From positions 1,632,001 through 1,696,000 of the forward strand of contig CAWGTN010000002.1 of assembly GCA_963825525.1 (NCBI GenBank): DNA of 64,000 nucleotides, written 5' to 3'. This DNA comes from an uncultured Chloroflexia bacterium (GTDB lineage Bacteria > Chloroflexota > Limnocylindria > QHBO01). Both the position numbers and the translations under genes were made by a program. Numbering within the stretch: the stretch's first letter is position 1; each line of letters opens with the position of its first letter. This document shows positions 1 through 64,000 of the stretch, piece by piece. The notes beneath the pieces were generated by a model. The model was given only the letters and a program-made list of their open reading frames with translations, was not told the DNA's origin and made no database searches.

Positions 1-291
1 GGGATGGCGCGGCGCGCCCGCGGTGTGGATGCCGGTGGATCGCCGATCGAGGCCGTCCGGCTCGCATTCGGCCGCCTGTTCGCGCTCATGGTGGCAGCCA
101 TCCGCCGCGGTTCGCGGCTCGCGGTGGCCATGGAAGCACGTGGATTCGGCGCCCGCCCGTGCCGCAGCGTGGCGCGTCCGCAGCGCATGCGGACGCCGGA
201 CTGGCTCTGGATTGCCGGCGCGGCCGCTCTTGCCGCGGTCGCCATCGGGGTCAGCCTGGCTGTCGGGACGTGGCGTCCGTTGTTCGGCTAG
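1..291 (+). CDS. ecfT: Energy-coupling factor transporter T component (EcfT/CbiQ), 5'-truncated
   Basis: Two conserved ARG motifs (RRARGV, AMEARGF) followed by DW and a C-terminal TM helix. Confidence 0.85.
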   Translation, partial: GMARRARGVDAGGSPIEAVRLAFGRLFALMVAAIRRGSRLAVAMEARGFGARPCRSVARPQRMRTPDWLWIAGAAALAAVAIGVSLAVGTWRPLFG

Positions 292-336
292 CGAGAGGCA
301 TGGGCCACGACCCGCGGCCGAGCGTACCATCGGCCG

Positions 337-1287
337 ATGCCCCGAAGCGAGGACCTCGGATTTCGCGCCGGCGACGTGACGCTCGACGGCACGCTCCTCC
401 TGCCCGATGGCGACGGCCCGCACCCTTGGGTGGTTCTCGTCCCGAGCTGGCTGCCGCGCGGCCGCGACGGCGATTGGGACCGGATAGGCCACCCCGCCTG
501 GTTCGCGGCGCTCCCGACGCATGCGTCGGCCGGACTGTTCGACCGCCTGGCGCATGCGCTCGTGGAGCGGAACGTGGCGACGCTCCGCTTCGACCCGCGC
601 GGCTGCGGGACCTCGGGCGGTGATTGGGCGGCCGCTGACCTGTTCGCCCGCATCGACGATGTCCGCGATGCCGTCGGCGCCATGCGCTCGCGCCCCGAGC
701 TCGACCTCCGACGGTCCGCGCTGATAGGCCACGGAGAAGGATGCGGGATCGCGCTGAGCGTCGCCATCGGCGACCCGGCCATCGGCGCCGTGGGGCTCAT
801 CGGCGCCAGCGCCCGTTCGTTCCGCGACGTCCTGCGGAGGGGCGTCGCCGAGCGGGCCCGTAGCGGCGAAGATCGGCAGCATCCCGTGGTCGCGACCCTC
901 GACGCGAACGTGGAAGAGCTCATCGAGCGGGTCGAGCGTCGGGAGGCCACGATCGTGATGGAGGTGGGCGCGGAACGAGTCGAGCTGGCGTTGCGCGGCT
1001 GGGAGCAGGCATTTCACACGCCTCCCCTTGCCCTGGCCACGATGCTCCACCGCAACGTCGTCCTGGCCCATGGCGCATCGGACGCATGGTCGGACCAGGA
1101 CGAGTCGCGCATCCTGGCCGGCGTGCTCGCGGAGGCCGGGAACGAGCCCGTGCTGCAGGTTGTGCCGGACAGCGGGCACGACCTGGGACCGGACGATGCG
1201 GTGGCGAACTTCGTCGAGGCGCTCGCGGAGCGGATCGTTCCTCGTGACCTTCCGCCGGTCCTGCTGGCGATCGAGGAGATGCGCTGA
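337..1287 (+). CDS. Alpha/beta hydrolase-fold protein with Gly at the nucleophile position (GHGEG)
   Basis: LDGTLLLP, LRFDPRGCGTSGG, IGHGEG, HGASD, GHDL motifs; TACCAT -10 box 6 nt upstream of ATG. Confidence 0.85.
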   Translation: MPRSEDLGFRAGDVTLDGTLLLPDGDGPHPWVVLVPSWLPRGRDGDWDRIGHPAWFAALPTHASAGLFDRLAHALVERNVATLRFDPRGCGTSGGDWAAADLFARIDDVRDAVGAMRSRPELDLRRSALIGHGEGCGIALSVAIGDPAIGAVGLIGASARSFRDVLRRGVAERARSGEDRQHPVVATLDANVEELIERVERREATIVMEVGAERVELALRGWEQAFHTPPLALATMLHRNVVLAHGASDAWSDQDESRILAGVLAEAGNEPVLQVVPDSGHDLGPDDAVANFVEALAERIVPRDLPPVLLAIEEMR

Positions 1288-1307
1288 CGAGTCGCTAGAC
1301 TCCGGTC

Positions 1308-1772
1308 ATGGCACGCCCCGATGTCGGTGACCTCGCACCCCGCTTCGAGCTGACGGCAGATGATGGAAGCGTCGTCTCGAGCGACGGACTGGACGGGTCG
1401 CGATTCGTCCTCTACTTCTACCCGGAGGACGACTCCCCGGGCTGCACGGCCCAGGCCTGCGGCCTCCGTGACGCATGGACCGAGCTGGCCGAGACGGGTG
1501 TGCCGATCTTCGGCGTGTCGCCCGACGGCGTCGACCGCCATGTCCGGTTCCGCGCGAAGTACGACCTCCCTTTTGCGCTGCTCTCGGACGACGGTCATCG
1601 AGTGGCCGACGCCTATGGGGTCTGGGTCGAGAAGACGGTCGCAGGACGCACGTTCCTCGGAACCGAGCGCACCACGTTCGTCATCGGCGCCGATGGTCGG
1701 ATCGAGCACGTTCTCGCCAGGGTCAAGCCCGATGAGCACGCTGGCCAGCTGATCGAGGCACTCGCGACGTGA
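1308..1772 (+). CDS. bcp: Thioredoxin-dependent peroxiredoxin (Bcp/PrxQ)
   Basis: LYFYPEDDSPGCTAQAC peroxidatic motif, GVSPD, RTTFVI. Confidence 0.93.
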   Translation: MARPDVGDLAPRFELTADDGSVVSSDGLDGSRFVLYFYPEDDSPGCTAQACGLRDAWTELAETGVPIFGVSPDGVDRHVRFRAKYDLPFALLSDDGHRVADAYGVWVEKTVAGRTFLGTERTTFVIGADGRIEHVLARVKPDEHAGQLIEALAT

Positions 1773-1879
1773 GTGGCCAGCGAGCGGTGTGGCTCGCGAC
1801 GGTCGCGGTCGGCCTGCTCTCGGTGACCGTCGTCGTAGTCGTGCTGGCGATCTCCGCGGCGATCAGCCCGATTCGATAG
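1769..1879 (+). CDS. Putative 36-aa single-TM peptide (MSGQRAVWLATVAVGLLSVTVVVVVLAISAAISPIR)
   Basis: Translated by hand; GTG overlaps the bcp stop (GTGA coupling); strongly hydrophobic. Confidence 0.4.
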   Translation: MSGQRAVWLATVAVGLLSVTVVVVVLAISAAISPIR

Positions 1880-1883
1880 CTCG

Positions 1884-2033
1884 ATGATCTGGATCGCGGT
1901 CGCTGCGGCACTCGTCCTGTGGCTGGTCGGTGTCGTCATGCAGATGGGGCAATGGGTGAATCTCTTCCTGCTGTTCGCGGCCGTGCTTCTCGTGTACCAG
2001 GTGGTCGAGGAACGTCGCTCGCGAGGCGAGTGA
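1884..2033 (+). CDS. Small membrane protein, divergent lmo0937/DUF5670-like (49 aa)
   Basis: Hand translation MIWIAVAAALVLWLVGVVMQMGQWVNLFLLFAAVLLVYQVVEERRSRGE; resembles the next ORF. Confidence 0.6.
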   Translation: MIWIAVAAALVLWLVGVVMQMGQWVNLFLLFAAVLLVYQVVEERRSRGE

Positions 2034-2130
2034 GCCCACGCCAGGCGGGCTGGCACGCATCCTGCGATCACGGCGCATCGAGGTCGCCCCGCGGCGACCC
2101 GCGGGTACACCTAGGAGTGAGGAGAAATCG

Positions 2131-2277
2131 ATGCTCTGGACGATCATCGTCATCCTGCTGGTCCTCTGGCTTCTCGGCCTGATCGGCGGCATTGGCGGTA
2201 GCCTGATCTACCTCTTGCTGGTCATTGCAGGAATCGTTCTGCTGTTCCAGCTTCTCAGCGGCCGACGGTCCGTCTGA
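2131..2277 (+). CDS. lmo0937/DUF5670 family small membrane protein (48 aa)
   Basis: MLWTIIVILLVLWLLGLIGGIGGSLIYLLLVIAGIVLLFQLLSGRRSV; strong SD (AGGAG, GAGGAG) upstream. Confidence 0.85.
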   Translation: MLWTIIVILLVLWLLGLIGGIGGSLIYLLLVIAGIVLLFQLLSGRRSV

Positions 2278-2413
2278 GTCACCGCATTCCGGCACCGGCC
2301 GGCGCGGCCCAACGAGGGTCGCTCGGGGGGAGCGGCCGGATCGGCCGGGGACACACCCGGGCCCGCCCCGCGACCGATGAGCTGTCACGGCCATCGGCTA
2401 CGCTTGGCGGGCC

Positions 2414-3739
2414 GTGTCGTCCCCCGATTCTTTCCGGTTCCTGCACACCGGTGACCTCCATCTCGACAGCCCGCTCGAGGGCCTGAGCGCCGAGGCGCCG
2501 CCGGACGTCCTCGCCATCCTGCGGGCGGCGACGACCGACGCCTGGAACAACGTCGTCGAGCTGGGGCTTCGTGAGCGCGTCGATTTCGTGGTGGTGGCGG
2601 GCGATGTCTTCGAGGTCTCCAGTCCCACCCTCCTCGGCCAGACGCGATTCCGCGACGGACTGGCGCGCCTGGCCGCCGCCGGCATTCCCAGCTTCGTGGT
2701 CCATGGCAATCACGATCCCGCCGACGGTCGCAGCTGGGCTCCATCGCTCGCATTTCCATCGCTCGTCCATCGATTCGGGACGGAGGTGGGGGAGTCGGCC
2801 CCGGTGATGCGCGGGGACCGCGAGATCGCCCGGGTTCATGGTCGGTCGTATCCGCGCGCCGCGGTCACCGAGAATTTCGCCGCGAGCATGCGGGCCGATC
2901 CGGACGGCCCCTACTCGATCGGACTGCTGCACACGAACGTCGGGGATCGCCCCGGCCACGCCAACTACGCGCCCTGCTCGCTCGACGACCTGCGCACTTC
3001 CGGCATGCAGTACTGGGCCCTCGGCCACATCCACGCGCCGGCGCAGGTCATGGCGGATCCGCTCGCCATCTACTGCGGCATCCCGCAGGGACGCGATCCG
3101 GGCGAGCTCGGGGCGCGGGGCTGCTACCTCGTCGACGTCGACTCGGCCCGCCGCACGTCCGCGACCTTCGTGGCCACCGACGTGGTCCGCTGGCAGCCAA
3201 TCGAGGCATCCATCGGCGGACTCGAGAGTGACGAGGCGCTCATGGTCCTGGTGCGCAGCCTGATCGCATCGGCCCTGGAGCACGCCGACGACCGCTCGCT
3301 CGTGATTCGCCTGCGGCTCGTCGGTCGCGGCCCCCTCCACGCCGCCATTGCGCGGCCGGGCTATCTCGACCACATGGCGATCCTGCTCAACGAAGAGCTG
3401 ACCGGCAGCCGGCCGTTCGGATGGGTCGAGTCGGTCCGGGACGCGACCCGGCCGGAGATCGATCTCGATGCCCGCCGCCAGACGCCCGATTTCGTCGGCG
3501 ACTTCCTCCGCACCGTCGCCACGGCCCGGCGCAGCGCGCGGAGCACCGATCCCGACGAGCATGCCCATTGGCAGGGGCTCCTTCGATCATCGGTCTCCTC
3601 CCTGTTCGAGGAGTCCGCCCGCGGCCGGCGCCATCTCCGGGCGGGCGCACCCAGCGCTGATCAGCTTGTCGGCGAGATTCTCGACGAGGCCGAGGCAATG
3701 GGGATCGACCTGCTGCTGGCGGTCGAGGACGGGGGCTGA
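2414..3739 (+). CDS. Mre11/SbcD-like DNA repair exonuclease (YhaO-like metallophosphoesterase)
   Basis: HTGDLHLD, AGDVF, GNHD, LLHT, YWALGHIH, PQGR motifs. Confidence 0.92.
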   Translation: MSSPDSFRFLHTGDLHLDSPLEGLSAEAPPDVLAILRAATTDAWNNVVELGLRERVDFVVVAGDVFEVSSPTLLGQTRFRDGLARLAAAGIPSFVVHGNHDPADGRSWAPSLAFPSLVHRFGTEVGESAPVMRGDREIARVHGRSYPRAAVTENFAASMRADPDGPYSIGLLHTNVGDRPGHANYAPCSLDDLRTSGMQYWALGHIHAPAQVMADPLAIYCGIPQGRDPGELGARGCYLVDVDSARRTSATFVATDVVRWQPIEASIGGLESDEALMVLVRSLIASALEHADDRSLVIRLRLVGRGPLHAAIARPGYLDHMAILLNEELTGSRPFGWVESVRDATRPEIDLDARRQTPDFVGDFLRTVATARRSARSTDPDEHAHWQGLLRSSVSSLFEESARGRRHLRAGAPSADQLVGEILDEAEAMGIDLLLAVEDGG

Positions 3740-6681
3740 TGCGGATCGAGCGGATCGAGCTCGACGGATTCGGTCGGTTCCACGATGCGAGCTGGACACT
3801 CAACCCCGGCATGACGGTCGTGCTCGGAGCCAACGAGGCCGGCAAGACCACCTTCCTCAACGCCATTCGCGCGTTGCTCTTCGGATTCGACGCCACGCGG
3901 GAAGGACGAACCTGGTATCCGGCGGTGGCGGGTGGTCGTCGCGGCGGGCGCCTGGTGCTGAGCACGGGCGACGATGAACGCTGGGTCGTCGAGCGGCACG
4001 GCGAGCGCGGCGGGGGCGGGGCGCTGACCGTCAGGGCGCCGAATGGCAACCAGGGCGGGCAGGAGACGCTGGATCGGCTGCTCCGCGGGGCGGACCGCGA
4101 CCTCTTCGCGAACGTCTTCGCCTTCGGACTCGGCGAGCTGCAGGACCTGCACACGCTCTCGACCACGGGCGTCCGGGGCCGCATCTACGGAGCGGGCGCC
4201 GGGCTGGGAGGAGCCAGCGCGGTGGACCTGGAACGCAGGCTCCACGCGGAGCTTCGGGACCGATTCGTGCCCACCGGGAGCAAGCCGCCACTCAACGCAC
4301 TGCTCGTGCGGATCGAGTCACTGCGAGCCGAGATTGCGGCGCTGGCCACGCAGCCGGAGGAGTACGAGGCAGCCCACCGAGAGTGCTCGGCGCTCGAAGC
4401 ACGAACGGAGGCGCTGCGGGCCACAGCCCGATCCATGCGCGAGCGGGTCGCGCGGCTGACGAACGTCAGGGCCGCCGCACCGTCCCTGGCAGAGCTGGCG
4501 GAGATCGATGCCGAGGTGTTGGCGGGCGATCCGTCGCTCGACGCTCTGCCCCCCGACCTGTCCGCGGCGACCGACCGCCGGACCATGCTGCACGAGGAGG
4601 CCGCGCGGGCGCTTGCGGTCCTCGACGAGGAGCTCGCCGCGGCGCGCCACGAACGCGCTGCGATCAGCGTCGACTGGGTCGTACTCGACGCCGCCGACGA
4701 TATCGGCTCGCTCCGCGATGCGGTGGTCGGTCACTCCGGGCGGGCAGACCGGCGGGCGGATCTGTCTCGCGGGATCGAACGCCAGGAGGCCACGGTCGCG
4801 GAGCAGCGAGCACGGGTCGGCGGCTGGGATGAGGCGCGCCTCCTGGCCCTCGACGACTCGATCCCGGCGATCCAGGCCACCCGCGACGCGGAGGAACGCC
4901 TTATCGCGACCGCCGCGGCCGCGGCGGCTGTCACCGGCCGATTGACGGCAGCCAGCGGGGAGCTGGAGAGTCGCGAACGCGAGGCGACGCTGGACGCCGT
5001 CCCGGCGGATCTCTCTGAACGGCGCGAAGCGCTGCGCGAGCTCCTCACCGCTGCGGGCGGTACAGCGCAGGACCGCGTCGACGGGATTCCGATCCACACG
5101 CTCGTACCCGGCGTTGTGATCGCGATTGCCGTTGCGGCGATCGGCAGCGCCGTTGGGCAGGCGCTGGTGGGTCTGATTCTGGGGCTCGCGGCTGGCGGGC
5201 TGGCTGTCGTACTCCGGGCACCGATCGGCGGCTCTCGGACTCCACCGGCCGCTCGCCATGGAAGGCGCGCGGAGTTGATCAAGCGCGTCGGGCTGCCACC
5301 GGACGCCACGGACCGTGATCTGGTGGTCCTCGGCGAGGAGCTCGCGGCGGCCGAGGCGAGAGCGTCCGTGGCCAGGGAGCGCGCCGCCTCCCTGGACCAG
5401 CGCCGCGACGAGCTGGCACGCCTTCGTCGCCAGGCTGACGACGCCGACCTCGCGCGGCGAGCGGCCGGGGAGGAGTGGGGCTCGTGGCTCCTGGCCCACG
5501 GTCTGCCTGCCGGAGTTTCGGCGTCGGCGGTACGCGAGATGCTGGCCGCAGCCGGGACGGCACGCTCGGCCGCCGCCGAACGCGACCGGCTGCGAGGCAT
5601 GCTCGCCGAACTGGACGCGGCCGATTCGGAGCTGTCGGTCCGTGTCAACGACCTGCTGCAGCGACTCGGCGGCGACGTGTCCGATGACCCCGAACGTCAG
5701 GCGATTGCGGTGGCCGCGCTGGCCGAGCGCCTGGTATCGGCCCGGGAGGCTGAACGTCGCATCGGTGAGCTCGATGCTGTCATCGAGCGCCTCGAGGGTC
5801 GTCGCGGACCGTTGTCGGAAGCCGGCCAGGTCCGTTCATCGGAGCTCGCCGACTTCCTGGCGGCTCATGGCGCAGCGACGGTCGATGCCCTCAGGTCGCG
5901 CGACGCCGCCGCTGCCGGCCGGCGTGCCCTGCTTGCCCGCGCGAGAGAACTTCGCTCACACCTGGCGGGCATCGCGGGCAGCCCGGCGGGGGTCGAGGGC
6001 CTTGCCGCCGACGCGCGAACCACGGACGCCGTGGGAATCGACGCCGAGCTCGCCGAGGCACAGGCGGAGCTCGAACGCATCGAGGCCGAGCTGGCTGACG
6101 GCCACGCCCGCATCGGAGCGCTGATGGCCAGCATCGAACGGCTGGAGGCCACCGAGGAGATCGGTGCGAAACGCCAGGAGCTTGCCATCGCCGAGGGTTC
6201 AGCGGCGGCCCTGGCCCGCGACTGGGCCGTGCGGGCGGTGACGCTGCGACTGCTCGAAGAGACTCGGCATCGATACGAGCGCGAGCGGCAGCCCGACGTC
6301 GTGCGCGCGGCCGAGTCGCACTTCTCGCGCATCACCGGTGGTCGCTACACGCGGATCATCGCCCCGCCAGGCGACTCGAGCGTCCGGGTGGAGACCGATG
6401 GCGGGGAGTCGCGCGTCACCGACGAGCTGTCACGCGGCACGGCCGAGCAGCTGTACCTCGCCCTGCGCTTCGGACTGATCGAGGAGTTCGCCCGCCACGC
6501 TGAGCCGTTGCCGGTGGTCATGGATGACATCCTCGTGAACTTCGACCCGGAGCGAGCGGCGCGAGCCGCCACGGGCATCCGCGGCCTGGCCGAGCGACAC
6601 CAGGTCCTGTACTTCACCTGCCACGCCTGGACGGCGGAGCTGCTCGACCCGGACGGGGGACGGACACTCTCGCTGGCCTGA
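3739..6681 (+). CDS. YhaN-like SMC/SbcC-type ATPase (AAA_27) with coiled coil and central TM hairpin
   Basis: Walker A GANEAGKTT, LSRGTAEQLYLALR signature, MDDILVNFD Walker B, YFTCH; coupled to the exonuclease. Confidence 0.92.
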   Translation: MRIERIELDGFGRFHDASWTLNPGMTVVLGANEAGKTTFLNAIRALLFGFDATREGRTWYPAVAGGRRGGRLVLSTGDDERWVVERHGERGGGGALTVRAPNGNQGGQETLDRLLRGADRDLFANVFAFGLGELQDLHTLSTTGVRGRIYGAGAGLGGASAVDLERRLHAELRDRFVPTGSKPPLNALLVRIESLRAEIAALATQPEEYEAAHRECSALEARTEALRATARSMRERVARLTNVRAAAPSLAELAEIDAEVLAGDPSLDALPPDLSAATDRRTMLHEEAARALAVLDEELAAARHERAAISVDWVVLDAADDIGSLRDAVVGHSGRADRRADLSRGIERQEATVAEQRARVGGWDEARLLALDDSIPAIQATRDAEERLIATAAAAAAVTGRLTAASGELESREREATLDAVPADLSERREALRELLTAAGGTAQDRVDGIPIHTLVPGVVIAIAVAAIGSAVGQALVGLILGLAAGGLAVVLRAPIGGSRTPPAARHGRRAELIKRVGLPPDATDRDLVVLGEELAAAEARASVARERAASLDQRRDELARLRRQADDADLARRAAGEEWGSWLLAHGLPAGVSASAVREMLAAAGTARSAAAERDRLRGMLAELDAADSELSVRVNDLLQRLGGDVSDDPERQAIAVAALAERLVSAREAERRIGELDAVIERLEGRRGPLSEAGQVRSSELADFLAAHGAATVDALRSRDAAAAGRRALLARARELRSHLAGIAGSPAGVEGLAADARTTDAVGIDAELAEAQAELERIEAELADGHARIGALMASIERLEATEEIGAKRQELAIAEGSAAALARDWAVRAVTLRLLEETRHRYERERQPDVVRAAESHFSRITGGRYTRIIAPPGDSSVRVETDGGESRVTDELSRGTAEQLYLALRFGLIEEFARHAEPLPVVMDDILVNFDPERAARAATGIRGLAERHQVLYFTCHAWTAELLDPDGGRTLSLA

Positions 6682-6704
6682 CTGATAGCATCAGCAGCCA
6701 CCAC

Positions 6705-7424
6705 ATGCCTGACGACAAGCTGCCCACACCTGAGCGCGTCCTCGTGGTCGCCGCACATCCCGATGACATCGAGTTCGGCGCCGCGGGCACCATCGCCAGG
6801 TGGGTCGCCGAGGGCGCCAGTGCGCGCTACCTCCTCGTCACCCGTGGGGACAAGGGGAGCGACGATCCGGACGCCGACGTGGCCGCGCTCGCTTCGCTTC
6901 GCGAGGACGAGCAACGAGCCGCCGCCGCCGTCATCGGGGTCGAGGGCGTCGACTTTCTCGACGAGCCCGACGGCCAGGTCGAACCCTCGCTCCAGCTGCG
7001 AGAACGCATCACGCGCGCCATCCGGTCGTACCGGCCGGAGATCGTCATGACGCACGATCCCACCGTGCTGTTCGTCAACAACGAGTGGGTCAACCACCCC
7101 GACCACCGGGCGGTGGGTCAGACCACGGTCGATGCGGTGTTCCCGACCGCCCGCGACCCACTGAACTTTCGCGAGCACCTCGACCTCGGGTTGGCAGCGT
7201 GGAAGGTCGCCGAGCTCTATCTGTGGAGCACGAACGAGGCGAACCAGCTCGTTGACATTGCCGGGACGCTCGACGCGAAGATCGAGGCGCTCGGGCGCCA
7301 CGCCAGCCAGTTCCGGTCGTTCGGCGAGATCGAGCGATGGGTCTCGCGGCGCAGCGAGGAGCTGGGTGAGCGGGCCGGGTATCGCGCCGCCGAGGGGTTC
7401 CGACGCGTGACCCTGGCGCGATGA
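6705..7424 (+). CDS. PIG-L family deacetylase
   Basis: AHPDDIE and HPDH metal motifs, HASQ. Confidence 0.9.
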   Translation: MPDDKLPTPERVLVVAAHPDDIEFGAAGTIARWVAEGASARYLLVTRGDKGSDDPDADVAALASLREDEQRAAAAVIGVEGVDFLDEPDGQVEPSLQLRERITRAIRSYRPEIVMTHDPTVLFVNNEWVNHPDHRAVGQTTVDAVFPTARDPLNFREHLDLGLAAWKVAELYLWSTNEANQLVDIAGTLDAKIEALGRHASQFRSFGEIERWVSRRSEELGERAGYRAAEGFRRVTLAR

Positions 7425-9427
7425 AGGTCCTCGCCCATTTCGCCGTGCTGGCCGTGTTGCTCGCGGGGTGTGCCAACAGCCCCGATCCCGACGCCACGCC
7501 GGCGCCGACCACGTTCCCGATGGCGTCCCCCGCACAGGCAACCTCGCTGGCAGCCGATTACCTGCGGGATTGGGCGGCCGGCGATTACGCGGCAATGCAC
7601 GCACGGCTCGATCCAACGGTCCAGGCTCGATACCCGCTGCCTGAGTTCACCGAGTTCCACGCGGGCTTTGCCGAGATGGTGCGGATCGCCGACCTGCGCG
7701 GCGAGCCGGGCGAGCCACGCATCGTTGGGCTTCCACCGGAGCCCAGGCCGGCGGCGTTCCCCGATCCGACACCCGCTCCCGCTGCCTCGACCGCTCCCTC
7801 CGCCTCGCCCGGAAGCTCGACCGCTCCCCTCCCCAGCTTCGATCCCACGGAGCCATTGCCCGGGCCGGTCCCGGCCCTCGAGGTGCCCATCTCACTCACG
7901 GTCGACTCGGATCGGTTCGGGTCACTGGCGGTGGATCGGGCGCTGACGCTGGTCCACGGCCAGGATGGGTGGCTCATGCGCTGGACGCCGGCGGTCGTCT
8001 TCCCGGAGCTCGGCTCCGATGGGGCGCTGCGCCTCGATCGGTCGCTCGGTCCGCGGGGGCAGATCGTGGGGGCCGGCGACACGGTCTGGGCCATGAATCG
8101 CGACGACGGGGTGAGGGTCTATCCGCAGGAGGCGCTGGCCGGACAGACCATCGGCTACGTGGCGGAAGTGACGGCCGAGGACCTCGAGACGCTGGCGCAG
8201 TCCGGGTACCGCGCCGGCGACGTGGTCGGCCGCAGCGGCCTCGAGGCGGGCGCCGAGGCGTTGCTGCGCGGCACGCCCGGCTGGCAGCTCATCGCCGTGA
8301 CCACGGACGCGCCCGAAGCGGTCCTGCTGGAGACCGAGCAGGTCCCGGGAGCGGATGTCACGATCACCCTGCGGCCGAACATCCAGGCCGCGGCACAGTC
8401 AGCCGTGAGTCCGTACGGGGCTGCGGCGACAGCCATCCTCGATCCGCAGAGCGGGGACGTGTGGGCGCTCGCCAGCCAGCCCGCGTTCAATCCGAACTCG
8501 ATGACCTCGGGCATGACGATGGCCGGTGAGCCGCTCGCTCCCGCGGGCGCGGGACAGATCTTCAACAAGGCGGTGCTAGCCGCCTACCCGGCGGGATCGT
8601 CATTCAAGCCGTTCACCCTTGCGGCCGCGCTCCGGACAGGCGTCGTCACGCCGGCCAGCCTAGTGGCCTGTCCCGCGACCTGGGACTACGGCGACTTCAC
8701 GTTCCGGAACTACGAGGAGCACTCGCTGCCGGGGCAGGTGACGCTTGCCCAGGCGATGGCGTTCAGCTGCAACACCACGTACATGCCGCTGGCGCTGTCC
8801 ATCTACGAGCGCGAGGAGACGGCGCTCACCGACCTCCTGTTCGAGTTCGGGTTTGGTGCAGCCACCGGCATCACGTACCTCATCGAGGAGACCGGCATCG
8901 TCCCCGACGATGCGTGGTTGGCCGCGAACGGACGGGGTGGGTACTCGGGCTTCGAGCAGATTCAGCTGGCCATCGGCCAGGGAGCATTCCTCGGCACGTC
9001 GCTTCAGCTCGCCAACGCCTACGCGGCCATCGGCAACGGCGGCACGCTGTGGACGCCCCGCATCGTGACCGCGGCTACCCTGCCCGATGGCGAGCCAATC
9101 CTCACGGTGGAGCCCACGGTGGCTCGTCAGGTCTCGGTCGACCCCGCGGACCTCGCGTACGTCACCGACACGCTCGTGGCCGTCACCTCGCTGCCCTACG
9201 GAACCGGGACCGCTGCATTCGCCGGTTTCGGCATCCCCGTTGCGGGGAAGTCCGGCACGGCGGAGACGGGAACCCCGGATCCGCATGCCTGGTTCCCGGC
9301 CTTCGCACCGGCCGGCGATCCCTCGATCAGCATCGCCACCGTGCTGCCGAACATTCCGCTCGGGACCGGCGGGTCAGATGCCGCGCCGCTCGTCCGTCGC
9401 GTCATGGCGGTGCACTTTGCCAACTGA
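7421..9427 (+). CDS. Lipoprotein penicillin-binding protein (class B-like transpeptidase with NTF2-like N-domain)
   Basis: Lipobox LLAGC; SSFK, SCN and KSGT catalytic motifs; GRSGLE dimerisation-domain motif. Confidence 0.9.
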   Translation: MKVLAHFAVLAVLLAGCANSPDPDATPAPTTFPMASPAQATSLAADYLRDWAAGDYAAMHARLDPTVQARYPLPEFTEFHAGFAEMVRIADLRGEPGEPRIVGLPPEPRPAAFPDPTPAPAASTAPSASPGSSTAPLPSFDPTEPLPGPVPALEVPISLTVDSDRFGSLAVDRALTLVHGQDGWLMRWTPAVVFPELGSDGALRLDRSLGPRGQIVGAGDTVWAMNRDDGVRVYPQEALAGQTIGYVAEVTAEDLETLAQSGYRAGDVVGRSGLEAGAEALLRGTPGWQLIAVTTDAPEAVLLETEQVPGADVTITLRPNIQAAAQSAVSPYGAAATAILDPQSGDVWALASQPAFNPNSMTSGMTMAGEPLAPAGAGQIFNKAVLAAYPAGSSFKPFTLAAALRTGVVTPASLVACPATWDYGDFTFRNYEEHSLPGQVTLAQAMAFSCNTTYMPLALSIYEREETALTDLLFEFGFGAATGITYLIEETGIVPDDAWLAANGRGGYSGFEQIQLAIGQGAFLGTSLQLANAYAAIGNGGTLWTPRIVTAATLPDGEPILTVEPTVARQVSVDPADLAYVTDTLVAVTSLPYGTGTAAFAGFGIPVAGKSGTAETGTPDPHAWFPAFAPAGDPSISIATVLPNIPLGTGGSDAAPLVRRVMAVHFAN

Positions 9428-9532
9428 GACGACCCCCGACCTTGCGCCCCACGAGCCCGAGCGGGTAGCATCGGTCCTGCCGCTCCTTCTAGCCTCATGG
9501 TCTAACACTGCCCGGAGAGCGACCTCGACGCC

Positions 9533-11506
9533 GTGATCAGCGATACCGCGATTCCACTGAGGTTCCAGACCGCCGAGGTCGGCGTGGACTGGCTTCAGTG
9601 CAACATCGAGTGCCAGGAAGGCTGCCCGGTCAACACGAACTGCCGGGGCTACCTGATGCTGGCCGCCGAGGGCCGGTTCGAGGAGGGCTACATCCTGGCC
9701 CGCGACCCGAACCCGGTTGCGGCGATCTGCGGCTACGTATGCTCCGCCCCGTGCGAGAAGGCATGCCGCCGAGCCGATATCGACAAGCCCCTCGCCATTC
9801 GCGCCATGAAGCGCTTCCTGGTGGATTGGCACTACGGCAACAACATGCCTGACAACGTCGTGGTCCAGGCACCGACGGGGCGCAATGTCGCCGTCATCGG
9901 TGCGGGACCGGCCGGGCTGGCCGCGGCCAAGGAGCTGGGCAGCTGGGGCCACGAGGTTCACGTGTACGACGCGCTCCCGTCTGGTGGGGGCACGACCCTC
10001 ATCGGCGTTCCCGCCTTCCGGCTGCCGCGCGACGTGATCGAGCTCGACGTCAACTGGGTGGCGAAGCATGGCGTGCAGTTCCACTACAACGTGGAGATCG
10101 GCCGTGACATCACCCTCGAGCAGCTGAAGGAGCGCCACGACGCCGTCGTTGTCGCCACCGGCTGCATGTTCCCGGTGGCGATGAACACGCCGGGCGAGGA
10201 GCTGGACGGCGTCATCTACGGGGTCGACTTCCTGAAGCGTGCCAACCTCGGCCAGCCGCAGTGGGTCGGGGAGCACGTCGTCATCATCGGCGGCGGATAC
10301 ACCGCCATGGACTCGTCGCGGACGGCCCTGCGGCTGGGTGCCAAGACGAGCACCATCGTCTATCGGCGTGGCCCGGACGAGATGGTGGTCGACGAGGAGG
10401 AGCAGCACGAGACCCGTTTCGAGGGCGTGCAGTTCGAGTACTTCAGCTCACCGGTCGAAGTCTTGGCCGGTCCGGACGGCAAGGTCAACGGCATGAAGTT
10501 CGTCCGCACCCGGCTCGGGCCGCCGGATGCCACCGGTCGTCGCAGCGCCGAGCCGATCCCGGGCAGCGAGTTCACGATCGCGTGCGACATGGTCATCCCC
10601 TGCACCAGCCAGGCATCGGACAACAACGTGCTCGGCGAGTTCGGCGCCAAGCTCAACCGGCACGTGGGCGTGACCGATACGCGCACCGTGGTCGACGGCG
10701 GCTCGCTTTCATCCTGGCGCACCGCCCCGCTCAACGGCACCACGCCGAAGGATGCGAACGGCAACTCGCTCAACGACCTGGAATTCGAGTTCAACCGCGG
10801 CAACGTCGTGATCAACGCCGATACCTTCGGCACCAACGTCGACGGTGTCTTCGCGGTCGGCGACTTCGTCACCGGTCCGGCAACCATCATCGAGGCGGCT
10901 GGCCTCGGCCGACGAGCCGCGCGCTCCGTCGATCGCTGGCTGGCGGGCGTCCGTGGCGAGGAGCTCGAGGAGCTGCCGGTCATCAACCGCGCGGTGATCA
11001 CCCAGAGCCTCGAGCACGACATGCCGCGCTTCTACGAGGGCACGCCGCGCCAGGAGATCCCGATGGCACCGCCGGAGCTGCGCCGCGACTTCACGAGCCT
11101 GGTCGAGGTCGGCTACGACACCCGCAGTGCGATCGACGAGGGGACGCGTTGCCTGCAGTGCAACCACAACATCAACATCGACGGTCCGCGCTGTATCCTG
11201 TGCGGGCTCTGCGCCGATGTCTGCCCCGAGGGCGTGATCTACATGATCGACAAGGCGCAGGTCGGCGGCGACGATCCGGAGCAGGGCTTCTTCCAGTCGT
11301 GGCCGCGCGGCATCGCCATGATCATCGACGAGGAGCGCTGCATTCGATGCAACCTGTGCGTGGAGCGCTGCCCGACCAACTGCATCACCATGGACCGGCT
11401 CGAGCTCGAGCGGTTCACGCCTGACGGGAAGGTTCTGTTGGAGAGCTACAAGGACAACGTGCTCGGACAGGTCGGCCAGCAGGCCGGGATGCCGGTGGAC
11501 CGATGA
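9533..11506 (+). CDS. GltD/DsrL-like NADP(H)-dependent FAD/FeS oxidoreductase with C-terminal 2x[4Fe-4S] ferredoxin
   Basis: CQEGCP...[13 protein letters not shown]; GAGPAG; GGGYTAMD...YRR; RCLQC; [12 protein letters not shown] and [12 protein letters not shown]. Confidence 0.9.
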
Positions 11507-12222
11507 ACGCCGTGATGCGCTTCATCAAGGAGTCCGCGCTGTGGCGCAGCCTCTTCCGTCAGCCGTATCCCAACACCAGCCGCACCCGCGCCCTGGCGGT
11601 GATGAACAACGTGTTCCTGCACCTCCACCCGGTGCGCGTGAAGCGCCATGCCGTCCGCTACACATACACGTTCTGCCTCGGCGGGATCAGCTTCTTCCTG
11701 TTCCTGGCGCTCACCGTGACCGGCCTGTACCTGATGTTCTTCTACGTGCCGTCGGTCAGCCGTGCCTACCAGGACATCCAGGCCATCGAGGCGTCGGTCG
11801 CGTTCGGCACCCTGGTTCGCAACATGCACCGCTGGGCGGCGCACCTCATGGTGCTCACCGTCTTCCTGCACATGATCCGCGTCTTCTACCACGGTGCCTA
11901 CAAGCCGCCGCGCGAGTTCAACTGGGTGGTCGGCGTGATCCTGCTCTTCCTGACCCTGATGCTCAGCTTCACCGGCTACCTGCTGCCGTGGGACCAGATC
12001 GCCTTCTGGGCCATCACCGTCGGCACCCAGATGGCGCTCTACGCGCCGCTCCTGGGACAGGAGTCGAGCTTCTTCCTGCTCGGCGGCATCCAGGTCGGCC
12101 AGGAGACGCTGCTCCGCTTCTACGTCCTTCACGTGATCGCATTCCCGCTGATCGCCGCCATCTTCATGATCGTCCACTTCTGGAGGATCCGGAAGGACGG
12201 CGGCATCTCGGGTCCGGTGTAG
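11503..12222 (+). CDS. petB: Cytochrome b6-type subunit (split cytochrome b, N-terminal half)
   Basis: FCLGG (heme ci Cys), RNMHRWAAH...[17 protein letters not shown], helix D His pair with 14 intervening residues. Confidence 0.93.
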
Positions 12223-12238
12223 GGTTAGGGATGAACCG

Positions 12239-12856
12239 ATGACGATCGAGAAACGGCCGAACGCGACGGCCGACAAGAACGCCCCGACGCAGGCGCCGGA
12301 GCGGGCGCCCATCGTCTCGCCGGGCAGCGGTCCGAAGCTGCCGGGGCCGCCCGGCGTGCCCGGGACGGAGCGATTCCGCCTGCTCGCCTACGTCAAGCAG
12401 GAGTCGATGGTCCGCGTCGACAAGCGTCCGGACGAGACGCTGCTGACCTGGCCGCACCTGCTGCGCGCCGAGTTCCTGATGTCGATGCTCATCAGCGGAC
12501 TGCTGGTGGTGACGTCGCTCTGGATCCAGGCGCCGCTCGAGGAGATGGCGAACCCGGCGGTCACGCCGCACGTCGCCAAGGCGCCGTGGTACTTCCTGGG
12601 CCTGCAGGAGATCCTGAGCTACTTCAACGCCACCGTCGCCGGCGTGATCGTGCCGACCTTCTATCTGCTGGGGTTGGCAGCCATCCCGTTCATCGACCGC
12701 ACACCGTTCAAGGCGGCCCGGGACCGCAAGCTGATGTGGGTCTTCTTCCTGTGCCTCATGCTCGGCGGGCTGCTCGTCACGTTCATCGGCTCATTCTTCC
12801 GTGGCCCGGGATGGAACTGGGTCTGGCCGTGGGAGGGGCTCTTCTTCAACCTATGA
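12239..12856 (+). CDS. petD: Cytochrome b6 complex subunit IV (cytochrome b C-terminal half)
   Basis: WPHLL, APLEEMANPAVTP, KAPWYFLGLQE (PEWY-equivalent), PFIDR. Confidence 0.88.
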   Translation: MTIEKRPNATADKNAPTQAPERAPIVSPGSGPKLPGPPGVPGTERFRLLAYVKQESMVRVDKRPDETLLTWPHLLRAEFLMSMLISGLLVVTSLWIQAPLEEMANPAVTPHVAKAPWYFLGLQEILSYFNATVAGVIVPTFYLLGLAAIPFIDRTPFKAARDRKLMWVFFLCLMLGGLLVTFIGSFFRGPGWNWVWPWEGLFFNL

Positions 12857-13509
12857 CACAGCACGCTTCGTACGGCGAGGTCCACGGGCCTCGCGCGGGT
12901 GAGATCAGCCGTCGCGGATTCATGCGCCGCATGCTCGGCGTGGGCGTCGGGATCCTGTCCCTCGAGTTCCTGGGCGGGACCCTCGCCTTCCTGTGGCCGA
13001 ATCTGACCGAGGGCCTGGGCGCCAAGATCACGATCGGCGGCGTGGCAGAGATCAACAATGCCCAGCCCGAGTGGAAGAACGGCCTGCCGTACATCTACGG
13101 GCCGGCCAACCTCTTCATCGTGAACGTTCCGGCCGCCAAGGCACGGGTTGAGGGTGATGGCTCCGTCGCCTCCCCCGTCGAGGACCCCGGCACGGATCTC
13201 TCCGAGGACCTTCCCACAGCCGATCGCTCGGTCCTGGCCCTGTGGCGCAAGTGCCCGCACCTGGGTTGCCAGGTGCCGCAGCTGTGCGACCAGAGCGAGT
13301 GGTTCGAATGCCTGTGCCATGGATCGAAGTACACGGTGCTCGGCGAGAAGCGCGACGGACCCGCTCCGCGCGGGATGGATCGCTTCCCCGTGTCGGCTGC
13401 GGACGGCGCGTACGTGGTGGACACCAGCCAGGTCATCAGCGGGCCTCCGCCTGGAACGGTGACCTTCGATCAGCGCGGACCGACCGACATGCCGCACTGC
13501 ACGGGCTGA
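12853..13509 (+). CDS. petC: Rieske [2Fe-2S] subunit with Tat anchor
   Basis: ATG overlaps the subunit IV stop; SRRGFM Tat motif; CPHLGC and CLCHGSKY; GPAPRGM. Confidence 0.92.
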   Translation: MTQHASYGEVHGPRAGEISRRGFMRRMLGVGVGILSLEFLGGTLAFLWPNLTEGLGAKITIGGVAEINNAQPEWKNGLPYIYGPANLFIVNVPAAKARVEGDGSVASPVEDPGTDLSEDLPTADRSVLALWRKCPHLGCQVPQLCDQSEWFECLCHGSKYTVLGEKRDGPAPRGMDRFPVSAADGAYVVDTSQVISGPPPGTVTFDQRGPTDMPHCTG

Positions 13510-13512
13510 CCG

Positions 13513-14319
13513 ATGCTGCTGAAGACGCTCGGCGTCATCCTGGTGACGGCCCTCTCCGCATTCACCCTCCTCTACTGGGTGACCGACAACCCCCGGCGCG
13601 ACGAGATCGCGACGGCTCATGACGACGAGCTCCTCGAATACGGCGAGATCATCTTCAGTGCCGATCCGGCCGAGCCGGCCGCTGCCGGATGCGCCAACTG
13701 CCACGGACCCGAGGGCTTCGGCGGGGAGGAGGGGGCGCCCGCAATCGGACCGAGCCTGCACACGCGGAGTCTCGCCGACAAGCTGAAGGTGAACGGCAAC
13801 TACGTCCACCTGGCGGTGAGCTACGGCGGCGTCGTAGTCTCCGGCAACGTCAACTCGGCGATGCCCGCGTGGAGCGCGGAGGTCGGCGGCCCGCTGAATG
13901 TGCAGCAGATCGACGCCGTCTCGGCGCTCGTCCAGTCATGGGCCGCCGAAGCCGACGAGCAGCCGATCGAGGACGTCCCGAACACGGAGGAGGCCGGCGC
14001 CGAGGTCTACACCGCCGCCGGCTGCGTCGCGTGCCACGGGGCCGATCTGGCGGGCGGGACGGCCGGGCCGAACATCCAGGGCATAGGCTCGGCGGTCATC
14101 ACCGAGTTCGAGAACTTCCCGACACCCTCGGGTGCCGACCAGATGGTTGCGGATTACGACGAGGACCCGAGGATGTTCCTCGAGAAGTGGATCAGGGACT
14201 CGTCGGCGAACTACAACGACGGCCAGGCGACCGGCATGCCTCCGCATTCCGAGGGCGCCGTCAGCGAGAGCGCGCTGCAGGCGCTCATCACCTTCCTCCT
14301 GGCCCAGACAGGTGGGTAG
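13513..14319 (+). CDS. Membrane-anchored diheme cytochrome c
   Basis: N-terminal TM; CANCH and CVACH, each followed by an MP axial Met. Confidence 0.9.
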   Translation: MLLKTLGVILVTALSAFTLLYWVTDNPRRDEIATAHDDELLEYGEIIFSADPAEPAAAGCANCHGPEGFGGEEGAPAIGPSLHTRSLADKLKVNGNYVHLAVSYGGVVVSGNVNSAMPAWSAEVGGPLNVQQIDAVSALVQSWAAEADEQPIEDVPNTEEAGAEVYTAAGCVACHGADLAGGTAGPNIQGIGSAVITEFENFPTPSGADQMVADYDEDPRMFLEKWIRDSSANYNDGQATGMPPHSEGAVSESALQALITFLLAQTGG

Positions 14320-14328
14320 GAGGATCGC

Positions 14329-14910
14329 ATGACCACGACGACCGGCTACCGACCGCGGGGCGGCGTGAATCGCCTGCTTGGCTGGGCCGACGACTTCACC
14401 AGCTGGTTCCTCCATGGCCACGAGACATGGCTCGTGGCGGTGCTCAAGGGCGTTCCGCTCTTCCTGTTCGTCTACTTCCTGCTCACCTACGTGCCGAACT
14501 ACGTCTACTACCTGACGACCGTCGAGCTTCCGTTCCTGCGCTTCAGCGACGACGTGGGCTTCCTCATCGCAAATGGCGTGGCGGGCGGCAACTTCGCCCT
14601 GCTGATCCTGCTGGCGGTGGGCGTCCAGGCCTCTCGCGGCAGGCGCGGCTTCGGGTGGGCGTTCATTCGAATCTTCGTGTTCCTCAACTACCTGATGACC
14701 GTGCTCCTGCTCGTGCCGCTGCTGGCGTTCAACCTGGCCGGCGGCTCGTTCTGGCCGGTCACCATCACGCTCCAGTCGGTCGCCTTCGGCATGATGGTGG
14801 CGGGGCTCGGGGCGGCCTCGTGCGTCTACCTCCTCTTCGAGTACCGCCGCATCAACCGACGCGACGCCGAGCTGGCGACCCGGCACAGCGCGGAGCTCGC
14901 GCGGCGCTGA
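14329..14910 (+). CDS. Hypothetical 4-TM membrane protein in the Rieske/cytb operon
   Basis: SD AGGAGG; hydrophobic segments; typical codon usage. Confidence 0.8.
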   Translation: MTTTTGYRPRGGVNRLLGWADDFTSWFLHGHETWLVAVLKGVPLFLFVYFLLTYVPNYVYYLTTVELPFLRFSDDVGFLIANGVAGGNFALLILLAVGVQASRGRRGFGWAFIRIFVFLNYLMTVLLLVPLLAFNLAGGSFWPVTITLQSVAFGMMVAGLGAASCVYLLFEYRRINRRDAELATRHSAELARR

Positions 14911-15245
14911 CCCGAGGGTCGGTCTTCCACGTCGCCTGGTCGGTGGTCGTCATCGGCATGGCGGCGATCCCGATCGGCATCGAGCTGGCGAGTCCGTGTC
15001 CGCCGGGTGGCCCCCTGGCCTTCGGCGATTGCGACGAGGTGCGGCCCTTCGCCGTCGGCGTCATCGGCCTGGCGGCCGTCCTGTACGTGGCCGGGCTGTC
15101 GGCAGTCCGATGGTGGACTGGCGGGCTCCGGCGACGGAGGTTGGCGGACGCGACGGCAGCCAGGGATTGGTATCTCCTTGCCGGAGGGATGGGCCTGATC
15201 GTGGCGCCCCTCCTCGCCTTCACCCTGGTATCGGCCCTTCGCTAG
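14907..15245 (+). CDS. Hypothetical 3-TM membrane protein (start uncertain: CTG 14907 or ATG 14958)
   Basis: Hydrophobic C-terminal part of ORF 13689..15245; fills the gap before the aldolase; Cys pair in a loop. Confidence 0.5.
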   Translation: MTRGSVFHVAWSVVVIGMAAIPIGIELASPCPPGGPLAFGDCDEVRPFAVGVIGLAAVLYVAGLSAVRWWTGGLRRRRLADATAARDWYLLAGGMGLIVAPLLAFTLVSALR

Positions 15246-15255
15246 GATGGTCGGC

Positions 15256-16710
15256 ATGCAGATCTCAACAGCCGATGACCTCCGGGCGCGCCTCGACGGC
15301 GTTGCCACCATCACCCCCACCGGGCTGGAGGTCAGCGACGAACGACGACTTCGGGCAGAGCTGATCGACGAGCTGGTGTTCGAGGCCGTCTTCAACCCCG
15401 ATGCGGCCATGCGCGACGCCGTGCGCTGGGTCATCTGGAGCGCGTCTCAGGCGCTCGGATGCGGGTCCGCCTCGATCCACGAGCTGTATCGAGCGCGGGG
15501 TCGCGGCGAGATCGAGCCGACCGCCTTCACCGTCCCGGCCATCAACGTCCGTGCGGTGACCTACCTGACCGCGCGCCAGGCGTTCGCGGCCGCATCGGAG
15601 CGTGATGCGGCCACCGTCATCTTCGAGATTGCGAAGAGCGAGATGGCGTACACCGAGCAGCGCCCGGCCGAGTACACGGCGGTCATCCTGGCCGCGGCGA
15701 TCCGGGAGGGCTGGCGCACGCCGGTCTTCCTGCAGGGCGACCACTTCCAGTTCAACGCCACCAAGTGGGCCGCCGATCCCGAGGCCGAGCTCGACGGCCT
15801 GCGCGACCTGGTGCGTGAGGCCGTGGGCGCCGGGTTCCTGAACATCGACATCGACAGCTCGACCCTGGTGGATCTGTCGCTCCCGACCGTCCCCGAGCAG
15901 CAGCGTGTGAACGCGGAGAACACCGCAGAGCTGACCCGGCTGATTCGGAGCCTCGAGCCCGATGGCGTGACCATCAGCATCGGCGGCGAGATCGGTGAGG
16001 TCGGCAAATCGAACTCGACCGAAGAGGAGCTGCGCGCCTATCTCGACGGTTATCTCCGCGAGCTCGGTGACGGCGCGATCGAGCCGCTCAGCAAGGTCAG
16101 CATCCAGACGGGCACCAGTCACGGGGGTGTGCCGATGGCCGACGGGACGATCGCGGCGGTGAGCATTGACTTCGACACGCTCGGACGGCTGTCGACCGTG
16201 GCCCGTGACGAGTACGGGATGGCCGGCTGTGTCCAGCACGGCGCCTCGACACTGCCCGACGAGGCGTTCAACCACTTCCCCGAGCATGGCACCGCCGAGA
16301 TCCATCTCGCGACGGGCTTCCAGAATATCCTGTACGAGGGCGGCGGCCTTCCGCGGGAGGTCAAGGACGAGATGATGGCCTGGTGCATCGAGCATTGCGC
16401 CGCGGAGCGCAAGGACGGCGAGACTGACGAGCAGTTCCTGTACAAGACCCGCAAGAAGGCAATCGGTCCGTTCAAGCATGAGCTCTGGACCCTGCCGGAC
16501 GATGCGTCAGCCACGATCGCCGCGAATCTGCGCGCCAAGTTCGGGCTGCTCTTCGATGAGCTCGGGATTGCCGGCACCCGCGCGGTGGTGGAACGCCACA
16601 TCACCCCGGTTGCCATGGCTCTGCCGCTGCCCTCCGCGCTCGGGGGCGGGGATGCCGAAGTCATCACGGCCGGCGCCGCGGTCTTCGAGGACGACGGCTC
16701 CGGCGAGTAG
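15256..16710 (+). CDS. Class II fructose-bisphosphate aldolase family (long form)
   Basis: VPAIN, QGDH, GGEIGEVG, GTSHGG, VQHGAST; TAGGAT -10 box 7 nt before ATG 15256. Confidence 0.88.
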   Translation: MQISTADDLRARLDGVATITPTGLEVSDERRLRAELIDELVFEAVFNPDAAMRDAVRWVIWSASQALGCGSASIHELYRARGRGEIEPTAFTVPAINVRAVTYLTARQAFAAASERDAATVIFEIAKSEMAYTEQRPAEYTAVILAAAIREGWRTPVFLQGDHFQFNATKWAADPEAELDGLRDLVREAVGAGFLNIDIDSSTLVDLSLPTVPEQQRVNAENTAELTRLIRSLEPDGVTISIGGEIGEVGKSNSTEEELRAYLDGYLRELGDGAIEPLSKVSIQTGTSHGGVPMADGTIAAVSIDFDTLGRLSTVARDEYGMAGCVQHGASTLPDEAFNHFPEHGTAEIHLATGFQNILYEGGGLPREVKDEMMAWCIEHCAAERKDGETDEQFLYKTRKKAIGPFKHELWTLPDDASATIAANLRAKFGLLFDELGIAGTRAVVERHITPVAMALPLPSALGGGDAEVITAGAAVFEDDGSGE

Positions 16711-16716
16711 GCGAAC

Positions 16717-17451
16717 CTAGCGGACGCCCATCAGCTTCTGGAGCATCGGCTGGTCGGCGAGGCCGATGAGCCGCCGCGCGTGCTTGGGCGGAATCCGGGC
16801 GAGGGTCGCCAGGATGCGCTCGAGGTCGTCGGTCCCGAGCTCGGCGACCAATGCCCACAGTCGATCCACGATTTCGGGCTCGAGGCGCTCGATGGTCGTG
16901 AACAGGCTCTCGATCGAGCGAGCATCGCCGCGCACGAAGAGCTCCACGCCGCGATCGAAGCGCCGCACGAAGGCAAGGAGTGAGGTGAGCCGCTCTCCCA
17001 GCGCGACCATCTCTCCGTCCGTCGCGTCGCGCCCGGCCTCGCGCGCCAGCGCCTCACAGCGTTCGATGACCGGCAGGACCGGGTCGGTCTCCCGCTGCTT
17101 GCGGGCCGCGGCGACGCGCCGAAACCACTCCCAATGGTCGCCCACGACGGTCCAGGCGGTGGCCGCCGGCCCACGCTGGCCCGAGCGTCGAGGAGTCTCG
17201 GCGCGCTCGATGAGGCCCCACTCCTCGCATTGCGCCAGCGCCAGGCTCGTTGCGCGATGGCTCATGCCGAGCGCCCGTCGGACTTCCGGTTCGGACTGCG
17301 CACCATCCGAGACCAACAGGTAGCCCTGCACCGCGGCAGTCGAGGGGGCGACACCCCATGCGGCGCCGATGGCTCCCCAGGCGATCGCGAATGATCGGCG
17401 AAGCTCCTCCGCCGCCGAGATGGTCGGTGGCGTGATAAACGTGCTACTCAC
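16717..17451 (-). CDS. GbsR/MarR-type transcriptional regulator
   Basis: WGAIGAAWGV, wHTH ending in WGLIER, RKQRETDP; TAACAT 6 nt upstream of GTG. Confidence 0.8.
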   Translation of the reverse strand: MSSTFITPPTISAAEELRRSFAIAWGAIGAAWGVAPSTAAVQGYLLVSDGAQSEPEVRRALGMSHRATSLALAQCEEWGLIERAETPRRSGQRGPAATAWTVVGDHWEWFRRVAAARKQRETDPVLPVIERCEALAREAGRDATDGEMVALGERLTSLLAFVRRFDRGVELFVRGDARSIESLFTTIERLEPEIVDRLWALVAELGTDDLERILATLARIPPKHARRLIGLADQPMLQKLMGVR

Positions 17452-17481
17452 AAAAGCATGTTACAGCTCGGCCGGGCATGA

Positions 17482-17511
17482 CGAAGCCCCGGCGGTGGGG
17501 CCGGGGCTTCG
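17482..17511. terminator. Intrinsic terminator-like hairpin after the iscA-like gene
   Basis: Perfect 12-bp stem CGAAGCCCCGGC-N6-GCCGGGGCTTCG. Confidence 0.75.
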
Positions 17512-17528
17512 GTCGCGGATCGTGCGGT

Positions 17529-17954
17529 CTAGTGAGCGCAGCCACCAGCCTTGGCGGGGGATCCATCGGTATTGAACGACGACCCGCAGGCGCAGCTGCT
17601 GACGGCGTTCGGGTTGTTGATCGCGAAGCCGGAGCCCATGAGCGAATCGACATAGTCGATCTCGGCGCCGGTCACGTGCTGCTGGCTGAACTGGTCGATG
17701 ACGACCGGCACGCCGCTGTGGTCCTCGACCTTGTCGCCCTCGTTGATCTTCTCGTCAAACGCCAAGCCGTAGGAGAAGCCTGAGCATCCGCCGCTCTTCA
17801 CGAACAGGCGGAGTCGCGCATCGGCTTTGCCTTCGCGCTGTCGAAGCTCGAGTACCTTGCGGCCGGCAGCCTCGGTGACCGACACGAGCAGCTCACCACT
17901 CGGTGCGCCGCCGGTCATCGAGATCGGCTCGCGTGGAGTCTCGGAAATCGTCAT
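17529..17954 (-). CDS. A-type Fe-S carrier (IscA/ErpA/HesB)
   Basis: GGCSGFSYG, NPNAVSSCACGSSF; SD AGGAG upstream of ATG 17954. Confidence 0.93.
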   Translation of the reverse strand: MTISETPREPISMTGGAPSGELLVSVTEAAGRKVLELRQREGKADARLRLFVKSGGCSGFSYGLAFDEKINEGDKVEDHSGVPVVIDQFSQQHVTGAEIDYVDSLMGSGFAINNPNAVSSCACGSSFNTDGSPAKAGGCAH

Positions 17955-18150
17955 TTCGTATCGGTCTCCTGATGGGCGCCCTGAGCGCCGTGGGATCGGA
18001 TTCGCTCTGGAAAGTATACCAAGCACGCAGCCCTGCCCTGCAAGAGGACGATCGGGCCGTTCGGGAGCGGTCGTCCCGCTCGACGGATCGGTACACTATG
18101 CGGGCCCCCGAGCCCATTGGCCAGCGCCCCGCAATGAGGACCGACCAGCC

Positions 18151-19350
18151 GTGAGACTTGCCAGCCGCATGGAGCGAATCGGGACCGAGACCGCCTTCGA
18201 GGCGGCGGCTCGCGCCCGGGCTCTCGAAGCGAGCGGCCGTGACGTCATCCATCTCGAGATCGGCGAACCCGACTTCGACACGCCCCGGCACGTCTCCGAG
18301 GCTGCGGCACGCGCGCTGCTCGAGGACGGCGAGACCCACTACACCGCGGCGACCGGCATCGCGCCCCTCCGCCAGGCAATCGTCGCCGACGTGAAACGCT
18401 GGAAGGGGATCGACACCGGACCGGACCAGGTGATCGTCACGCCGGGCGCCAAGCCGATCATGTTCTACGCCATGCTCGCCCTGGTCGATGACGGTGACGA
18501 GGTCATCTACCCGAATCCCGGCTTCCCCATCTACGAATCGATGGCGCGCTACGTCGGGGGCACCCCCGTGGCGGCACCGCTCCGCGAGTCGAACGACTTC
18601 CGCATGGATGTTGACGAGGTGGCGTCGCTCATCACGCCGCGGACGCGAATGCTCGTCTTCAACTCACCGCACAACCCGACCGGATCGATCCTCACCGACG
18701 CGGACATCCGGCGCCTGGCTGAGCTGGCCGTCGAGCATGACCTCGTTGTCCTGGCCGACGAGATCTACGGCCGGCTCCAGTACGAGGGCAGCCTGCTGTC
18801 CATCGCGACCCTGCCCGGCATGGCCGAGCGCACGATCACCCTGGACGGGTTCAGCAAGACGTTCGCGATGACCGGCTGGCGGCTGGGGTACGGCATCCTC
18901 CCCGAGTGGCTCGTGCCATCGTTCAGCCGCCTCGTCATCAACAGCGTGTCGTGCACCAACGCCTTCGCCCAGGCAGGCGCCGTCGAGGCGCTCACCGGTC
19001 CGCAGGACGACGCCGATGCGATGCGCGAGGAGTTCATCGCCCGCCGCCAGATCATGGTCGACGGCCTGAACGCCATCCCCGGCGTGTCATGCGTCATGCC
19101 TCACGGTGCGTTCTACACGTTCCCCAACGTTTCGTCCTTCGGGAGGACGAGCTCCGAGATCGCCGATCACCTGCTCTACGACGCCGGCGTCTGCGGCCTG
19201 GCGGGCACGGCCTTCGGCAAGCACGGCGAGGGTCATCTGCGTTTCAGCTACGCGAACTCGCGCGAGAACCTCGTCGCCGCCCTCGAACGGGTGTCCGAGT
19301 CGCTGGCCAAGCTCGAACGGACCGGTGAGCTGGTGAGCGCCGCCTCGTGA
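18151..19350 (+). CDS. Class I/II PLP-dependent aminotransferase (aspartate aminotransferase-like)
   Basis: [32 protein letters not shown]; SD GAGGA before GTG. Confidence 0.92.
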
Positions 19351-20342
19351 GCGATCGTCCCCGCGTCCTCGTCACCCGCCTCATCCCCGAAGCCGGCCTC
19401 GATCCGGTCCGCGAGGCGTGCGAGGTCGATCTCTGGGAGGACGAGCTTCCTCCGCCGCGTGACGAGCTTCTTCGTCGGGTGGCCGGCGTGGACGGCCTCC
19501 TCTCGCTCCTGACCGACCGCGTGGATGACGAGCTTCTCGACGCGGCGGGTCCGCAGCTTCGCGTCGTGAGCAACTTCGCCGTTGGATTCGACAACATCGA
19601 TGTACCGGCGCTGACCCGCCGGGGGATTCCCGCCGGCAACACTCCCGGCGTCCTGACCGAGACCACCGCCGACCTCGCCTTCACCCTGCTCATGGCGGCG
19701 GCGCGGCGCATTCCCGAGTCGGTCGACTACGTCCGGGACGGCCACTGGAAGACCTGGGGGCCCATGCTCCTCATGGGCGTGGACATCCACGGCGCCACGC
19801 TCGGCATCGTTGGGTTCGGACGCATCGGCCGCGAGATGGCTCGACGTGGACGTGGATTCGGCATGCGCATCCTGTACCACGATGTCCACCCCGCCACCCC
19901 GGAGGAAGAGGCGGAACTCGGCGCCACGCGCGTCGACATGGACCGCCTGCTCGCCGAGTCTGACTTCATCAGCCTTCACGTGAACCTGACGGACGAGACG
20001 CATCACCTGATCGACGCCGATGCGCTGCGCGCCATGAAACGGACCGCGGTGCTCGTCAACACGTCTCGGGGCCCGGTCGTGGATCCGGCGGCGCTCGAGT
20101 CCGCCCTGCGCGATGGCGAGGTCTTCGCTGCCGGCCTGGACGTGACGGAGCCGGAGCCACTCCCCGCCGATCACCCGCTGGTGGCCCTGCCGAACTGCGT
20201 GGTCGTGCCGCACATCGCGTCGGCATCGCGAGTGACGCGGGACCGCATGGCACAGATGGCGGCGGCCAACCTGCTGGCCGGCGTTCGTGGCGATCGGCTG
20301 CCGACGCCGGTCAACCCCGAGGTGTACGACGCGCGTGCCTGA
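19347..20342 (+). CDS. D-glycerate dehydrogenase / glyoxylate reductase
   Basis: [39 protein letters not shown]. Confidence 0.92.
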
Positions 20343-20562
20343 TCGGTCGTTCAAGCTGCCCGACCTCTCGCAGCCTCATCCCTACGAGCACCAGCGACCG
20401 AAGCGCCCGTCGCATCTCCCGCGCCGGCTGACCCCACCGCCGACCCGCGACGACCCGCCCGACCTCTCGTTGTTCCTGTATGCGGGGATGGTGCTGCTGA
20501 TCATCCTGGCCATCCTGGCCATCCCCTACGTGATCGGCTACCTGTTCGAGGTCGTGTTCTAA
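20335..20562 (+). CDS. Small hypothetical protein with C-terminal TM helix
   Basis: GTG overlapping the upstream gene; Pro-rich N-terminus followed by a hydrophobic helix. Confidence 0.55.
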
Positions 20563-22448
20563 CCCGACCGCGTGCGGGCCAGGGATGACGCGGTCAGCAT
20601 GCTGATCGCAAAGGCAACGGCAACCGTCACCGGCGGCACCAGCCGCCACGGCTCGAGGGCCGAGCACCCCTCGAACGTCGGGATCAGCCACGTCCCGCAG
20701 CCCGCGGACGCGACCGCAAGCAGCGCTCCGCCCACGATGGCGACCAGGGCCACGCTCGGCAGCAACTCGGCCGCCAGCGGGTGGCGCCGGAGCATGCCCG
20801 CAGCAAGCGCCAGGACGAAGGCGGCACCAACGATGGCCAGCGCGACCCCGATCGGGGGTGCATCGCCGGACACCAGGCCGCCGAGTCCGGCGACCGCCAT
20901 CGCGACAGCCGCCGTGAGCAGGACCCCTGCCGTCAGCGGACGAACCCAGGCGCGCTCGACGAGCCGGGCCCGCGGCGGCCGGGCAGGGATCGAACCCGAC
21001 TGCGGAGGATCGATCGCCGGGTCGAGCTCGTGGAGCGTGCGACCGCGATCATCGGCGGATTCGAAGCTCAGGATGGCTCGCGTGCCCGGCCCGGTGAGGC
21101 GCAGCGCCGGACGGATGCCGGTGGTGGTGGCCACGCTGCCGGGCACAGCCCGAAGCCCTGCGCGCAGCGGCTCGAGCATGATGGCGAGGTTGCTCTCCAG
21201 GGCGAGGATGGCGAGGTGGGGCCTGTCGTCGTGCACCTCGGCAACGTCACGGTGCAGGTGCCAGGCCTGTCGGGTGAGCTCCGCGCTGGAGAGCCACCCC
21301 ACGCGTGCACCGGCCGCCGACGGCGCTCGCCCGCCGCGAAGGGACGCGAAGGTGCCGGTCAGCTCGGTGTCGATCAGCTCGCCCACGACCGGCCGGCTCG
21401 ACGGAGTCACCTGCGTTCGGCGCTCCTGTCGGAAGATCGGATAGCCGATGGCAGCGCTCAGGATCAGCAGCCCGGCCAGGCCACCGAGGACGGCCGGCAC
21501 GACGTAGCTCGCCGACGGCAGGATCGGGCCGACCCCGTCGGCGAGGACCGTGGCCGTCGGGTGCCGGAGGCCGGCAAGAGCGGCCCGCATCGGCTCGGCG
21601 GCAAGGACGGTGCGCATCTTGACGGCATCGGTGGTTGTGACGCCGGCGAGCGTGATCGGCAGGGCATCGGGCGCGTGCGGTGACTCGAGCCAGGCGACCG
21701 ACGCCGGACTCGCTGCGTCCGACACGCGATAGCGCCATGCCACGCCGTCGACGCAGGCGGATCCGCCGCTGCACTCGACCTCATCCGCATCGTGAAGCGT
21801 CGCGCGGATCGTCGTCGGCTGATCGTCCCTGACGTCATCCACGCCGGCCTCGGCGTCGGCCTGCGCGGCATCGCCGACCTCGATGAGGAGTGGGAGGCCG
21901 TCGACAGTCCCGGCGGACGTCACCCGGACGGACCGTGTTCGAATGGCCTCTGCGTTGCGGGCCGAGCGAACGACCAGCGCGTCGGCGGTCGAGTCCGGGT
22001 CCCGCAGCACGTAGAACCAGCGGGTGACGCCATCGCCGCGTGTCAGCGGGACGATCGTCTGTCGCCGCCAGCCGGGCTCGACGAGGACCTCTCCGTGGAT
22101 CACCTGGTGGTCGTGCGGCTCATCGAGGACTCGGAGGTAGCGCACGTCGTCGCTCGCGTAGATGCTGTTGTCCAGGTGCGGACCCGACAGGAGTCCGCTG
22201 ACCTCGACCCACGCGTTCCTCTCCTCGGCCACCAGGTCTGCCACCGATGTGCTCAACGGCCTGGGACGTGCGGCGATGGCCTCGTTCGTGGCGATCGCGC
22301 TCGACCAGGCCAGTGCGATCAGCAGGCTCGCAACGAGGACGGCGCCCGGGACCCTGAACGGCAGAAACCCCAGGAGCCGGCCGATGATCCGATCCACCCG
22401 GTGTCCGAGGTACCCGATCATGGCCGCGACACGGAGGAGGACCGTCAT
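20559..22448 (-). CDS. Large hypothetical membrane protein
   Basis: Long ORF: N-terminal TM, extracytoplasmic domain, TM, soluble domain, 4 C-terminal TMs; no family recognised. Confidence 0.7.
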   Translation of the reverse strand: MTVLLRVAAMIGYLGHRVDRIIGRLLGFLPFRVPGAVLVASLLIALAWSSAIATNEAIAARPRPLSTSVADLVAEERNAWVEVSGLLSGPHLDNSIYASDDVRYLRVLDEPHDHQVIHGEVLVEPGWRRQTIVPLTRGDGVTRWFYVLRDPDSTADALVVRSARNAEAIRTRSVRVTSAGTVDGLPLLIEVGDAAQADAEAGVDDVRDDQPTTIRATLHDADEVECSGGSACVDGVAWRYRVSDAASPASVAWLESPHAPDALPITLAGVTTTDAVKMRTVLAAEPMRAALAGLRHPTATVLADGVGPILPSASYVVPAVLGGLAGLLILSAAIGYPIFRQERRTQVTPSSRPVVGELIDTELTGTFASLRGGRAPSAAGARVGWLSSAELTRQAWHLHRDVAEVHDDRPHLAILALESNLAIMLEPLRAGLRAVPGSVATTTGIRPALRLTGPGTRAILSFESADDRGRTLHELDPAIDPPQSGSIPARPPRARLVERAWVRPLTAGVLLTAAVAMAVAGLGGLVSGDAPPIGVALAIVGAAFVLALAAGMLRRHPLAAELLPSVALVAIVGGALLAVASAGCGTWLIPTFEGCSALEPWRLVPPVTVAVAFAISMLTASSLARTRSG

Positions 22449-22519
22449 GCGTGGACGTCGGGCGTGCGCACGCAACTGATACCCCGCAGAGACCCGGAAC
22501 GTTCAGTCGGATCCGGGAC

Positions 22520-23326
22520 TCAGGCCTGCGCGGTCCACACCAGGACGCGGTCTCCGTCGATCCTCACCCGCGGTCGAACGAGATCCGGCAGCTCGATCGG
22601 GTAGGCGCTGGCGTCGCCTCGGTACGGCGCATCCCGCCAGGTGCCTCGTCCGTTGGCCAGCCGTCCAGCGAGGTCGAAGCTGGCGCCGTGGCACGGACAG
22701 CGCAGATCGTGCCACTCGGGGCGGTACTGCAGGGTGCAGCCCATGTGGCTGCATACCGACGACAGGGCGCGGATGTCACCTTCGTCGTTCACGACGAAGC
22801 CATCAAAGGCGGCCGTCGAGAATCGCAGCGCGTTCCCCGGGGACAGCTCGGAGACGAGCGCGACCTCCTGCCAGAACCCGTCGCCGGCGACCAGGTCGTC
22901 ATCGCCACCGAGTGTGGGACGGCGGGTGGATCGAGGCGCCAGGGCCGATCCGATGGTGCCCGCGGCCAGCCCGGCGGCGACGCCGATGCCGGCCCGCAGC
23001 AGGTTCCGACGCGAGATGCGCCACGGGGCCCACCCGGCCGGCTCCGGTGGCAGCCGGGCCGACGACGCGCGGATGGGTGGAGGAACCTGGACCGCGGTCG
23101 CCCCTTCGTCGGCGGCGCGCATCCGCAGACGCAGCTGCTCGACGAACGCGGCGTTCGGCTCGATAAGGTCGGCCGGCCCGGAGGCGGCCGCCATCTCGGC
23201 CGCCAGCCTCGCCATCTCCGCCTCGGCGGCATCGGCCACGTGCCGTGGGGACGGACGCGCGTCCTGCAGCAGCGCATCCAGGTACTCCGCGAAGTCATCG
23301 CCGCGTGGGTCCCGCTCATCAGCCAT
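22520..23326 (-). CDS. Putative anti-sigma factor fused to a Tat/TM anchor and Rieske [2Fe-2S] domain
   Basis: Start overlaps the ECF stop; helical N-terminus (EYLDALL...PNAAFVEQLRLRM); internal SRRNLL + TM; CSHMGC and CPCHGASF. Confidence 0.8.
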   Translation of the reverse strand: MADERDPRGDDFAEYLDALLQDARPSPRHVADAAEAEMARLAAEMAAASGPADLIEPNAAFVEQLRLRMRAADEGATAVQVPPPIRASSARLPPEPAGWAPWRISRRNLLRAGIGVAAGLAAGTIGSALAPRSTRRPTLGGDDDLVAGDGFWQEVALVSELSPGNALRFSTAAFDGFVVNDEGDIRALSSVCSHMGCTLQYRPEWHDLRCPCHGASFDLAGRLANGRGTWRDAPYRGDASAYPIELPDLVRPRVRIDGDRVLVWTAQA

Positions 23327-23831
23327 CGGACGCACCCCCGACGGCGGCCGCTCGGCGGAGGGCCCGGTATTGGAGAACCTTGGCGTTGCCGTTCGTGATG
23401 CCCATGGCCGCAGCCGTCTCGGCGACCGAGAGGCGCTCCAGGAACCGCAGCTCGAGCACTCGACGATATCGGACGGGAAGGCGACTGAGGGTCTCGCGCA
23501 CCCGTGCGTTCGCATGATCGTTGGGCACCACCGGGATCGGCGAGTCCTCGACCGGCTCCCATCCGACCGCGACGTGGTCGATGCCCACGATCGGCAGCCG
23601 ATAGAAGGCGCGCCAGTGATCGGCGATCGCGTTCTGGGCGACCCGGTACAGCCATGCGGCGATCTGGCGCGGGTCGCGCGACGTGTCGAGCTGCTCCACC
23701 GCCCGAATGAACACCTGCGCCGTCAGATCCTCCGCGTCCGGACGGTTGCCGACACGCGCGTAGACGAAGCGGTAGATCCCCACCACGTGCTTGGCGTAGA
23801 CCTGTTCGAAGGGACCCGGCGCGGCTGACAT
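23319..23831 (-). CDS. ECF sigma-70 factor
   Basis: DAEDLTAQVF, AWLYRVAQN (sigma2); LSRLPVRYRRVLELRF...ETAAAMG...KVLQYRA (sigma4). Confidence 0.93.
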   Translation of the reverse strand: MSAAPGPFEQVYAKHVVGIYRFVYARVGNRPDAEDLTAQVFIRAVEQLDTSRDPRQIAAWLYRVAQNAIADHWRAFYRLPIVGIDHVAVGWEPVEDSPIPVVPNDHANARVRETLSRLPVRYRRVLELRFLERLSVAETAAAMGITNGNAKVLQYRALRRAAAVGGASDG

Positions 23832-23855
23832 CTCACCGATGCCGTACGCCGTGGG

Positions 23856-24344
23856 TTACGCCCGCGGACGCAGGGGAGCGAGCAGCGCAGCCACCTCTTC
23901 GAGGAATCGGGCGTCGTTCTCGTCGAATGCATTCCGATCGGAGGCATCGATGTCGATCTCGCCGATCACCTGCTCGCCCTCGAAGATCGGCACCACGATC
24001 TCGCTGCGGGTGCTGGCGAAGCAGGACAGGTAGCGGGGATCGGCGTCGACGTCCGGGACGATCTCGGTCATGCCGGATGCGGCAGCGGCCCCGCAGACTC
24101 CGGTCCCGATCGGGATCCGCACGTGCTCGGTGGCTTCCGGACCGGTCCACGGGCCAAGCACGAGATCCGTGCCGTCGACCCAGTAGATGCCCACCCAGTC
24201 GTAGGCCGGAAAGCGATCGTGGAGAACGTCCACGACGCGCTGCGTCGCGGCTTCCGGGCCGGCGGCCTCGGCGATCGCGGATCGCACGAGATTCACCGCG
24301 TCCCCGTGAGCGGCGAGCCGCTCTTCGGCGACCGGGTGGCTCAC
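23856..24344 (-). CDS. GAF-domain free methionine-(R)-sulfoxide reductase-like (two-Cys type)
   Basis: WVGIY, LVLGP, GVCG, YLSC, SEIVVP, EIDID; GTG couples to the hxlR stop. Confidence 0.82.
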   Translation of the reverse strand: MSHPVAEERLAAHGDAVNLVRSAIAEAAGPEAATQRVVDVLHDRFPAYDWVGIYWVDGTDLVLGPWTGPEATEHVRIPIGTGVCGAAAASGMTEIVPDVDADPRYLSCFASTRSEIVVPIFEGEQVIGEIDIDASDRNAFDENDARFLEEVAALLAPLRPRA

Positions 24345-24718
24345 CCGTGTGCCGCCCAGCGTTCCGCCCACTGATCGATGGATCTGATGGCGCCTCGGAG
24401 CTCGATACCCTTGGACGTCAGCGAGTATTCGACCCATGGCGGAATCTCACGCACGGCTCGGCGCTGGACCATGCCCTCGTCCTCCAGCAGCTTGAGACGC
24501 TGCGACAGGGTCGCCGAGTTCGCACCGCCGAGCGCGTCCTGCAGCTCGCAGAAGCGCTGCGTCCGGTCTCCCAGGGAGCGGATGATGCGCAGGACCCATT
24601 TCTGGCCGATGACGTTGAGGGCCGCCGTCGCCGCGCACTCGGCCCGCAGGGCATCGGCACGGCGAAGCGCACGCGAGCGCGGCGTGGCGGGGGGCGATGC
24701 AGGGAGTGCGGCGTCCAT
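24341..24718 (-). CDS. HxlR family winged-helix regulator
   Basis: ECAATAALNVIGQKW, LSQRLKLLE, PPWVEYSLT. Confidence 0.9.
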   Translation of the reverse strand: MDAALPASPPATPRSRALRRADALRAECAATAALNVIGQKWVLRIIRSLGDRTQRFCELQDALGGANSATLSQRLKLLEDEGMVQRRAVREIPPWVEYSLTSKGIELRGAIRSIDQWAERWAAHG

Positions 24719-24768
24719 CAGGACGCGAACCCTAGCACCGCCCCCCGTGGACGATCAACCGAGCGAGA

Positions 24769-25200
24769 TCACTCGACGATCACCGTCATGTTCATCGACG
24801 GGTGGAAGAGGCAGGTGATCGCGTACGTCCCGGGCTCGTCGAAGGTGAATCGGGCCGTGGCGTTCCGCTCGAGCTCCTCGTTGATGATCGGGCCCGCGGT
24901 GGCCGTCCCATCCGACCCCTCAGTCACGGTGTGGGTCGCGCCGTCGGCATTGACGAAGCGCACCGTCGTGCCGGCCGGGATGGTCAGCTCTTCGGTGTCG
25001 AATGCGAAGTCCTCGAGCCGGACCGTGACCGGTTCGGCCGATGGATCGGACGCGGCCGCACTGGCCGATGGCTCGGCCACCGCCGAGGATGGTGCGGCGG
25101 AGGCGGTCGGGCTCGGCTGGCTGGCGGGCGCGGCGCCGCACGCGACGAGCACCAGCGCGAGTGTTCCGACGAGTCCGGCGAGCGGCCTGGATCGGGTCAT
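24769..25200 (-). CDS. Cupredoxin (plastocyanin/amicyanin-like) lipoprotein
   Basis: Lipobox LVAC; type 1 Cu ligands HTVT...CLFHPSM; SD AGGAG. Confidence 0.9.
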   Translation of the reverse strand: MTRSRPLAGLVGTLALVLVACGAAPASQPSPTASAAPSSAVAEPSASAAASDPSAEPVTVRLEDFAFDTEELTIPAGTTVRFVNADGATHTVTEGSDGTATAGPIINEELERNATARFTFDEPGTYAITCLFHPSMNMTVIVE

Positions 25201-25270
25201 GGGGCGGTGGCTCCTGTCGTGCGAGGTTGACGTCGACGATCCGTACGGAGCACGTTACGCCACGCCACAT

Positions 25271-25299
25271 TTGACGCCCATCGATGCGGACCGCATAGT
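25271..25299 (+). promoter_or_regulatory. Housekeeping-type promoter of the ccm operon
   Basis: TTGACG-N17-CATAGT. Confidence 0.5.
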
Positions 25300-25334
25300 G
25301 CGGTGGCCCACCCCTTTCGCCCCGCGCGTCGAGC

Positions 25335-26105
25335 ATGCCGCAGACCACGATTTACGTGTCGCCCCGCTCCCTCGGGGCACCCGACAGCCGTCCGCCGGCG
25401 GTCGCCACCACGGACCTCGCCCGCCTCTTTGCGGGCAGTCCCGCGCTGGCTGGCGTCTCGCTGCGCGTCGAGGGGGGTCGGACGATTGCCCTGCTCGGCC
25501 CGAACGGCGCGGGAAAGACGACGCTCCTGCGATTGCTCGCCACCGTTCTGCGCCCGTCGTACGGCAGGGTCGAGGTCGACGGACTCGACGTCGACCGGGA
25601 TCCGGCGGCCGTGCGCGAACGGATCGCCTACCTGTCACACGCCACCGGGCTCTATGACGGGCTCTCCGCGCGCGAGAACCTCCAGTTCGCGGCGACCATG
25701 CTCGGGACGCCCGATGCCGCCGCGCGAGTCGAGCGGTCGCTGGCCGACGTGGGTCTCGCGACCCGGGCCGCGAGCCGTGTGGGGGAGTTCTCCGCCGGGA
25801 TGCGGAAGCGCCTGGCGCTCGGTCGCATCCTGCTGGGATCCCCCTCGCTCGTGCTGCTGGATGAGCCCTACGCCGCCCTGGATGCCGATGGCATGGGACT
25901 CGTCGATCAGCTTCTGGCCGCCTGGCGCGAGGTCGGCGTGACGATCCTGGTCGCCTCGCACGATATCGGGCGCCTGGAGCCGTTCCTCGACGGACGGGTC
26001 ATGCTCGATCGCGGGCTGGTGTCGAGCGTGGACGGGCAGGGCGTCGAGCATCGATCGCCGGCTCCGCCGCCTCGCCGACCTGCCACGGCCGAGGTGACGC
26101 GATGA
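25335..26105 (+). CDS. ccmA: Heme exporter ATP-binding protein
   Basis: GPNGAGKTT, FSAGM, LLDEPY; first gene of the ccm operon. Confidence 0.92.
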   Translation: MPQTTIYVSPRSLGAPDSRPPAVATTDLARLFAGSPALAGVSLRVEGGRTIALLGPNGAGKTTLLRLLATVLRPSYGRVEVDGLDVDRDPAAVRERIAYLSHATGLYDGLSARENLQFAATMLGTPDAAARVERSLADVGLATRAASRVGEFSAGMRKRLALGRILLGSPSLVLLDEPYAALDADGMGLVDQLLAAWREVGVTILVASHDIGRLEPFLDGRVMLDRGLVSSVDGQGVEHRSPAPPPRRPATAEVTR

Positions 26106-26791
26106 GCGCCTTGCGGGCGGGCACGCGCATCGCCCTTGCCATCGCTCGGAAGGATGCGCTCGCGGAGCTCCGCGGCCGTCACGCGACCGTGAGCACGCTG
26201 TTCTTTGCGGCGGTCGTGCTGCTTCTCTTCGGGTTCGCGCTCGGACCGGACGCGGCCAGGCTGGAGGAGGCAGCTCCCGGCCTGCTGTGGCTGGCGGTCG
26301 TGTTTTCGGGCGTGCTCGCCGTGAATCGGCTCCACCTGCTGGAGATCGAGGACGGCGCGCTGGAGCAGCTGGCCCTGTACCCGGTTCCGCGACCCGCGAT
26401 CTACGCCGGCAAGGCGCTCGGTGGATTCGCCGTCATGCTCCTGATCGCGGTGGTCGTGCTGGGTGCGGTCGCTGTCCTGTTCGCGGTGGACGTGGTCTCG
26501 GCCCTGCCGGCCCTGCTGGTCACGGCCGTCCTGGGGGCCGCCGGGGTGTCCGCGGTCGGAACGTTCTACGCTGGGCTCACCGTTCGGCTGCGCGCACGGG
26601 AGGTGATGCTGCCCCTGCTCATGCTGCCCATCCTCGCCCCGCTGCTGCTTGGGTCGGTGAAGGCGACCGCCGCGGCCGTTGCCGGCGACCCGTTCGGCGA
26701 GCTCGGGGCGTGGCTCCAGCTGCTCGTGGCATTCGACGTCATCATGGTCACCGCCGGTGCGGCGACGTATGGGTACCTGCTGGAGGATTGA
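26102..26791 (+). CDS. ccmB: Heme exporter protein B
   Basis: RKDALAELR, PGLLW, EDGALEQL, LPLLMLP. Confidence 0.92.
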   Translation: MSALRAGTRIALAIARKDALAELRGRHATVSTLFFAAVVLLLFGFALGPDAARLEEAAPGLLWLAVVFSGVLAVNRLHLLEIEDGALEQLALYPVPRPAIYAGKALGGFAVMLLIAVVVLGAVAVLFAVDVVSALPALLVTAVLGAAGVSAVGTFYAGLTVRLRAREVMLPLLMLPILAPLLLGSVKATAAAVAGDPFGELGAWLQLLVAFDVIMVTAGAATYGYLLED

Positions 26792-27504
26792 TGAAGACAC
26801 GGTTGCTCGGCCTCGTGGCGCTGGTCGCCGTTGCCGCGGCCACGGCCGTCGCCCTGTTCGTGGTTCCGCCGGACCTCAACCAGGGCGATGCGCAGCGGAT
26901 CATGTACCCCCACGTGGCATCCGCCTGGCTGGCGTACCTGTCGTTCGGCGTCACGGCGCTCGCCGGCATCGGCTGGCTCTGGAAGCGTGACCTGCGGCTC
27001 GACGCCATTGCGCACAGCGCGGCGGAGATCGGCGTGATGTTCACGGCCTTCGCGATCTGGGGCGGGATGATGTGGGGCCGGCCGATCTGGGGCGTGTTCT
27101 GGCAGTGGGAGGACCCCCGGCTGACCACCACGGCACTACTGCTTGCCCTCTACGTGGGCTACCTCCTCCTGCGGCGCCTGACCGATGACCCGGAGCGGCG
27201 CGCGACCCGCGCGGCGATCGTGGGCGTCATCGCCGCGGTGGACATACCGATCGTCCACTTCAGCGTGGAGTGGTGGCGCGGCCTTCACCAGACCGCGACG
27301 ATCGGCTCACCCGACCGCGTGCTCAACCCGGCGGCGCCGATGGCCTTCGTCGGCACGCTGCTGGGCATGCTCGGGGCGTTCAGCCTGGTCTGGATCTACC
27401 TCATGATCAGGCGCTATCAGCTGGCACGCGCCGAGGCGACGCGCGAGGAGTCGCGCCGGCTCGACCGGCTCGCGAGTGTCCAGCAACCGGAGGTTGCCCG
27501 ATGA
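26791..27504 (+). CDS. ccmC: Heme exporter protein C
   Basis: YPHVASAW, WGRPIWGVFWQWEDPRLT (WWD domain), SVEWWRGLHQ. Confidence 0.93.
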   Translation: MKTRLLGLVALVAVAAATAVALFVVPPDLNQGDAQRIMYPHVASAWLAYLSFGVTALAGIGWLWKRDLRLDAIAHSAAEIGVMFTAFAIWGGMMWGRPIWGVFWQWEDPRLTTTALLLALYVGYLLLRRLTDDPERRATRAAIVGVIAAVDIPIVHFSVEWWRGLHQTATIGSPDRVLNPAAPMAFVGTLLGMLGAFSLVWIYLMIRRYQLARAEATREESRRLDRLASVQQPEVAR

Positions 27505-27623
27505 GTGACGTCGGATTTGTGGTGGCGGGCTATGTCGTCATCGTCGGAGGCCTCGGCTTCTACACCGTGGCACTGTGGCGCCGCATCCGCGCGGCGAACG
27601 CACGGGACGACGAGGCCCGATGA
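27501..27623 (+). CDS. ccmD: CcmD-like small membrane protein
   Basis: MSDVGFVVAGYVVIVGGLGFYTVALWRRIR; lies between ccmC and ccmE with overlapping starts/stops. Confidence 0.75.
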   Translation: MSDVGFVVAGYVVIVGGLGFYTVALWRRIRAANARDDEAR

Positions 27624-28096
27624 CGGTCTCGCACCCTCCCGAACCCACCCTGCCTCCGCGCCGCAGGCCGTGGGGGATCGTGATCCTGGTTCTCGTGGTC
27701 ATCGTGGTCGTTGGCTTCCTGGCCTTCAGCAGCATCGGGAACGCGCTCGTCTACTACCTGACCCCGACCGAGCTGCTTGACCGAGGCGACGCGGCGATCG
27801 GTCAGACGGTGCGCGTCGGCGGACTGGTGGAGAGCGGCTCGATCGAGCGCGAGCAGCCCGGCGAGGACTATCTGCTCACGTTCATCCTGGCCGACGATGC
27901 GTCGGAGATCCGCGTCATGACCTCGCACGCGCCCACGACGTCGTTCCGCGAAGGGACCGGTGCGGTCGTCGAGGGCAGGCTCGGTTCTGACGGTGTGTTC
28001 GACGCGGACCAGGTCATCGTCAAGCACGACGAGAACTATCAGGTACCGGGGTCCGGCGCCGCACCGAGCGACAACTCCTACATCCCGGGCGAATGA
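27620..28096 (+). CDS. ccmE: Heme chaperone
   Basis: YYLTPTE, RVGGLV, FREG, KHDENY (HxxxY). Confidence 0.93.
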   Translation: MTVSHPPEPTLPPRRRPWGIVILVLVVIVVVGFLAFSSIGNALVYYLTPTELLDRGDAAIGQTVRVGGLVESGSIEREQPGEDYLLTFILADDASEIRVMTSHAPTTSFREGTGAVVEGRLGSDGVFDADQVIVKHDENYQVPGSGAAPSDNSYIPGE

Positions 28097-30105
28097 TCCC
28101 GAGCATCGGCCACGCGGCAATCCTGGTGGGCCTGGGCCTGACCGCATACGCGATCGTGGCCTTCGTGCTCGCCGCCAGGGGCGGGGATCCACGCCTGGAG
28201 GCCAGCGCGCGTCGGGCGGTCATCGGGACGTTCGTGGCTGCCGCCGTCGGCTGCATGGCAATGATCGCCTCGCTCCTGGGCCACGACTTCAGCGTCCTCT
28301 ACGTGGCCAGGAACAACGCCACCACGACGCCGCCGTTCATCAGCGTGATCAGCCTGTGGGCCGCCCTCGAGGGTTCGATCCTGTTCTGGACACTGCTGGC
28401 GACAGGGTGGGCCTCGCTGGTGCTGGTTCGCCACCGGAATCGCCATCGGGCGCTGATGCCGTGGGTCGGCGCGGTGCTCGCGACTGTCAACCTGTTCTTC
28501 TTCGCCGTCATGACCTGGCCGGGGAATCCGTTCACCCTGACCTCACCGGTGGGCGTGGAGGGTTCGGGCCCGAACGCGCTGCTCCAGAACCATCCGTTCA
28601 TGGCGCTCCATCCGCCACTCCTGTACCTGGGCTACACGGGGCTGGCCGTGCCGTTTGCCTTCGGAATCGCGGCCCTCATCACGAAGCGCCTCGACGAGGA
28701 ATGGCTCCGCATCGTGCGCCGCTGGACGCTGATCCCGTGGATCTTTCTGACCCTCGGGATCGTGGCCGGTGCGTGGTGGAGCTACGAGGTCCTGGGCTGG
28801 GGTGGCTACTGGGCCTGGGATCCGGTCGAGAATGCGGCGCTCCTGCCCTGGCTGACCGCCACCGGATTCGTCCACTCCGCCATGGTCGCGGAGCGCCGGG
28901 GCGGCCTGAAGATCTGGACCGGCGCCCTCGTCATCGCGACGTTCACGTTGACGCTGGTGGGAACGTTCCTGACCCGTTCCGGAGTCGTGGCCAGCGTTCA
29001 TTCGTTCACCCAGTCGGCGATCGGCCCATGGTTCCTGGCGGCCATCGTGATCACGCTGGCCGCATCGCTCTCGGTGCTCGTCTGGCGTCTGCCCGATCTC
29101 GCCGGCGGCGGTCGCCCATCGGGCACCGTGAGCCGAGAGTCGGCGTTCCTGTTCAACAACGTCCTCTTCCTGGCCCTCACCTTCGCGGTCCTGTTCGGCA
29201 CGCTGCTGCCGCTCCTGGTGGCGAGCACGAGCGGAGCGACGATCAGCGTCGGAGCGCCGTGGTTCAACACCGTCACGGTGCCGATCTTCGTGGCGCTCCT
29301 CTTCCTGATGGGGGTCGGCCCCGCCCTGCCGTGGGGCACGGCGTCGTGGACGTCCGTCCGGGCCCGGTTCAGCCTGCCGCTCGCCGCGGCGGTGATCATC
29401 GGCCTCGGCGCACTGGCGCTCGGGCTTCGGGATCCGATGGCCATCGGAACCCTCGGGTTGGCCACGTTCGTGGGCGGGATCATGGTCGACGAGGTCGCGC
29501 GCGGCGCGCGAGCCCGGGCTCGAACGCGCGGAGAGGATCCCGCAACGGCAACGTGGCGCCTGGCGACGCGCAATCGCCGACGATACGGTGGCTACAGCGT
29601 CCATATCGGCGTGCTGGTGATGGCCGTGGCGGTCGCCATCTCATCGGGCCTGGCCACCGACCGGACCGTGACGCTGGCGCCGGGCGAGTCGGCGGAGATC
29701 GCCGGGTTCACCGTGCGGCACGATCGGCTGGTGGTCGAACCATTGGCGAGCGATGCCCGCGTGACCGAGACGCGAGCCGAGGTCACTTACTCCGGACCAC
29801 AGAGCGGGACTCTGGCGACGGCCCTGCGCGATTACCCCAACTCGCAGGCCGCCATCGCCACTCCCGCGGTCCGCACCTCGCTTGGGGAGGATCTCTACGT
29901 CACCCTGCTGGCGTCCGATGCCGGCAGTGGCTCGGTGACCCTGCACCTGTTCGTCAATCCGCTCGTGGTCTGGATCTGGATCGGCGGTGCGATCGTGGGC
30001 ATCGGCGCCGCATTCGCGATCTGGCCCGATGGCCGGACGCGAGCCGTGACGGTGTCCGATCAGCGGCCGGCGACCGTCGCGAGCGTGGAGGGAGCGGATG
30101 CGTAA
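28093..30105 (+). CDS. ccmF: Heme lyase CcmF
   Basis: HPPLLYLGY, WSYEVLGWGGYWAWDPVEN, RSGVVASVHSF. Confidence 0.95.
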   Translation: MIPSIGHAAILVGLGLTAYAIVAFVLAARGGDPRLEASARRAVIGTFVAAAVGCMAMIASLLGHDFSVLYVARNNATTTPPFISVISLWAALEGSILFWTLLATGWASLVLVRHRNRHRALMPWVGAVLATVNLFFFAVMTWPGNPFTLTSPVGVEGSGPNALLQNHPFMALHPPLLYLGYTGLAVPFAFGIAALITKRLDEEWLRIVRRWTLIPWIFLTLGIVAGAWWSYEVLGWGGYWAWDPVENAALLPWLTATGFVHSAMVAERRGGLKIWTGALVIATFTLTLVGTFLTRSGVVASVHSFTQSAIGPWFLAAIVITLAASLSVLVWRLPDLAGGGRPSGTVSRESAFLFNNVLFLALTFAVLFGTLLPLLVASTSGATISVGAPWFNTVTVPIFVALLFLMGVGPALPWGTASWTSVRARFSLPLAAAVIIGLGALALGLRDPMAIGTLGLATFVGGIMVDEVARGARARARTRGEDPATATWRLATRNRRRYGGYSVHIGVLVMAVAVAISSGLATDRTVTLAPGESAEIAGFTVRHDRLVVEPLASDARVTETRAEVTYSGPQSGTLATALRDYPNSQAAIATPAVRTSLGEDLYVTLLASDAGSGSVTLHLFVNPLVVWIWIGGAIVGIGAAFAIWPDGRTRAVTVSDQRPATVASVEGADA

Positions 30106-30631
30106 CCTTCGCTGGCTGCTCGTCCCGCTCATCGTCGTGCCGATTGGCCTCCTTCTGCTGTCGGGCTTCGACCGTGACCCGCGCGCCGTGGCGTCGCCGC
30201 TCATCGGCCGACCCGCTCCTGAATGGTCGCTCGTCACGCTGGACGGTGAGACCGTGGACAGTGCCGACCTGGCCGGCAGGCCGTACGTGGTGAACTTCTG
30301 GGCGAGCTGGTGCATCCCCGCCTGCGTTGACGAGCATCCGGTCCTCGCCGAGGCGCGGAATCGATACGGTGACCGCGTCGCGTTCGTCGGCGTGCTCTAC
30401 AACGACGACGTGGCGTCCGCCCGGACGTTCCTGGCGCGGTACGGCGAGACGGGTTACCCGCATGTCGCCGATCCCGACGGACGGCTGGCGATTGACTTCG
30501 GCGTGACCGGCCCGCCGGAGAGCTACTTCGTCGACGGCGGGGGGATCGTTCGTGCGAAGCAGTTCGGCCCGCTGACCGACGCCCTGATCGAAGAGCGGAT
30601 GGCGGCCATCCTGCCGGCGGCGCGGCGATGA
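30098..30631 (+). CDS. ccmG: CcmG/TlpA-like thiol-disulfide oxidoreductase with atypical CxxxC
   Basis: NFWASWCIPAC, GVTGPPESY. Confidence 0.85.
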   Translation: MRNLRWLLVPLIVVPIGLLLLSGFDRDPRAVASPLIGRPAPEWSLVTLDGETVDSADLAGRPYVVNFWASWCIPACVDEHPVLAEARNRYGDRVAFVGVLYNDDVASARTFLARYGETGYPHVADPDGRLAIDFGVTGPPESYFVDGGGIVRAKQFGPLTDALIEERMAAILPAARR

Positions 30632-31089
30632 CGCGCTGGGTCATGCCAGTTGCGCTCGGTGGGCTGGTCGCGCTGATCGCGCTGGTGGCCACGCTCGCGC
30701 TGCGCCCGACCGCGGATCTCACGCCGGGCGAGCGCGGCGACGCGCTTGCGCGGGAGCTCCGCTGCCCGGACTGCCAGGGGCTCTCGGTTGCCGATTCGCC
30801 AACGGGGGCCGCGCGCGAGATCCACCGGCAGGTGGACGAGCTCGTTGCCGGAGGCGCAACCGACGAGGAGGTCCGCGCGCACTTCGTCGATCGCTATGGC
30901 GAGTGGATCCTCCTGGCACCGACATCGCTCGTCACCTGGCTCGTGCCGCTCGGGGTCCTGGCCGGAGGGGTGGCGTTGTATGCGACCTGGCTGGCCGGTC
31001 GGCGGCGCGCGTCGCCGGCGCCGAGTGTCGTGCTGACCCCCGCCGAGCGGGGCCGGCTGCATGACGAGGTCGATGCGCTCGATGCCTGA
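30628..31089 (+). CDS. ccmH: Cytochrome c biogenesis protein CcmH
   Basis: LRCPDCQG, RYGEWILLAP. Confidence 0.9.
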   Translation: MTRWVMPVALGGLVALIALVATLALRPTADLTPGERGDALARELRCPDCQGLSVADSPTGAAREIHRQVDELVAGGATDEEVRAHFVDRYGEWILLAPTSLVTWLVPLGVLAGGVALYATWLAGRRRASPAPSVVLTPAERGRLHDEVDALDA

Positions 31090-31945
31090 CGTACTCCTGC
31101 TGCTGGTGGGCCTGGCGGTCGCCGGTGCGTTCGTCGTGCTCCCGCTCATCGGGCGCGATTCGGGGTCTGCGCCGGTGGACGACGATCGGGCGGCGGACGA
31201 GCTCCGTCATCGGGTGGCGCTCGAGGCGCTGCGCGACGTGGAGGCCGATCGCCGGGCTGGGTCACTCGACGATGCCGCGTATGCGAGCCAGCTCGCGGAG
31301 GCCGAGGCGCATGCGCACACCACCCGGTCGGCGCTCGAGCGATCGCCCGTGACGCCGATCGACCGCTCGGCGGGTCGGGGTGTCGTGGTGGCGGGATTCG
31401 TGGCCGCGACGCTGGCCGCCATCCTGGTCGTTGGCTCACTGTTCCCGGGCTCCGGCATTGCAAACCAGACCAGGGTCGACGAGAACCTCGCCGCGGCCCG
31501 CGATGCCGAGGCCGCGCGCCAGGACCGGATCGATGAGCTCCTCCAGGCGCTGGCGGCGGACGCGACCAACCCCCAGACGCTCTCCGACCTGGCCGATGCC
31601 TACCTGGCCGGGAGCACGCGCGAGGACCTGGTCAGGGCGGCCGTCAGCCTGCAGATCCTCATCGAGCTTGAGCCCGAGAGAGTCGACGCATACGAACGCA
31701 TCATGACCGCGTACCTCCGGGCCGGCGACGCCCCCAATGCCCGGGCGGCGCACGACTCGTATGCGGCGCTCGAGAATGCCGATCCGGCAGAGGTCGCGTT
31801 CTTCGACGGACTCATCGCACTGCGTGGCGAAGGCGATCCGCGCCGCGCGGTTGCCGCCTTCGACCAGTTCCTGGAGATCGCGCCCGATGATCCTCGGGCC
31901 GCCATGATCCGGGGATTGCGCGACGAGGCCGCGGCCGGGGGCTGA
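31082..31945 (+). CDS. ccmI: CcmI/CycH-like TPR protein
   Basis: N-terminal TM, LRDVEADRRAGSLD, second TM, TPR-like C-terminus; last ccm gene. Confidence 0.78.
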   Translation: MPDVLLLLVGLAVAGAFVVLPLIGRDSGSAPVDDDRAADELRHRVALEALRDVEADRRAGSLDDAAYASQLAEAEAHAHTTRSALERSPVTPIDRSAGRGVVVAGFVAATLAAILVVGSLFPGSGIANQTRVDENLAAARDAEAARQDRIDELLQALAADATNPQTLSDLADAYLAGSTREDLVRAAVSLQILIELEPERVDAYERIMTAYLRAGDAPNARAAHDSYAALENADPAEVAFFDGLIALRGEGDPRRAVAAFDQFLEIAPDDPRAAMIRGLRDEAAAGG

Positions 31946-31948
31946 CCC

Positions 31949-32395
31949 TCAGTCAGCGAGTACGCCTTCGAAGATCCGCTCCATGTGGGCGAGATCGTCC
32001 GCCGGAATGCGGTCCAGGAAATGAGCCTCCACGCCACGCAGGTGCGTCGGCGCCGCGTCGCGCAGCCGATCGAGTCCGCTCTCCGTGAGCGACGCCCACT
32101 GACCCCGTCGATCGCTGTCGCAGGTGACACGTTCGACGAGGCCCTCCGCCACGAGTCGGTCCACCAGCCTTGTCGCCCCGGACCGGGACAGCAGGAGTCG
32201 ATCGGCCAGCTCGCTCATCCGGAGGCGTCGATCCTCGGCGGCGGACAGCTGAACCAGAACGTCATAGTCGGTGAGCGCGAGCCCCTGGTCGGCCTGCAGC
32301 TCGTGCTCCAGGCGCCCAACCACGCGGGCATGCGCGCGCAGGAAGGCACGCCATGCGCGGAGCCGCGGGTCGTGCCGCGAGATGGTGTCGGTCAT
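31949..32395 (-). CDS. MarR family regulator
   Basis: LRMSELA...SRSGATRLVDRL...DRRG; TATCCT -10 box 6 nt upstream. Confidence 0.9.
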   Translation of the reverse strand: MTDTISRHDPRLRAWRAFLRAHARVVGRLEHELQADQGLALTDYDVLVQLSAAEDRRLRMSELADRLLLSRSGATRLVDRLVAEGLVERVTCDSDRRGQWASLTESGLDRLRDAAPTHLRGVEAHFLDRIPADDLAHMERIFEGVLAD

Positions 32396-32411
32396 GCGAG
32401 AAGGATACATC

Positions 32412-32453
32412 GTTGCGCTGGCAACTACCAGCCTGTATAGTTGCGTATGCAAT
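32412..32453. promoter_or_regulatory. Two putative MarR operators GTTGC-N4-GCAA(C/T)
   Basis: GTTGCGCTGGCAAC (32412-32425) and GTTGCGTATGCAAT (32440-32453) between divergent marR and yceI. Confidence 0.6.
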
Positions 32454-32483
32454 CACCCATACGCAACACCGGAGCACGTACCG

Positions 32484-33032
32484 ATGACCTGGACTCTCGA
32501 TCCCGCCCACTCGGCGGTGACCTTCAACGTCAAGCACATGATGATCACCACCGTTCGAGGCAGCATGAAGATTCGCGACTTTGACCTGGAGTTCGACCCT
32601 GACGAGGCCCAAGCGTCCTCCGTTCGCGTCAGCCTCGACGTGGCGTCGATCGACACGGGCCAGGATGGGCGCGATGAGCACCTGCGCGGCGCGGACTTCT
32701 TCGATGCCGCCACCCACCCGACCATTGATTTCGTCAGCACCAGGATCGAGGGGAAGGGAACCAGCGGCAGGATCCACGGTGACCTCACCATCCGCGGCAC
32801 GACGCGCCCTGTCGTCCTGGACGTCGAGTTCGCCGGCATCGTGGCGGACATGAAGGGTGGGCAGCGGACGGCGTTTGCCGCCACGACGCGGATCAACCGT
32901 GAGGACTTCGGCCTGACATGGAACGTCGCGCTCGAGCAGGGCGGCTGGCTCGTCGGGCGCGAGATCGGCATCGACATCGAGATTGCCGCGGTGTCCAGCG
33001 ACCTCGTGGCGCGGGAGGCCGCGGTCGCCTGA
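32484..33032 (+). CDS. YceI family polyisoprenoid-binding protein
   Basis: WTLDPAHS, RDEHLRGADFFD, GDLTIRG, REDFGLTWN. Confidence 0.92.
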   Translation: MTWTLDPAHSAVTFNVKHMMITTVRGSMKIRDFDLEFDPDEAQASSVRVSLDVASIDTGQDGRDEHLRGADFFDAATHPTIDFVSTRIEGKGTSGRIHGDLTIRGTTRPVVLDVEFAGIVADMKGGQRTAFAATTRINREDFGLTWNVALEQGGWLVGREIGIDIEIAAVSSDLVAREAAVA

Positions 33033-33054
33033 TCGGCCCGGCTAGCATGCCCCG

Positions 33055-35109
33055 ATGCCGCGACTCGAGTACCCGGACGCGCCGACCGCGGACCAGGTGG
33101 ACGTTCTTCATGGCGTGGAGGTCACCGACCCCCATCGGCCACTCGAGGACGTCGACGCGCCGTCCACGCGCCAGTGGATCACCGCGCAGAACGCACTGAC
33201 CAACCGAGTCCTGGCTGAGGTTCCGGCGCGCGCGGCAATTCACCGCCGAGTGGGGGAGCTCTGGGATCACCCCCGGGCCGGCGCGCCGTGGCGCCGTGGC
33301 GATCGATGGTTCCAGTTCAGGAACAGCGGCCTCCAGGACCAGGATGTTCTGTGGGTGTCGAGCGCGCCCGATGACGAGGGATCGGTCCTGCTGGATCCGA
33401 ATCCGCTGGCCGCCGACGGCACGACCGCCGTCTCGGCCGTGACCGTTTCCGAGAGCGGGGAGCTCATCACGTACGCCACGAGCGACGCGGGATCCGACTG
33501 GCGGACGTGGGCAGTGCGGCGCACCTCGAGCACCGAGGACCTTCCCGACCGTCTGCCGTGGAGCAAATTCTCGTCAGCCGCCTGGACGGCCGATGACGCC
33601 GGGTTCTTCTACGGACGCTATCCCGCGCCTCCGTCCGATGCGACCTACGAGGCGCCGACACTCAACATGGAGCTCTGCTACCACCGGCTGGGCGACACGC
33701 CCGAGGATGACCTGGTCGTCTTCGCACGTCCGGACTCGCCGGAGTGGAGCTACGAGCCCGAGGTGGTCGATGGCGGCCGTTGGCTTGTTGCCAGCGTCTG
33801 GCGTGGCTCCCAACCCACCAACCTCATCTACACCGCCGACCTGGCCGATGGCGTCGCCTCGGCCGTTCTTCACCCGGTGCTTGACCAGGATGACGCTCGA
33901 TACGAGCTCATCGGCGCGGTCGACGGGACTCTCTACCTGCTCACCGATCGCGACGCGCCTCGTGGACGGATCGTGGCGACCGAGGCGGCCGGCGACGGCG
34001 ACCTCCGCGAGATCGTTGCCGAGGGCACCGACACCATCGAGCAGGCGCGTCTCGTCGGTGGGCGCCTCGCCCTCGTCCTGCTGCACGACGCCCACCATCG
34101 TCTCCGCCTCGTCGACCTCGACGGTTCGCGCGACACCGATGTCGGGCTCCCGGGCATCGGAACCATCGTGACCATGACGGGTCGGCGCCAGGACCCGGAC
34201 CTCCATCTCACGTTCATGACGTTTGCGATGCCGGCCGCCGTCCTCGCGGTGTCCATGGCCGACGGCTCGATCCGGTCGCCGGGCTCGGCGCAGCTGCCGT
34301 GGGACCCCGCGGACTTCGTCACCGAGCAGGTGTTCGTCGATTCGGCCGACGGAACCCGCATCCCCCTCTTCCTGACCCATCGTCGTGATGTCGGTCCCAC
34401 CGGAGATGTTCCCACCCTGCTCTACGGATACGGCGGGTTCCAGGTGTCGGTGGGCCCGACGTTCAAGGTCGAGTGGCTGGCCTGGGTGGAACGTGGTGGT
34501 CTCCTCGCCGTGGCCTCCCTTCGTGGCGGCGGCGAGTACGGACGCGAATGGCATGATGCCGGGCGCCTGGCGAACAAGCAGAACGTCTTCGACGATTTTG
34601 CCGCCTCCGCTCGCTGGCTCGCCGCGTCCGGCTGGACTCGAGCGGAGCGCATCGGCATCAGCGGACGCTCGAACGGCGGACTCCTGGTGGGCGCCAGCAT
34701 CACGCAGCACCCAGAGCTGTTCGGTGCCGCCGTGGCCGAGGTGGGCGTGATGGACATGCTGCGCTTCCATCACTTCACCATCGGCTGGGCGTGGACCAGC
34801 GATTACGGCTCGGCGGAGGACCCCGAGCAGTTCTCCGCGCTCCTCGCCTACTCTCCGCTCCACAACATCCGCGATGGCATGACCTATCCGTCGACCCTTG
34901 TCACCACCGGCGACCACGACGACCGCGTCGTCCCTGGCCATTCGTTCAAGTTCGGGGCGGCACTCCAGCGCGCGCAGGCGGGGGATGGGCCGATCCTGGT
35001 CCGGATCGACACCGACGCCGGGCACGGCGTCGGCAAGCCGGTCAGCAAGCTCGTCGACGAACGCACCGACGTCCTCGCCTTTCTCGAGCACGCGCTCGGC
35101 GTCAACTGA
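33055..35109 (+). CDS. Prolyl oligopeptidase (S9A)
   Basis: YGYGGF, RGGGEYG, GRSNGG, DDRV, AGHG. Confidence 0.95.
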   Translation: MPRLEYPDAPTADQVDVLHGVEVTDPHRPLEDVDAPSTRQWITAQNALTNRVLAEVPARAAIHRRVGELWDHPRAGAPWRRGDRWFQFRNSGLQDQDVLWVSSAPDDEGSVLLDPNPLAADGTTAVSAVTVSESGELITYATSDAGSDWRTWAVRRTSSTEDLPDRLPWSKFSSAAWTADDAGFFYGRYPAPPSDATYEAPTLNMELCYHRLGDTPEDDLVVFARPDSPEWSYEPEVVDGGRWLVASVWRGSQPTNLIYTADLADGVASAVLHPVLDQDDARYELIGAVDGTLYLLTDRDAPRGRIVATEAAGDGDLREIVAEGTDTIEQARLVGGRLALVLLHDAHHRLRLVDLDGSRDTDVGLPGIGTIVTMTGRRQDPDLHLTFMTFAMPAAVLAVSMADGSIRSPGSAQLPWDPADFVTEQVFVDSADGTRIPLFLTHRRDVGPTGDVPTLLYGYGGFQVSVGPTFKVEWLAWVERGGLLAVASLRGGGEYGREWHDAGRLANKQNVFDDFAASARWLAASGWTRAERIGISGRSNGGLLVGASITQHPELFGAAVAEVGVMDMLRFHHFTIGWAWTSDYGSAEDPEQFSALLAYSPLHNIRDGMTYPSTLVTTGDHDDRVVPGHSFKFGAALQRAQAGDGPILVRIDTDAGHGVGKPVSKLVDERTDVLAFLEHALGVN

Positions 35110-35116
35110 CGGCGCG

Positions 35117-36175
35117 TCACGGGTCCTCGCGCGGAACGTTGATCCAAAAGGTGGATCCGACACCCTCTTCGGTCGTCATCCCTACGCTGCCGCCGTGCGC
35201 ATCGGCGATGTGACGAACGATCGCCAGCCCGAGGCCGGCGCTGGCGCCGGTTCCGTCTCGTTCGTCCCGGACGCGCGACCTGTCGACCTTGTAGAAGCGC
35301 TCGAAGATTCTGGCGCGGTGCACGGCCGGGATACCCACCCCGTCGTCGGCGACGGTGAACCGCACGTCCCGGTCATGTTCCACCCATCCGATGCGCACCT
35401 CCCCGCCGGGATGGCTGAACTTCACGCCATTGTGGGCGAGGTTCAGCAGTGCCTGGCCGAGGCGCGACCGGTCAGCAATGGCGCGAACGCCCTCATGCGC
35501 GTTGCCGGTCTTGCCCGTGACGCGGATGTCACGCCGCTCGGCAACGGGCCGAATCCGCTCGACGCAGGTGGCGACCACCTCGTCCGGGTCCAGGGCCTCG
35601 GTCGTGAGATGGAGATCGCCGGACTCGATGGTGGAGAGGTCGAGCAGCTCATCGACCATCTGGGCCAGGTGGTCCGCCTCGCGTTCGATCTGGGTCGCGA
35701 ATTCGCGCAGCGTATCGGGATCATCCACCGAACCTGCGGCGATCGTCTCGGCCAGCAGCTTCACCGACGTCAACGGTGTCCGCAGCTCGTGGCTGATGTT
35801 CGCCACGAAGTCGCGACGCACCCTTTCGATGCGGCGCAGCGTCGTGACGTCGTGCAGCGCAAGCACAAGTCCGCCGGAGGCCAGCGGAATGGCATCGACC
35901 GTGAAAGCTCTGGCATCGAGGTGTCCAAGCTCGACGTCCTCCTCGAGCGGCGCACCACCGCTCAACGCGCGCCGGGCGAGCGCGTCGAGCGACGCCGATC
36001 CGAAGGCTGCAATCAGGCTCATGCCGAGCAGGGTGGTGGGCGGCCGATCGGCCAGGGTTCCCGCTTCGGCGCCGGCCCGGACGATTCGCAGGCTCTCGTC
36101 GAGCAGGACCAGCACATCACGTCCCCGGTGCGCAACGAGTGCGTCGAACGCGGAGGCGCCGTCCGGCTGGCTCAC
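35117..36175 (-). CDS. phoR: PhoR-like sensor histidine kinase (no TM segment)
   Basis: RRDFVANISHELRTPL, FYKVDRSR, GLGL; located in the pst-phoU operon. Confidence 0.8.
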   Translation of the reverse strand: MSQPDGASAFDALVAHRGRDVLVLLDESLRIVRAGAEAGTLADRPPTTLLGMSLIAAFGSASLDALARRALSGGAPLEEDVELGHLDARAFTVDAIPLASGGLVLALHDVTTLRRIERVRRDFVANISHELRTPLTSVKLLAETIAAGSVDDPDTLREFATQIEREADHLAQMVDELLDLSTIESGDLHLTTEALDPDEVVATCVERIRPVAERRDIRVTGKTGNAHEGVRAIADRSRLGQALLNLAHNGVKFSHPGGEVRIGWVEHDRDVRFTVADDGVGIPAVHRARIFERFYKVDRSRVRDERDGTGASAGLGLAIVRHIADAHGGSVGMTTEEGVGSTFWINVPREDP

Positions 36176-36870
36176 GACGAGCGTGGCTCGAATGCATAGC
36201 CGACGCCGCGCACCGTGCGGAAGTGGTTGTGCCCGTCGCTTCCGCGGAGCTTCCCGCGCAGCCAGCTCACGTGCACGTCGACGGTGCGCCCGTCACCCAC
36301 GTAGTCGTAGCCCCAGACCCGGGTGAGCAGCTGGTCGCGCGTGAAGATGCGTCCAGGGGAGGAAGCCATGTGGGCCAGCAGGTCGAACTCCTTCGTCGTG
36401 AGATGCACGGATTCGGATCCCACGAGCACCTCCCGTCGCGCCACGTCGATCACGACCTCGCCGAAGGTGAGCCGCTCTCGTTGCTCCGGGGCTTCCGCCT
36501 CACGCCGATGCCGCCGCAGGACGGCCTCGATGCGTGCCAGCAGCTCGGGACGGCTGAACGGCTTTGCGACGTAGTCGTCGGCGCCGATCTTCAGTCCGAC
36601 CACGCGGTCGATCTCGTCGCCCTTGGCCGAGAGGATGATGACGGGCGTCGTGACCCCGTCGCGGCGGAGCACCCGAAGCACCTCGATGCCGCTCATGCCC
36701 GGGAGCATGACGTCGAGCAGGATGAGATCAAGGAGCTCGCTGCGTGCCGCCTCGAGGGCGGCCTCACCGTCGGCCGCCGTCGCGACCTCATAGCCCTCGC
36801 GCGTCAGGTTGAATGCCAGCGCCTGGCGCAGGGTGGGATCGTCCTCGACGAGAAGGAGTCGTCGGCGCAT
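36172..36870 (-). CDS. phoB: OmpR-family phosphate response regulator (PhoB/PhoP/RegX3-like)
   Basis: LLDVMLP, GADDYVAKPF, RTVDVH, TVRGVGY; genomic context. Confidence 0.8.
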   Translation of the reverse strand: MRRRLLLVEDDPTLRQALAFNLTREGYEVATAADGEAALEAARSELLDLILLDVMLPGMSGIEVLRVLRRDGVTTPVIILSAKGDEIDRVVGLKIGADDYVAKPFSRPELLARIEAVLRRHRREAEAPEQRERLTFGEVVIDVARREVLVGSESVHLTTKEFDLLAHMASSPGRIFTRDQLLTRVWGYDYVGDGRTVDVHVSWLRGKLRGSDGHNHFRTVRGVGYAFEPRSS

Positions 36871-36878
36871 CGACCCGG

Positions 36879-37574
36879 CTACGGGTTGAGGTCCTCTACC
36901 TGGCCGGTGGCCAGATAGACGACATCCTCTCCGATGTTCGTGACTCGATCGCCGAGACGCTCCAGGTGGTGTGCGGCGAACAGCATGTGCGTCGCCTGGC
37001 GGGCGCGGTCCGGATTCGCGGTCATCATCGCCATCGCGTCCTCGTAGACGCTGTTGTAGAGGTGATCGATCTCGTCGTCACGACGGCAGACGGCTCGAGC
37101 TCCGTCCTCGCTCATGTCGACCAGCGCGCGCATCGCCGCGTGGAGCTGCTCCCGGCAGATCCGCTCCATGTGCGGAATCTGCTGGAGGATCGGGATCTCC
37201 GGCTCCGACGCCAGCTGCTGGCTCAGCTTCGCGATGTTGACCGCGTAGTCGCCCATCCGCTCGAGCTCGGCCGATGCGTGATACAGCGCGAGCAACTCGC
37301 GGATATCGCGCGCGACCGGTGCCTGGGTGGCAATCAGGGTCGTGATCTCGGTGTTGATGTCTCGCTGGAGCTCGTTGACCTCCGCGTCGTCCCATCGCAC
37401 CCGGTCGGCCAATTCGGGATCGCGCTCGACGAGAGCACGCCCCGCGCGCTCGAGCGCCTCTTCAACTCGGGCGCCAAGGCGCAGCACGTCATCCTTCACC
37501 CGGTCGAGCGCGCGATCGAACGTCGCCCGCGGGCCGATATGGCGCTGCCCAACGTCGTCGGTTGCGCGATCCAT
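36879..37574 (-). CDS. phoU: Phosphate signalling protein PhoU
   Basis: QAPVARD, LERMGD, DDEID, LERLGD. Confidence 0.93.
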   Translation of the reverse strand: MDRATDDVGQRHIGPRATFDRALDRVKDDVLRLGARVEEALERAGRALVERDPELADRVRWDDAEVNELQRDINTEITTLIATQAPVARDIRELLALYHASAELERMGDYAVNIAKLSQQLASEPEIPILQQIPHMERICREQLHAAMRALVDMSEDGARAVCRRDDEIDHLYNSVYEDAMAMMTANPDRARQATHMLFAAHHLERLGDRVTNIGEDVVYLATGQVEDLNP

Positions 37575-37592
37575 GAAAGCCTCCTTTGCCCC

Positions 37593-38525
37593 TCAGCCGA
37601 ACCGGCCGGTGATGTAATCCTCGGTGATGCGATTCGCGGGCCGGGTGAAGAGCTCTTCCGTGGCCGCCATCTCCACGAGGTACCCGGCACGGTCCTCGCC
37701 CATGGTGAGGAAGGCCGTGAAGTCGCTGGCCCGTGCGGCCTGTTGCATGTTGTGGGTGACGATGACGATCGTGTAGTTCTCTCGGAGCTCGCGCATCAGC
37801 TCCTCGATCTTCAGGGTCGCGATCGGGTCGAGTGCGGAGCAGGGCTCGTCCATGAGGATGACGTCCGGCTCCACCGCGATGGCGCGCGCGATGCAGAGCC
37901 GCTGCTGCTGGCCGCCGGAGAGCGCCGTGCCCGGCGATCGGAGCTTGTCCTTGACCTCGTCCCAGATCGCCGCTCGCCGCAGGGACCGTTCGACGAGCTC
38001 GTCCATGTTCCCGCGATAGCCGGCGATTCGCGGCCCGAACGCGACGTTGTCGTAGATGCTCTTCGGGAACGGGTTTGGCTTCTGGAAGACCATCCCGATC
38101 CGTCGCCTGACCTCCACCGGGTCCACGCCATCGGCGTAGAGGTCGACACCGTGATAGCGCACCGACCCGGTGATATGGGCGGTGTCGACGAGGTCGTTCA
38201 TGCGGTTGAAGCTGCGAAGCAGCGTGCTCTTGCCGCACCCCGACGGGCCGATCAACGCGGTGATCTTGTTCTTCGGCACCTGCAGCGAGATCTCGCGGAC
38301 GGCGCGGAAATCGCCGTAGTAGCAGGACAGGCGATCAAGCTCGAAGACGACCTGGTCGGGTTCGAAGGTCATCGGCAGTCCGTCGACAGCGGTCGGCGCG
38401 GTCGGCTGGGCTTCGTCCGTCGTGTCCACGACGCCTATTGTTGATGGTCGGGCGTCGTCTCGCTCCGCGCCGTCGGCATCGGGCCGTCGGATCCTGATGG
38501 TCATCGGGTCACCACTTTCGGTCAT
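37593..38525 (-). CDS. pstB: Phosphate ABC transporter ATPase (alternative start 38504)
   Basis: [36 protein letters not shown]. Confidence 0.95.
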
Positions 38526-39432
38526 ATCGGTTTCGGAGGACGATGGCGGTGGCGTTGACGAGGAGGATCACGCCGAGAAGGACGACGATGGCGGCAGCCC
38601 CGAGGGCCCGGAACTCGGCCTGCGGATAGCCCGCCCAGTGGTAGACGAGGGTCGGGAGGGTGGTGTAGCCCTCGCCGAGCTGCTCCCACGGGGCGCCGAC
38701 GAAGCTGAACGTCCCGGCGATCGCCCCGACCATGAGCAGCGGTGCGGTCTCGCCGAAGGCCCGGCCCAGCGACAGGATCGTGCCGGTGAAGATGCCGGGC
38801 GCCGCATAGGGAAGGACGTGGCTGCGGATCGTCTCCCATCGCGTGGCGCCGACCCCGAAGGCGGCCTCGCGAATCGAGGTCGGGACCGCGGTCAGCGCCT
38901 CGGACGTCGTGATGACCACGATCGGAAGTACGAGCACCGCGAGCGTCAGACCACCGGCCAGGAGGACGCTGCCGAGCCCGAGCGCGGTGCTGAAGACGGC
39001 GAGCCCCAGCAGGCCATAGACGATGGCCGGGACCCCGGCCAGGTTGCGGATGTTGGTGCGGATGAACCGACTGAGGCGCGAGTCCCTCGCGTACTCCTCC
39101 AGGTAGATGGCAGCGCCGACACCGATCGGGATCGCGAGCGCAGCGACGATGAGCGTGATCGTCACCGAGCCGATGATGGCCTGGATGATCCCGGCTCGCT
39201 CCGCCCGCGCCGACACGGTCGACGTGATGAAGTCGATGGGACGGTCGGCAAGGACCGGGAACGCTTTCATCAGCACATCACCGATAAGCACGAACAGGAT
39301 CCCGATCGCCACGAGCAGGGAGAGGAGGAGCGCGCCCTCCAGGACCCAGCTGCGCCAATCGCTGCCGCCAGCACCCTGAAGGCGACGGGCCACGAGGTCC
39401 CGGGCGCCGAGCGCCTCGGTTCGGGCCCCCAT
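38509..39432 (-). CDS. pstA: Phosphate ABC transporter permease PstA
   Basis: [30 protein letters not shown]. Confidence 0.93.
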
Positions 39433-40373
39433 CAGTACTTCCTCCGCACCCGACGCACGAATGCGTCCGAGATGAGGTTGAGTCCGAACGTCATCAGGAA
39501 GAGGAGGAAGCCCAGGAAGTAGAGGCTCTCGAACGTGAGTGCGGCGCCGCGAACCTGGTCCGACCCGATGGCCAGCGCGGTCATGGCCGCCGTCATCGTC
39601 TGTCCCTGGTCCAGCGGGTTGAGGTTGAACAGCGATCCGCCCGTGGCACCGGCCACCATCGAGACGATCATCGTCTCGCCGATGGCGCGCGACACTCCGA
39701 GGATGAGCGCGGCAACGATGCCCGAGACAGCCGCCGGCACCACGACCTGGATGCTCGTGGTGCGACGTCGCGCACCCAGGCCGTAGCTCGCCTCGCGCAG
39801 GTACTCCGGGACGGCATGCATGGCGTCTTCGGCCACGGACGCGACGAGCGGTGTGATGAGGATCCCGACGGCGATCCCGGCGGCCAGCATGTTGAACAGG
39901 GGTGCATCGAAGATCGCCTGGACGATGTTCGGGCTGATCCAGGCCAGGGCGAAGAAGCCAAGCACGACCGACGGGATCGACGCCAGGAGCTCGATCATCG
40001 GCTTCAGGATCTTTCGTGAGCGCCGGCCCGCGTACTCGGACAGGTAGATCCCGGCGCCGATACCGAGCGGGGTCGCGACCGCCATCGCGATCCCGGAGAT
40101 CACCAGCGTGCCGACGATCGGCGTGGCGAGGTCGTAGAGCCCTCGACGCGGGAACCACCCGTCGGTCACCAGCTGCCCCGGGTCGACCTGCACGACGAAG
40201 TTCAGGGCGTTGCCGGCCAGCGTGATGATGATCGCCGCGCTGATGACGATCGACGAGGCTGCGGCGGCCAGGAACAGGGCGCCGATCGCGCGCTCCCGGC
40301 GCCTGCGGCCGGCGCCGATCTGGAGGTCGGAGGGCGTCAGGGGATCTGGACGTGAGGCGGTGGATGCCGTCAT
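39432..40373 (-). CDS. pstC: Phosphate ABC transporter permease PstC
   Basis: IYLSEY, ELLASIPSVVLG, SRAIGETMIV. Confidence 0.93.
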   Translation of the reverse strand: MTASTASRPDPLTPSDLQIGAGRRRRERAIGALFLAAAASSIVISAAIIITLAGNALNFVVQVDPGQLVTDGWFPRRGLYDLATPIVGTLVISGIAMAVATPLGIGAGIYLSEYAGRRSRKILKPMIELLASIPSVVLGFFALAWISPNIVQAIFDAPLFNMLAAGIAVGILITPLVASVAEDAMHAVPEYLREASYGLGARRRTTSIQVVVPAAVSGIVAALILGVSRAIGETMIVSMVAGATGGSLFNLNPLDQGQTMTAAMTALAIGSDQVRGAALTFESLYFLGFLLFLMTFGLNLISDAFVRRVRRKY

Positions 40374-40401
40374 CGGTCGCTCATGGTACGTGGCCGGGAG
40401 A

Positions 40402-41427
40402 TCAGCGATCGTTCCAGGCTGATCGCGTCTCCTCCAGCAGCTCGGGCGTCAGCGAGACGTAGCCCGCCTCGGCGACGACGCCAATGCCCTCGTCTGACAG
40501 GTAGTAGTCGACGAAGTCGGCCACGGCCTGGACCTCGGAGGCCCGTTTGGTGTTGACGTAGATGAACAGGTCACGGCTGATCGGGTACTCGTTGCTGGCG
40601 ATCGTCTCGGTCGTCGGCGAGACGCAGCCATCCCCACCGTCCACCTCGAGGGCCTTGACCACGTCGGCGTTCTCCTCGAAGAATGCGAAACCCACCCAGC
40701 CGAGCGACGTCTCACTTCCGCTGATGCCCTCGACGATCACGTTGTCGTCCGCAGACGCCGTGTAGTCGGCGCGCGCCACGGGATCGGTGCTCCGAGCCTC
40801 GGCGATGCCGTCGAAGACGAGCTCAATGAAGCTGTCGTACGTGCCGGACTCTTCGCCCGGTGCCGTGACCTCGAGGGACACGTCCGGGTAGGGTGCGTGG
40901 GCCGGTCCGAACTCGTCGCCGACATCGGCGGCAAGCTCAGTGGCCAGGTCGTTTGCATCGCTCCAGTTGTCCATGCGCTGGGACTCGGGGCCGAGCAGCG
41001 CGTAAAGGTCGAGGAACGAGAGACAGGTCACCGCGTCGTTCGCGGTCGCGGTGATGACGCTGATGCCATCAACGGCGACCTTCAGCTCGACATATTCGAT
41101 CCCGTTCTCCGAGCACGCCGCGGCCTCCTCGTCCTTGATAGGTCGCGAGGCGTTGCTGATGTCGGTCGCGCCGTCGCAGAACAGAGCGAAGCCGTCGCCG
41201 GTGCCGGGACCGTCCACCTGGTAGTCAAAGCCGTCGGTGGTTGCCGCGAAGTCCTCGGCCACCAGCGAGGTGATCGGCTCGACAGTCGATGAGCCGGAAA
41301 CGATCACCGCACCGCCCTCAACGGCGTCATTCGACGCGCGAGGCGTGGTGACACATCCGGCAAGCGCCATGGTTCCGACCAGTGCCAGCGGGAGGATTCG
41401 CCGCGGCAGCTGTCGCGAGATGTTCAA
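40402..41427 (-). CDS. pstS: Phosphate-binding lipoprotein PstS
   Basis: TTG start after SD GAAGGAG; lipobox LAGC; GSSTV, GTGDG, ASR, SGTYD, YPISR. Confidence 0.9.
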   Translation of the reverse strand: MNISRQLPRRILPLALVGTMALAGCVTTPRASNDAVEGGAVIVSGSSTVEPITSLVAEDFAATTDGFDYQVDGPGTGDGFALFCDGATDISNASRPIKDEEAAACSENGIEYVELKVAVDGISVITATANDAVTCLSFLDLYALLGPESQRMDNWSDANDLATELAADVGDEFGPAHAPYPDVSLEVTAPGEESGTYDSFIELVFDGIAEARSTDPVARADYTASADDNVIVEGISGSETSLGWVGFAFFEENADVVKALEVDGGDGCVSPTTETIASNEYPISRDLFIYVNTKRASEVQAVADFVDYYLSDEGIGVVAEAGYVSLTPELLEETRSAWNDR

Positions 41428-41507
41428 CGATGCTCCTTCCGTACTCGTGAGTGCCCGTGCAACTCCAACGGACACCAGTTGACGTTGTCGAGCATGCGCC
41501 AGGCGCC

Positions 41508-41546
41508 TCAATGCACCCTCATGCACGTGTCAACGAAACGTCAACG
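41508..41546 (-). promoter_or_regulatory. Putative four-unit PHO box upstream of pstS
   Basis: On +, TCAA/TCAT/TCAA/TCAA at 41508, 41519, 41530 and 41541: exact 11-bp period. Confidence 0.6.
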
Positions 41547-41587
41547 AGCAGCGAATGGTCGAGGCGCCTCCGAGTTCGTGCCAGGCG

Positions 41588-42589
41588 TCAGCCCAGGATC
41601 GGTGTCAGGATCAGGTAGGCGACCGCCGCGGTGGCTCCGGAGGCCGGAATCGTGAGGATCCACGCGGTCACGATGCTGCGGGCCACGCCCCAGCGCACGG
41701 TCTTCAGCCGGTCCGACGAGCCGACGCCCATGATCGCCGAGCTGATGACGTGGGTGGTGCTGACCGGCATGCCGAAGTGGGAGGCGGCGAAGATCACGCT
41801 GGCTGCCGTGGTCTCGGCCGCGAACCCGTGGACCGGGTCGAGCTTGACCACCTTGGTGCCCATGGTCTTGATGATCCGCCAGCCTCCGGCGGCGGTTCCC
41901 AGGCTGAGCGCGGTGGCCGCGGTGAGGATCACCCACAGCGGAACCTTGAACTCGGGGATGACCCCGGCCGTGACGAGCGCCAGGGTCATGATGCCCATCG
42001 TCTTCTGGGCATCGTTGCTGCCATGGCTGAACGCCATCCAGGCCGCGGACAGCACCTGGAGGCGGCGAAACGCACCGTTGAGGCGCCCGGGATGGGCTCG
42101 TCGGAACACGTTGAAGAGGAGGCCCATCAGCAGCAGGCCGATGACGAAGCCGATGATCGGCGAGCCGACGAGCGGGAGGAGCACCTTGTTGACGACACCG
42201 TCGATCTGCCAGGCGCCGAAGCCGGCCGAGATGAACGCCGCTCCCAACAGCCCGCCGATCAGCGCGTGGCTGGATGACGAGGGGATGCCCAGTCGCCAGG
42301 TGATGAGATTCCACACGATGGCACCGATGAGCGCGGCAGCGATGACCGTCTGAGACTCCACGTTCGTGTCGATGAGTCCCGAGCCAACGGTCTTGGCCAC
42401 CGCGGTTCCGGTGAGCGCTCCCGCGAAGTTGGCGACGGCGCTCATGGCGATCGCCCACCCCGGCTTCAACGCTCGGGTGCTGACGCTGGTGGCGATGGCG
42501 TTCGCCGTGTCGTGGAAGCCGTTGATGTAGTCGAACGCGATCGCGAGCCCCAGGACGACCAGGAGCGTCAGCGTAAAGCCGTCAGGCAT
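41588..42589 (-). CDS. pit: Inorganic phosphate transporter (PiT family)
   Basis: NGFHDTANAIAT, PSSSSH, HGSNDAQK, PVSTTH. Confidence 0.93.
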   Translation of the reverse strand: MPDGFTLTLLVVLGLAIAFDYINGFHDTANAIATSVSTRALKPGWAIAMSAVANFAGALTGTAVAKTVGSGLIDTNVESQTVIAAALIGAIVWNLITWRLGIPSSSSHALIGGLLGAAFISAGFGAWQIDGVVNKVLLPLVGSPIIGFVIGLLLMGLLFNVFRRAHPGRLNGAFRRLQVLSAAWMAFSHGSNDAQKTMGIMTLALVTAGVIPEFKVPLWVILTAATALSLGTAAGGWRIIKTMGTKVVKLDPVHGFAAETTAASVIFAASHFGMPVSTTHVISSAIMGVGSSDRLKTVRWGVARSIVTAWILTIPASGATAAVAYLILTPILG

Positions 42590-43199
42590 GCTTGACGACG
42601 ATACGCTCGATCACGTTGGCCACGTCCTCGCACGAGTCGATGGTGTCCTCGAGCAGCGCGTAGAGATCCTTCCACTTGATGATCTCGAGCGTCTCGTTGC
42701 CGTTCGTGAAGAGGTCGGCGATGGCCTGCCGGACGAGGCGGTCGCCGTCGTTCTCGAGCCGATGGATCTCGATCCAATGCGGCCCGACATTCTTGAAGCC
42801 CTTGAGCTTCTGCAGGGCGCGGACGATCTCCTCGACCTGTTTCACGATGATCTCGGCTTGGTCGTGCGCCGTCTGCGTCGGCGCCTCGATCTTGTAGAGG
42901 ATGCAGGTGTCCGCAACTTCCTCGATGAAGTCGAGGACGTCGTCCAGCCGGCTGATCAGCTGGTGGATGTCCTCGCGGTCGAACGGCGTGACGAACGTGT
43001 TCTCGAGCTTGTGGCCGATGTCGTGGCTGAGCCCGTCGCCCTTGCGCTCGAGCTCACGGAGCTGGATGGCGATCCGCTCCCGCTGGTCGTAATTTCGGAA
43101 GAACTCCTCGAGCAACCGTGCCGCGACCAGGACGTTCTGGCCGTCGTCGACGAAGAGCTCGAAGAACTTCTCTTCGCGAGGAATGAACGGTAGTCGCAT
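42582..43199 (-). CDS. DUF47 (PhoU-like) Pit accessory protein
   Basis: FVTPFDREDI, HRLENDGD, IKWKDLY; directly upstream of pit. Confidence 0.9.
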   Translation of the reverse strand: MRLPFIPREEKFFELFVDDGQNVLVAARLLEEFFRNYDQRERIAIQLRELERKGDGLSHDIGHKLENTFVTPFDREDIHQLISRLDDVLDFIEEVADTCILYKIEAPTQTAHDQAEIIVKQVEEIVRALQKLKGFKNVGPHWIEIHRLENDGDRLVRQAIADLFTNGNETLEIIKWKDLYALLEDTIDSCEDVANVIERIVVKHA

Positions 43200-43306
43200 G
43201 AGCGATGGACTCTCCAGCCGGGCGCTGTCGGCGGCGGTCGCGTCGCCGCCCTTGAGCACAGCGGCAGCGTACATGCTCGTGGCCCTCCGTGAGCCAACGC
43301 GGTGCG

Positions 43307-43338
43307 GGGCCGGCCGGCCCTGATCGGCCGGCCGGCCC
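43307..43338. terminator. 13-bp hairpin downstream of the Cys-rich peptide
   Basis: GGGCCGGCCGGCC-CTGATC-GGCCGGCCGGCCC. Confidence 0.6.
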
Positions 43339-43347
43339 TTCAGTGGT

Positions 43348-43410
43348 TCAGCAGCCGCAGGATCCAGCGTCACAGCAGCCATCACCGCAGCAGTCGTCGT
43401 TGCGTCGCAT
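43348..43410 (-). CDS. 20-aa Cys-rich metallothionein-like peptide MRRNDDCCGDGCCDAGSCGC
   Basis: SD GGAGG 8 nt upstream, perfect TTGACA upstream, hairpin downstream; divergent from arsR. Confidence 0.65.
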   Translation of the reverse strand: MRRNDDCCGDGCCDAGSCGC

Positions 43411-43448
43411 CTTCATCACCTCCCTTCTCGGGTGTGCAATCCATGGAG

Positions 43449-43488
43449 CATATAGATGGTTGTCAATATGGACCGATATCGATATACT
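43449..43488. promoter_or_regulatory. ArsR-type operator with overlapping divergent promoters
   Basis: Inverted repeat CATATAGA-N6-TCAATATG (43449-43470); + strand TTGTCA-N17-TATACT; - strand TTGACA at 43461-43466. Confidence 0.7.
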
Positions 43489-43498
43489 CGCAACTGAC

Positions 43499-43789
43499 AT
43501 GAGCCGCTCCGATCCCGATATCACGTTCCTGTCCGCCCTGGCGGACCCCGTGCGCCTCTCGTTCGTCCGCCAGCTTGCCGCCGGGGACGGCGTGTGCGCC
43601 TGCGACTTCAGCGAGTGCTGCTCGGTCAGCCAGCCGACGATCAGCCACCACCTCAAGGTGCTGCGCGACGCCGGCGTGGTGACGAGCGAGCGGCGGGGCA
43701 CGAACATCGTCTATTCGCTGTCGCCCGACTTCGGCCGACGCTGGAGCGACATGGGGGCGAGCCTGGCCGGTCTGGTCCAGCTGGCGTGA
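43499..43789 (+). CDS. arsR: ArsR/SmtB family metalloregulator
   Basis: ALADPVRL, VCACDFSECC, SQPTISHHLKVL. Confidence 0.9.
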   Translation: MSRSDPDITFLSALADPVRLSFVRQLAAGDGVCACDFSECCSVSQPTISHHLKVLRDAGVVTSERRGTNIVYSLSPDFGRRWSDMGASLAGLVQLA

Positions 43790-43806
43790 AACATGAGGGA
43801 GAACCG

Positions 43807-44619
43807 ATGACCGAGCCGATCCACGAGCTTGTGCGGGAGCGTTATGCCCTGGCCGCGAACCAGGCGGCCAGCGGCTCCGGAGCGTGCTGTGGGCCCGAGG
43901 AGGGCATCGGCGCCGGCCTGTACAGCGCGCTCGAACGCGACGAGCTGCCCGAGGCGGCGGTGCTGGCTTCGCTGGGATGTGGCAATCCGACCGCGGTGGC
44001 GGACCTGCGTCCGGGGGAGCGGGTGCTCGACCTCGGGTCGGGCGGCGGAATCGATGTCCTGCTGTCGGCGAAACGGGTTGGGGCAGCGGGCCGTGCGTTC
44101 GGCCTCGACATGACCGACGAGATGCTCGCCCTCGCACAGCGCAACGCCGCGGCCAGCGGAGCCACGAACGTCGAGTTCCTCAAGGGCCAGATCGAGGCGA
44201 TTCCGCTCCCGGCCGCGTCGATCGACGTGGTCATCAGCAACTGCGTCGTGAACCTGGCCGCCGACAAGGGCGCCGTGTTCAGTGAGATCGCCCGTGTCCT
44301 GCGCCCCGGGGGCCGCATCGGCATCACCGACATCGTGGCCGAGGACACGCTGAGCCCCGAGCAGCGAGCGGAACGCGGCTCCTACGTCGGGTGCATCGCG
44401 GGCGCGCTTTCGTACGCCGAGTTCGAAACGGGCCTGCGCCAGGCCGGGCTGATCGACATCTCCCTGACGACGACCCACCAGGTCGCCGACGGCATGCACA
44501 GTGTCATCGCCCGAGCCACGAAGCCGATGCAATCCGCGGCAGATGCGCCGGCCCTGTCCGAGCTTCCGCTGGCCGTCGATGGCTGTGGCTGCGGAAGCGC
44601 ATCGGGCGGTTGCTGCTGA
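43807..44619 (+). CDS. arsM: Arsenite S-adenosylmethionine methyltransferase
   Basis: ACC, SLGCGNP, DLGSGGG, SNCVVNL, GCIAGA; Cys-rich tail GCGCGSASGGCC. Confidence 0.9.
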   Translation: MTEPIHELVRERYALAANQAASGSGACCGPEEGIGAGLYSALERDELPEAAVLASLGCGNPTAVADLRPGERVLDLGSGGGIDVLLSAKRVGAAGRAFGLDMTDEMLALAQRNAAASGATNVEFLKGQIEAIPLPAASIDVVISNCVVNLAADKGAVFSEIARVLRPGGRIGITDIVAEDTLSPEQRAERGSYVGCIAGALSYAEFETGLRQAGLIDISLTTTHQVADGMHSVIARATKPMQSAADAPALSELPLAVDGCGCGSASGGCC

Positions 44620-44650
44620 ACCTCCGGTTGTCTCCTACAATCGGCGGCCC

Positions 44651-45922
44651 GTGACCGACTCCGAGCGACCCTCCTACCTCGCCCTGCTGCGCGTCCCCAC
44701 CCTGGCGCGCGTGCTGGTCTCGATGCAGATCGCCCGCATCGCCCAGTCGATGGTCGGCGTGGCCATTGTCCTCTTCACCCTGGGCCGATACGGATCGCCC
44801 GCGTTCGCCGGGCTGGTGACGCTCGCGAGCATCCTGCCCGGCCTGCTGGTGAGCCCCATCGCCGGCGCGCTGCTCGACCGCCACGGTCGCATTCGCCTGG
44901 TGATCCTGGACTACGTGGTGGCGCTGATGGCCATGGGGCTCATCGCCGCCCTCGCGCTCGCCGATGCGCTGCCCGGCCCCGTGCTCGTCCTCATCGCGGT
45001 CGTCTCGTCGCTGACGTCCATCCTCAGCCATGTCGGCCTCCGGTCGCTCTTTCCGATCCTGGTCCCCGAGCCGCTCTGGGAGCGAGTCAATGCCGTCGAC
45101 TCCAACGGTTACGTGGTGGCGACCATCGTGGGGCCGCCGCTGGCGGCGGCCATGGTCGCGCTGCTCGGCGGCCCGACCGCGCTGCTCTTCATCGGCCTGG
45201 CGTTCGGCATCGCCGCCGCGGCGCTGCTCGGTGTCCCCGATCCCGCCTCGCCGGTGGCCACGACGGGGCGCATCCTGGCCGACGCGTGGGGCGGCATCCA
45301 ATACACGTGGCGCAACCGGACGTTGCGCGGCCTGGGCTTCGCCGTCACCTTCGGCAATCTCGCCCACGGCATGACGGCGATCGTGCTGCCGTTGATCGTT
45401 CTTCAGCGATTCGGGATGGGTGAGACGGTCGTCGGGCTGGTCTTCGCCGTATCGGGAATATCGGGCGTGGTCTCAGCCTTCCTGTTCGGCCGGATGGACA
45501 CTCGCGGACGGGAATGGTCGATGCTCGTGTGGCCGATGGTGGCGCTCGTGCCGACCGTGGCGCTGCTGCTCATCGCGGCCGGGCAGCCTCCGCTGCCGGT
45601 CGGCCTGGGACTGGTCGTGGCCGAGATGCTCCTCGTGGGACTGCTCATCGGGCCCATGGACATCGCCCTCTTCACGGTGCGCCAGCGGCGAACGGATCGC
45701 GAGTGGATGGGCCGCGCCTTCTCCGTGTCGATGGCGTTCAACTACCTGGGTGTGCCGATCGGCGCCGCCGTCGCCGGGCTCCTGGCCGAAACCTCGATCG
45801 AGCTCGCGATCCTGGTGCTCGGCATCGGCGGTGCGACGGCCTCGGCGATCGCCGCCGCCACCCTGGTGCCCCGCAACGAGCCACCACGAGGCCAACCACT
45901 CGTCGAGCAGACGACCGGTTAG
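44651..45922 (+). CDS. MFS transporter
   Basis: About 12 TMs, GALLDRHGR motif A, MGRAFS. Confidence 0.88.
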   Translation: MTDSERPSYLALLRVPTLARVLVSMQIARIAQSMVGVAIVLFTLGRYGSPAFAGLVTLASILPGLLVSPIAGALLDRHGRIRLVILDYVVALMAMGLIAALALADALPGPVLVLIAVVSSLTSILSHVGLRSLFPILVPEPLWERVNAVDSNGYVVATIVGPPLAAAMVALLGGPTALLFIGLAFGIAAAALLGVPDPASPVATTGRILADAWGGIQYTWRNRTLRGLGFAVTFGNLAHGMTAIVLPLIVLQRFGMGETVVGLVFAVSGISGVVSAFLFGRMDTRGREWSMLVWPMVALVPTVALLLIAAGQPPLPVGLGLVVAEMLLVGLLIGPMDIALFTVRQRRTDREWMGRAFSVSMAFNYLGVPIGAAVAGLLAETSIELAILVLGIGGATASAIAAATLVPRNEPPRGQPLVEQTTG

Positions 45923-46233
45923 GCCACCCCGAGCAGCCGCGCGATGGCTGCGGACGCCGCGGCCACCACCACGACCAGCAGGATGGGAGCGCGGAGCGCG
46001 ATGGCGAGCGCCGCAGCCCCGACCCCGATGATCCGTGCGTCGAGCACCAGCTCCTGCCCCTGTCCGATTGCCGCTGTCGCGACGAGGGCGGCCAGCAGGG
46101 CGGGCGCGAGCAGCGCAACGACGCCCTGGACGCGGGCCGGAAGTGCGCGTCCGCCGAGCAGGACCGGTCCCGCGGACTTGATCACGACCGTGCCGAGTCC
46201 GACGAGCAGCACGACCATCCACGATGCGCTCAT
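45919..46233 (-). CDS. azlD: AzlD family protein
   Basis: LLAPALLAALV; coupled to azlC. Confidence 0.8.
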   Translation of the reverse strand: MSASWMVVLLVGLGTVVIKSAGPVLLGGRALPARVQGVVALLAPALLAALVATAAIGQGQELVLDARIIGVGAAALAIALRAPILLVVVVAAASAAIARLLGVA

Positions 46234-46901
46234 CGGCGTCGGAGCCCGACGAGCGCGCCGGCGGCCGCAGCGATGATCGGCACGCCGGGCGGTGTGAAGG
46301 GGACCAGCGAGAGGGCGATGACCGCCCCGGCCAGTGCGGCGACCACCGAGGTTCGCCGGGTCAGCTGCGGTACCAGGAGCGCGAGGAAGAGCGCCGGAAA
46401 TGCTGCGTCGAGACCCAACGCAGCCGGGTCGCCCAGTGCCTCGCCGCCGATCACCCCCACGACCGTGCCGCCCACCCAGGCCAGCCACAGAACCGTGCCG
46501 GCGCCGATGAGCCGATCCCCGTCGAATTCACCGCCGCCGCGTGCAGCTATCGCCCACGATTCGTCCACGACCAGCTGGCCCTGGGCAAAGCGCGCCAGCC
46601 GTCCGCCGTGGAGGAAGCGCGCCACGCTGATCCCGATCGGGAGGTAGCGCGCGTTGAGCAGGAGCGCGGCCGCGATCGCCGCGATCGGCTGCCCTCCGGC
46701 GCCAAGGATCGCCGCAGCCGCGAACTGGGCGGAGCCGGCAAAGGTGGTCATGCTCATGACCACCGCGGGCAGCGCTCCCAGCCCTCCGCTTGCTGCCGAC
46801 AGCACGCCGAAGGAGACGCCGAACAGCGCCACCGCCACGGCCAGCGGAACCGCCGTGACGGCCCCGCGACGAAGTTCCCCACGGCTCGTGCTGCTCGTCA
46901 T
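46230..46901 (-). CDS. azlC: AzlC family branched-chain amino acid exporter
   Basis: FAGSAQF, LLNARY, VDESWA, GLDAAFPALF. Confidence 0.9.
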   Translation of the reverse strand: MTSSTSRGELRRGAVTAVPLAVAVALFGVSFGVLSAASGGLGALPAVVMSMTTFAGSAQFAAAAILGAGGQPIAAIAAALLLNARYLPIGISVARFLHGGRLARFAQGQLVVDESWAIAARGGGEFDGDRLIGAGTVLWLAWVGGTVVGVIGGEALGDPAALGLDAAFPALFLALLVPQLTRRTSVVAALAGAVIALSLVPFTPPGVPIIAAAAGALVGLRRR

Positions 46902-47064
46902 CCGGTCCTCGTCCTCATGCTTCGAGCGTACGCTACGCGCCGACCGGCCAGCGCGAGGTTGAGCTCAGCGGCCATTGGCCATGGAGCCGGCAGGCGGTGA
47001 CCGACGAAGCGGCCCCGGGTCAGGCATCGGTCGGCCCCGGGGCGGGTGGGCTAGCATCGGTCGC

Positions 47065-47664
47065 GTGAGCTGGATCGAACGCATCGGGTACGACGCCGCC
47101 ACGGGGCGGCTGCGCGCGATCTACGACCGCATCAAGGGGCCGCGCGGGGAGCTCGACAACATCCTGACCGTCCACAGTCTGCGTCCGCACACTCTCGAAG
47201 GGCACATGGCCCTCTACAAGAACGTCCTCCACCACACCGGCAACACGCTGCCCACCTGGTGGCTCGAGGTCATCGGCGTCTACGTCAGCCTGCTCAATCG
47301 CTGCGACTACTGCGTCGATCATCACTTCGCCGGCCTGCGACGCCTGCTGGCCGATGACGACCGTGCATCGGCCATTCGCGCCTCGCTCGAGGCCGATGCG
47401 CCCGATGCCTTCGACCCACGCCAGTTCGCGATGCTGGCGTACGCCCGGCGGCTGACCCTGGATCCGTCCGAGGTCACCTCCGCTGATCTCGATCGGCTGC
47501 GCGCTGCCGGCATCGACGACGGCCAGATCCTGGAGGTCAACCAGGTCACCGCCTACTTCGCCTATGCCAACCGCACGGTCCAGGGGCTTGGCGTCACCAC
47601 CGATGGCGATGTCCTGGGCCTCTCGCCCGAGGATGGAGACGCGGCCGAGTGGCACCACGCGTGA
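47065..47664 (+). CDS. AhpD/CMD-like peroxidase-related enzyme
   Basis: HSLRP, EVIGVYVSLLNRCDYCVDHH, YFAYANR. Confidence 0.85.
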   Translation: MSWIERIGYDAATGRLRAIYDRIKGPRGELDNILTVHSLRPHTLEGHMALYKNVLHHTGNTLPTWWLEVIGVYVSLLNRCDYCVDHHFAGLRRLLADDDRASAIRASLEADAPDAFDPRQFAMLAYARRLTLDPSEVTSADLDRLRAAGIDDGQILEVNQVTAYFAYANRTVQGLGVTTDGDVLGLSPEDGDAAEWHHA

Positions 47665-48851
47665 CCCCACATTCGTACCTGGCCGGTCTCGAGTGCTCTG
47701 CCTGTGGTGTCGGCGCGTCGGCGGACGAGGTCGCGGGCCTGTGCGCGTCCTGCGGCAAGGTCATGTTCGCCCGCTACGACCTCGAGGCTCTGCGCGCGGA
47801 CATGCCGAGCCCGGACTTCGGTGGCCGCGACCGGACGCTGTGGCGCTACCGTGAGCTGTTGCCGGTCCAAGACGAGGCGTTCGCACGGACGCTGGGCGAG
47901 GGCGGCACGCCACTCCTCTCCCTGGGCGAGGCCGCTCGTGCCGCGGCCGGCATGGAGCGTGGCGAGCTGCTCGTGAAGGACGAGGGCGTCAACCCGACGG
48001 GCTCGTTCAAGGCTCGCGGCCTGGCGGTCGCGGTGGCTCGAGCGGCGGAGCTGGGCATCCGGCACGTCGCGCTTCCGTCAGCCGGGAATGCCGGTGGAGC
48101 CGCGGCTGCGTACGCGGCGGCGCATGGCATCGGCTGCCACGTCGCAATGCCCGCCGACGCACCGATCATCAACCAGCAGGAGGTGGAGCTGTACGGCGGC
48201 GAGCTCATCCTGGTCGACGGCCTGATCGACGCAGCCGGGCGCCTGATCCGCGAGCGTGCCGCCAGCGAGGGCTGGTTCGACCTTTCGACGCTGAAGGAGC
48301 CCTACCGGGCGGAGGGCAAGAAGACGATGGGGATCGAGCTGGCCGAAGCGGGTGGCTGGGGAGACGCCTGGTGCCCGGACGTGGTCGTCTATCCGACCGG
48401 TGGCGGGACCGGCATCGTCGGCATGTGGAAGGCATTCGATGAGCTGCAGCGGCTCGGGTGGATCGGGTCGGGCCGGCCGCGGATGGTGGTCGTGCAGTCG
48501 ACGGGCTGCGCACCGATCGTTCGCGCATTCGAGACCGGAGCCGACCACGCGGAGCCCTGGACGGATGCGAGGACGTTCGCCTCGGGCATTCGCGTTCCGG
48601 CGGCCATCGGCGACTACCTGATTCTGCGGGCAGTTCGGGACGGCGGCGGGACGGCGGTCACGGTGACGGACGACCAGATCGCGGATGCGCAGCGGGTCAT
48701 CGGCCGGCTGACGGGCATCAATGCGGCACCCGAGGGCGCGGCGACCTTTGCCGCTCTGGCCGGCCTTCGCGCATCGGGCTTTCTGGGCGGCACGGAGCGC
48801 GTCGTCCTGTTCAACACCGGCACCGGGATGAAGTATCCGGCTGCGGTCTGA
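47661..48851 (+). CDS. thrC: Threonine synthase-like PLP enzyme
   Basis: N-terminal CxxC...CxxC, LGEGGTPL, NPTGSFKARG, SAGNAG, EGKKTMG, PTGGG. Confidence 0.8.
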   Translation: MTPHSYLAGLECSACGVGASADEVAGLCASCGKVMFARYDLEALRADMPSPDFGGRDRTLWRYRELLPVQDEAFARTLGEGGTPLLSLGEAARAAAGMERGELLVKDEGVNPTGSFKARGLAVAVARAAELGIRHVALPSAGNAGGAAAAYAAAHGIGCHVAMPADAPIINQQEVELYGGELILVDGLIDAAGRLIRERAASEGWFDLSTLKEPYRAEGKKTMGIELAEAGGWGDAWCPDVVVYPTGGGTGIVGMWKAFDELQRLGWIGSGRPRMVVVQSTGCAPIVRAFETGADHAEPWTDARTFASGIRVPAAIGDYLILRAVRDGGGTAVTVTDDQIADAQRVIGRLTGINAAPEGAATFAALAGLRASGFLGGTERVVLFNTGTGMKYPAAV

Positions 48852-49011
48852 TCGGTAGCCGGCCGGTGCCTGCTGGCACCGCGGAGGCCGCGGTCGGGTG
48901 GCACGTCCCCGCCAACGGGTGCAGACTGGATGCCTCTCACAACTTCCGCACCGGACCGCACTGCCCGCGGCCGTGGCTGCGGACCCCTCGCGACCCAGGA
49001 GGAATGCTCGG

Positions 49012-50565
49012 ATGGATGTTCGCCCATTGAATCGCCGAGGCGGCAGCCGAAGGACGGCCGTCGCGCTTGCCATGGCGCTCGCCGTCGCGATGCCCGCATC
49101 GGCACTCGGTGACCACGGCCACCCCAACCCGGCGCCATACGTGGCCCTCACGGCCGCCGCGGGCGCAGGTCAGATCGTGCCGCTGATCAACAGCGGCGAC
49201 GTCTACGGTGGCGTCACGTTCGAAGGGATCCCCGATGGCATCGGCGCCGTGCCCGGCACCGGGACCGTCGACCTCTACGTTGCCCACGAGCAGTCGCACG
49301 TGCCCTTCAGCGGGTTCGCCGACTTCCAGGACTCGTCGGTGTCAAAGGTCACCGTCGACCTTGCGCATAAGCAGGTCGTCGGCCTGGACGTGGCACTCTC
49401 GCCCGACCTCGGGTTCCTCCGATTCTGCTCGGCCTTCATGGCAGGACCCGCGGAGGGCTTCTCGGACTACACGTTCTTCGTGAACGAGGAGACCACTGAC
49501 ATCGTCCCGGTCCCGGCAGGCGCCCCGTATGGATCGGATCCGGCCGTTGCGCCGTACCGCCAGGGTGGCTACGCGGCCGCGCTGAGCACGACCACCGGCG
49601 AGGTCACCGCGCTGAGCCGCATGGGCCGACACAACCACGAGAACACCGTGTTCGTGCCTGGTGGCTGGAACAAGACCGCGGCGCTCTCGGGCGACGACAC
49701 CTTCACGGCGCCGTCGTCGCAGCTCTACCTGCACACCGCCAATGATCCGGACCAGGTCCTGTCCGACAAGGGACAGCTCTGGGCCTTCCAGGTCACGGCC
49801 GCCAATGGCCGCAAGGTCAAGCCCAACGATCCGTTCAACAACGCGAACGACTACCTCGAGATCAATCCGGGAGACTCGTTCAGCGGCCAGTTCATCCATG
49901 TCCCGACCGCCATCGCGCGCGGGCTGACCAACGAGGCGCCGCAGGATGCCCTCGAGAACTGGTCGAATGAGAACAACGTGTTCCAGTTCGTCCGGGTCGA
50001 GGACATCGACTACGACCCCGACGATCCGCGAACCGTCTACTTCGCCGACACCGGCACCACGCGCCTCTCCGAGAATCCCGACACGGGGCGGCTCGAGCGG
50101 CTCGCAACGGGCGGCACCAACTCGAACGGCCGCATCTTCAAGATGGTCCTGAACAAGAAGGATCCCCGCATCGTCGACTCGCTGACGATCCTGGTGGATG
50201 GCAACGACATCCCGGCCGCGCAGGGTGGACCGATGCGCAACCCCGACAACCTCGATGTCGGACACAACAGCATCATGGTCCAGGAGGACGCGAGCAACGC
50301 CAAGGTCTGGCGTTACAACATGTCGACCGGCGCCTGGTCGCACGTTGCGTCGGCGACTCAGCCGAGCGCCGAGACCAGCGGCATCCTGGATGTCTCCGAC
50401 ATCTTCGGAGCGGGCTGGTGGGCTCTCGATGTCCAGTCCCATGTCAACCAGTCCGTCGGCACCGTCGATCTGACGTACACGCCGCCGCTGGGCGGTGACA
50501 CGCTGACGTACCGAGAGCGCCGCGAGGACGGCCAGCTGCTGCTGATGCAGATCCCCGGCAGCTGA
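49012..50565 (+). CDS. Secreted PhoX-like (DUF839) alkaline phosphatase family protein
   Basis: RR-containing signal peptide; PDG, RFCSA, MGRHNHEN, RVEDI, NPDNL, QED motifs. Confidence 0.7.
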   Translation: MDVRPLNRRGGSRRTAVALAMALAVAMPASALGDHGHPNPAPYVALTAAAGAGQIVPLINSGDVYGGVTFEGIPDGIGAVPGTGTVDLYVAHEQSHVPFSGFADFQDSSVSKVTVDLAHKQVVGLDVALSPDLGFLRFCSAFMAGPAEGFSDYTFFVNEETTDIVPVPAGAPYGSDPAVAPYRQGGYAAALSTTTGEVTALSRMGRHNHENTVFVPGGWNKTAALSGDDTFTAPSSQLYLHTANDPDQVLSDKGQLWAFQVTAANGRKVKPNDPFNNANDYLEINPGDSFSGQFIHVPTAIARGLTNEAPQDALENWSNENNVFQFVRVEDIDYDPDDPRTVYFADTGTTRLSENPDTGRLERLATGGTNSNGRIFKMVLNKKDPRIVDSLTILVDGNDIPAAQGGPMRNPDNLDVGHNSIMVQEDASNAKVWRYNMSTGAWSHVASATQPSAETSGILDVSDIFGAGWWALDVQSHVNQSVGTVDLTYTPPLGGDTLTYRERREDGQLLLMQIPGS

Positions 50566-50589
50566 CGCGCTTCGCGTTCCGCGTCTGAC

Positions 50590-50617
50590 AGAGCCGCCCG
50601 GTCCGCCGGGCGGCTCT
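50590..50617. terminator. Hairpin terminator between the PhoX-like gene and tRNA-Lys
   Basis: AGAGCCGCCCGG-TCCG-CCGGGCGGCTCT between convergent genes. Confidence 0.75.
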
Positions 50618-50649
50618 TCTCATGTCCGGCGGTGCTTGGAGGTTCATGG

Positions 50650-50725
50650 TGGAGGGCCGTGTGGGATTCGAACCCACGACACGAGGATTAAAAGTCCCCT
50701 GCTCTAACCGCTGAGCTAACGGCCC
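50650..50725 (-). tRNA. tRNA-Lys(UUU)
   Basis: 76-nt cloverleaf GGGCCGT...GGGGA-CTTTTAA-TCCTC...GTTCGAAT...ACGGCCC-T-CCA. Confidence 0.96.
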
Positions 50726-50793
50726 ATTCGCCGCGCACAGTATGCCGGTGGCCGCATCCTGCCGGTCGTGATCGGATTGCTCGCTCCGATGGT

Positions 50794-51256
50794 TCAGACG
50801 CCGACATCGATCGGTGCGGCAGGCGGACCGGATTGAATGACCTCGAGGGCCAATGCGGGCAGACGTCGCGGCGCGAACTCGGTCGTTGCCTCCGCCAACT
50901 CGGCGAGCAGTCCACCACCGGATGTCATCGGTGCCATGTTCGCGGAGCGCCTCCGGGGATGGGCGAGGCTCGAACGACGCCACCCTGCCGAGATAGATCC
51001 GCTCGCTCTGGTCGAAGGTCCGCCCATGAATGACGCCGATATGTCGACGCGTCCAGATGTGCGGGCCAAGGTCCACGGCCTCGGTTCCGAGCTCCTCGTG
51101 GATCTCGCGCAGGGCAGCCGCCTCATCCGTCTCCCCAGGCTCGATCCCGCCACCCGGCGTGCACCACCATGAACGATCGCCGTCCCAGAACCGTACGAGC
51201 AGCAGCCGATCGGCGTCGTCCAGGAGCAGGACTCGTACCGCCTGCCGGCTAGTCAC
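50794..51256 (-). pseudogene. NUDIX hydrolase with a +1 frameshift near 50908 (pseudogene or sequencing error)
   Basis: Nudix box GGGIEPGETDEAAALREIHEELG; RWWT continues as LAELAEATTEFAPRRL...PIDVGV in another frame. Confidence 0.75.
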
Positions 51257-51596
51257 GGGCCGTCCCTTCTTTGGAGGCTTCCGGCTCGACCACGAGGGTG
51301 ATGCCATCGCGTGACAGGACGTGGACCCGCTCGCCGGCATCGGCCCCGGCGTCGCACCGGGCACGCCAGGCCTCTCCGCGGACGTTGACGGCTCCGATCG
51401 GGCGGCAGGCGGTCGTGGTTCGTGCCATGGCCCCGATCAGCGCATCGGCACCGGCGGACGGTGGGTGCCTTCGCAGCAGGCGCATCCACACGACCGTCTC
51501 GGCGATCTCCGCCACCAGGCCGACGGCGATGGCGACCCAGCCCCACGGCGGTGGAAGGAGGAAGACGGCCAGAACGATCGCGACGACAACGAACAC
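51249..51596 (-). CDS. NfeD-like C-terminal domain protein
   Basis: TM hairpin, GADALIG, GAVNVRGEAWRA, DGITLVV. Confidence 0.8.
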   Translation of the reverse strand: MFVVVAIVLAVFLLPPPWGWVAIAVGLVAEIAETVVWMRLLRRHPPSAGADALIGAMARTTTACRPIGAVNVRGEAWRARCDAGADAGERVHVLSRDGITLVVEPEASKEGTARD

Positions 51597-51863
51597 GCGT
51601 TGATTGTCGCTGCTGTGCGCCCCGCCGGGCGCGCCTGGCCGCCGATAATATCGGCTGAGCGGATGGCCTGGGGGCCGCGTCGGGGCGCCGCTCACGCTCG
51701 GATGGAGCGTGAAATATCGGTCGGGAGGGCGCCCAGGGTGGGCCTGGGTCGTCATCGAGCCGAAATATCGGCGGCTGGCGCCGAGTCAGAACGGTTCCGC
51801 ATCGGTCCCCTAGTATCGTCGGCGGGTTGGGTCACCGACCCCAACCCCTTCAGGGAGGATCGA

Positions 51864-54800
51864 ATGCTCGAGGGCCTGGTGGCCCCGCTGCGCGTCGTGC
51901 TGCAGCGAAGCCTTGCGGACTGGCTGCTGGTCGCCGCGACGTGGGTCGTGATCCTCAGCGCCACCACGCTGCTTGCCGTTGGCGTCCTGTACGGCGACGC
52001 CGTGGCACTCAGCGGACTCCGCCAGCGGCTGGCCGATGAGCCCCAGGCCGCGACCACGGTCGAGGTCGGCATGCGGGTGGATCCGGCGGAGCTCGACGTG
52101 GTCGATGACGTCGTTGACTCCCAGGCCCGACGCATCCTGGCGTGGGCCGAGGGCCAGCTGGTCCGCGGCATCCGATCCGGATCACTCGACCTGGTGAGTG
52201 GCGTCGGTGGGTTGTCGGACACCGACCTGGGTGTCGCCGCCGCACTGGACCGGCTCGAGGATCACGCCACGCTCGTGAGCGGCGCATGGCCCAACCCGGA
52301 GCGCCAGCCGCTCGAGGCGACGGTATCCGTGGCTGCGGCGGAGCGGCTCGGACTTCGGGTAGGCGACGTCGTCTCCGTCCGGAGTCGGTCCGGGTCGAGA
52401 TCCGAGATCGATGTGCTGGTCTCCGGGATCTGGCAGCCGACGGACCCGGCGGATCGGTACTGGGAGGCCGGATCGCTGGAGCTGACCGGCATCGAGGAGG
52501 GGGCATCCTTCACCCTGCATGGCCCGTTGATGGTCACGACCGAGGACCTCATCGGCAGCCTCACCGCGGGCAAGCTCGACGTCACATGGCGTGCCCTGCC
52601 GGACTTCGACCGCCTTGCCCTTCAGAACGTCCGGTGGATGCGGAGTGACGCCGCGGCGCTGGAGGGACGCATCCGTGCCGAGCTCGGCTCGGGGTCGTTC
52701 TTCGCCGTCGGCACCGACCTCCCCCGGGTCCTGCGTGAGGCGGATCGATCACTGCTCGTCAGCCGCTCCGGCGTCCTGGTGCTCACGATCCAGTTCGTGG
52801 TGCTGGCCGGGTATGCCCTGATCCTGGTGGCGGGACTGTTGGCCGAGCATCGGCGGATCGAGACATCGCTGTTGCGCTCACGCGGTGCGGGGATGATGCA
52901 CATCGCGCTCCTGGCGGCGCTTGAGGCGGTCCTGCTGGTCGTCCCGGCGGTGCTGGTTGCCCCGTGGGTCGCGCTGGCTGCGCTCCAGTTGTTCGATGTC
53001 GTCGGTCCGCTGGCCGCCGCCGGCGTCAGCATCCAGCCACGGATCGACGGTGCCACCCTGGCGGTCGCGGCCGTGGCGGGAGTCGCGTCGCTCATCGGCG
53101 TCGTGCTGCCCGCGGTGGCCGGCGGTGGCGGGCTGGCCAGCTGTCCGGCAATCGATGGCGCGCCAGTCGGGCAGCTCGCTCGCGCAGCGCATGGGCATCG
53201 ATGTCGCCCTGCTGGCGCTGGCGGCGATCGGCATATGGCAGCTTCGCCAGTACGGGGCGCCACTGACTGCCACTGTCCGTGGTGATTTAGGCCTGGACCC
53301 GCTGTTGGTCGCCGCACCGGCCATGGCACTGGTGGCCGGCGCGATCCTGGCCCTGCGCATCGTCCCACTCCTGGCCGAGCTGGCGGAGCGAGCATTCGGC
53401 CCTCGCGCCGGCCTGGTGGCTCCCCTGGGCGCGCGGCAGCTGGCGCGCCGGCCGCTGCGCTACACCCGTTCGGCATTGCTGCTCATCCTGGCCTCGGCCA
53501 TGGGCACGTTCGCCGCGGCCTACATCGGCTCCTGGCAGCGCTCGCAGGCCGACCAGGCCGCCTACCGAACGGGAGGTGACCTGCGGCTCGAGGTCTCCGG
53601 CTTCCCCGACCTGCCTGCCTGGGCACTCGGACCCGCCTACGAGGGCGTCGATGGCGTTCGGTCCGCGATGCCCGTGCTGACCGACACGTTCGACGTCGCC
53701 GGCCGCGTGTCAGGTGGCCAGCTCCTGGGCGTCGGTGCGGAGCGCCTGGTCGGGACGGTCGACGTGCGGTCCGATCTGCTGGGCGGCCTGGCGCTGGACG
53801 AGGCTGCCGGACGCCTCGTCCCGACAACCGACGACATCGGCGGGATCCCGCTTCCCGAATCGGTGACGGGCCTGGTTCTCGAGTTCACGACCTCCCTCGA
53901 GAGCCATCCCGGTCCGTCCGGCGATGACCCCGGCGGCCTGGCGTTCACCGGGGAGCTTCGCGCCGACTTCCCGATCGGGCAGGTCAGCGTTGCCGTCCGC
54001 GACGCCACGGGCGCGGTGCGTGTCGTCAACGCCGGCAACCGGCTACGGGCGGCGGCAGGTGGCCAGGTCGTCGACGTTCCCCTGGTGGAACCGGGGTCCG
54101 ATGGCAGGACGCTGCGCATGCCCGGTCCGGTGCAGCTCATCGGGGTGGACGTGTCGCTCCAGCCTCCGGCCGATACGCGCATTGCGGGGGAGGTCACACT
54201 CGTCGCCGTCAATCCATCCGGCGAGGCAACCGCCGGCCCCGGGCTGCTGGATGAGGGCACCGGTCAAGGGTGGTCGTGGCTCGTCCAGCGAAGTGGTGAC
54301 TCGGCGACGGCGCCGGCGACCGAGAGCGAAGACCCGGCCACACTGCGGGTGTCGCTCCGGGAGGCGATCTACGGTGACCAGGGGCCGGCGCGCCTGCGAT
54401 TCACACCGCCGGACTTCACGCGGCTGGCGAGCACGACGGTTCCGGTGATCGTGAGCCGGACCTTCGCCGACGCCACCCATGTCGAGATGGGGACCACCCT
54501 GTCCCTGGGGTCGCTCACCCGTCGGTACGAGGTCGAGGTCGTCGGGATCGTCGACGGGTTCCCAACCCTCGACCCCTCGCGGCCATTCGCCATCGGCGAC
54601 GTCGGGACGCTGGCCCTGGCTTCGTACGCGCGGTCGGGACAGGAGCTCTTCATCGACGAGTGGTGGCTCCGCGTCGATGATCAGGGCGCGGCCTCCGCGG
54701 CCCTGTCCGGCGATCCGTTCTCGGTGGAGCGCCTCACGTCACGCGACGGGTTGGTACGGTCGCTCGGAGACGATCCCGTGGCGCTCGGGATCGTTGGGGC

Positions 54801-55212
54801 GCTTGCCATCGGCTCGGTCTCGGCACTGATCGTGGCGATCATCGGGTTCGCGGTCAGCGCCGTGGTCAGCACGCGTGAGCGGCTCGGCGAATTCGCCCTG
54901 CTGCGCGCTGTCGGGCTGTCCTCGCGTCAGCTCTCGGCATGGCTCACCTTCGAGTTCGCGTTCCTGCTGGCGATCGGGGCCGGGGCGGGATCGGCGCTCG
55001 GGCTGCTGCTCTCCTGGCTCGTCCTTCCGTTCGTGACCCTCACCGCCGATGCGCAGGCCGCATTCCCGCCGATCGTCATCGTGGTGCCGTGGGTGGCGAT
55101 CATCGGCATTCACGCCGTCGCGGCGGCCGCCCTGGTCGGGGCGGTGATGGTCACCACGCGAGTGATCCGGCGAGCTCCGGTGATCGGCGTCCTTCGGGCG
55201 GGCGAGGACTGA
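51864..55212 (+). pseudogene. Large FtsX/MacB-type ABC permease with a +1 frameshift near 53139-53142
   Basis: LLRSRGA in frame 1; RPLRY and EFALLRAVG in frame 2; removing one base joins GGGGLA to VRQSMARQ. Confidence 0.75.
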
Positions 55213-55217
55213 CGCCG

Positions 55218-57980
55218 ATGCGCTCCATCCTCTTCCTCCTCAGCCGGTACCGCGCCGAGCGCGGCGCGATGCTGCTGTTCGCTCTCGTGGTCGGGATCAC
55301 CGCGCTCCTGGCCGGGGTGGCGCCCCGCGCGCTGAGTCGCGTCGCCGACGACGGTCTGCGGACGGCCGTGGCCGGGGCGCGGTCGGTCGAGCGCAACCTC
55401 CAGCTCGGCCAGATCGGCCAAATCGGCGGCTCGACCGGCACCGGGACGGTGATCGATGCGGGCGATGACATCGTCGCCGGGTTGCCCGATTCGATTCAAC
55501 GCATCATCGCCAGCCGGTCCTACCAGGTGGAGAGCGCCAACTGGTCCGTGGTGCGCGACCGCGAGCTGTTCCCCGGATGGCTTCGCTTCCGATTGGGGTC
55601 CGGGATCGACGAGCGCATCACATACGTGGAGGGGCGGCCCCCGACGGGCGCCACGACCACCATTCCCGGTGCGCTCGGCACGCTCCCCGGGCAGCCGGAG
55701 GACGCGACCGTGTTCGAGGTCTCGCTGCCGGTCGCCACCGCCGAAGAGCTCAGTGTGGGTGTCGGCGACCGCATGGAGCTCATCCCCGACACGGACGACG
55801 TCCTGGTCGGACAGTTCAGCAGTCCCGTGCGCGCGGCCGCGGACGTGGTCGGGGTGTACGAAGTCGTTGATCCGGCGGACCCCTTCTGGCTCAACGATCC
55901 GGCCCTCGAGCAGCCGACCGTCATCGTGATCTCGCCCGATCTCCAGCTCATCTACGGCACCGCGCTGCTCGACGAAGCGGCCTATCAGGCGCTGATGTCC
56001 AAGTTCCTGCCGGTCCGCTACTCGTGGCGCCAGTACATCGACCCCGCGCGCCTGGACGCCGGCGTGCTGGCCGAGATCACCTCGGACCTCCAGCTGATGC
56101 TGACCCAGTTCCCGCCCTTCGTCACGACGCTGCGCGAGGCGGAGACCACGACCCTTCGCACCGGTCTGCTCACCGTGCTCGAGCGGTTCGCCGGCGAGCG
56201 TCGCACGGTCGAGGCGGTGCTCACGACCGCCGCGCTCGGCCCCGCGGCCGTGGCCGGCGCCGCGGTCATCCTCCTGTCGCTGATCATGGTCCAACGTCGC
56301 GACCGGTCAGCCGCGCTGGCGCGAGGTAGGGGGGCCTCCGCCGTCCAGTGGGTCGGCTCGCATGTCGTCGAGGGCTCCATCCTGGCCGTCCCCGCTGCCG
56401 CGCTGGCGGCCGTCCTCGCCCGCCTGTTCGTCGACGCGCGTTCGACGGCCGCGGACGTTATGGGTCCCGCGCTGGTTGCGGTCGGCGCGATGGTCATCCT
56501 GGTCGCGGTGGCGAGCCTCCAGGCGCGACGCCGTCCCGGGGACACCGGCGTCTCGAGGCCGCTTCGGCGTCCCGGCCCGCGACGCATCGTGGCCGAACTG
56601 TTCGTCATCGGGCTCGCGGTTGGCGGGGCCTTTCTCCTGCGGGAGCGCGGGCTGGCAGGAGGAGGATCCGAGGCGCAGCTGACCGGCGCCGACCCGCTGC
56701 TGGCGGCGGTCCCGGCGCTCATCGGGATGGCGGCCGGCCTGCTGGCTGCACGCCTGTACCCGGTTCCGCTCCGAATGGCCGACTGGCTCTCGGATGGGTG
56801 GCGCGGAAGCGTGCCGGCACTTGGCCTGCGTCGGGCGGCCCGCTCCGGCGAGGCCGGAAGCATGCCGCTCCTCGTGCTGCTCATCACCGTCGCCATCGGG
56901 TCATTCAGCTCCACGATCTCGGTCTCGATCGCCCGCGGCCAGGAGGCGGCGGCCTGGCAGCAGGTCGGGGCCGACGTCGCCGTCCTGCCGGGATCGCGTC
57001 CGTTCCCCTCTGCCTTCGACGCGACCGAGCTTCCCGGGGTCGAGCTCGCCGCCGGGACGCACGCGGCGACCGCCGCGCTGGGGGGCCGGGGAGGGCAGCG
57101 CGTCGACCTGCATGCCATCGACCTGCCCGCCTACTCGGAGGTGACGGCCGGCACCGGCGCCGACCCGCGACTGCCACGCGCCGTGCTCACCGAACCCTCC
57201 GAGGAGGAGCCGATCCCGGCGATCCTGTCGCGCGGGGCGGCGACCGAAGGGCCGAGGGCCATCCGGGCAGGGGACGAGGTGGAGCTGCTCGTCGCATCCC
57301 GCCTGGTCCCCATCCGTGTCGTCGAGATTCGCAGCTCCTTCCCGGGCATCGATCCGCGCGAGACGTGGCTGGTCGTACCGCTCGGACGTCTCGAGTCGGC
57401 CGTCGGACGCGACCTCGCCGCGACGTCGTACCTGCTGCGGGCACCCGGGATCGAAACCGCGGCATTGCAGGGCGCGATGGACGAGGTCCTGCCGGCGACG
57501 TCGATCGTCGGCCGTGCCGATGTGCTGGACCGGCTGCGCGCCGGTCCTCTGGCGCAGGCCGTCGGCGCGGGTTTCGTGGTCGCGGTTGTCGTGGCCCTTG
57601 CGTACGCCATGTTCGCCACCACGGCCGCGCTTGTCCTCATAGCAAGGGTCCGGATGAGCGAGACGGCGCATCTGCGTACCCTGGGGCTCTCGTCGAGGGA
57701 CGTGCTCGCGCTGTCGGTGGTGGAGCACGGCCCGGCCATCGTGGCGGCGACCGTGCTCGGCGTGGCCCTCGGCATCGGCATCGCCTGGTTCATCGCGCCC
57801 GGCCTCGGCCTGGCCGCGCTCATCGGTTCGCCTGTCAAGGTGGCGCTGGTCGTGGAGTGGCCCGTCGTCGGAGCGCTGCTGGCGAGCCTGCTGGCCGTCA
57901 TGGTGGTTGCGGTGGCAGTCTCATCGAGGCTCGGACGGGGTGCCAGCCTGGCCGGATCGGCGCGCCAGGGCATCGAGTGA
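55218..57980 (+). CDS. Large FtsX/MacB-type ABC permease
   Basis: LARGRGAS, QVGAD, ETAHLRTLG; two TM blocks with large extracytoplasmic domains. Confidence 0.88.
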   Translation: MRSILFLLSRYRAERGAMLLFALVVGITALLAGVAPRALSRVADDGLRTAVAGARSVERNLQLGQIGQIGGSTGTGTVIDAGDDIVAGLPDSIQRIIASRSYQVESANWSVVRDRELFPGWLRFRLGSGIDERITYVEGRPPTGATTTIPGALGTLPGQPEDATVFEVSLPVATAEELSVGVGDRMELIPDTDDVLVGQFSSPVRAAADVVGVYEVVDPADPFWLNDPALEQPTVIVISPDLQLIYGTALLDEAAYQALMSKFLPVRYSWRQYIDPARLDAGVLAEITSDLQLMLTQFPPFVTTLREAETTTLRTGLLTVLERFAGERRTVEAVLTTAALGPAAVAGAAVILLSLIMVQRRDRSAALARGRGASAVQWVGSHVVEGSILAVPAAALAAVLARLFVDARSTAADVMGPALVAVGAMVILVAVASLQARRRPGDTGVSRPLRRPGPRRIVAELFVIGLAVGGAFLLRERGLAGGGSEAQLTGADPLLAAVPALIGMAAGLLAARLYPVPLRMADWLSDGWRGSVPALGLRRAARSGEAGSMPLLVLLITVAIGSFSSTISVSIARGQEAAAWQQVGADVAVLPGSRPFPSAFDATELPGVELAAGTHAATAALGGRGGQRVDLHAIDLPAYSEVTAGTGADPRLPRAVLTEPSEEEPIPAILSRGAATEGPRAIRAGDEVELLVASRLVPIRVVEIRSSFPGIDPRETWLVVPLGRLESAVGRDLAATSYLLRAPGIETAALQGAMDEVLPATSIVGRADVLDRLRAGPLAQAVGAGFVVAVVVALAYAMFATTAALVLIARVRMSETAHLRTLGLSSRDVLALSVVEHGPAIVAATVLGVALGIGIAWFIAPGLGLAALIGSPVKVALVVEWPVVGALLASLLAVMVVAVAVSSRLGRGASLAGSARQGIE

Positions 57981-57998
57981 ATCTGCAAGGATGAGGGT

Positions 57999-58994
57999 GT
58001 GACCAGACCGATCCCCCGCGACGACACGGAGATCGTCGACCTGCCCGGCGGCGCTCCGGCCGCGGCCGGGCCGGCCTTCACGTCCGCAAGCGAGCGGCGC
58101 CGGTATGGCCACGGGGCGCAGATCGCGTGCGACAACCTCGTGAAGATCTACAAGGTCGCGGACCTCGAGGTCGTTGCACTCCAGGGCCTGGACCTGCTCG
58201 TCGAGCGCGGGGAGATGGTCGCCATCGTGGGAGCCTCCGGATCGGGAAAGTCCACCCTGCTCAGCATCCTCGGCGGTCTCGACGTCCCGTCGGCCGGGCG
58301 CGCCGTGGTTGGCGGGCACGATCTGGGAGCCATAGGACGGCGGGAGCGGACCCGATATCGGCGACGCGTCATCGGATTCGTCTGGCAGCAGACCGCGCGC
58401 AACCTGCTGCCGTATCTCTCGGCTGCCGAGAACGTCGAGATGCCGATGATCCTCGATGGTCGTGACGCTCGCGCCCGTCGCGAGCGCTCGGCGCAGCTCC
58501 TCGACCTGGTCGGGCTCCACGATCGGGCGGACCATCGGCCGGAGCGTCTGAGCGGTGGCGAGCAGCAGCGCGTCGCGATCGCGGTCGCGCTAGCCAACGA
58601 GCCGGAGGTGCTCCTCGCCGATGAGCCGACCGGCGAGCTCGACAGCGACACGAGTGGCGAGGTCTTCGAGCTCATGCGGCGCGCCAATCGGGATCTGGGC
58701 ACGACGGTCGTCATCGTCACGCACGACCCGCTGGTCAGCGAGCAGGTGCAACGGACCGTGGCCATCCGTGACGGGCGCACCTCCACCGAGACGCTGCGAC
58801 GCACCTCCGTCTCGGAGGAGGGCGACCACCAGGTGATTGCCGAGGAGTTCGCTGTCCTGGACCGGGCCGGTCGGCTGCAACTACCTCGCTCGCACGTCGA
58901 GGCGCTCGAACTCGAACGACGAGTCCGCCTTCGCCTCGAGCCGGATCACATCGGCGTGTGGCCGGACGACCATCCGGATCGGGCGGACCGATGA
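57999..58994 (+). CDS. ABC ATPase (LolD/MacB-like) with C-terminal AbrB-like extension
   Basis: GASGSGKST, LSGGEQQR, ADEPTG; VLDRAGRLQLP. Confidence 0.92.
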   Translation: MTRPIPRDDTEIVDLPGGAPAAAGPAFTSASERRRYGHGAQIACDNLVKIYKVADLEVVALQGLDLLVERGEMVAIVGASGSGKSTLLSILGGLDVPSAGRAVVGGHDLGAIGRRERTRYRRRVIGFVWQQTARNLLPYLSAAENVEMPMILDGRDARARRERSAQLLDLVGLHDRADHRPERLSGGEQQRVAIAVALANEPEVLLADEPTGELDSDTSGEVFELMRRANRDLGTTVVIVTHDPLVSEQVQRTVAIRDGRTSTETLRRTSVSEEGDHQVIAEEFAVLDRAGRLQLPRSHVEALELERRVRLRLEPDHIGVWPDDHPDRADR

Positions 58995-59707
58995 GCCAGG
59001 CGTTCGCTCCCGCCGCTGCCGAGCCGATGCTCGTGGCGGATGGTCTCGTCCGCGACTATCCATCCGGCGACGACGTCGTGCACGCGCTGCGCGGCGTCGA
59101 CCTTCGCATCGCTCCGAGACAGCTCGTCGCCGTCCGTGGCCGATCCGGGTCGGGCAAAACGACACTGCTCAACCTGCTCGGCGGGCTCGATCGGCCCTCG
59201 GCCGGACGGGTCGTGGTCGACGGGCTCGAGGTGAGCTCGATGAGCGAGGCACAGCTCGTCGACTTTCGCCGCCGGGACGTCGCCTTCATCTTTCAGGCCT
59301 TCGGGCTGCTTCCCATCCTGTCTGCGGCCGAGAACGTCGAGGTCCCCCTGCGCCTGCTGCGAACCGAGCCACGGGCACGCGACGCCCGCGTCGCCGAGCT
59401 GCTCGAGCTGGTGGGACTCGGGCCGCGGGCACGGCATCGGCCTCACGAGCTGTCGGGCGGGGAGCAGCAGCGCGTCGCCATTGCCCGGGCACTCGCCAAC
59501 CGTCCGAAGCTCCTGCTGGCAGATGAGCCGACCGGGCAGCTCGACTCCCATACCGGCCAGGCCATCATGGGGCTGCTGAGAACGGTCGTCCGCACGGAGG
59601 GGGTGACCGCCGTCGTGGCCACCCACGACCCCGCGCTGCTCGATATGGCCGACCGCGTCGTCGAGATCCACGACGGCCGACTGTCCGAGGCCGCCACGAC
59701 CGGCTGA
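58991..59707 (+). CDS. ABC ATPase (LolD/MacB-like)
   Basis: GRSGSGKTT, LSGGEQQR, ADEPTG. Confidence 0.92.
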   Translation: MSQAFAPAAAEPMLVADGLVRDYPSGDDVVHALRGVDLRIAPRQLVAVRGRSGSGKTTLLNLLGGLDRPSAGRVVVDGLEVSSMSEAQLVDFRRRDVAFIFQAFGLLPILSAAENVEVPLRLLRTEPRARDARVAELLELVGLGPRARHRPHELSGGEQQRVAIARALANRPKLLLADEPTGQLDSHTGQAIMGLLRTVVRTEGVTAVVATHDPALLDMADRVVEIHDGRLSEAATTG

Positions 59708-59717
59708 CGGCTCGCGG

Positions 59718-60587
59718 CTAGGCCCGGGCGAGAAGGGCGCGCATGCGTTGCACCGCGTCTTCGAGCCCGTCCGGCAGCACCTCGGCAAGCCCGTCCGGCA
59801 GGTCCGGTGCGTGCCGGCCGCCGGCGGCCACCACCAGCCGGGGCTGCGCGGCGCGCAGCGTCTCCATCGTCAGGCGTGCCGTTGCCAGGTCGTCGGCGGT
59901 CGGCACGCCCACCACCGCGACCCGCCCGCCGGATTCCGTCATGGCATTGAGCCAGGACTCGATCGGCACGTCGGAACCCAGGTACGTCGTCTCCACCCCG
60001 GCGCGACGCAGCGCAGTGGCGAAGGCCAGCGCCGGCAGCTCATGGCGCGCCCCGGCCGGAAGTCCGACCACGGCCTCCGCGCGCGTGGAGCTGCGCCCCG
60101 CGGCCTCGAACGCCATCCCGAGGCGGCGATGGACCGCAGAGCTCGCCACGTGCTCGCCCGCAACGTCGACCTCGCCGCGCTCCCAGGCCGCGCCCAGGGC
60201 GACCAGAGCGGGATACAGCCGGGCCTCGACGACCCGTTCGAAGGAGCCGCCGGCGAAGATGTCGTCCAGCGCCCTCTCGATCCCGGCCGCGTCGACGCGC
60301 GACGCCGCATCGACCAGGTTGACGCGCCCGGGCGGCTGGCTGCCGGGCACGTCCGTCGCGATCGGATGATCGGGCTCGGACAGGACGCGGTCCGCAGCCT
60401 GGCGAGGTGACCATCCGGCAAGGACGAGCGAACGCATCGCACGAAGGCGTCCGATGGCCGTCTCGTCGTAGAGCCGATAGCCCGCGTCGGTCCGGGTGGG
60501 CTTCACGATCCCGTACCGACGCTCCCAGGCTCGGAGAAGGGGAATCGCAACGCCCGTGCGGTGCGAAGCCTCTTTGATGGTGTACAT
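59718..60587 (-). CDS. MerR-family regulator with cobalamin-binding domain (CarH/LitR-like)
   Basis: LRAWERRYG..P.RT..GYRLY; W-x9-EH (WERGEVDVAGEH); RHEL, YLGSDVP, GG. Confidence 0.88.
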   Translation of the reverse strand: MYTIKEASHRTGVAIPLLRAWERRYGIVKPTRTDAGYRLYDETAIGRLRAMRSLVLAGWSPRQAADRVLSEPDHPIATDVPGSQPPGRVNLVDAASRVDAAGIERALDDIFAGGSFERVVEARLYPALVALGAAWERGEVDVAGEHVASSAVHRRLGMAFEAAGRSSTRAEAVVGLPAGARHELPALAFATALRRAGVETTYLGSDVPIESWLNAMTESGGRVAVVGVPTADDLATARLTMETLRAAQPRLVVAAGGRHAPDLPDGLAEVLPDGLEDAVQRMRALLARA

Positions 60588-60602
60588 GCTGTGTCGAACA
60601 TT

Positions 60603-60688
60603 ACCATGAACAAAGACTTGACACATGACCTGATGGTCGCGTAGCGTAGCAGCCATGGATGAACAAACAGTGGACAGTGCACCGACAG
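60603..60688 (+). promoter_or_regulatory. Putative CarH operator repeats overlapping the sigma-gene promoter and start
   Basis: 11-bp-period TnnACA-type units with ACA at 60610/60621 and 60663/60674/60685; TTGACA-N18-TAGCGT ends 7 nt before ATG. Confidence 0.65.
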
Positions 60689-61311
60689 ATTCCACGTTGA
60701 TGGAACGCATCGCAGTCGGAGACCAGGAGTCGCTCGCCGCCCTCTACGATCGGCACCAGCAGGTGGCATTTCGCGTGGCCATGCGGATCGTCCACGACGC
60801 CGGACGCGCCGAGGACGTTCTCCAGGAGGCATTCCTGTCCGTCTGGCGAAAGGCCGCCACCTATTCGGCCTCACGCGGCAGCGTGCGGGGCTGGCTGTTG
60901 GGCATCGTGCGCAACCGAGCGATCGACCTCATCCGATCCCAGCGCCTGCCAACCAGCACCGATGACAGCCTGCTGAACGCGATCCGCGACCCGGGCCCCT
61001 CCACCGCCGACATGGTCGACGCCCGCCTCGAGGCCGTCGTCGTCAGAAATGCGCTGAGCCTTCTGCCCGAGGGGCAGCGGCACGCCATCACCGCCTCCTA
61101 CTTCGATGGTCGGACCCACGCCGAGATCGCCGAGGAGAGCGGTATTCCGCTGGGCACCGTCCATGGTCGCGTTCGACTCGGAATGCGTCGCCTCCAGGCC
61201 CACCTGGCGGCCTCGGAGCTCCGGAGCCCGACAGCCGCCTCGGGCGGATCTGCCGGATTCGGTGCTATCATCGGCCCAACGCCACCGAGCCCGCAGAACG
61301 GAACGGTCTGA
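60655..61311 (+). CDS. ECF sigma-70 factor (SigK/LitS-like)
   Basis: LYDRH, AEDVLQEAF, WLLGIVRNRAID, THAEIA...PLGTV. Confidence 0.92.
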   Translation: MDEQTVDSAPTDSTLMERIAVGDQESLAALYDRHQQVAFRVAMRIVHDAGRAEDVLQEAFLSVWRKAATYSASRGSVRGWLLGIVRNRAIDLIRSQRLPTSTDDSLLNAIRDPGPSTADMVDARLEAVVVRNALSLLPEGQRHAITASYFDGRTHAEIAEESGIPLGTVHGRVRLGMRRLQAHLAASELRSPTAASGGSAGFGAIIGPTPPSPQNGTV

Positions 61312-61394
61312 GGCACGGATTCGGCGATACCGGCACTCGAGATCCTGTTGCGCAGACGCGTGCCCAGTGTTGGAACACGCATGCTGGGAAGCTC

Positions 61395-62621
61395 ATGAAG
61401 ATCCTGCTGGTTGGCACCGGAACGGTTGGTGAGGCAATCGCGCGCCTGTCCGCCGAACGCGACTGGTGCGAGGTAATGGTCCTCGCCGACTACGACGAAT
61501 CGAGGGCTCGGACCCTTGCCGATTCACTCGGCGGGGCGCCGCGCTTCGTTGCCGCGCAGATCGACGCGCGCGAGGCATCAACCGTGACGGAGCTCGCCCG
61601 CGCCAATGACGTCGATCTCGTCATGAACGCCGTCGACCCGCAGTTCGTCATGCCCATCTTCCGCGGTGCCCTGGAGGCGGGCGTCAACTACATGGACATG
61701 GCCGTGTCGCTCTCGAAGCCACATCCGGATCGGCCGTTCAGCGAACCCGGCGTGAAGCTCGGGGACGAACAGTTCGCGATGGCGGGGGAGTGGGAGTCCC
61801 GCGGTAAGCTGGCCGTCGTCGGCATGGGCATGGACCCCGGCCTCACCGACGTCTTCGCCGCTCACGCCGCGAAGCATGACTTCGACGAGCTGCACGAGGT
61901 CCACGTCCGCGACGGCGGCGATCTCGAGATCCCCGGCTTCGCCTTTGCCCCTGTGTTCAGCATCTGGACCACGATCGAGGAGTGCCTCAATCCACCGATC
62001 ATCTGGAGCGACGGTGACTGGCATACCACCGAGCCCTTCAGCGCCCCGGAGTCCTTCCCGTTCCCCGAGGGCATCGGCCCGGTCGAGTGCGTGAACGTCG
62101 AGCACGAGGAGGTCCTCCTCATCCCGCGCTGGCTCGAGACCCGGAAGGCCACCTTCAAGTACGCCCTCGGGTCCGATTTCATCGACAAGCTCAAGACCAT
62201 CCACGCGCTCGGCATGGACCGGACGGATCGCGTGACCGTCAAGGGCGTCGAGGTGGCACCGCGCGACGTGCTCGCCGCAATCACCCCGGACCCCATCTCG
62301 CTCGGCGACAAGTTCCGCGGGCGTGCGGTGGTCGGCACCTGGGTGCTGGGCATGAAGGACGGCAAGCCGCGCGAGACGTTCGCGTACCAGATGGCCGACG
62401 CCGAGGAGATCTGGGCCAAGCACCGCCTCCAGGTCGTCGGCTGGCAGACCGGGTTCAACCCGGTCATCGCCATGGAGCTGCTGGCCGAGGGCGCCTGGAC
62501 CGGTGCCGGCGTGCTCGGGCCCGAGGCGTTCGACCCCGATCCGTACCTCTCACTGCTCGACCGGTACGGCATCCACCACGCGGTGGTCGAGATGGATCCG
62601 GGAGCCCATCGGCCAACCTGA
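61395..62621 (+). CDS. Saccharopine dehydrogenase-like oxidoreductase (carboxy(nor)spermidine dehydrogenase-like)
   Basis: GTGTVG, YMDMA, GMDPG, WTTIEEC, VEHEEV. Confidence 0.85.
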   Translation: MKILLVGTGTVGEAIARLSAERDWCEVMVLADYDESRARTLADSLGGAPRFVAAQIDAREASTVTELARANDVDLVMNAVDPQFVMPIFRGALEAGVNYMDMAVSLSKPHPDRPFSEPGVKLGDEQFAMAGEWESRGKLAVVGMGMDPGLTDVFAAHAAKHDFDELHEVHVRDGGDLEIPGFAFAPVFSIWTTIEECLNPPIIWSDGDWHTTEPFSAPESFPFPEGIGPVECVNVEHEEVLLIPRWLETRKATFKYALGSDFIDKLKTIHALGMDRTDRVTVKGVEVAPRDVLAAITPDPISLGDKFRGRAVVGTWVLGMKDGKPRETFAYQMADAEEIWAKHRLQVVGWQTGFNPVIAMELLAEGAWTGAGVLGPEAFDPDPYLSLLDRYGIHHAVVEMDPGAHRPT

Positions 62622-62707
62622 CCCGGGACGTCTCCCGCCCAGGCTGCACGGGGTTCGGCCAATTTCGGTGCGGCCGTCACAATGGGTGCCAACTCACAAG
62701 AAGGCAC

Positions 62708-63037
62708 ATGGCTGATATGAACGTCGACGAGCTCCTCAACGCCGCGAAAGACTCCATGACCGCCCGGATCGTGTTTGCCGAGCCGATCGAGCGGGATGGC
62801 GTCCTCGTCATTCCGGCCGCCAAGGTTCGCGGGGGCGGCGGGGGCGGCGGTGACAGCCAGGCGAACGGCGGGGCTGGGTTTGGGCTCGCGGCCAAGCCGG
62901 CTGGTGCCTATGTCATCCGCGAAGGCAAGGTCAGCTGGGAGCCTGCCGTGGACGTCAACCGGATCGTCCTCGGGGGCCAGCTCGTGGCGGTCGTGGCGCT
63001 GCTCGTCCTGCGGTCATTCATCCGTCGCCGTGCCTGA
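62708..63037 (+). CDS. YtfJ/GerW family protein
   Basis: VFAEPIERDGVLVIP, Gly-rich loop, PAGAYVI...W.PAVD. Confidence 0.8.
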   Translation: MADMNVDELLNAAKDSMTARIVFAEPIERDGVLVIPAAKVRGGGGGGGDSQANGGAGFGLAAKPAGAYVIREGKVSWEPAVDVNRIVLGGQLVAVVALLVLRSFIRRRA

Positions 63038-63043
63038 GCAAGT

Positions 63044-63072
63044 TTGACCGAACACCGGGCCACCACTACCAT
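63044..63072 (+). promoter_or_regulatory. Promoter of tRNA-fMet
   Basis: TTGACC-N17-TACCAT ending 7 nt before the tRNA. Confidence 0.7.
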
Positions 63073-63079
63073 GCGAGGT

Positions 63080-63154
<75 letters not shown>

Positions 63155-63170
63155 AAGACCGCGCGCGATC

Positions 63171-63192
63171 GAGCCCCGCTTCGGCGGGGCTC
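63171..63192 (+). terminator. Hairpin terminator after tRNA-fMet
   Basis: GAGCCCCGC-TTCG-GCGGGGCTC. Confidence 0.75.
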
Positions 63193-63268
63193 TCGCGTTG
63201 TCCGCGGTTCGGTACAATGCGGCGGCCTATTCCGCCCGAGCGAGCCCGCAGGAGGGTGAACGCGCCCG

Positions 63269-64000
63269 ATGACGGTTCAACCCAATCCGAAGAAGATGCG
63301 ACCGTACGACGTGCCGCCCAAACGGCGCCGCACGCTGATTCCGGGCAAGCCGGATGCGGCGGCCACCGGATTCTTCGTCGTCGCCGCGCTGTGGCTGGCC
63401 GTCGCGACCGGACTCGGCGCGCTCGCCATCGGCCTCCGGCTCGTCGACTTCAGCCTTTCGATCCCGCTCGGGGTCTTCGACCTCAGCTTCACGGTCGACC
63501 AGCGACGGGTGGACTTCGCCTTCCTGAACGCCACGGTCTTCGGCTGGCTCACGAACGCGGGCTTCGCCGCCATCGCGTTCATGACCCCGCGCCTGCTGGG
63601 CCGGCGGCTGGCGATGGAGCAGGGCCTGGTGCTTGCCTTCCTCATCTGGAACTCGGCCCTGGCCGGTGGGCTGGCATCCCTGTACGTGTTCGACCTCGGG
63701 CCCAACGCGCCACTCACTGCCTTCCCGTGGCTCATCGATGGCGGACTGGCGCTGGCGGCCCTCATCGTCGCGGCGGCTGTCGTGATGACCGTGGGCACGT
63801 CGGTCCGTACCGCGTACATCAGCCTGTGGTTCGCGGTCATCGGCCTCCTGGGGCTCGCCGGCCTGATGGGGATCAACGCGCTTCTCGGGATGCTCGACTT
63901 CTTCATCGGCCTTGATGCTCTGTTCGTCGCGTTGGCATCGGCCTTCATCGACCGTGGCGTGGTGCTCATCTGGCTGCTCGCCGCCGCCTACGCCACGCTG
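63269..64000 (+). CDS. cbb3-type oxidase subunit I (CcoN)-like membrane protein, apparently lacking His ligands; 3'-truncated
   Basis: Translated by hand (absent from the ORF track): LNATVFGW, PRLLGRRL, FPWLID, YISLWF align by eye with CcoN helices I-VI; AGGAGG upstream. Confidence 0.65.
   Translation, partial: MTVQPNPKKMRPYDVPPKRRRTLIPGKPDAAATGFFVVAALWLAVATGLGALAIGLRLVDFSLSIPLGVFDLSFTVDQRRVDFAFLNATVFGWLTNAGFAAIAFMTPRLLGRRLAMEQGLVLAFLIWNSALAGGLASLYVFDLGPNAPLTAFPWLIDGGLALAALIVAAAVVMTVGTSVRTAYISLWFAVIGLLGLAGLMGINALLGMLDFFIGLDALFVALASAFIDRGVVLIWLLAAAYATL

Follow-up and report, generated by a model that had tools for sequence, protein, structure and literature searches.

A conserved cysteine-rich micro-ORF beside arsR in Limnocylindria probably encodes an arsenic-switched metal(loid)-binding peptide

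In the 64-kb stretch of DNA analysed here (the window; 69% GC), a 20-codon open reading frame with the product MRRNDDCCGDGCCDAGSCGC lies divergent from an arsR gene, which raises the question whether so short a frame is a gene at all and, if it is, what its product does. Judged from the comparison of related loci, the micro-ORF is a real, conserved gene that has remained unannotated, and its product is probably an arsenic-switched metal(loid)-binding peptide. The coordinates of the features are collected in Table 1.

Table 1. Features of the micro-ORF locus in the window
Feature	Position	Strand	Description
Hairpin	43307..43338	minus	arms 43307-43319 and 43326-43338; perfect 13-bp, GC, 6-nt loop
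Micro-ORF	43348..43410	minus	20 codons and TGA; ATG 43410, TGA 43348
Shine-Dalgarno sequence	43417..43424	minus	GGGAGGTG; GGAGG core ends 8 nt ahead of ATG 43410
Candidate -10 of micro-ORF	43447..43452	minus	TATGCT (TANNNT); outer edge of O1; proposed from sequence position
Operator O1	43450..43469		ATATAGA-N6-TCAATAT; 20-bp inverted repeat; extra copy of the arsR operator
arsR promoter	43460..43488	plus	TTGTCA, 17 nt spacer, TATACT; 10/12 consensus matches; conserved across loci
Operator O2	43466..43485		ATATGGA-N6-TCGATAT; 4-nt overlap with O1; spans arsR spacer and part of the -10
arsR	43499..43789	plus	96 aa, ArsR/SmtB family; divergent from micro-ORF
arsM	43807..44619	plus	arsenite methyltransferase; NCBIfam NF008823, 284.5 bits (cut-off 263)

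Translation of the minus strand from 43410 to 43348 bears out the original prediction of a 20-aa product with six Cys and four Asp; Cys makes up 30% of the residues. The window has 933 start-stop combinations that give 15-40 aa; this Cys fraction (0.30) is the highest among them, the runner-up having 0.16. The peptide is acidic, is devoid of aromatic and hydrophobic residues and carries its Cys in three vicinal or near-vicinal groups; small, Cys-rich and free of aromatics, it has the operational properties of a metallothionein. The near-perfect Shine-Dalgarno (SD) sequence that had been predicted is present as well, with GGGAGG at 43424-43419 (minus strand), 8 nt 5' of the ATG. Two other in-frame starts, ATG 43416 and GTG 43419, lie so close to the SD, which they overlap or adjoin, that initiation there is improbable.

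The peptide was not recovered by searches of known sequences. Pfam yielded no family for the 20-aa peptide at E ≤ 0.01, NCBIfam yielded none for its 22-aa form at E ≤ 1 and none for nine relatives at E ≤ 10, and neither collection gave a profile match to the bacterial SmtA/BmtA-type metallothionein family. None of 10 peptide and extended-ORF sequences was present, by exact look-up, in a collection of 15 billion proteins. A tblastn search of the micro-peptide against plasmids gave no match, where the low-complexity filter may hide matches, and a literature search for an earlier description of the micro-peptide found none.

Because the micro-peptide is too short for a protein search, ArsR was chosen as the anchor for finding relatives, and an alignment of 47 ArsR sequences led to 220 related stretches in species-representative genomes. 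The loci analysed are the best 80 of these 220, in which ArsR is 66-86% identical to that of the window; they belong mostly to MAGs of Limnocylindria (Chloroflexota), nearly all of one class, in which assembly errors may explain some frameshifts. ArsR sequences at 76-95% identity formed more than 120 clusters, and the few with organism names were Chloroflexota or Limnocylindria MAGs. A micro-ORF was accepted if it had 10-40 aa, at least four Cys and at least 25% Cys. The original prediction had proposed a search for Cys-rich micro-ORFs opposite arsR in relatives, and such ORFs were found: in 30 of the best 80 of 220 loci a Cys/Asp/Gly-rich ORF of 12-26 aa is divergent from arsR, with its start 74-294 nt from the arsR start. 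One more locus (L075) has the micro-ORF on the same strand as arsR, 19 nt past the arsR stop; an AGGAGG and a hairpin of its own accompany it. This brings the total to 31 of the best 80 of 220 loci, with 49 lacking the micro-ORF, and to 32 members including the window. Relatives include MRHDDGCCDGGCDCGPGCC, MCCDPACCDGPCDCTGCC and MRLADCDCDCCEGCCTNGCC. Applied elsewhere to 670,314 nt of the loci on both strands, the same filter returned only 26 arsM C-terminal tails and three unrelated ORFs. The 32 micro-peptides contain 4-9 Cys; aromatics are rare (Phe3 in L005 and L029, Tyr in L079), and DCDCDC stretches occur in four members (L059, L060, L075 and L077).

Broken copies were also seen. The micro-ORF of L010 (L010:4857-4895) is frameshifted though the flanking proteins are 95-96% identical to those of the window, L008 carries a decayed micro-ORF upstream of 1169, and in L032 (L032:4847-4912) a 1-nt deletion removes the C-terminal CC; L007 is cut by a contig end. 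All four loci were counted with the misses. The broken copies in L010, L008 and L032 represent either real decay or MAG assembly errors. Taken with the 49 of the best 80 of 220 loci that lack it, the gene looks dispensable. On the ArsR tree, which has few columns and many unresolved forks, the trait is clustered, requiring nine changes as compared with 25.3 in shuffles (0 of 500 shuffles as low), and the style of the micro-peptide tracks the ArsR clade. Some loci of near-identical gene order bear non-Chloroflexota labels, namely L015, L064 and L068 (Steroidobacteraceae), L029 (Angelobacter), L024 (Gaiellales), L045 (Methylomirabilota) and L042 (Dormiibacterota), which points to mis-binned contigs or to recent transfer of the arsR-arsM unit.

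Several features indicate that the micro-ORF is translated. A 5-mer SD core is located 3-11 nt before the start in 30 of the 32 micro-ORFs (best 80 of 220 plus the window), whereas such a core occurs in 192 of 5000 random 20-mers and in 89 of 549 long ORFs when each is read from the start that makes it longest. The two exceptions among the micro-ORFs are the frameshifted L010 and L059, where a proper SD precedes an ATG located two codons further upstream. Codons vary synonymously within the family (TGC 195 vs TGT 16; also GAC/GAT and GGN), length differences are whole codons (e.g., 9 nt between the window and L049), and GC content by codon position is 0.52/0.74/0.82. Besides the Cys codons, Asp, Gly and the terminal CC are conserved. 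Regarding the 15 equal-length pairs with at least 60% identity, which are not independent of each other, there were 45 synonymous and 74 non-synonymous codon differences, and the base differences by codon position were 47/53/85. The family keeps its composition, while the exact sequence is under modest constraint.

Of the 32 micro-ORFs, 30 end in TGA (TAG in L069 and L070), compared with 348 of 550 long genes, and the ending TGC TGC TGA is nearly invariant. A selenoprotein, with UGA read-through and the hairpin as SECIS, was considered and ruled out: the read-through peptides are not conserved, two of 32 stops are TAG and the hairpin offset is variable. The next in-frame stop lies between 15 codons and beyond the 80 codons examined. 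As read-through is not conserved, the TGA preference probably reflects shared ancestry.

The control region links the micro-ORF to ArsR. The original prediction of a TTGACA inside an inverted repeat common to the arsR promoter agrees with what was found, the repeat being O1, 43450-43469, which contains TTGACA (minus strand, 43466..43461) and, on the plus strand, the arsR -35 TTGTCA; within this palindromic operator the arsR -35 region has TTGACA as its complement. The further statement that the minus strand has no clear -10 calls for a correction, since TATGCT (43452..43447) fits TANNNT at 8 nt past TTGACA. From its position TATGCT is the likelier -10 of the window micro-ORF. By script, 17 of the 31 divergent loci, the window among them, have a TANNNT at this distance (relatives from the best 80 of 220), and inspection by eye adds an eighteenth, L077, in which a different ATATTGAC copy had served the script as anchor. 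The arrangement TTGACA-N16-19-TANNNT occurs in 16 divergent loci (best 80 of 220 plus the window), with both kinds of -10 in three, so that the candidate -10 elements of the micro-ORF appear to fall into two complementary classes. In the short-type micro-ORF loci the promoter elements lie 38-70 nt from the ATG.

The palindrome ATATTGA-N6-TCAATAT, allowing up to two mismatches, precedes arsR in 74 of 81 loci (best 80 of 220 plus the window), with three background matches elsewhere in 734 kb. A double operator is present in 21 of 32 micro-ORF loci vs two of 49 loci without a micro-ORF (same sample), and these two are L007, cut by the contig end, and L008, with the decayed ORF. The remaining 11 micro-ORF loci score a single site; in L059 the second copy has three mismatches (by eye). 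Loci without a micro-ORF mostly have one copy, 29-41 nt before arsR and overlapping the -10 TATACT, with three at -63 to -70, whereas in the micro-ORF loci a second copy lies 16 nt further out, with ATAT common to both copies. In the window O1 overlaps the candidate -35 and -10 of the micro-ORF, which places an ArsR-type operator over the putative promoter in silico. With this promoter under the second operator copy O1, ArsR would repress the micro-ORF along with arsR-arsM. The arsR -10 TATACT ends 10 nt before the arsR ATG with no visible SD (window 43483-43501), a spacing that is the same across loci; this short gap and the lack of a visible SD suggest that the arsR mRNA is probably leaderless or near-leaderless.

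The 3' side of the micro-ORF is occupied by a hairpin. A 13-bp hairpin 10 nt past the stop had been predicted; the perfect 13-bp stem was confirmed, and the distance is 9 nt. No U tract follows, and when the region is folded, the MFE and the centroid structure both show the hairpin standing alone. Of the hairpins that can form within 60 nt past the stop, the best has a median of -25.2 kcal/mol for the micro-ORFs (n = 32; 75% at or below -20). The medians are -15.6 kcal/mol for random segments and -15.4 kcal/mol for the 60 nt that follow long genes (120 of each, with 23% and 22% at -20 or lower; Mann-Whitney p = 2e-6 and 8e-7, respectively). The offset from the micro-ORF stop is mostly 0-25 nt (43 nt in L069). 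Between the window and L049 and L010, its closest relatives (DUF47 and Pit 95-98% identical), two pairs of the stem differ in a compensatory way, AT taking the place of GC. The hairpin is likely a terminator or a 3' stabiliser of a mini-transcript. A consensus terminator scan of the window did not report it, because it has no T run. An Rfam match of PtaRNA1 to 43307-43340, obtained on 42900-43900, was below threshold (21.8 bits vs a gathering cut-off of 47, E = 0.11) and was taken as chance.

These features can be joined in a working model. ArsR occupying O1 and O2 would repress the micro-ORF and arsR-arsM promoters together. Binding of As(III) at ArsR Cys33, Cys35, Cys40 and Cys41, which are invariant in the alignment of ArsR sequences, would release the repressor. 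The mini-transcript would then be translated from the strong SD, with the hairpin ending or stabilising it, and the acidic micro-peptide would chelate cytoplasmic As(III), three thiolates per atom, or another thiophilic metal, acting as a gene-encoded thiol buffer (a micro-metallothionein or 'ribosomal phytochelatin'). From the sequences compared we infer that ArsR binds O1 and O2, that arsenite induces the gene, and that the micro-peptide binds metal(loid)s and is protective. As(III) is named as inducer and ligand on account of the arsM and arsC neighbours and the ArsR cysteines; Cd, Cu or Zn may take its place. The reading that we favour, with moderate confidence, is that of an ArsR-repressed, As(III)-inducible thiol peptide that would sequester As(III) or other thiophilic metals. 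More tentatively, and just short of what we would call probable, the micro-peptides may form a 'ribosomal phytochelatin' family of 12-26 aa, the smallest metallothionein-like peptides described, switched by arsenite via ArsR in a minimal two-gene sense-and-sequester module that is widespread in soil Limnocylindria.

Phytochelatins are thiol chelators of As(III) and Cd that are made enzymatically from glutathione and contain gamma-linkages. Like the synthetic (Glu-Cys)n peptides they alternate an acidic residue with Cys, as do the DCDCDC stretches here; unlike them, the micro-peptide would be ribosomal and alpha-linked. SmtA-type proteins are much longer than 12-26 aa. They have a Zn/Cd-cluster fold, His ligands and a defined sequence family, whereas the micro-peptides are almost without His (a single His in a few N-terminal regions). 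Loci of the smtB-smtA type, such as AzuR-NmtA, likewise place an ArsR/SmtB repressor beside a gene for a small Cys-rich metal-binding product, and the smtB-smtA analogy drawn in the original prediction fits the layout, which is divergent with a promoter/operator region in common with arsR. AzuR-NmtA is reported to have a palindromic 12-2-12 operator in the common promoter region, released by metal (PMC8790569), as compared with the 7-6-7 operator here. The ArsR of the present loci differs from smtB-smtA-type repressors by its Cys-rich alpha-3 type site and its arsenic-gene neighbours. By analogy, layout and logic would be those of smtB-smtA in miniature. A further likeness is offered by ArsD, which binds As(III) through Cys12, Cys13 and Cys18 (PMC12415280): its vicinal Cys pair with a third Cys nearby resembles the CC-x3-CC and CC-x2-3-C patterns of the micro-peptides. 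ArsD, however, is a folded protein that docks on ArsA, whereas the micro-peptide is too short to fold; neither arsA nor arsD turned up among the scanned neighbours of the micro-ORF loci. What appears to be new here is a metallothionein-like peptide under a putative ArsR/SmtB repressor that falls in none of the sequence families compared.

A functional peptide might also have another job, as a redox or thiol reservoir, in titrating As(III) from ArsR, as a carrier to ArsM or to an MFS exporter, or as the precursor of a modified product; we regard this as unlikely but by no means negligible. Composition alone does not tell these roles apart. The ArsM tail described in the original prediction as resembling the peptide is indeed there: GCGCGSASGGCC (window 44575-44619) is Cys-rich, the same filter recovered 26 such tails, and an MFS transporter gene comes after arsM in the window and many loci. 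The tail ends in GCGCGSGGCC, compared with ...GGACC or ...PGCC in the micro-peptides, so the composition is similar; it belongs to a 270-aa enzyme, and at such low complexity the likeness is compatible with common origin and with parallel function alike. As a conserved element, the Cys-rich tail (GCGCGSGGCC-type) lies about 1.07 kb past the arsR start in 26 loci. Gene content speaks against the carrier role. Within the best 80 of 220 loci, arsM follows arsR in all 49 without a micro-ORF vs 18 of 31 with one; ten micro-ORF loci with at least 1500 nt past arsR have no arsM, three more being too short to tell, and several have no MFS gene. The earlier suggestion of a chaperone feeding ArsM is weakened by these counts. 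As to a modified product, no modifying enzyme is conserved alongside and there is no leader-core organisation. A RiPP precursor was ruled out, since no adjacent enzyme is conserved across loci and the Cys core either opens the peptide or is preceded by 4-6 residues.

The gene that follows the micro-ORF bears on a different possibility, that of a regulatory leader (uORF) whose translation would, with the hairpin, control downstream DUF47-Pit, PstS or ChrA genes, the peptide itself being functionless. In the window DUF47/PhoU_div, Pit phosphate transporter and PstS genes lie downstream on the micro-ORF strand. Among the relatives (best 80 of 220), the next gene on this strand is DUF47-Pit in 12, the chromate transporter ChrA in six and PstS in four, so that an oxyanion transport component is next in 22 of 30 relatives as well as in the window. 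Arsenate is taken up via phosphate transporters, and the position of the hairpin, 0-25 nt past the stop and without a U tract, would suit a leader too; these points lend the idea some substance, yet it appears distinctly improbable. The downstream gene is not constant, being DinB_2 in L059, a protein without family match in L060 and RNHCP in L069 (not resolved in L034 and L041), and in L070, L077, L079 and L075 the next gene is convergent, leaving nothing for a uORF to lead. Four loci (L017, L019, L023 and L024) have arsR divergent from DUF47-Pit with a single operator and no micro-ORF, an arrangement consistent with loss of the micro-ORF together with O1. Moreover, conservation extends to Asp, Gly and the terminal CC, not to the Cys codons alone, and neither the MFE nor the centroid fold of this part of the window shows an alternative anti-terminator pairing. 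In the clade of L059, L060, L077 and L079, arsR is monocistronic and is followed by convergent luciferase-like and CN-hydrolase genes; as read from gene order, the whole module there is ArsR plus the micro-ORF, which is the only adjacent target. With the downstream gene variable and arsM absent in ten loci, the constant partner of the micro-ORF is ArsR. Without a U tract the hairpin may allow read-through into the next gene. Regarding the wider neighbourhood, the micro-ORF strand carries genes for oxyanion transport (DUF47-Pit, PstSCA or ChrA) at 40402-43199 of the window and on the corresponding side in 22 loci; ArsR-controlled read-through into them is conceivable and would suit arsenate stress.

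Consecutive Cys codons in a tiny unannotated ORF also recall the mycobacterial polycysteine sORFs, which are reported to be leaderless and constitutively transcribed, to lead operons with cysteine-associated genes that they regulate in cis and to be conserved among relatives (bioRxiv 10.1101/834739, Canestrari et al.). An attenuator of that type, in which stalling at the Cys codons would report cysteine supply, is very improbable for the present gene. Though at least two consecutive Cys codons are present, neither the leaderless mRNA nor the cysteine-gene operon was found: unlike those sORFs, the micro-ORF has a 5' leader with a strong SD, an ArsR operator, a terminal hairpin and variable neighbours, and no cysteine-metabolism family occurs among the scanned downstream genes. 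That the micro-ORF arose by chance in intergenic DNA of high GC content, or that it acts purely at the level of RNA or DNA, would fit a very short, TGC-rich, low-complexity sequence with no database entry but is next to excluded, given that the Cys-rich frame, start codon and SD are conserved where ArsR is 66-86% identical to that of the window, with synonymous changes and in-frame indels.

Known arsenic handling in bacteria includes efflux, reduction and methylation. If the thiol peptide favoured here binds As(III), cytoplasmic buffering by a dedicated gene product would be a new element of bacterial arsenic biology, and a metallothionein-like function would be encodable in about 60 nt. As Limnocylindria are uncultured bacteria that abound in soil, the module could bear on the fate of arsenic there. 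Work on biosensing or bioremediation would also gain a natural As-binding tag that is both regulated and very small. The micro-ORF, which its context brought to light and comparative genomics verified, is a clean case of a conserved functional gene too short to pass the length threshold that gene callers apply.

A second conserved small ORF, of about 50 aa, was observed in the 'long-spacing' loci (L001-L007, L009, L011, L013, L021, L029, L035 and L069), between arsR and the micro-ORF and on the micro-ORF strand (e.g., L003:4778-4933, minus); it is absent from the window. Searches gave no significant Pfam match, one of 12 members matching DUF6752 at E = 0.008, and 82 protein clusters, all hypothetical, with 25 representatives at E ≤ 0.001 and the Atlas clusters unnamed. 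The product has an N-terminal helix-like ELLASAHEADL..RR motif, followed by C-RRRLLG-LPI-C.
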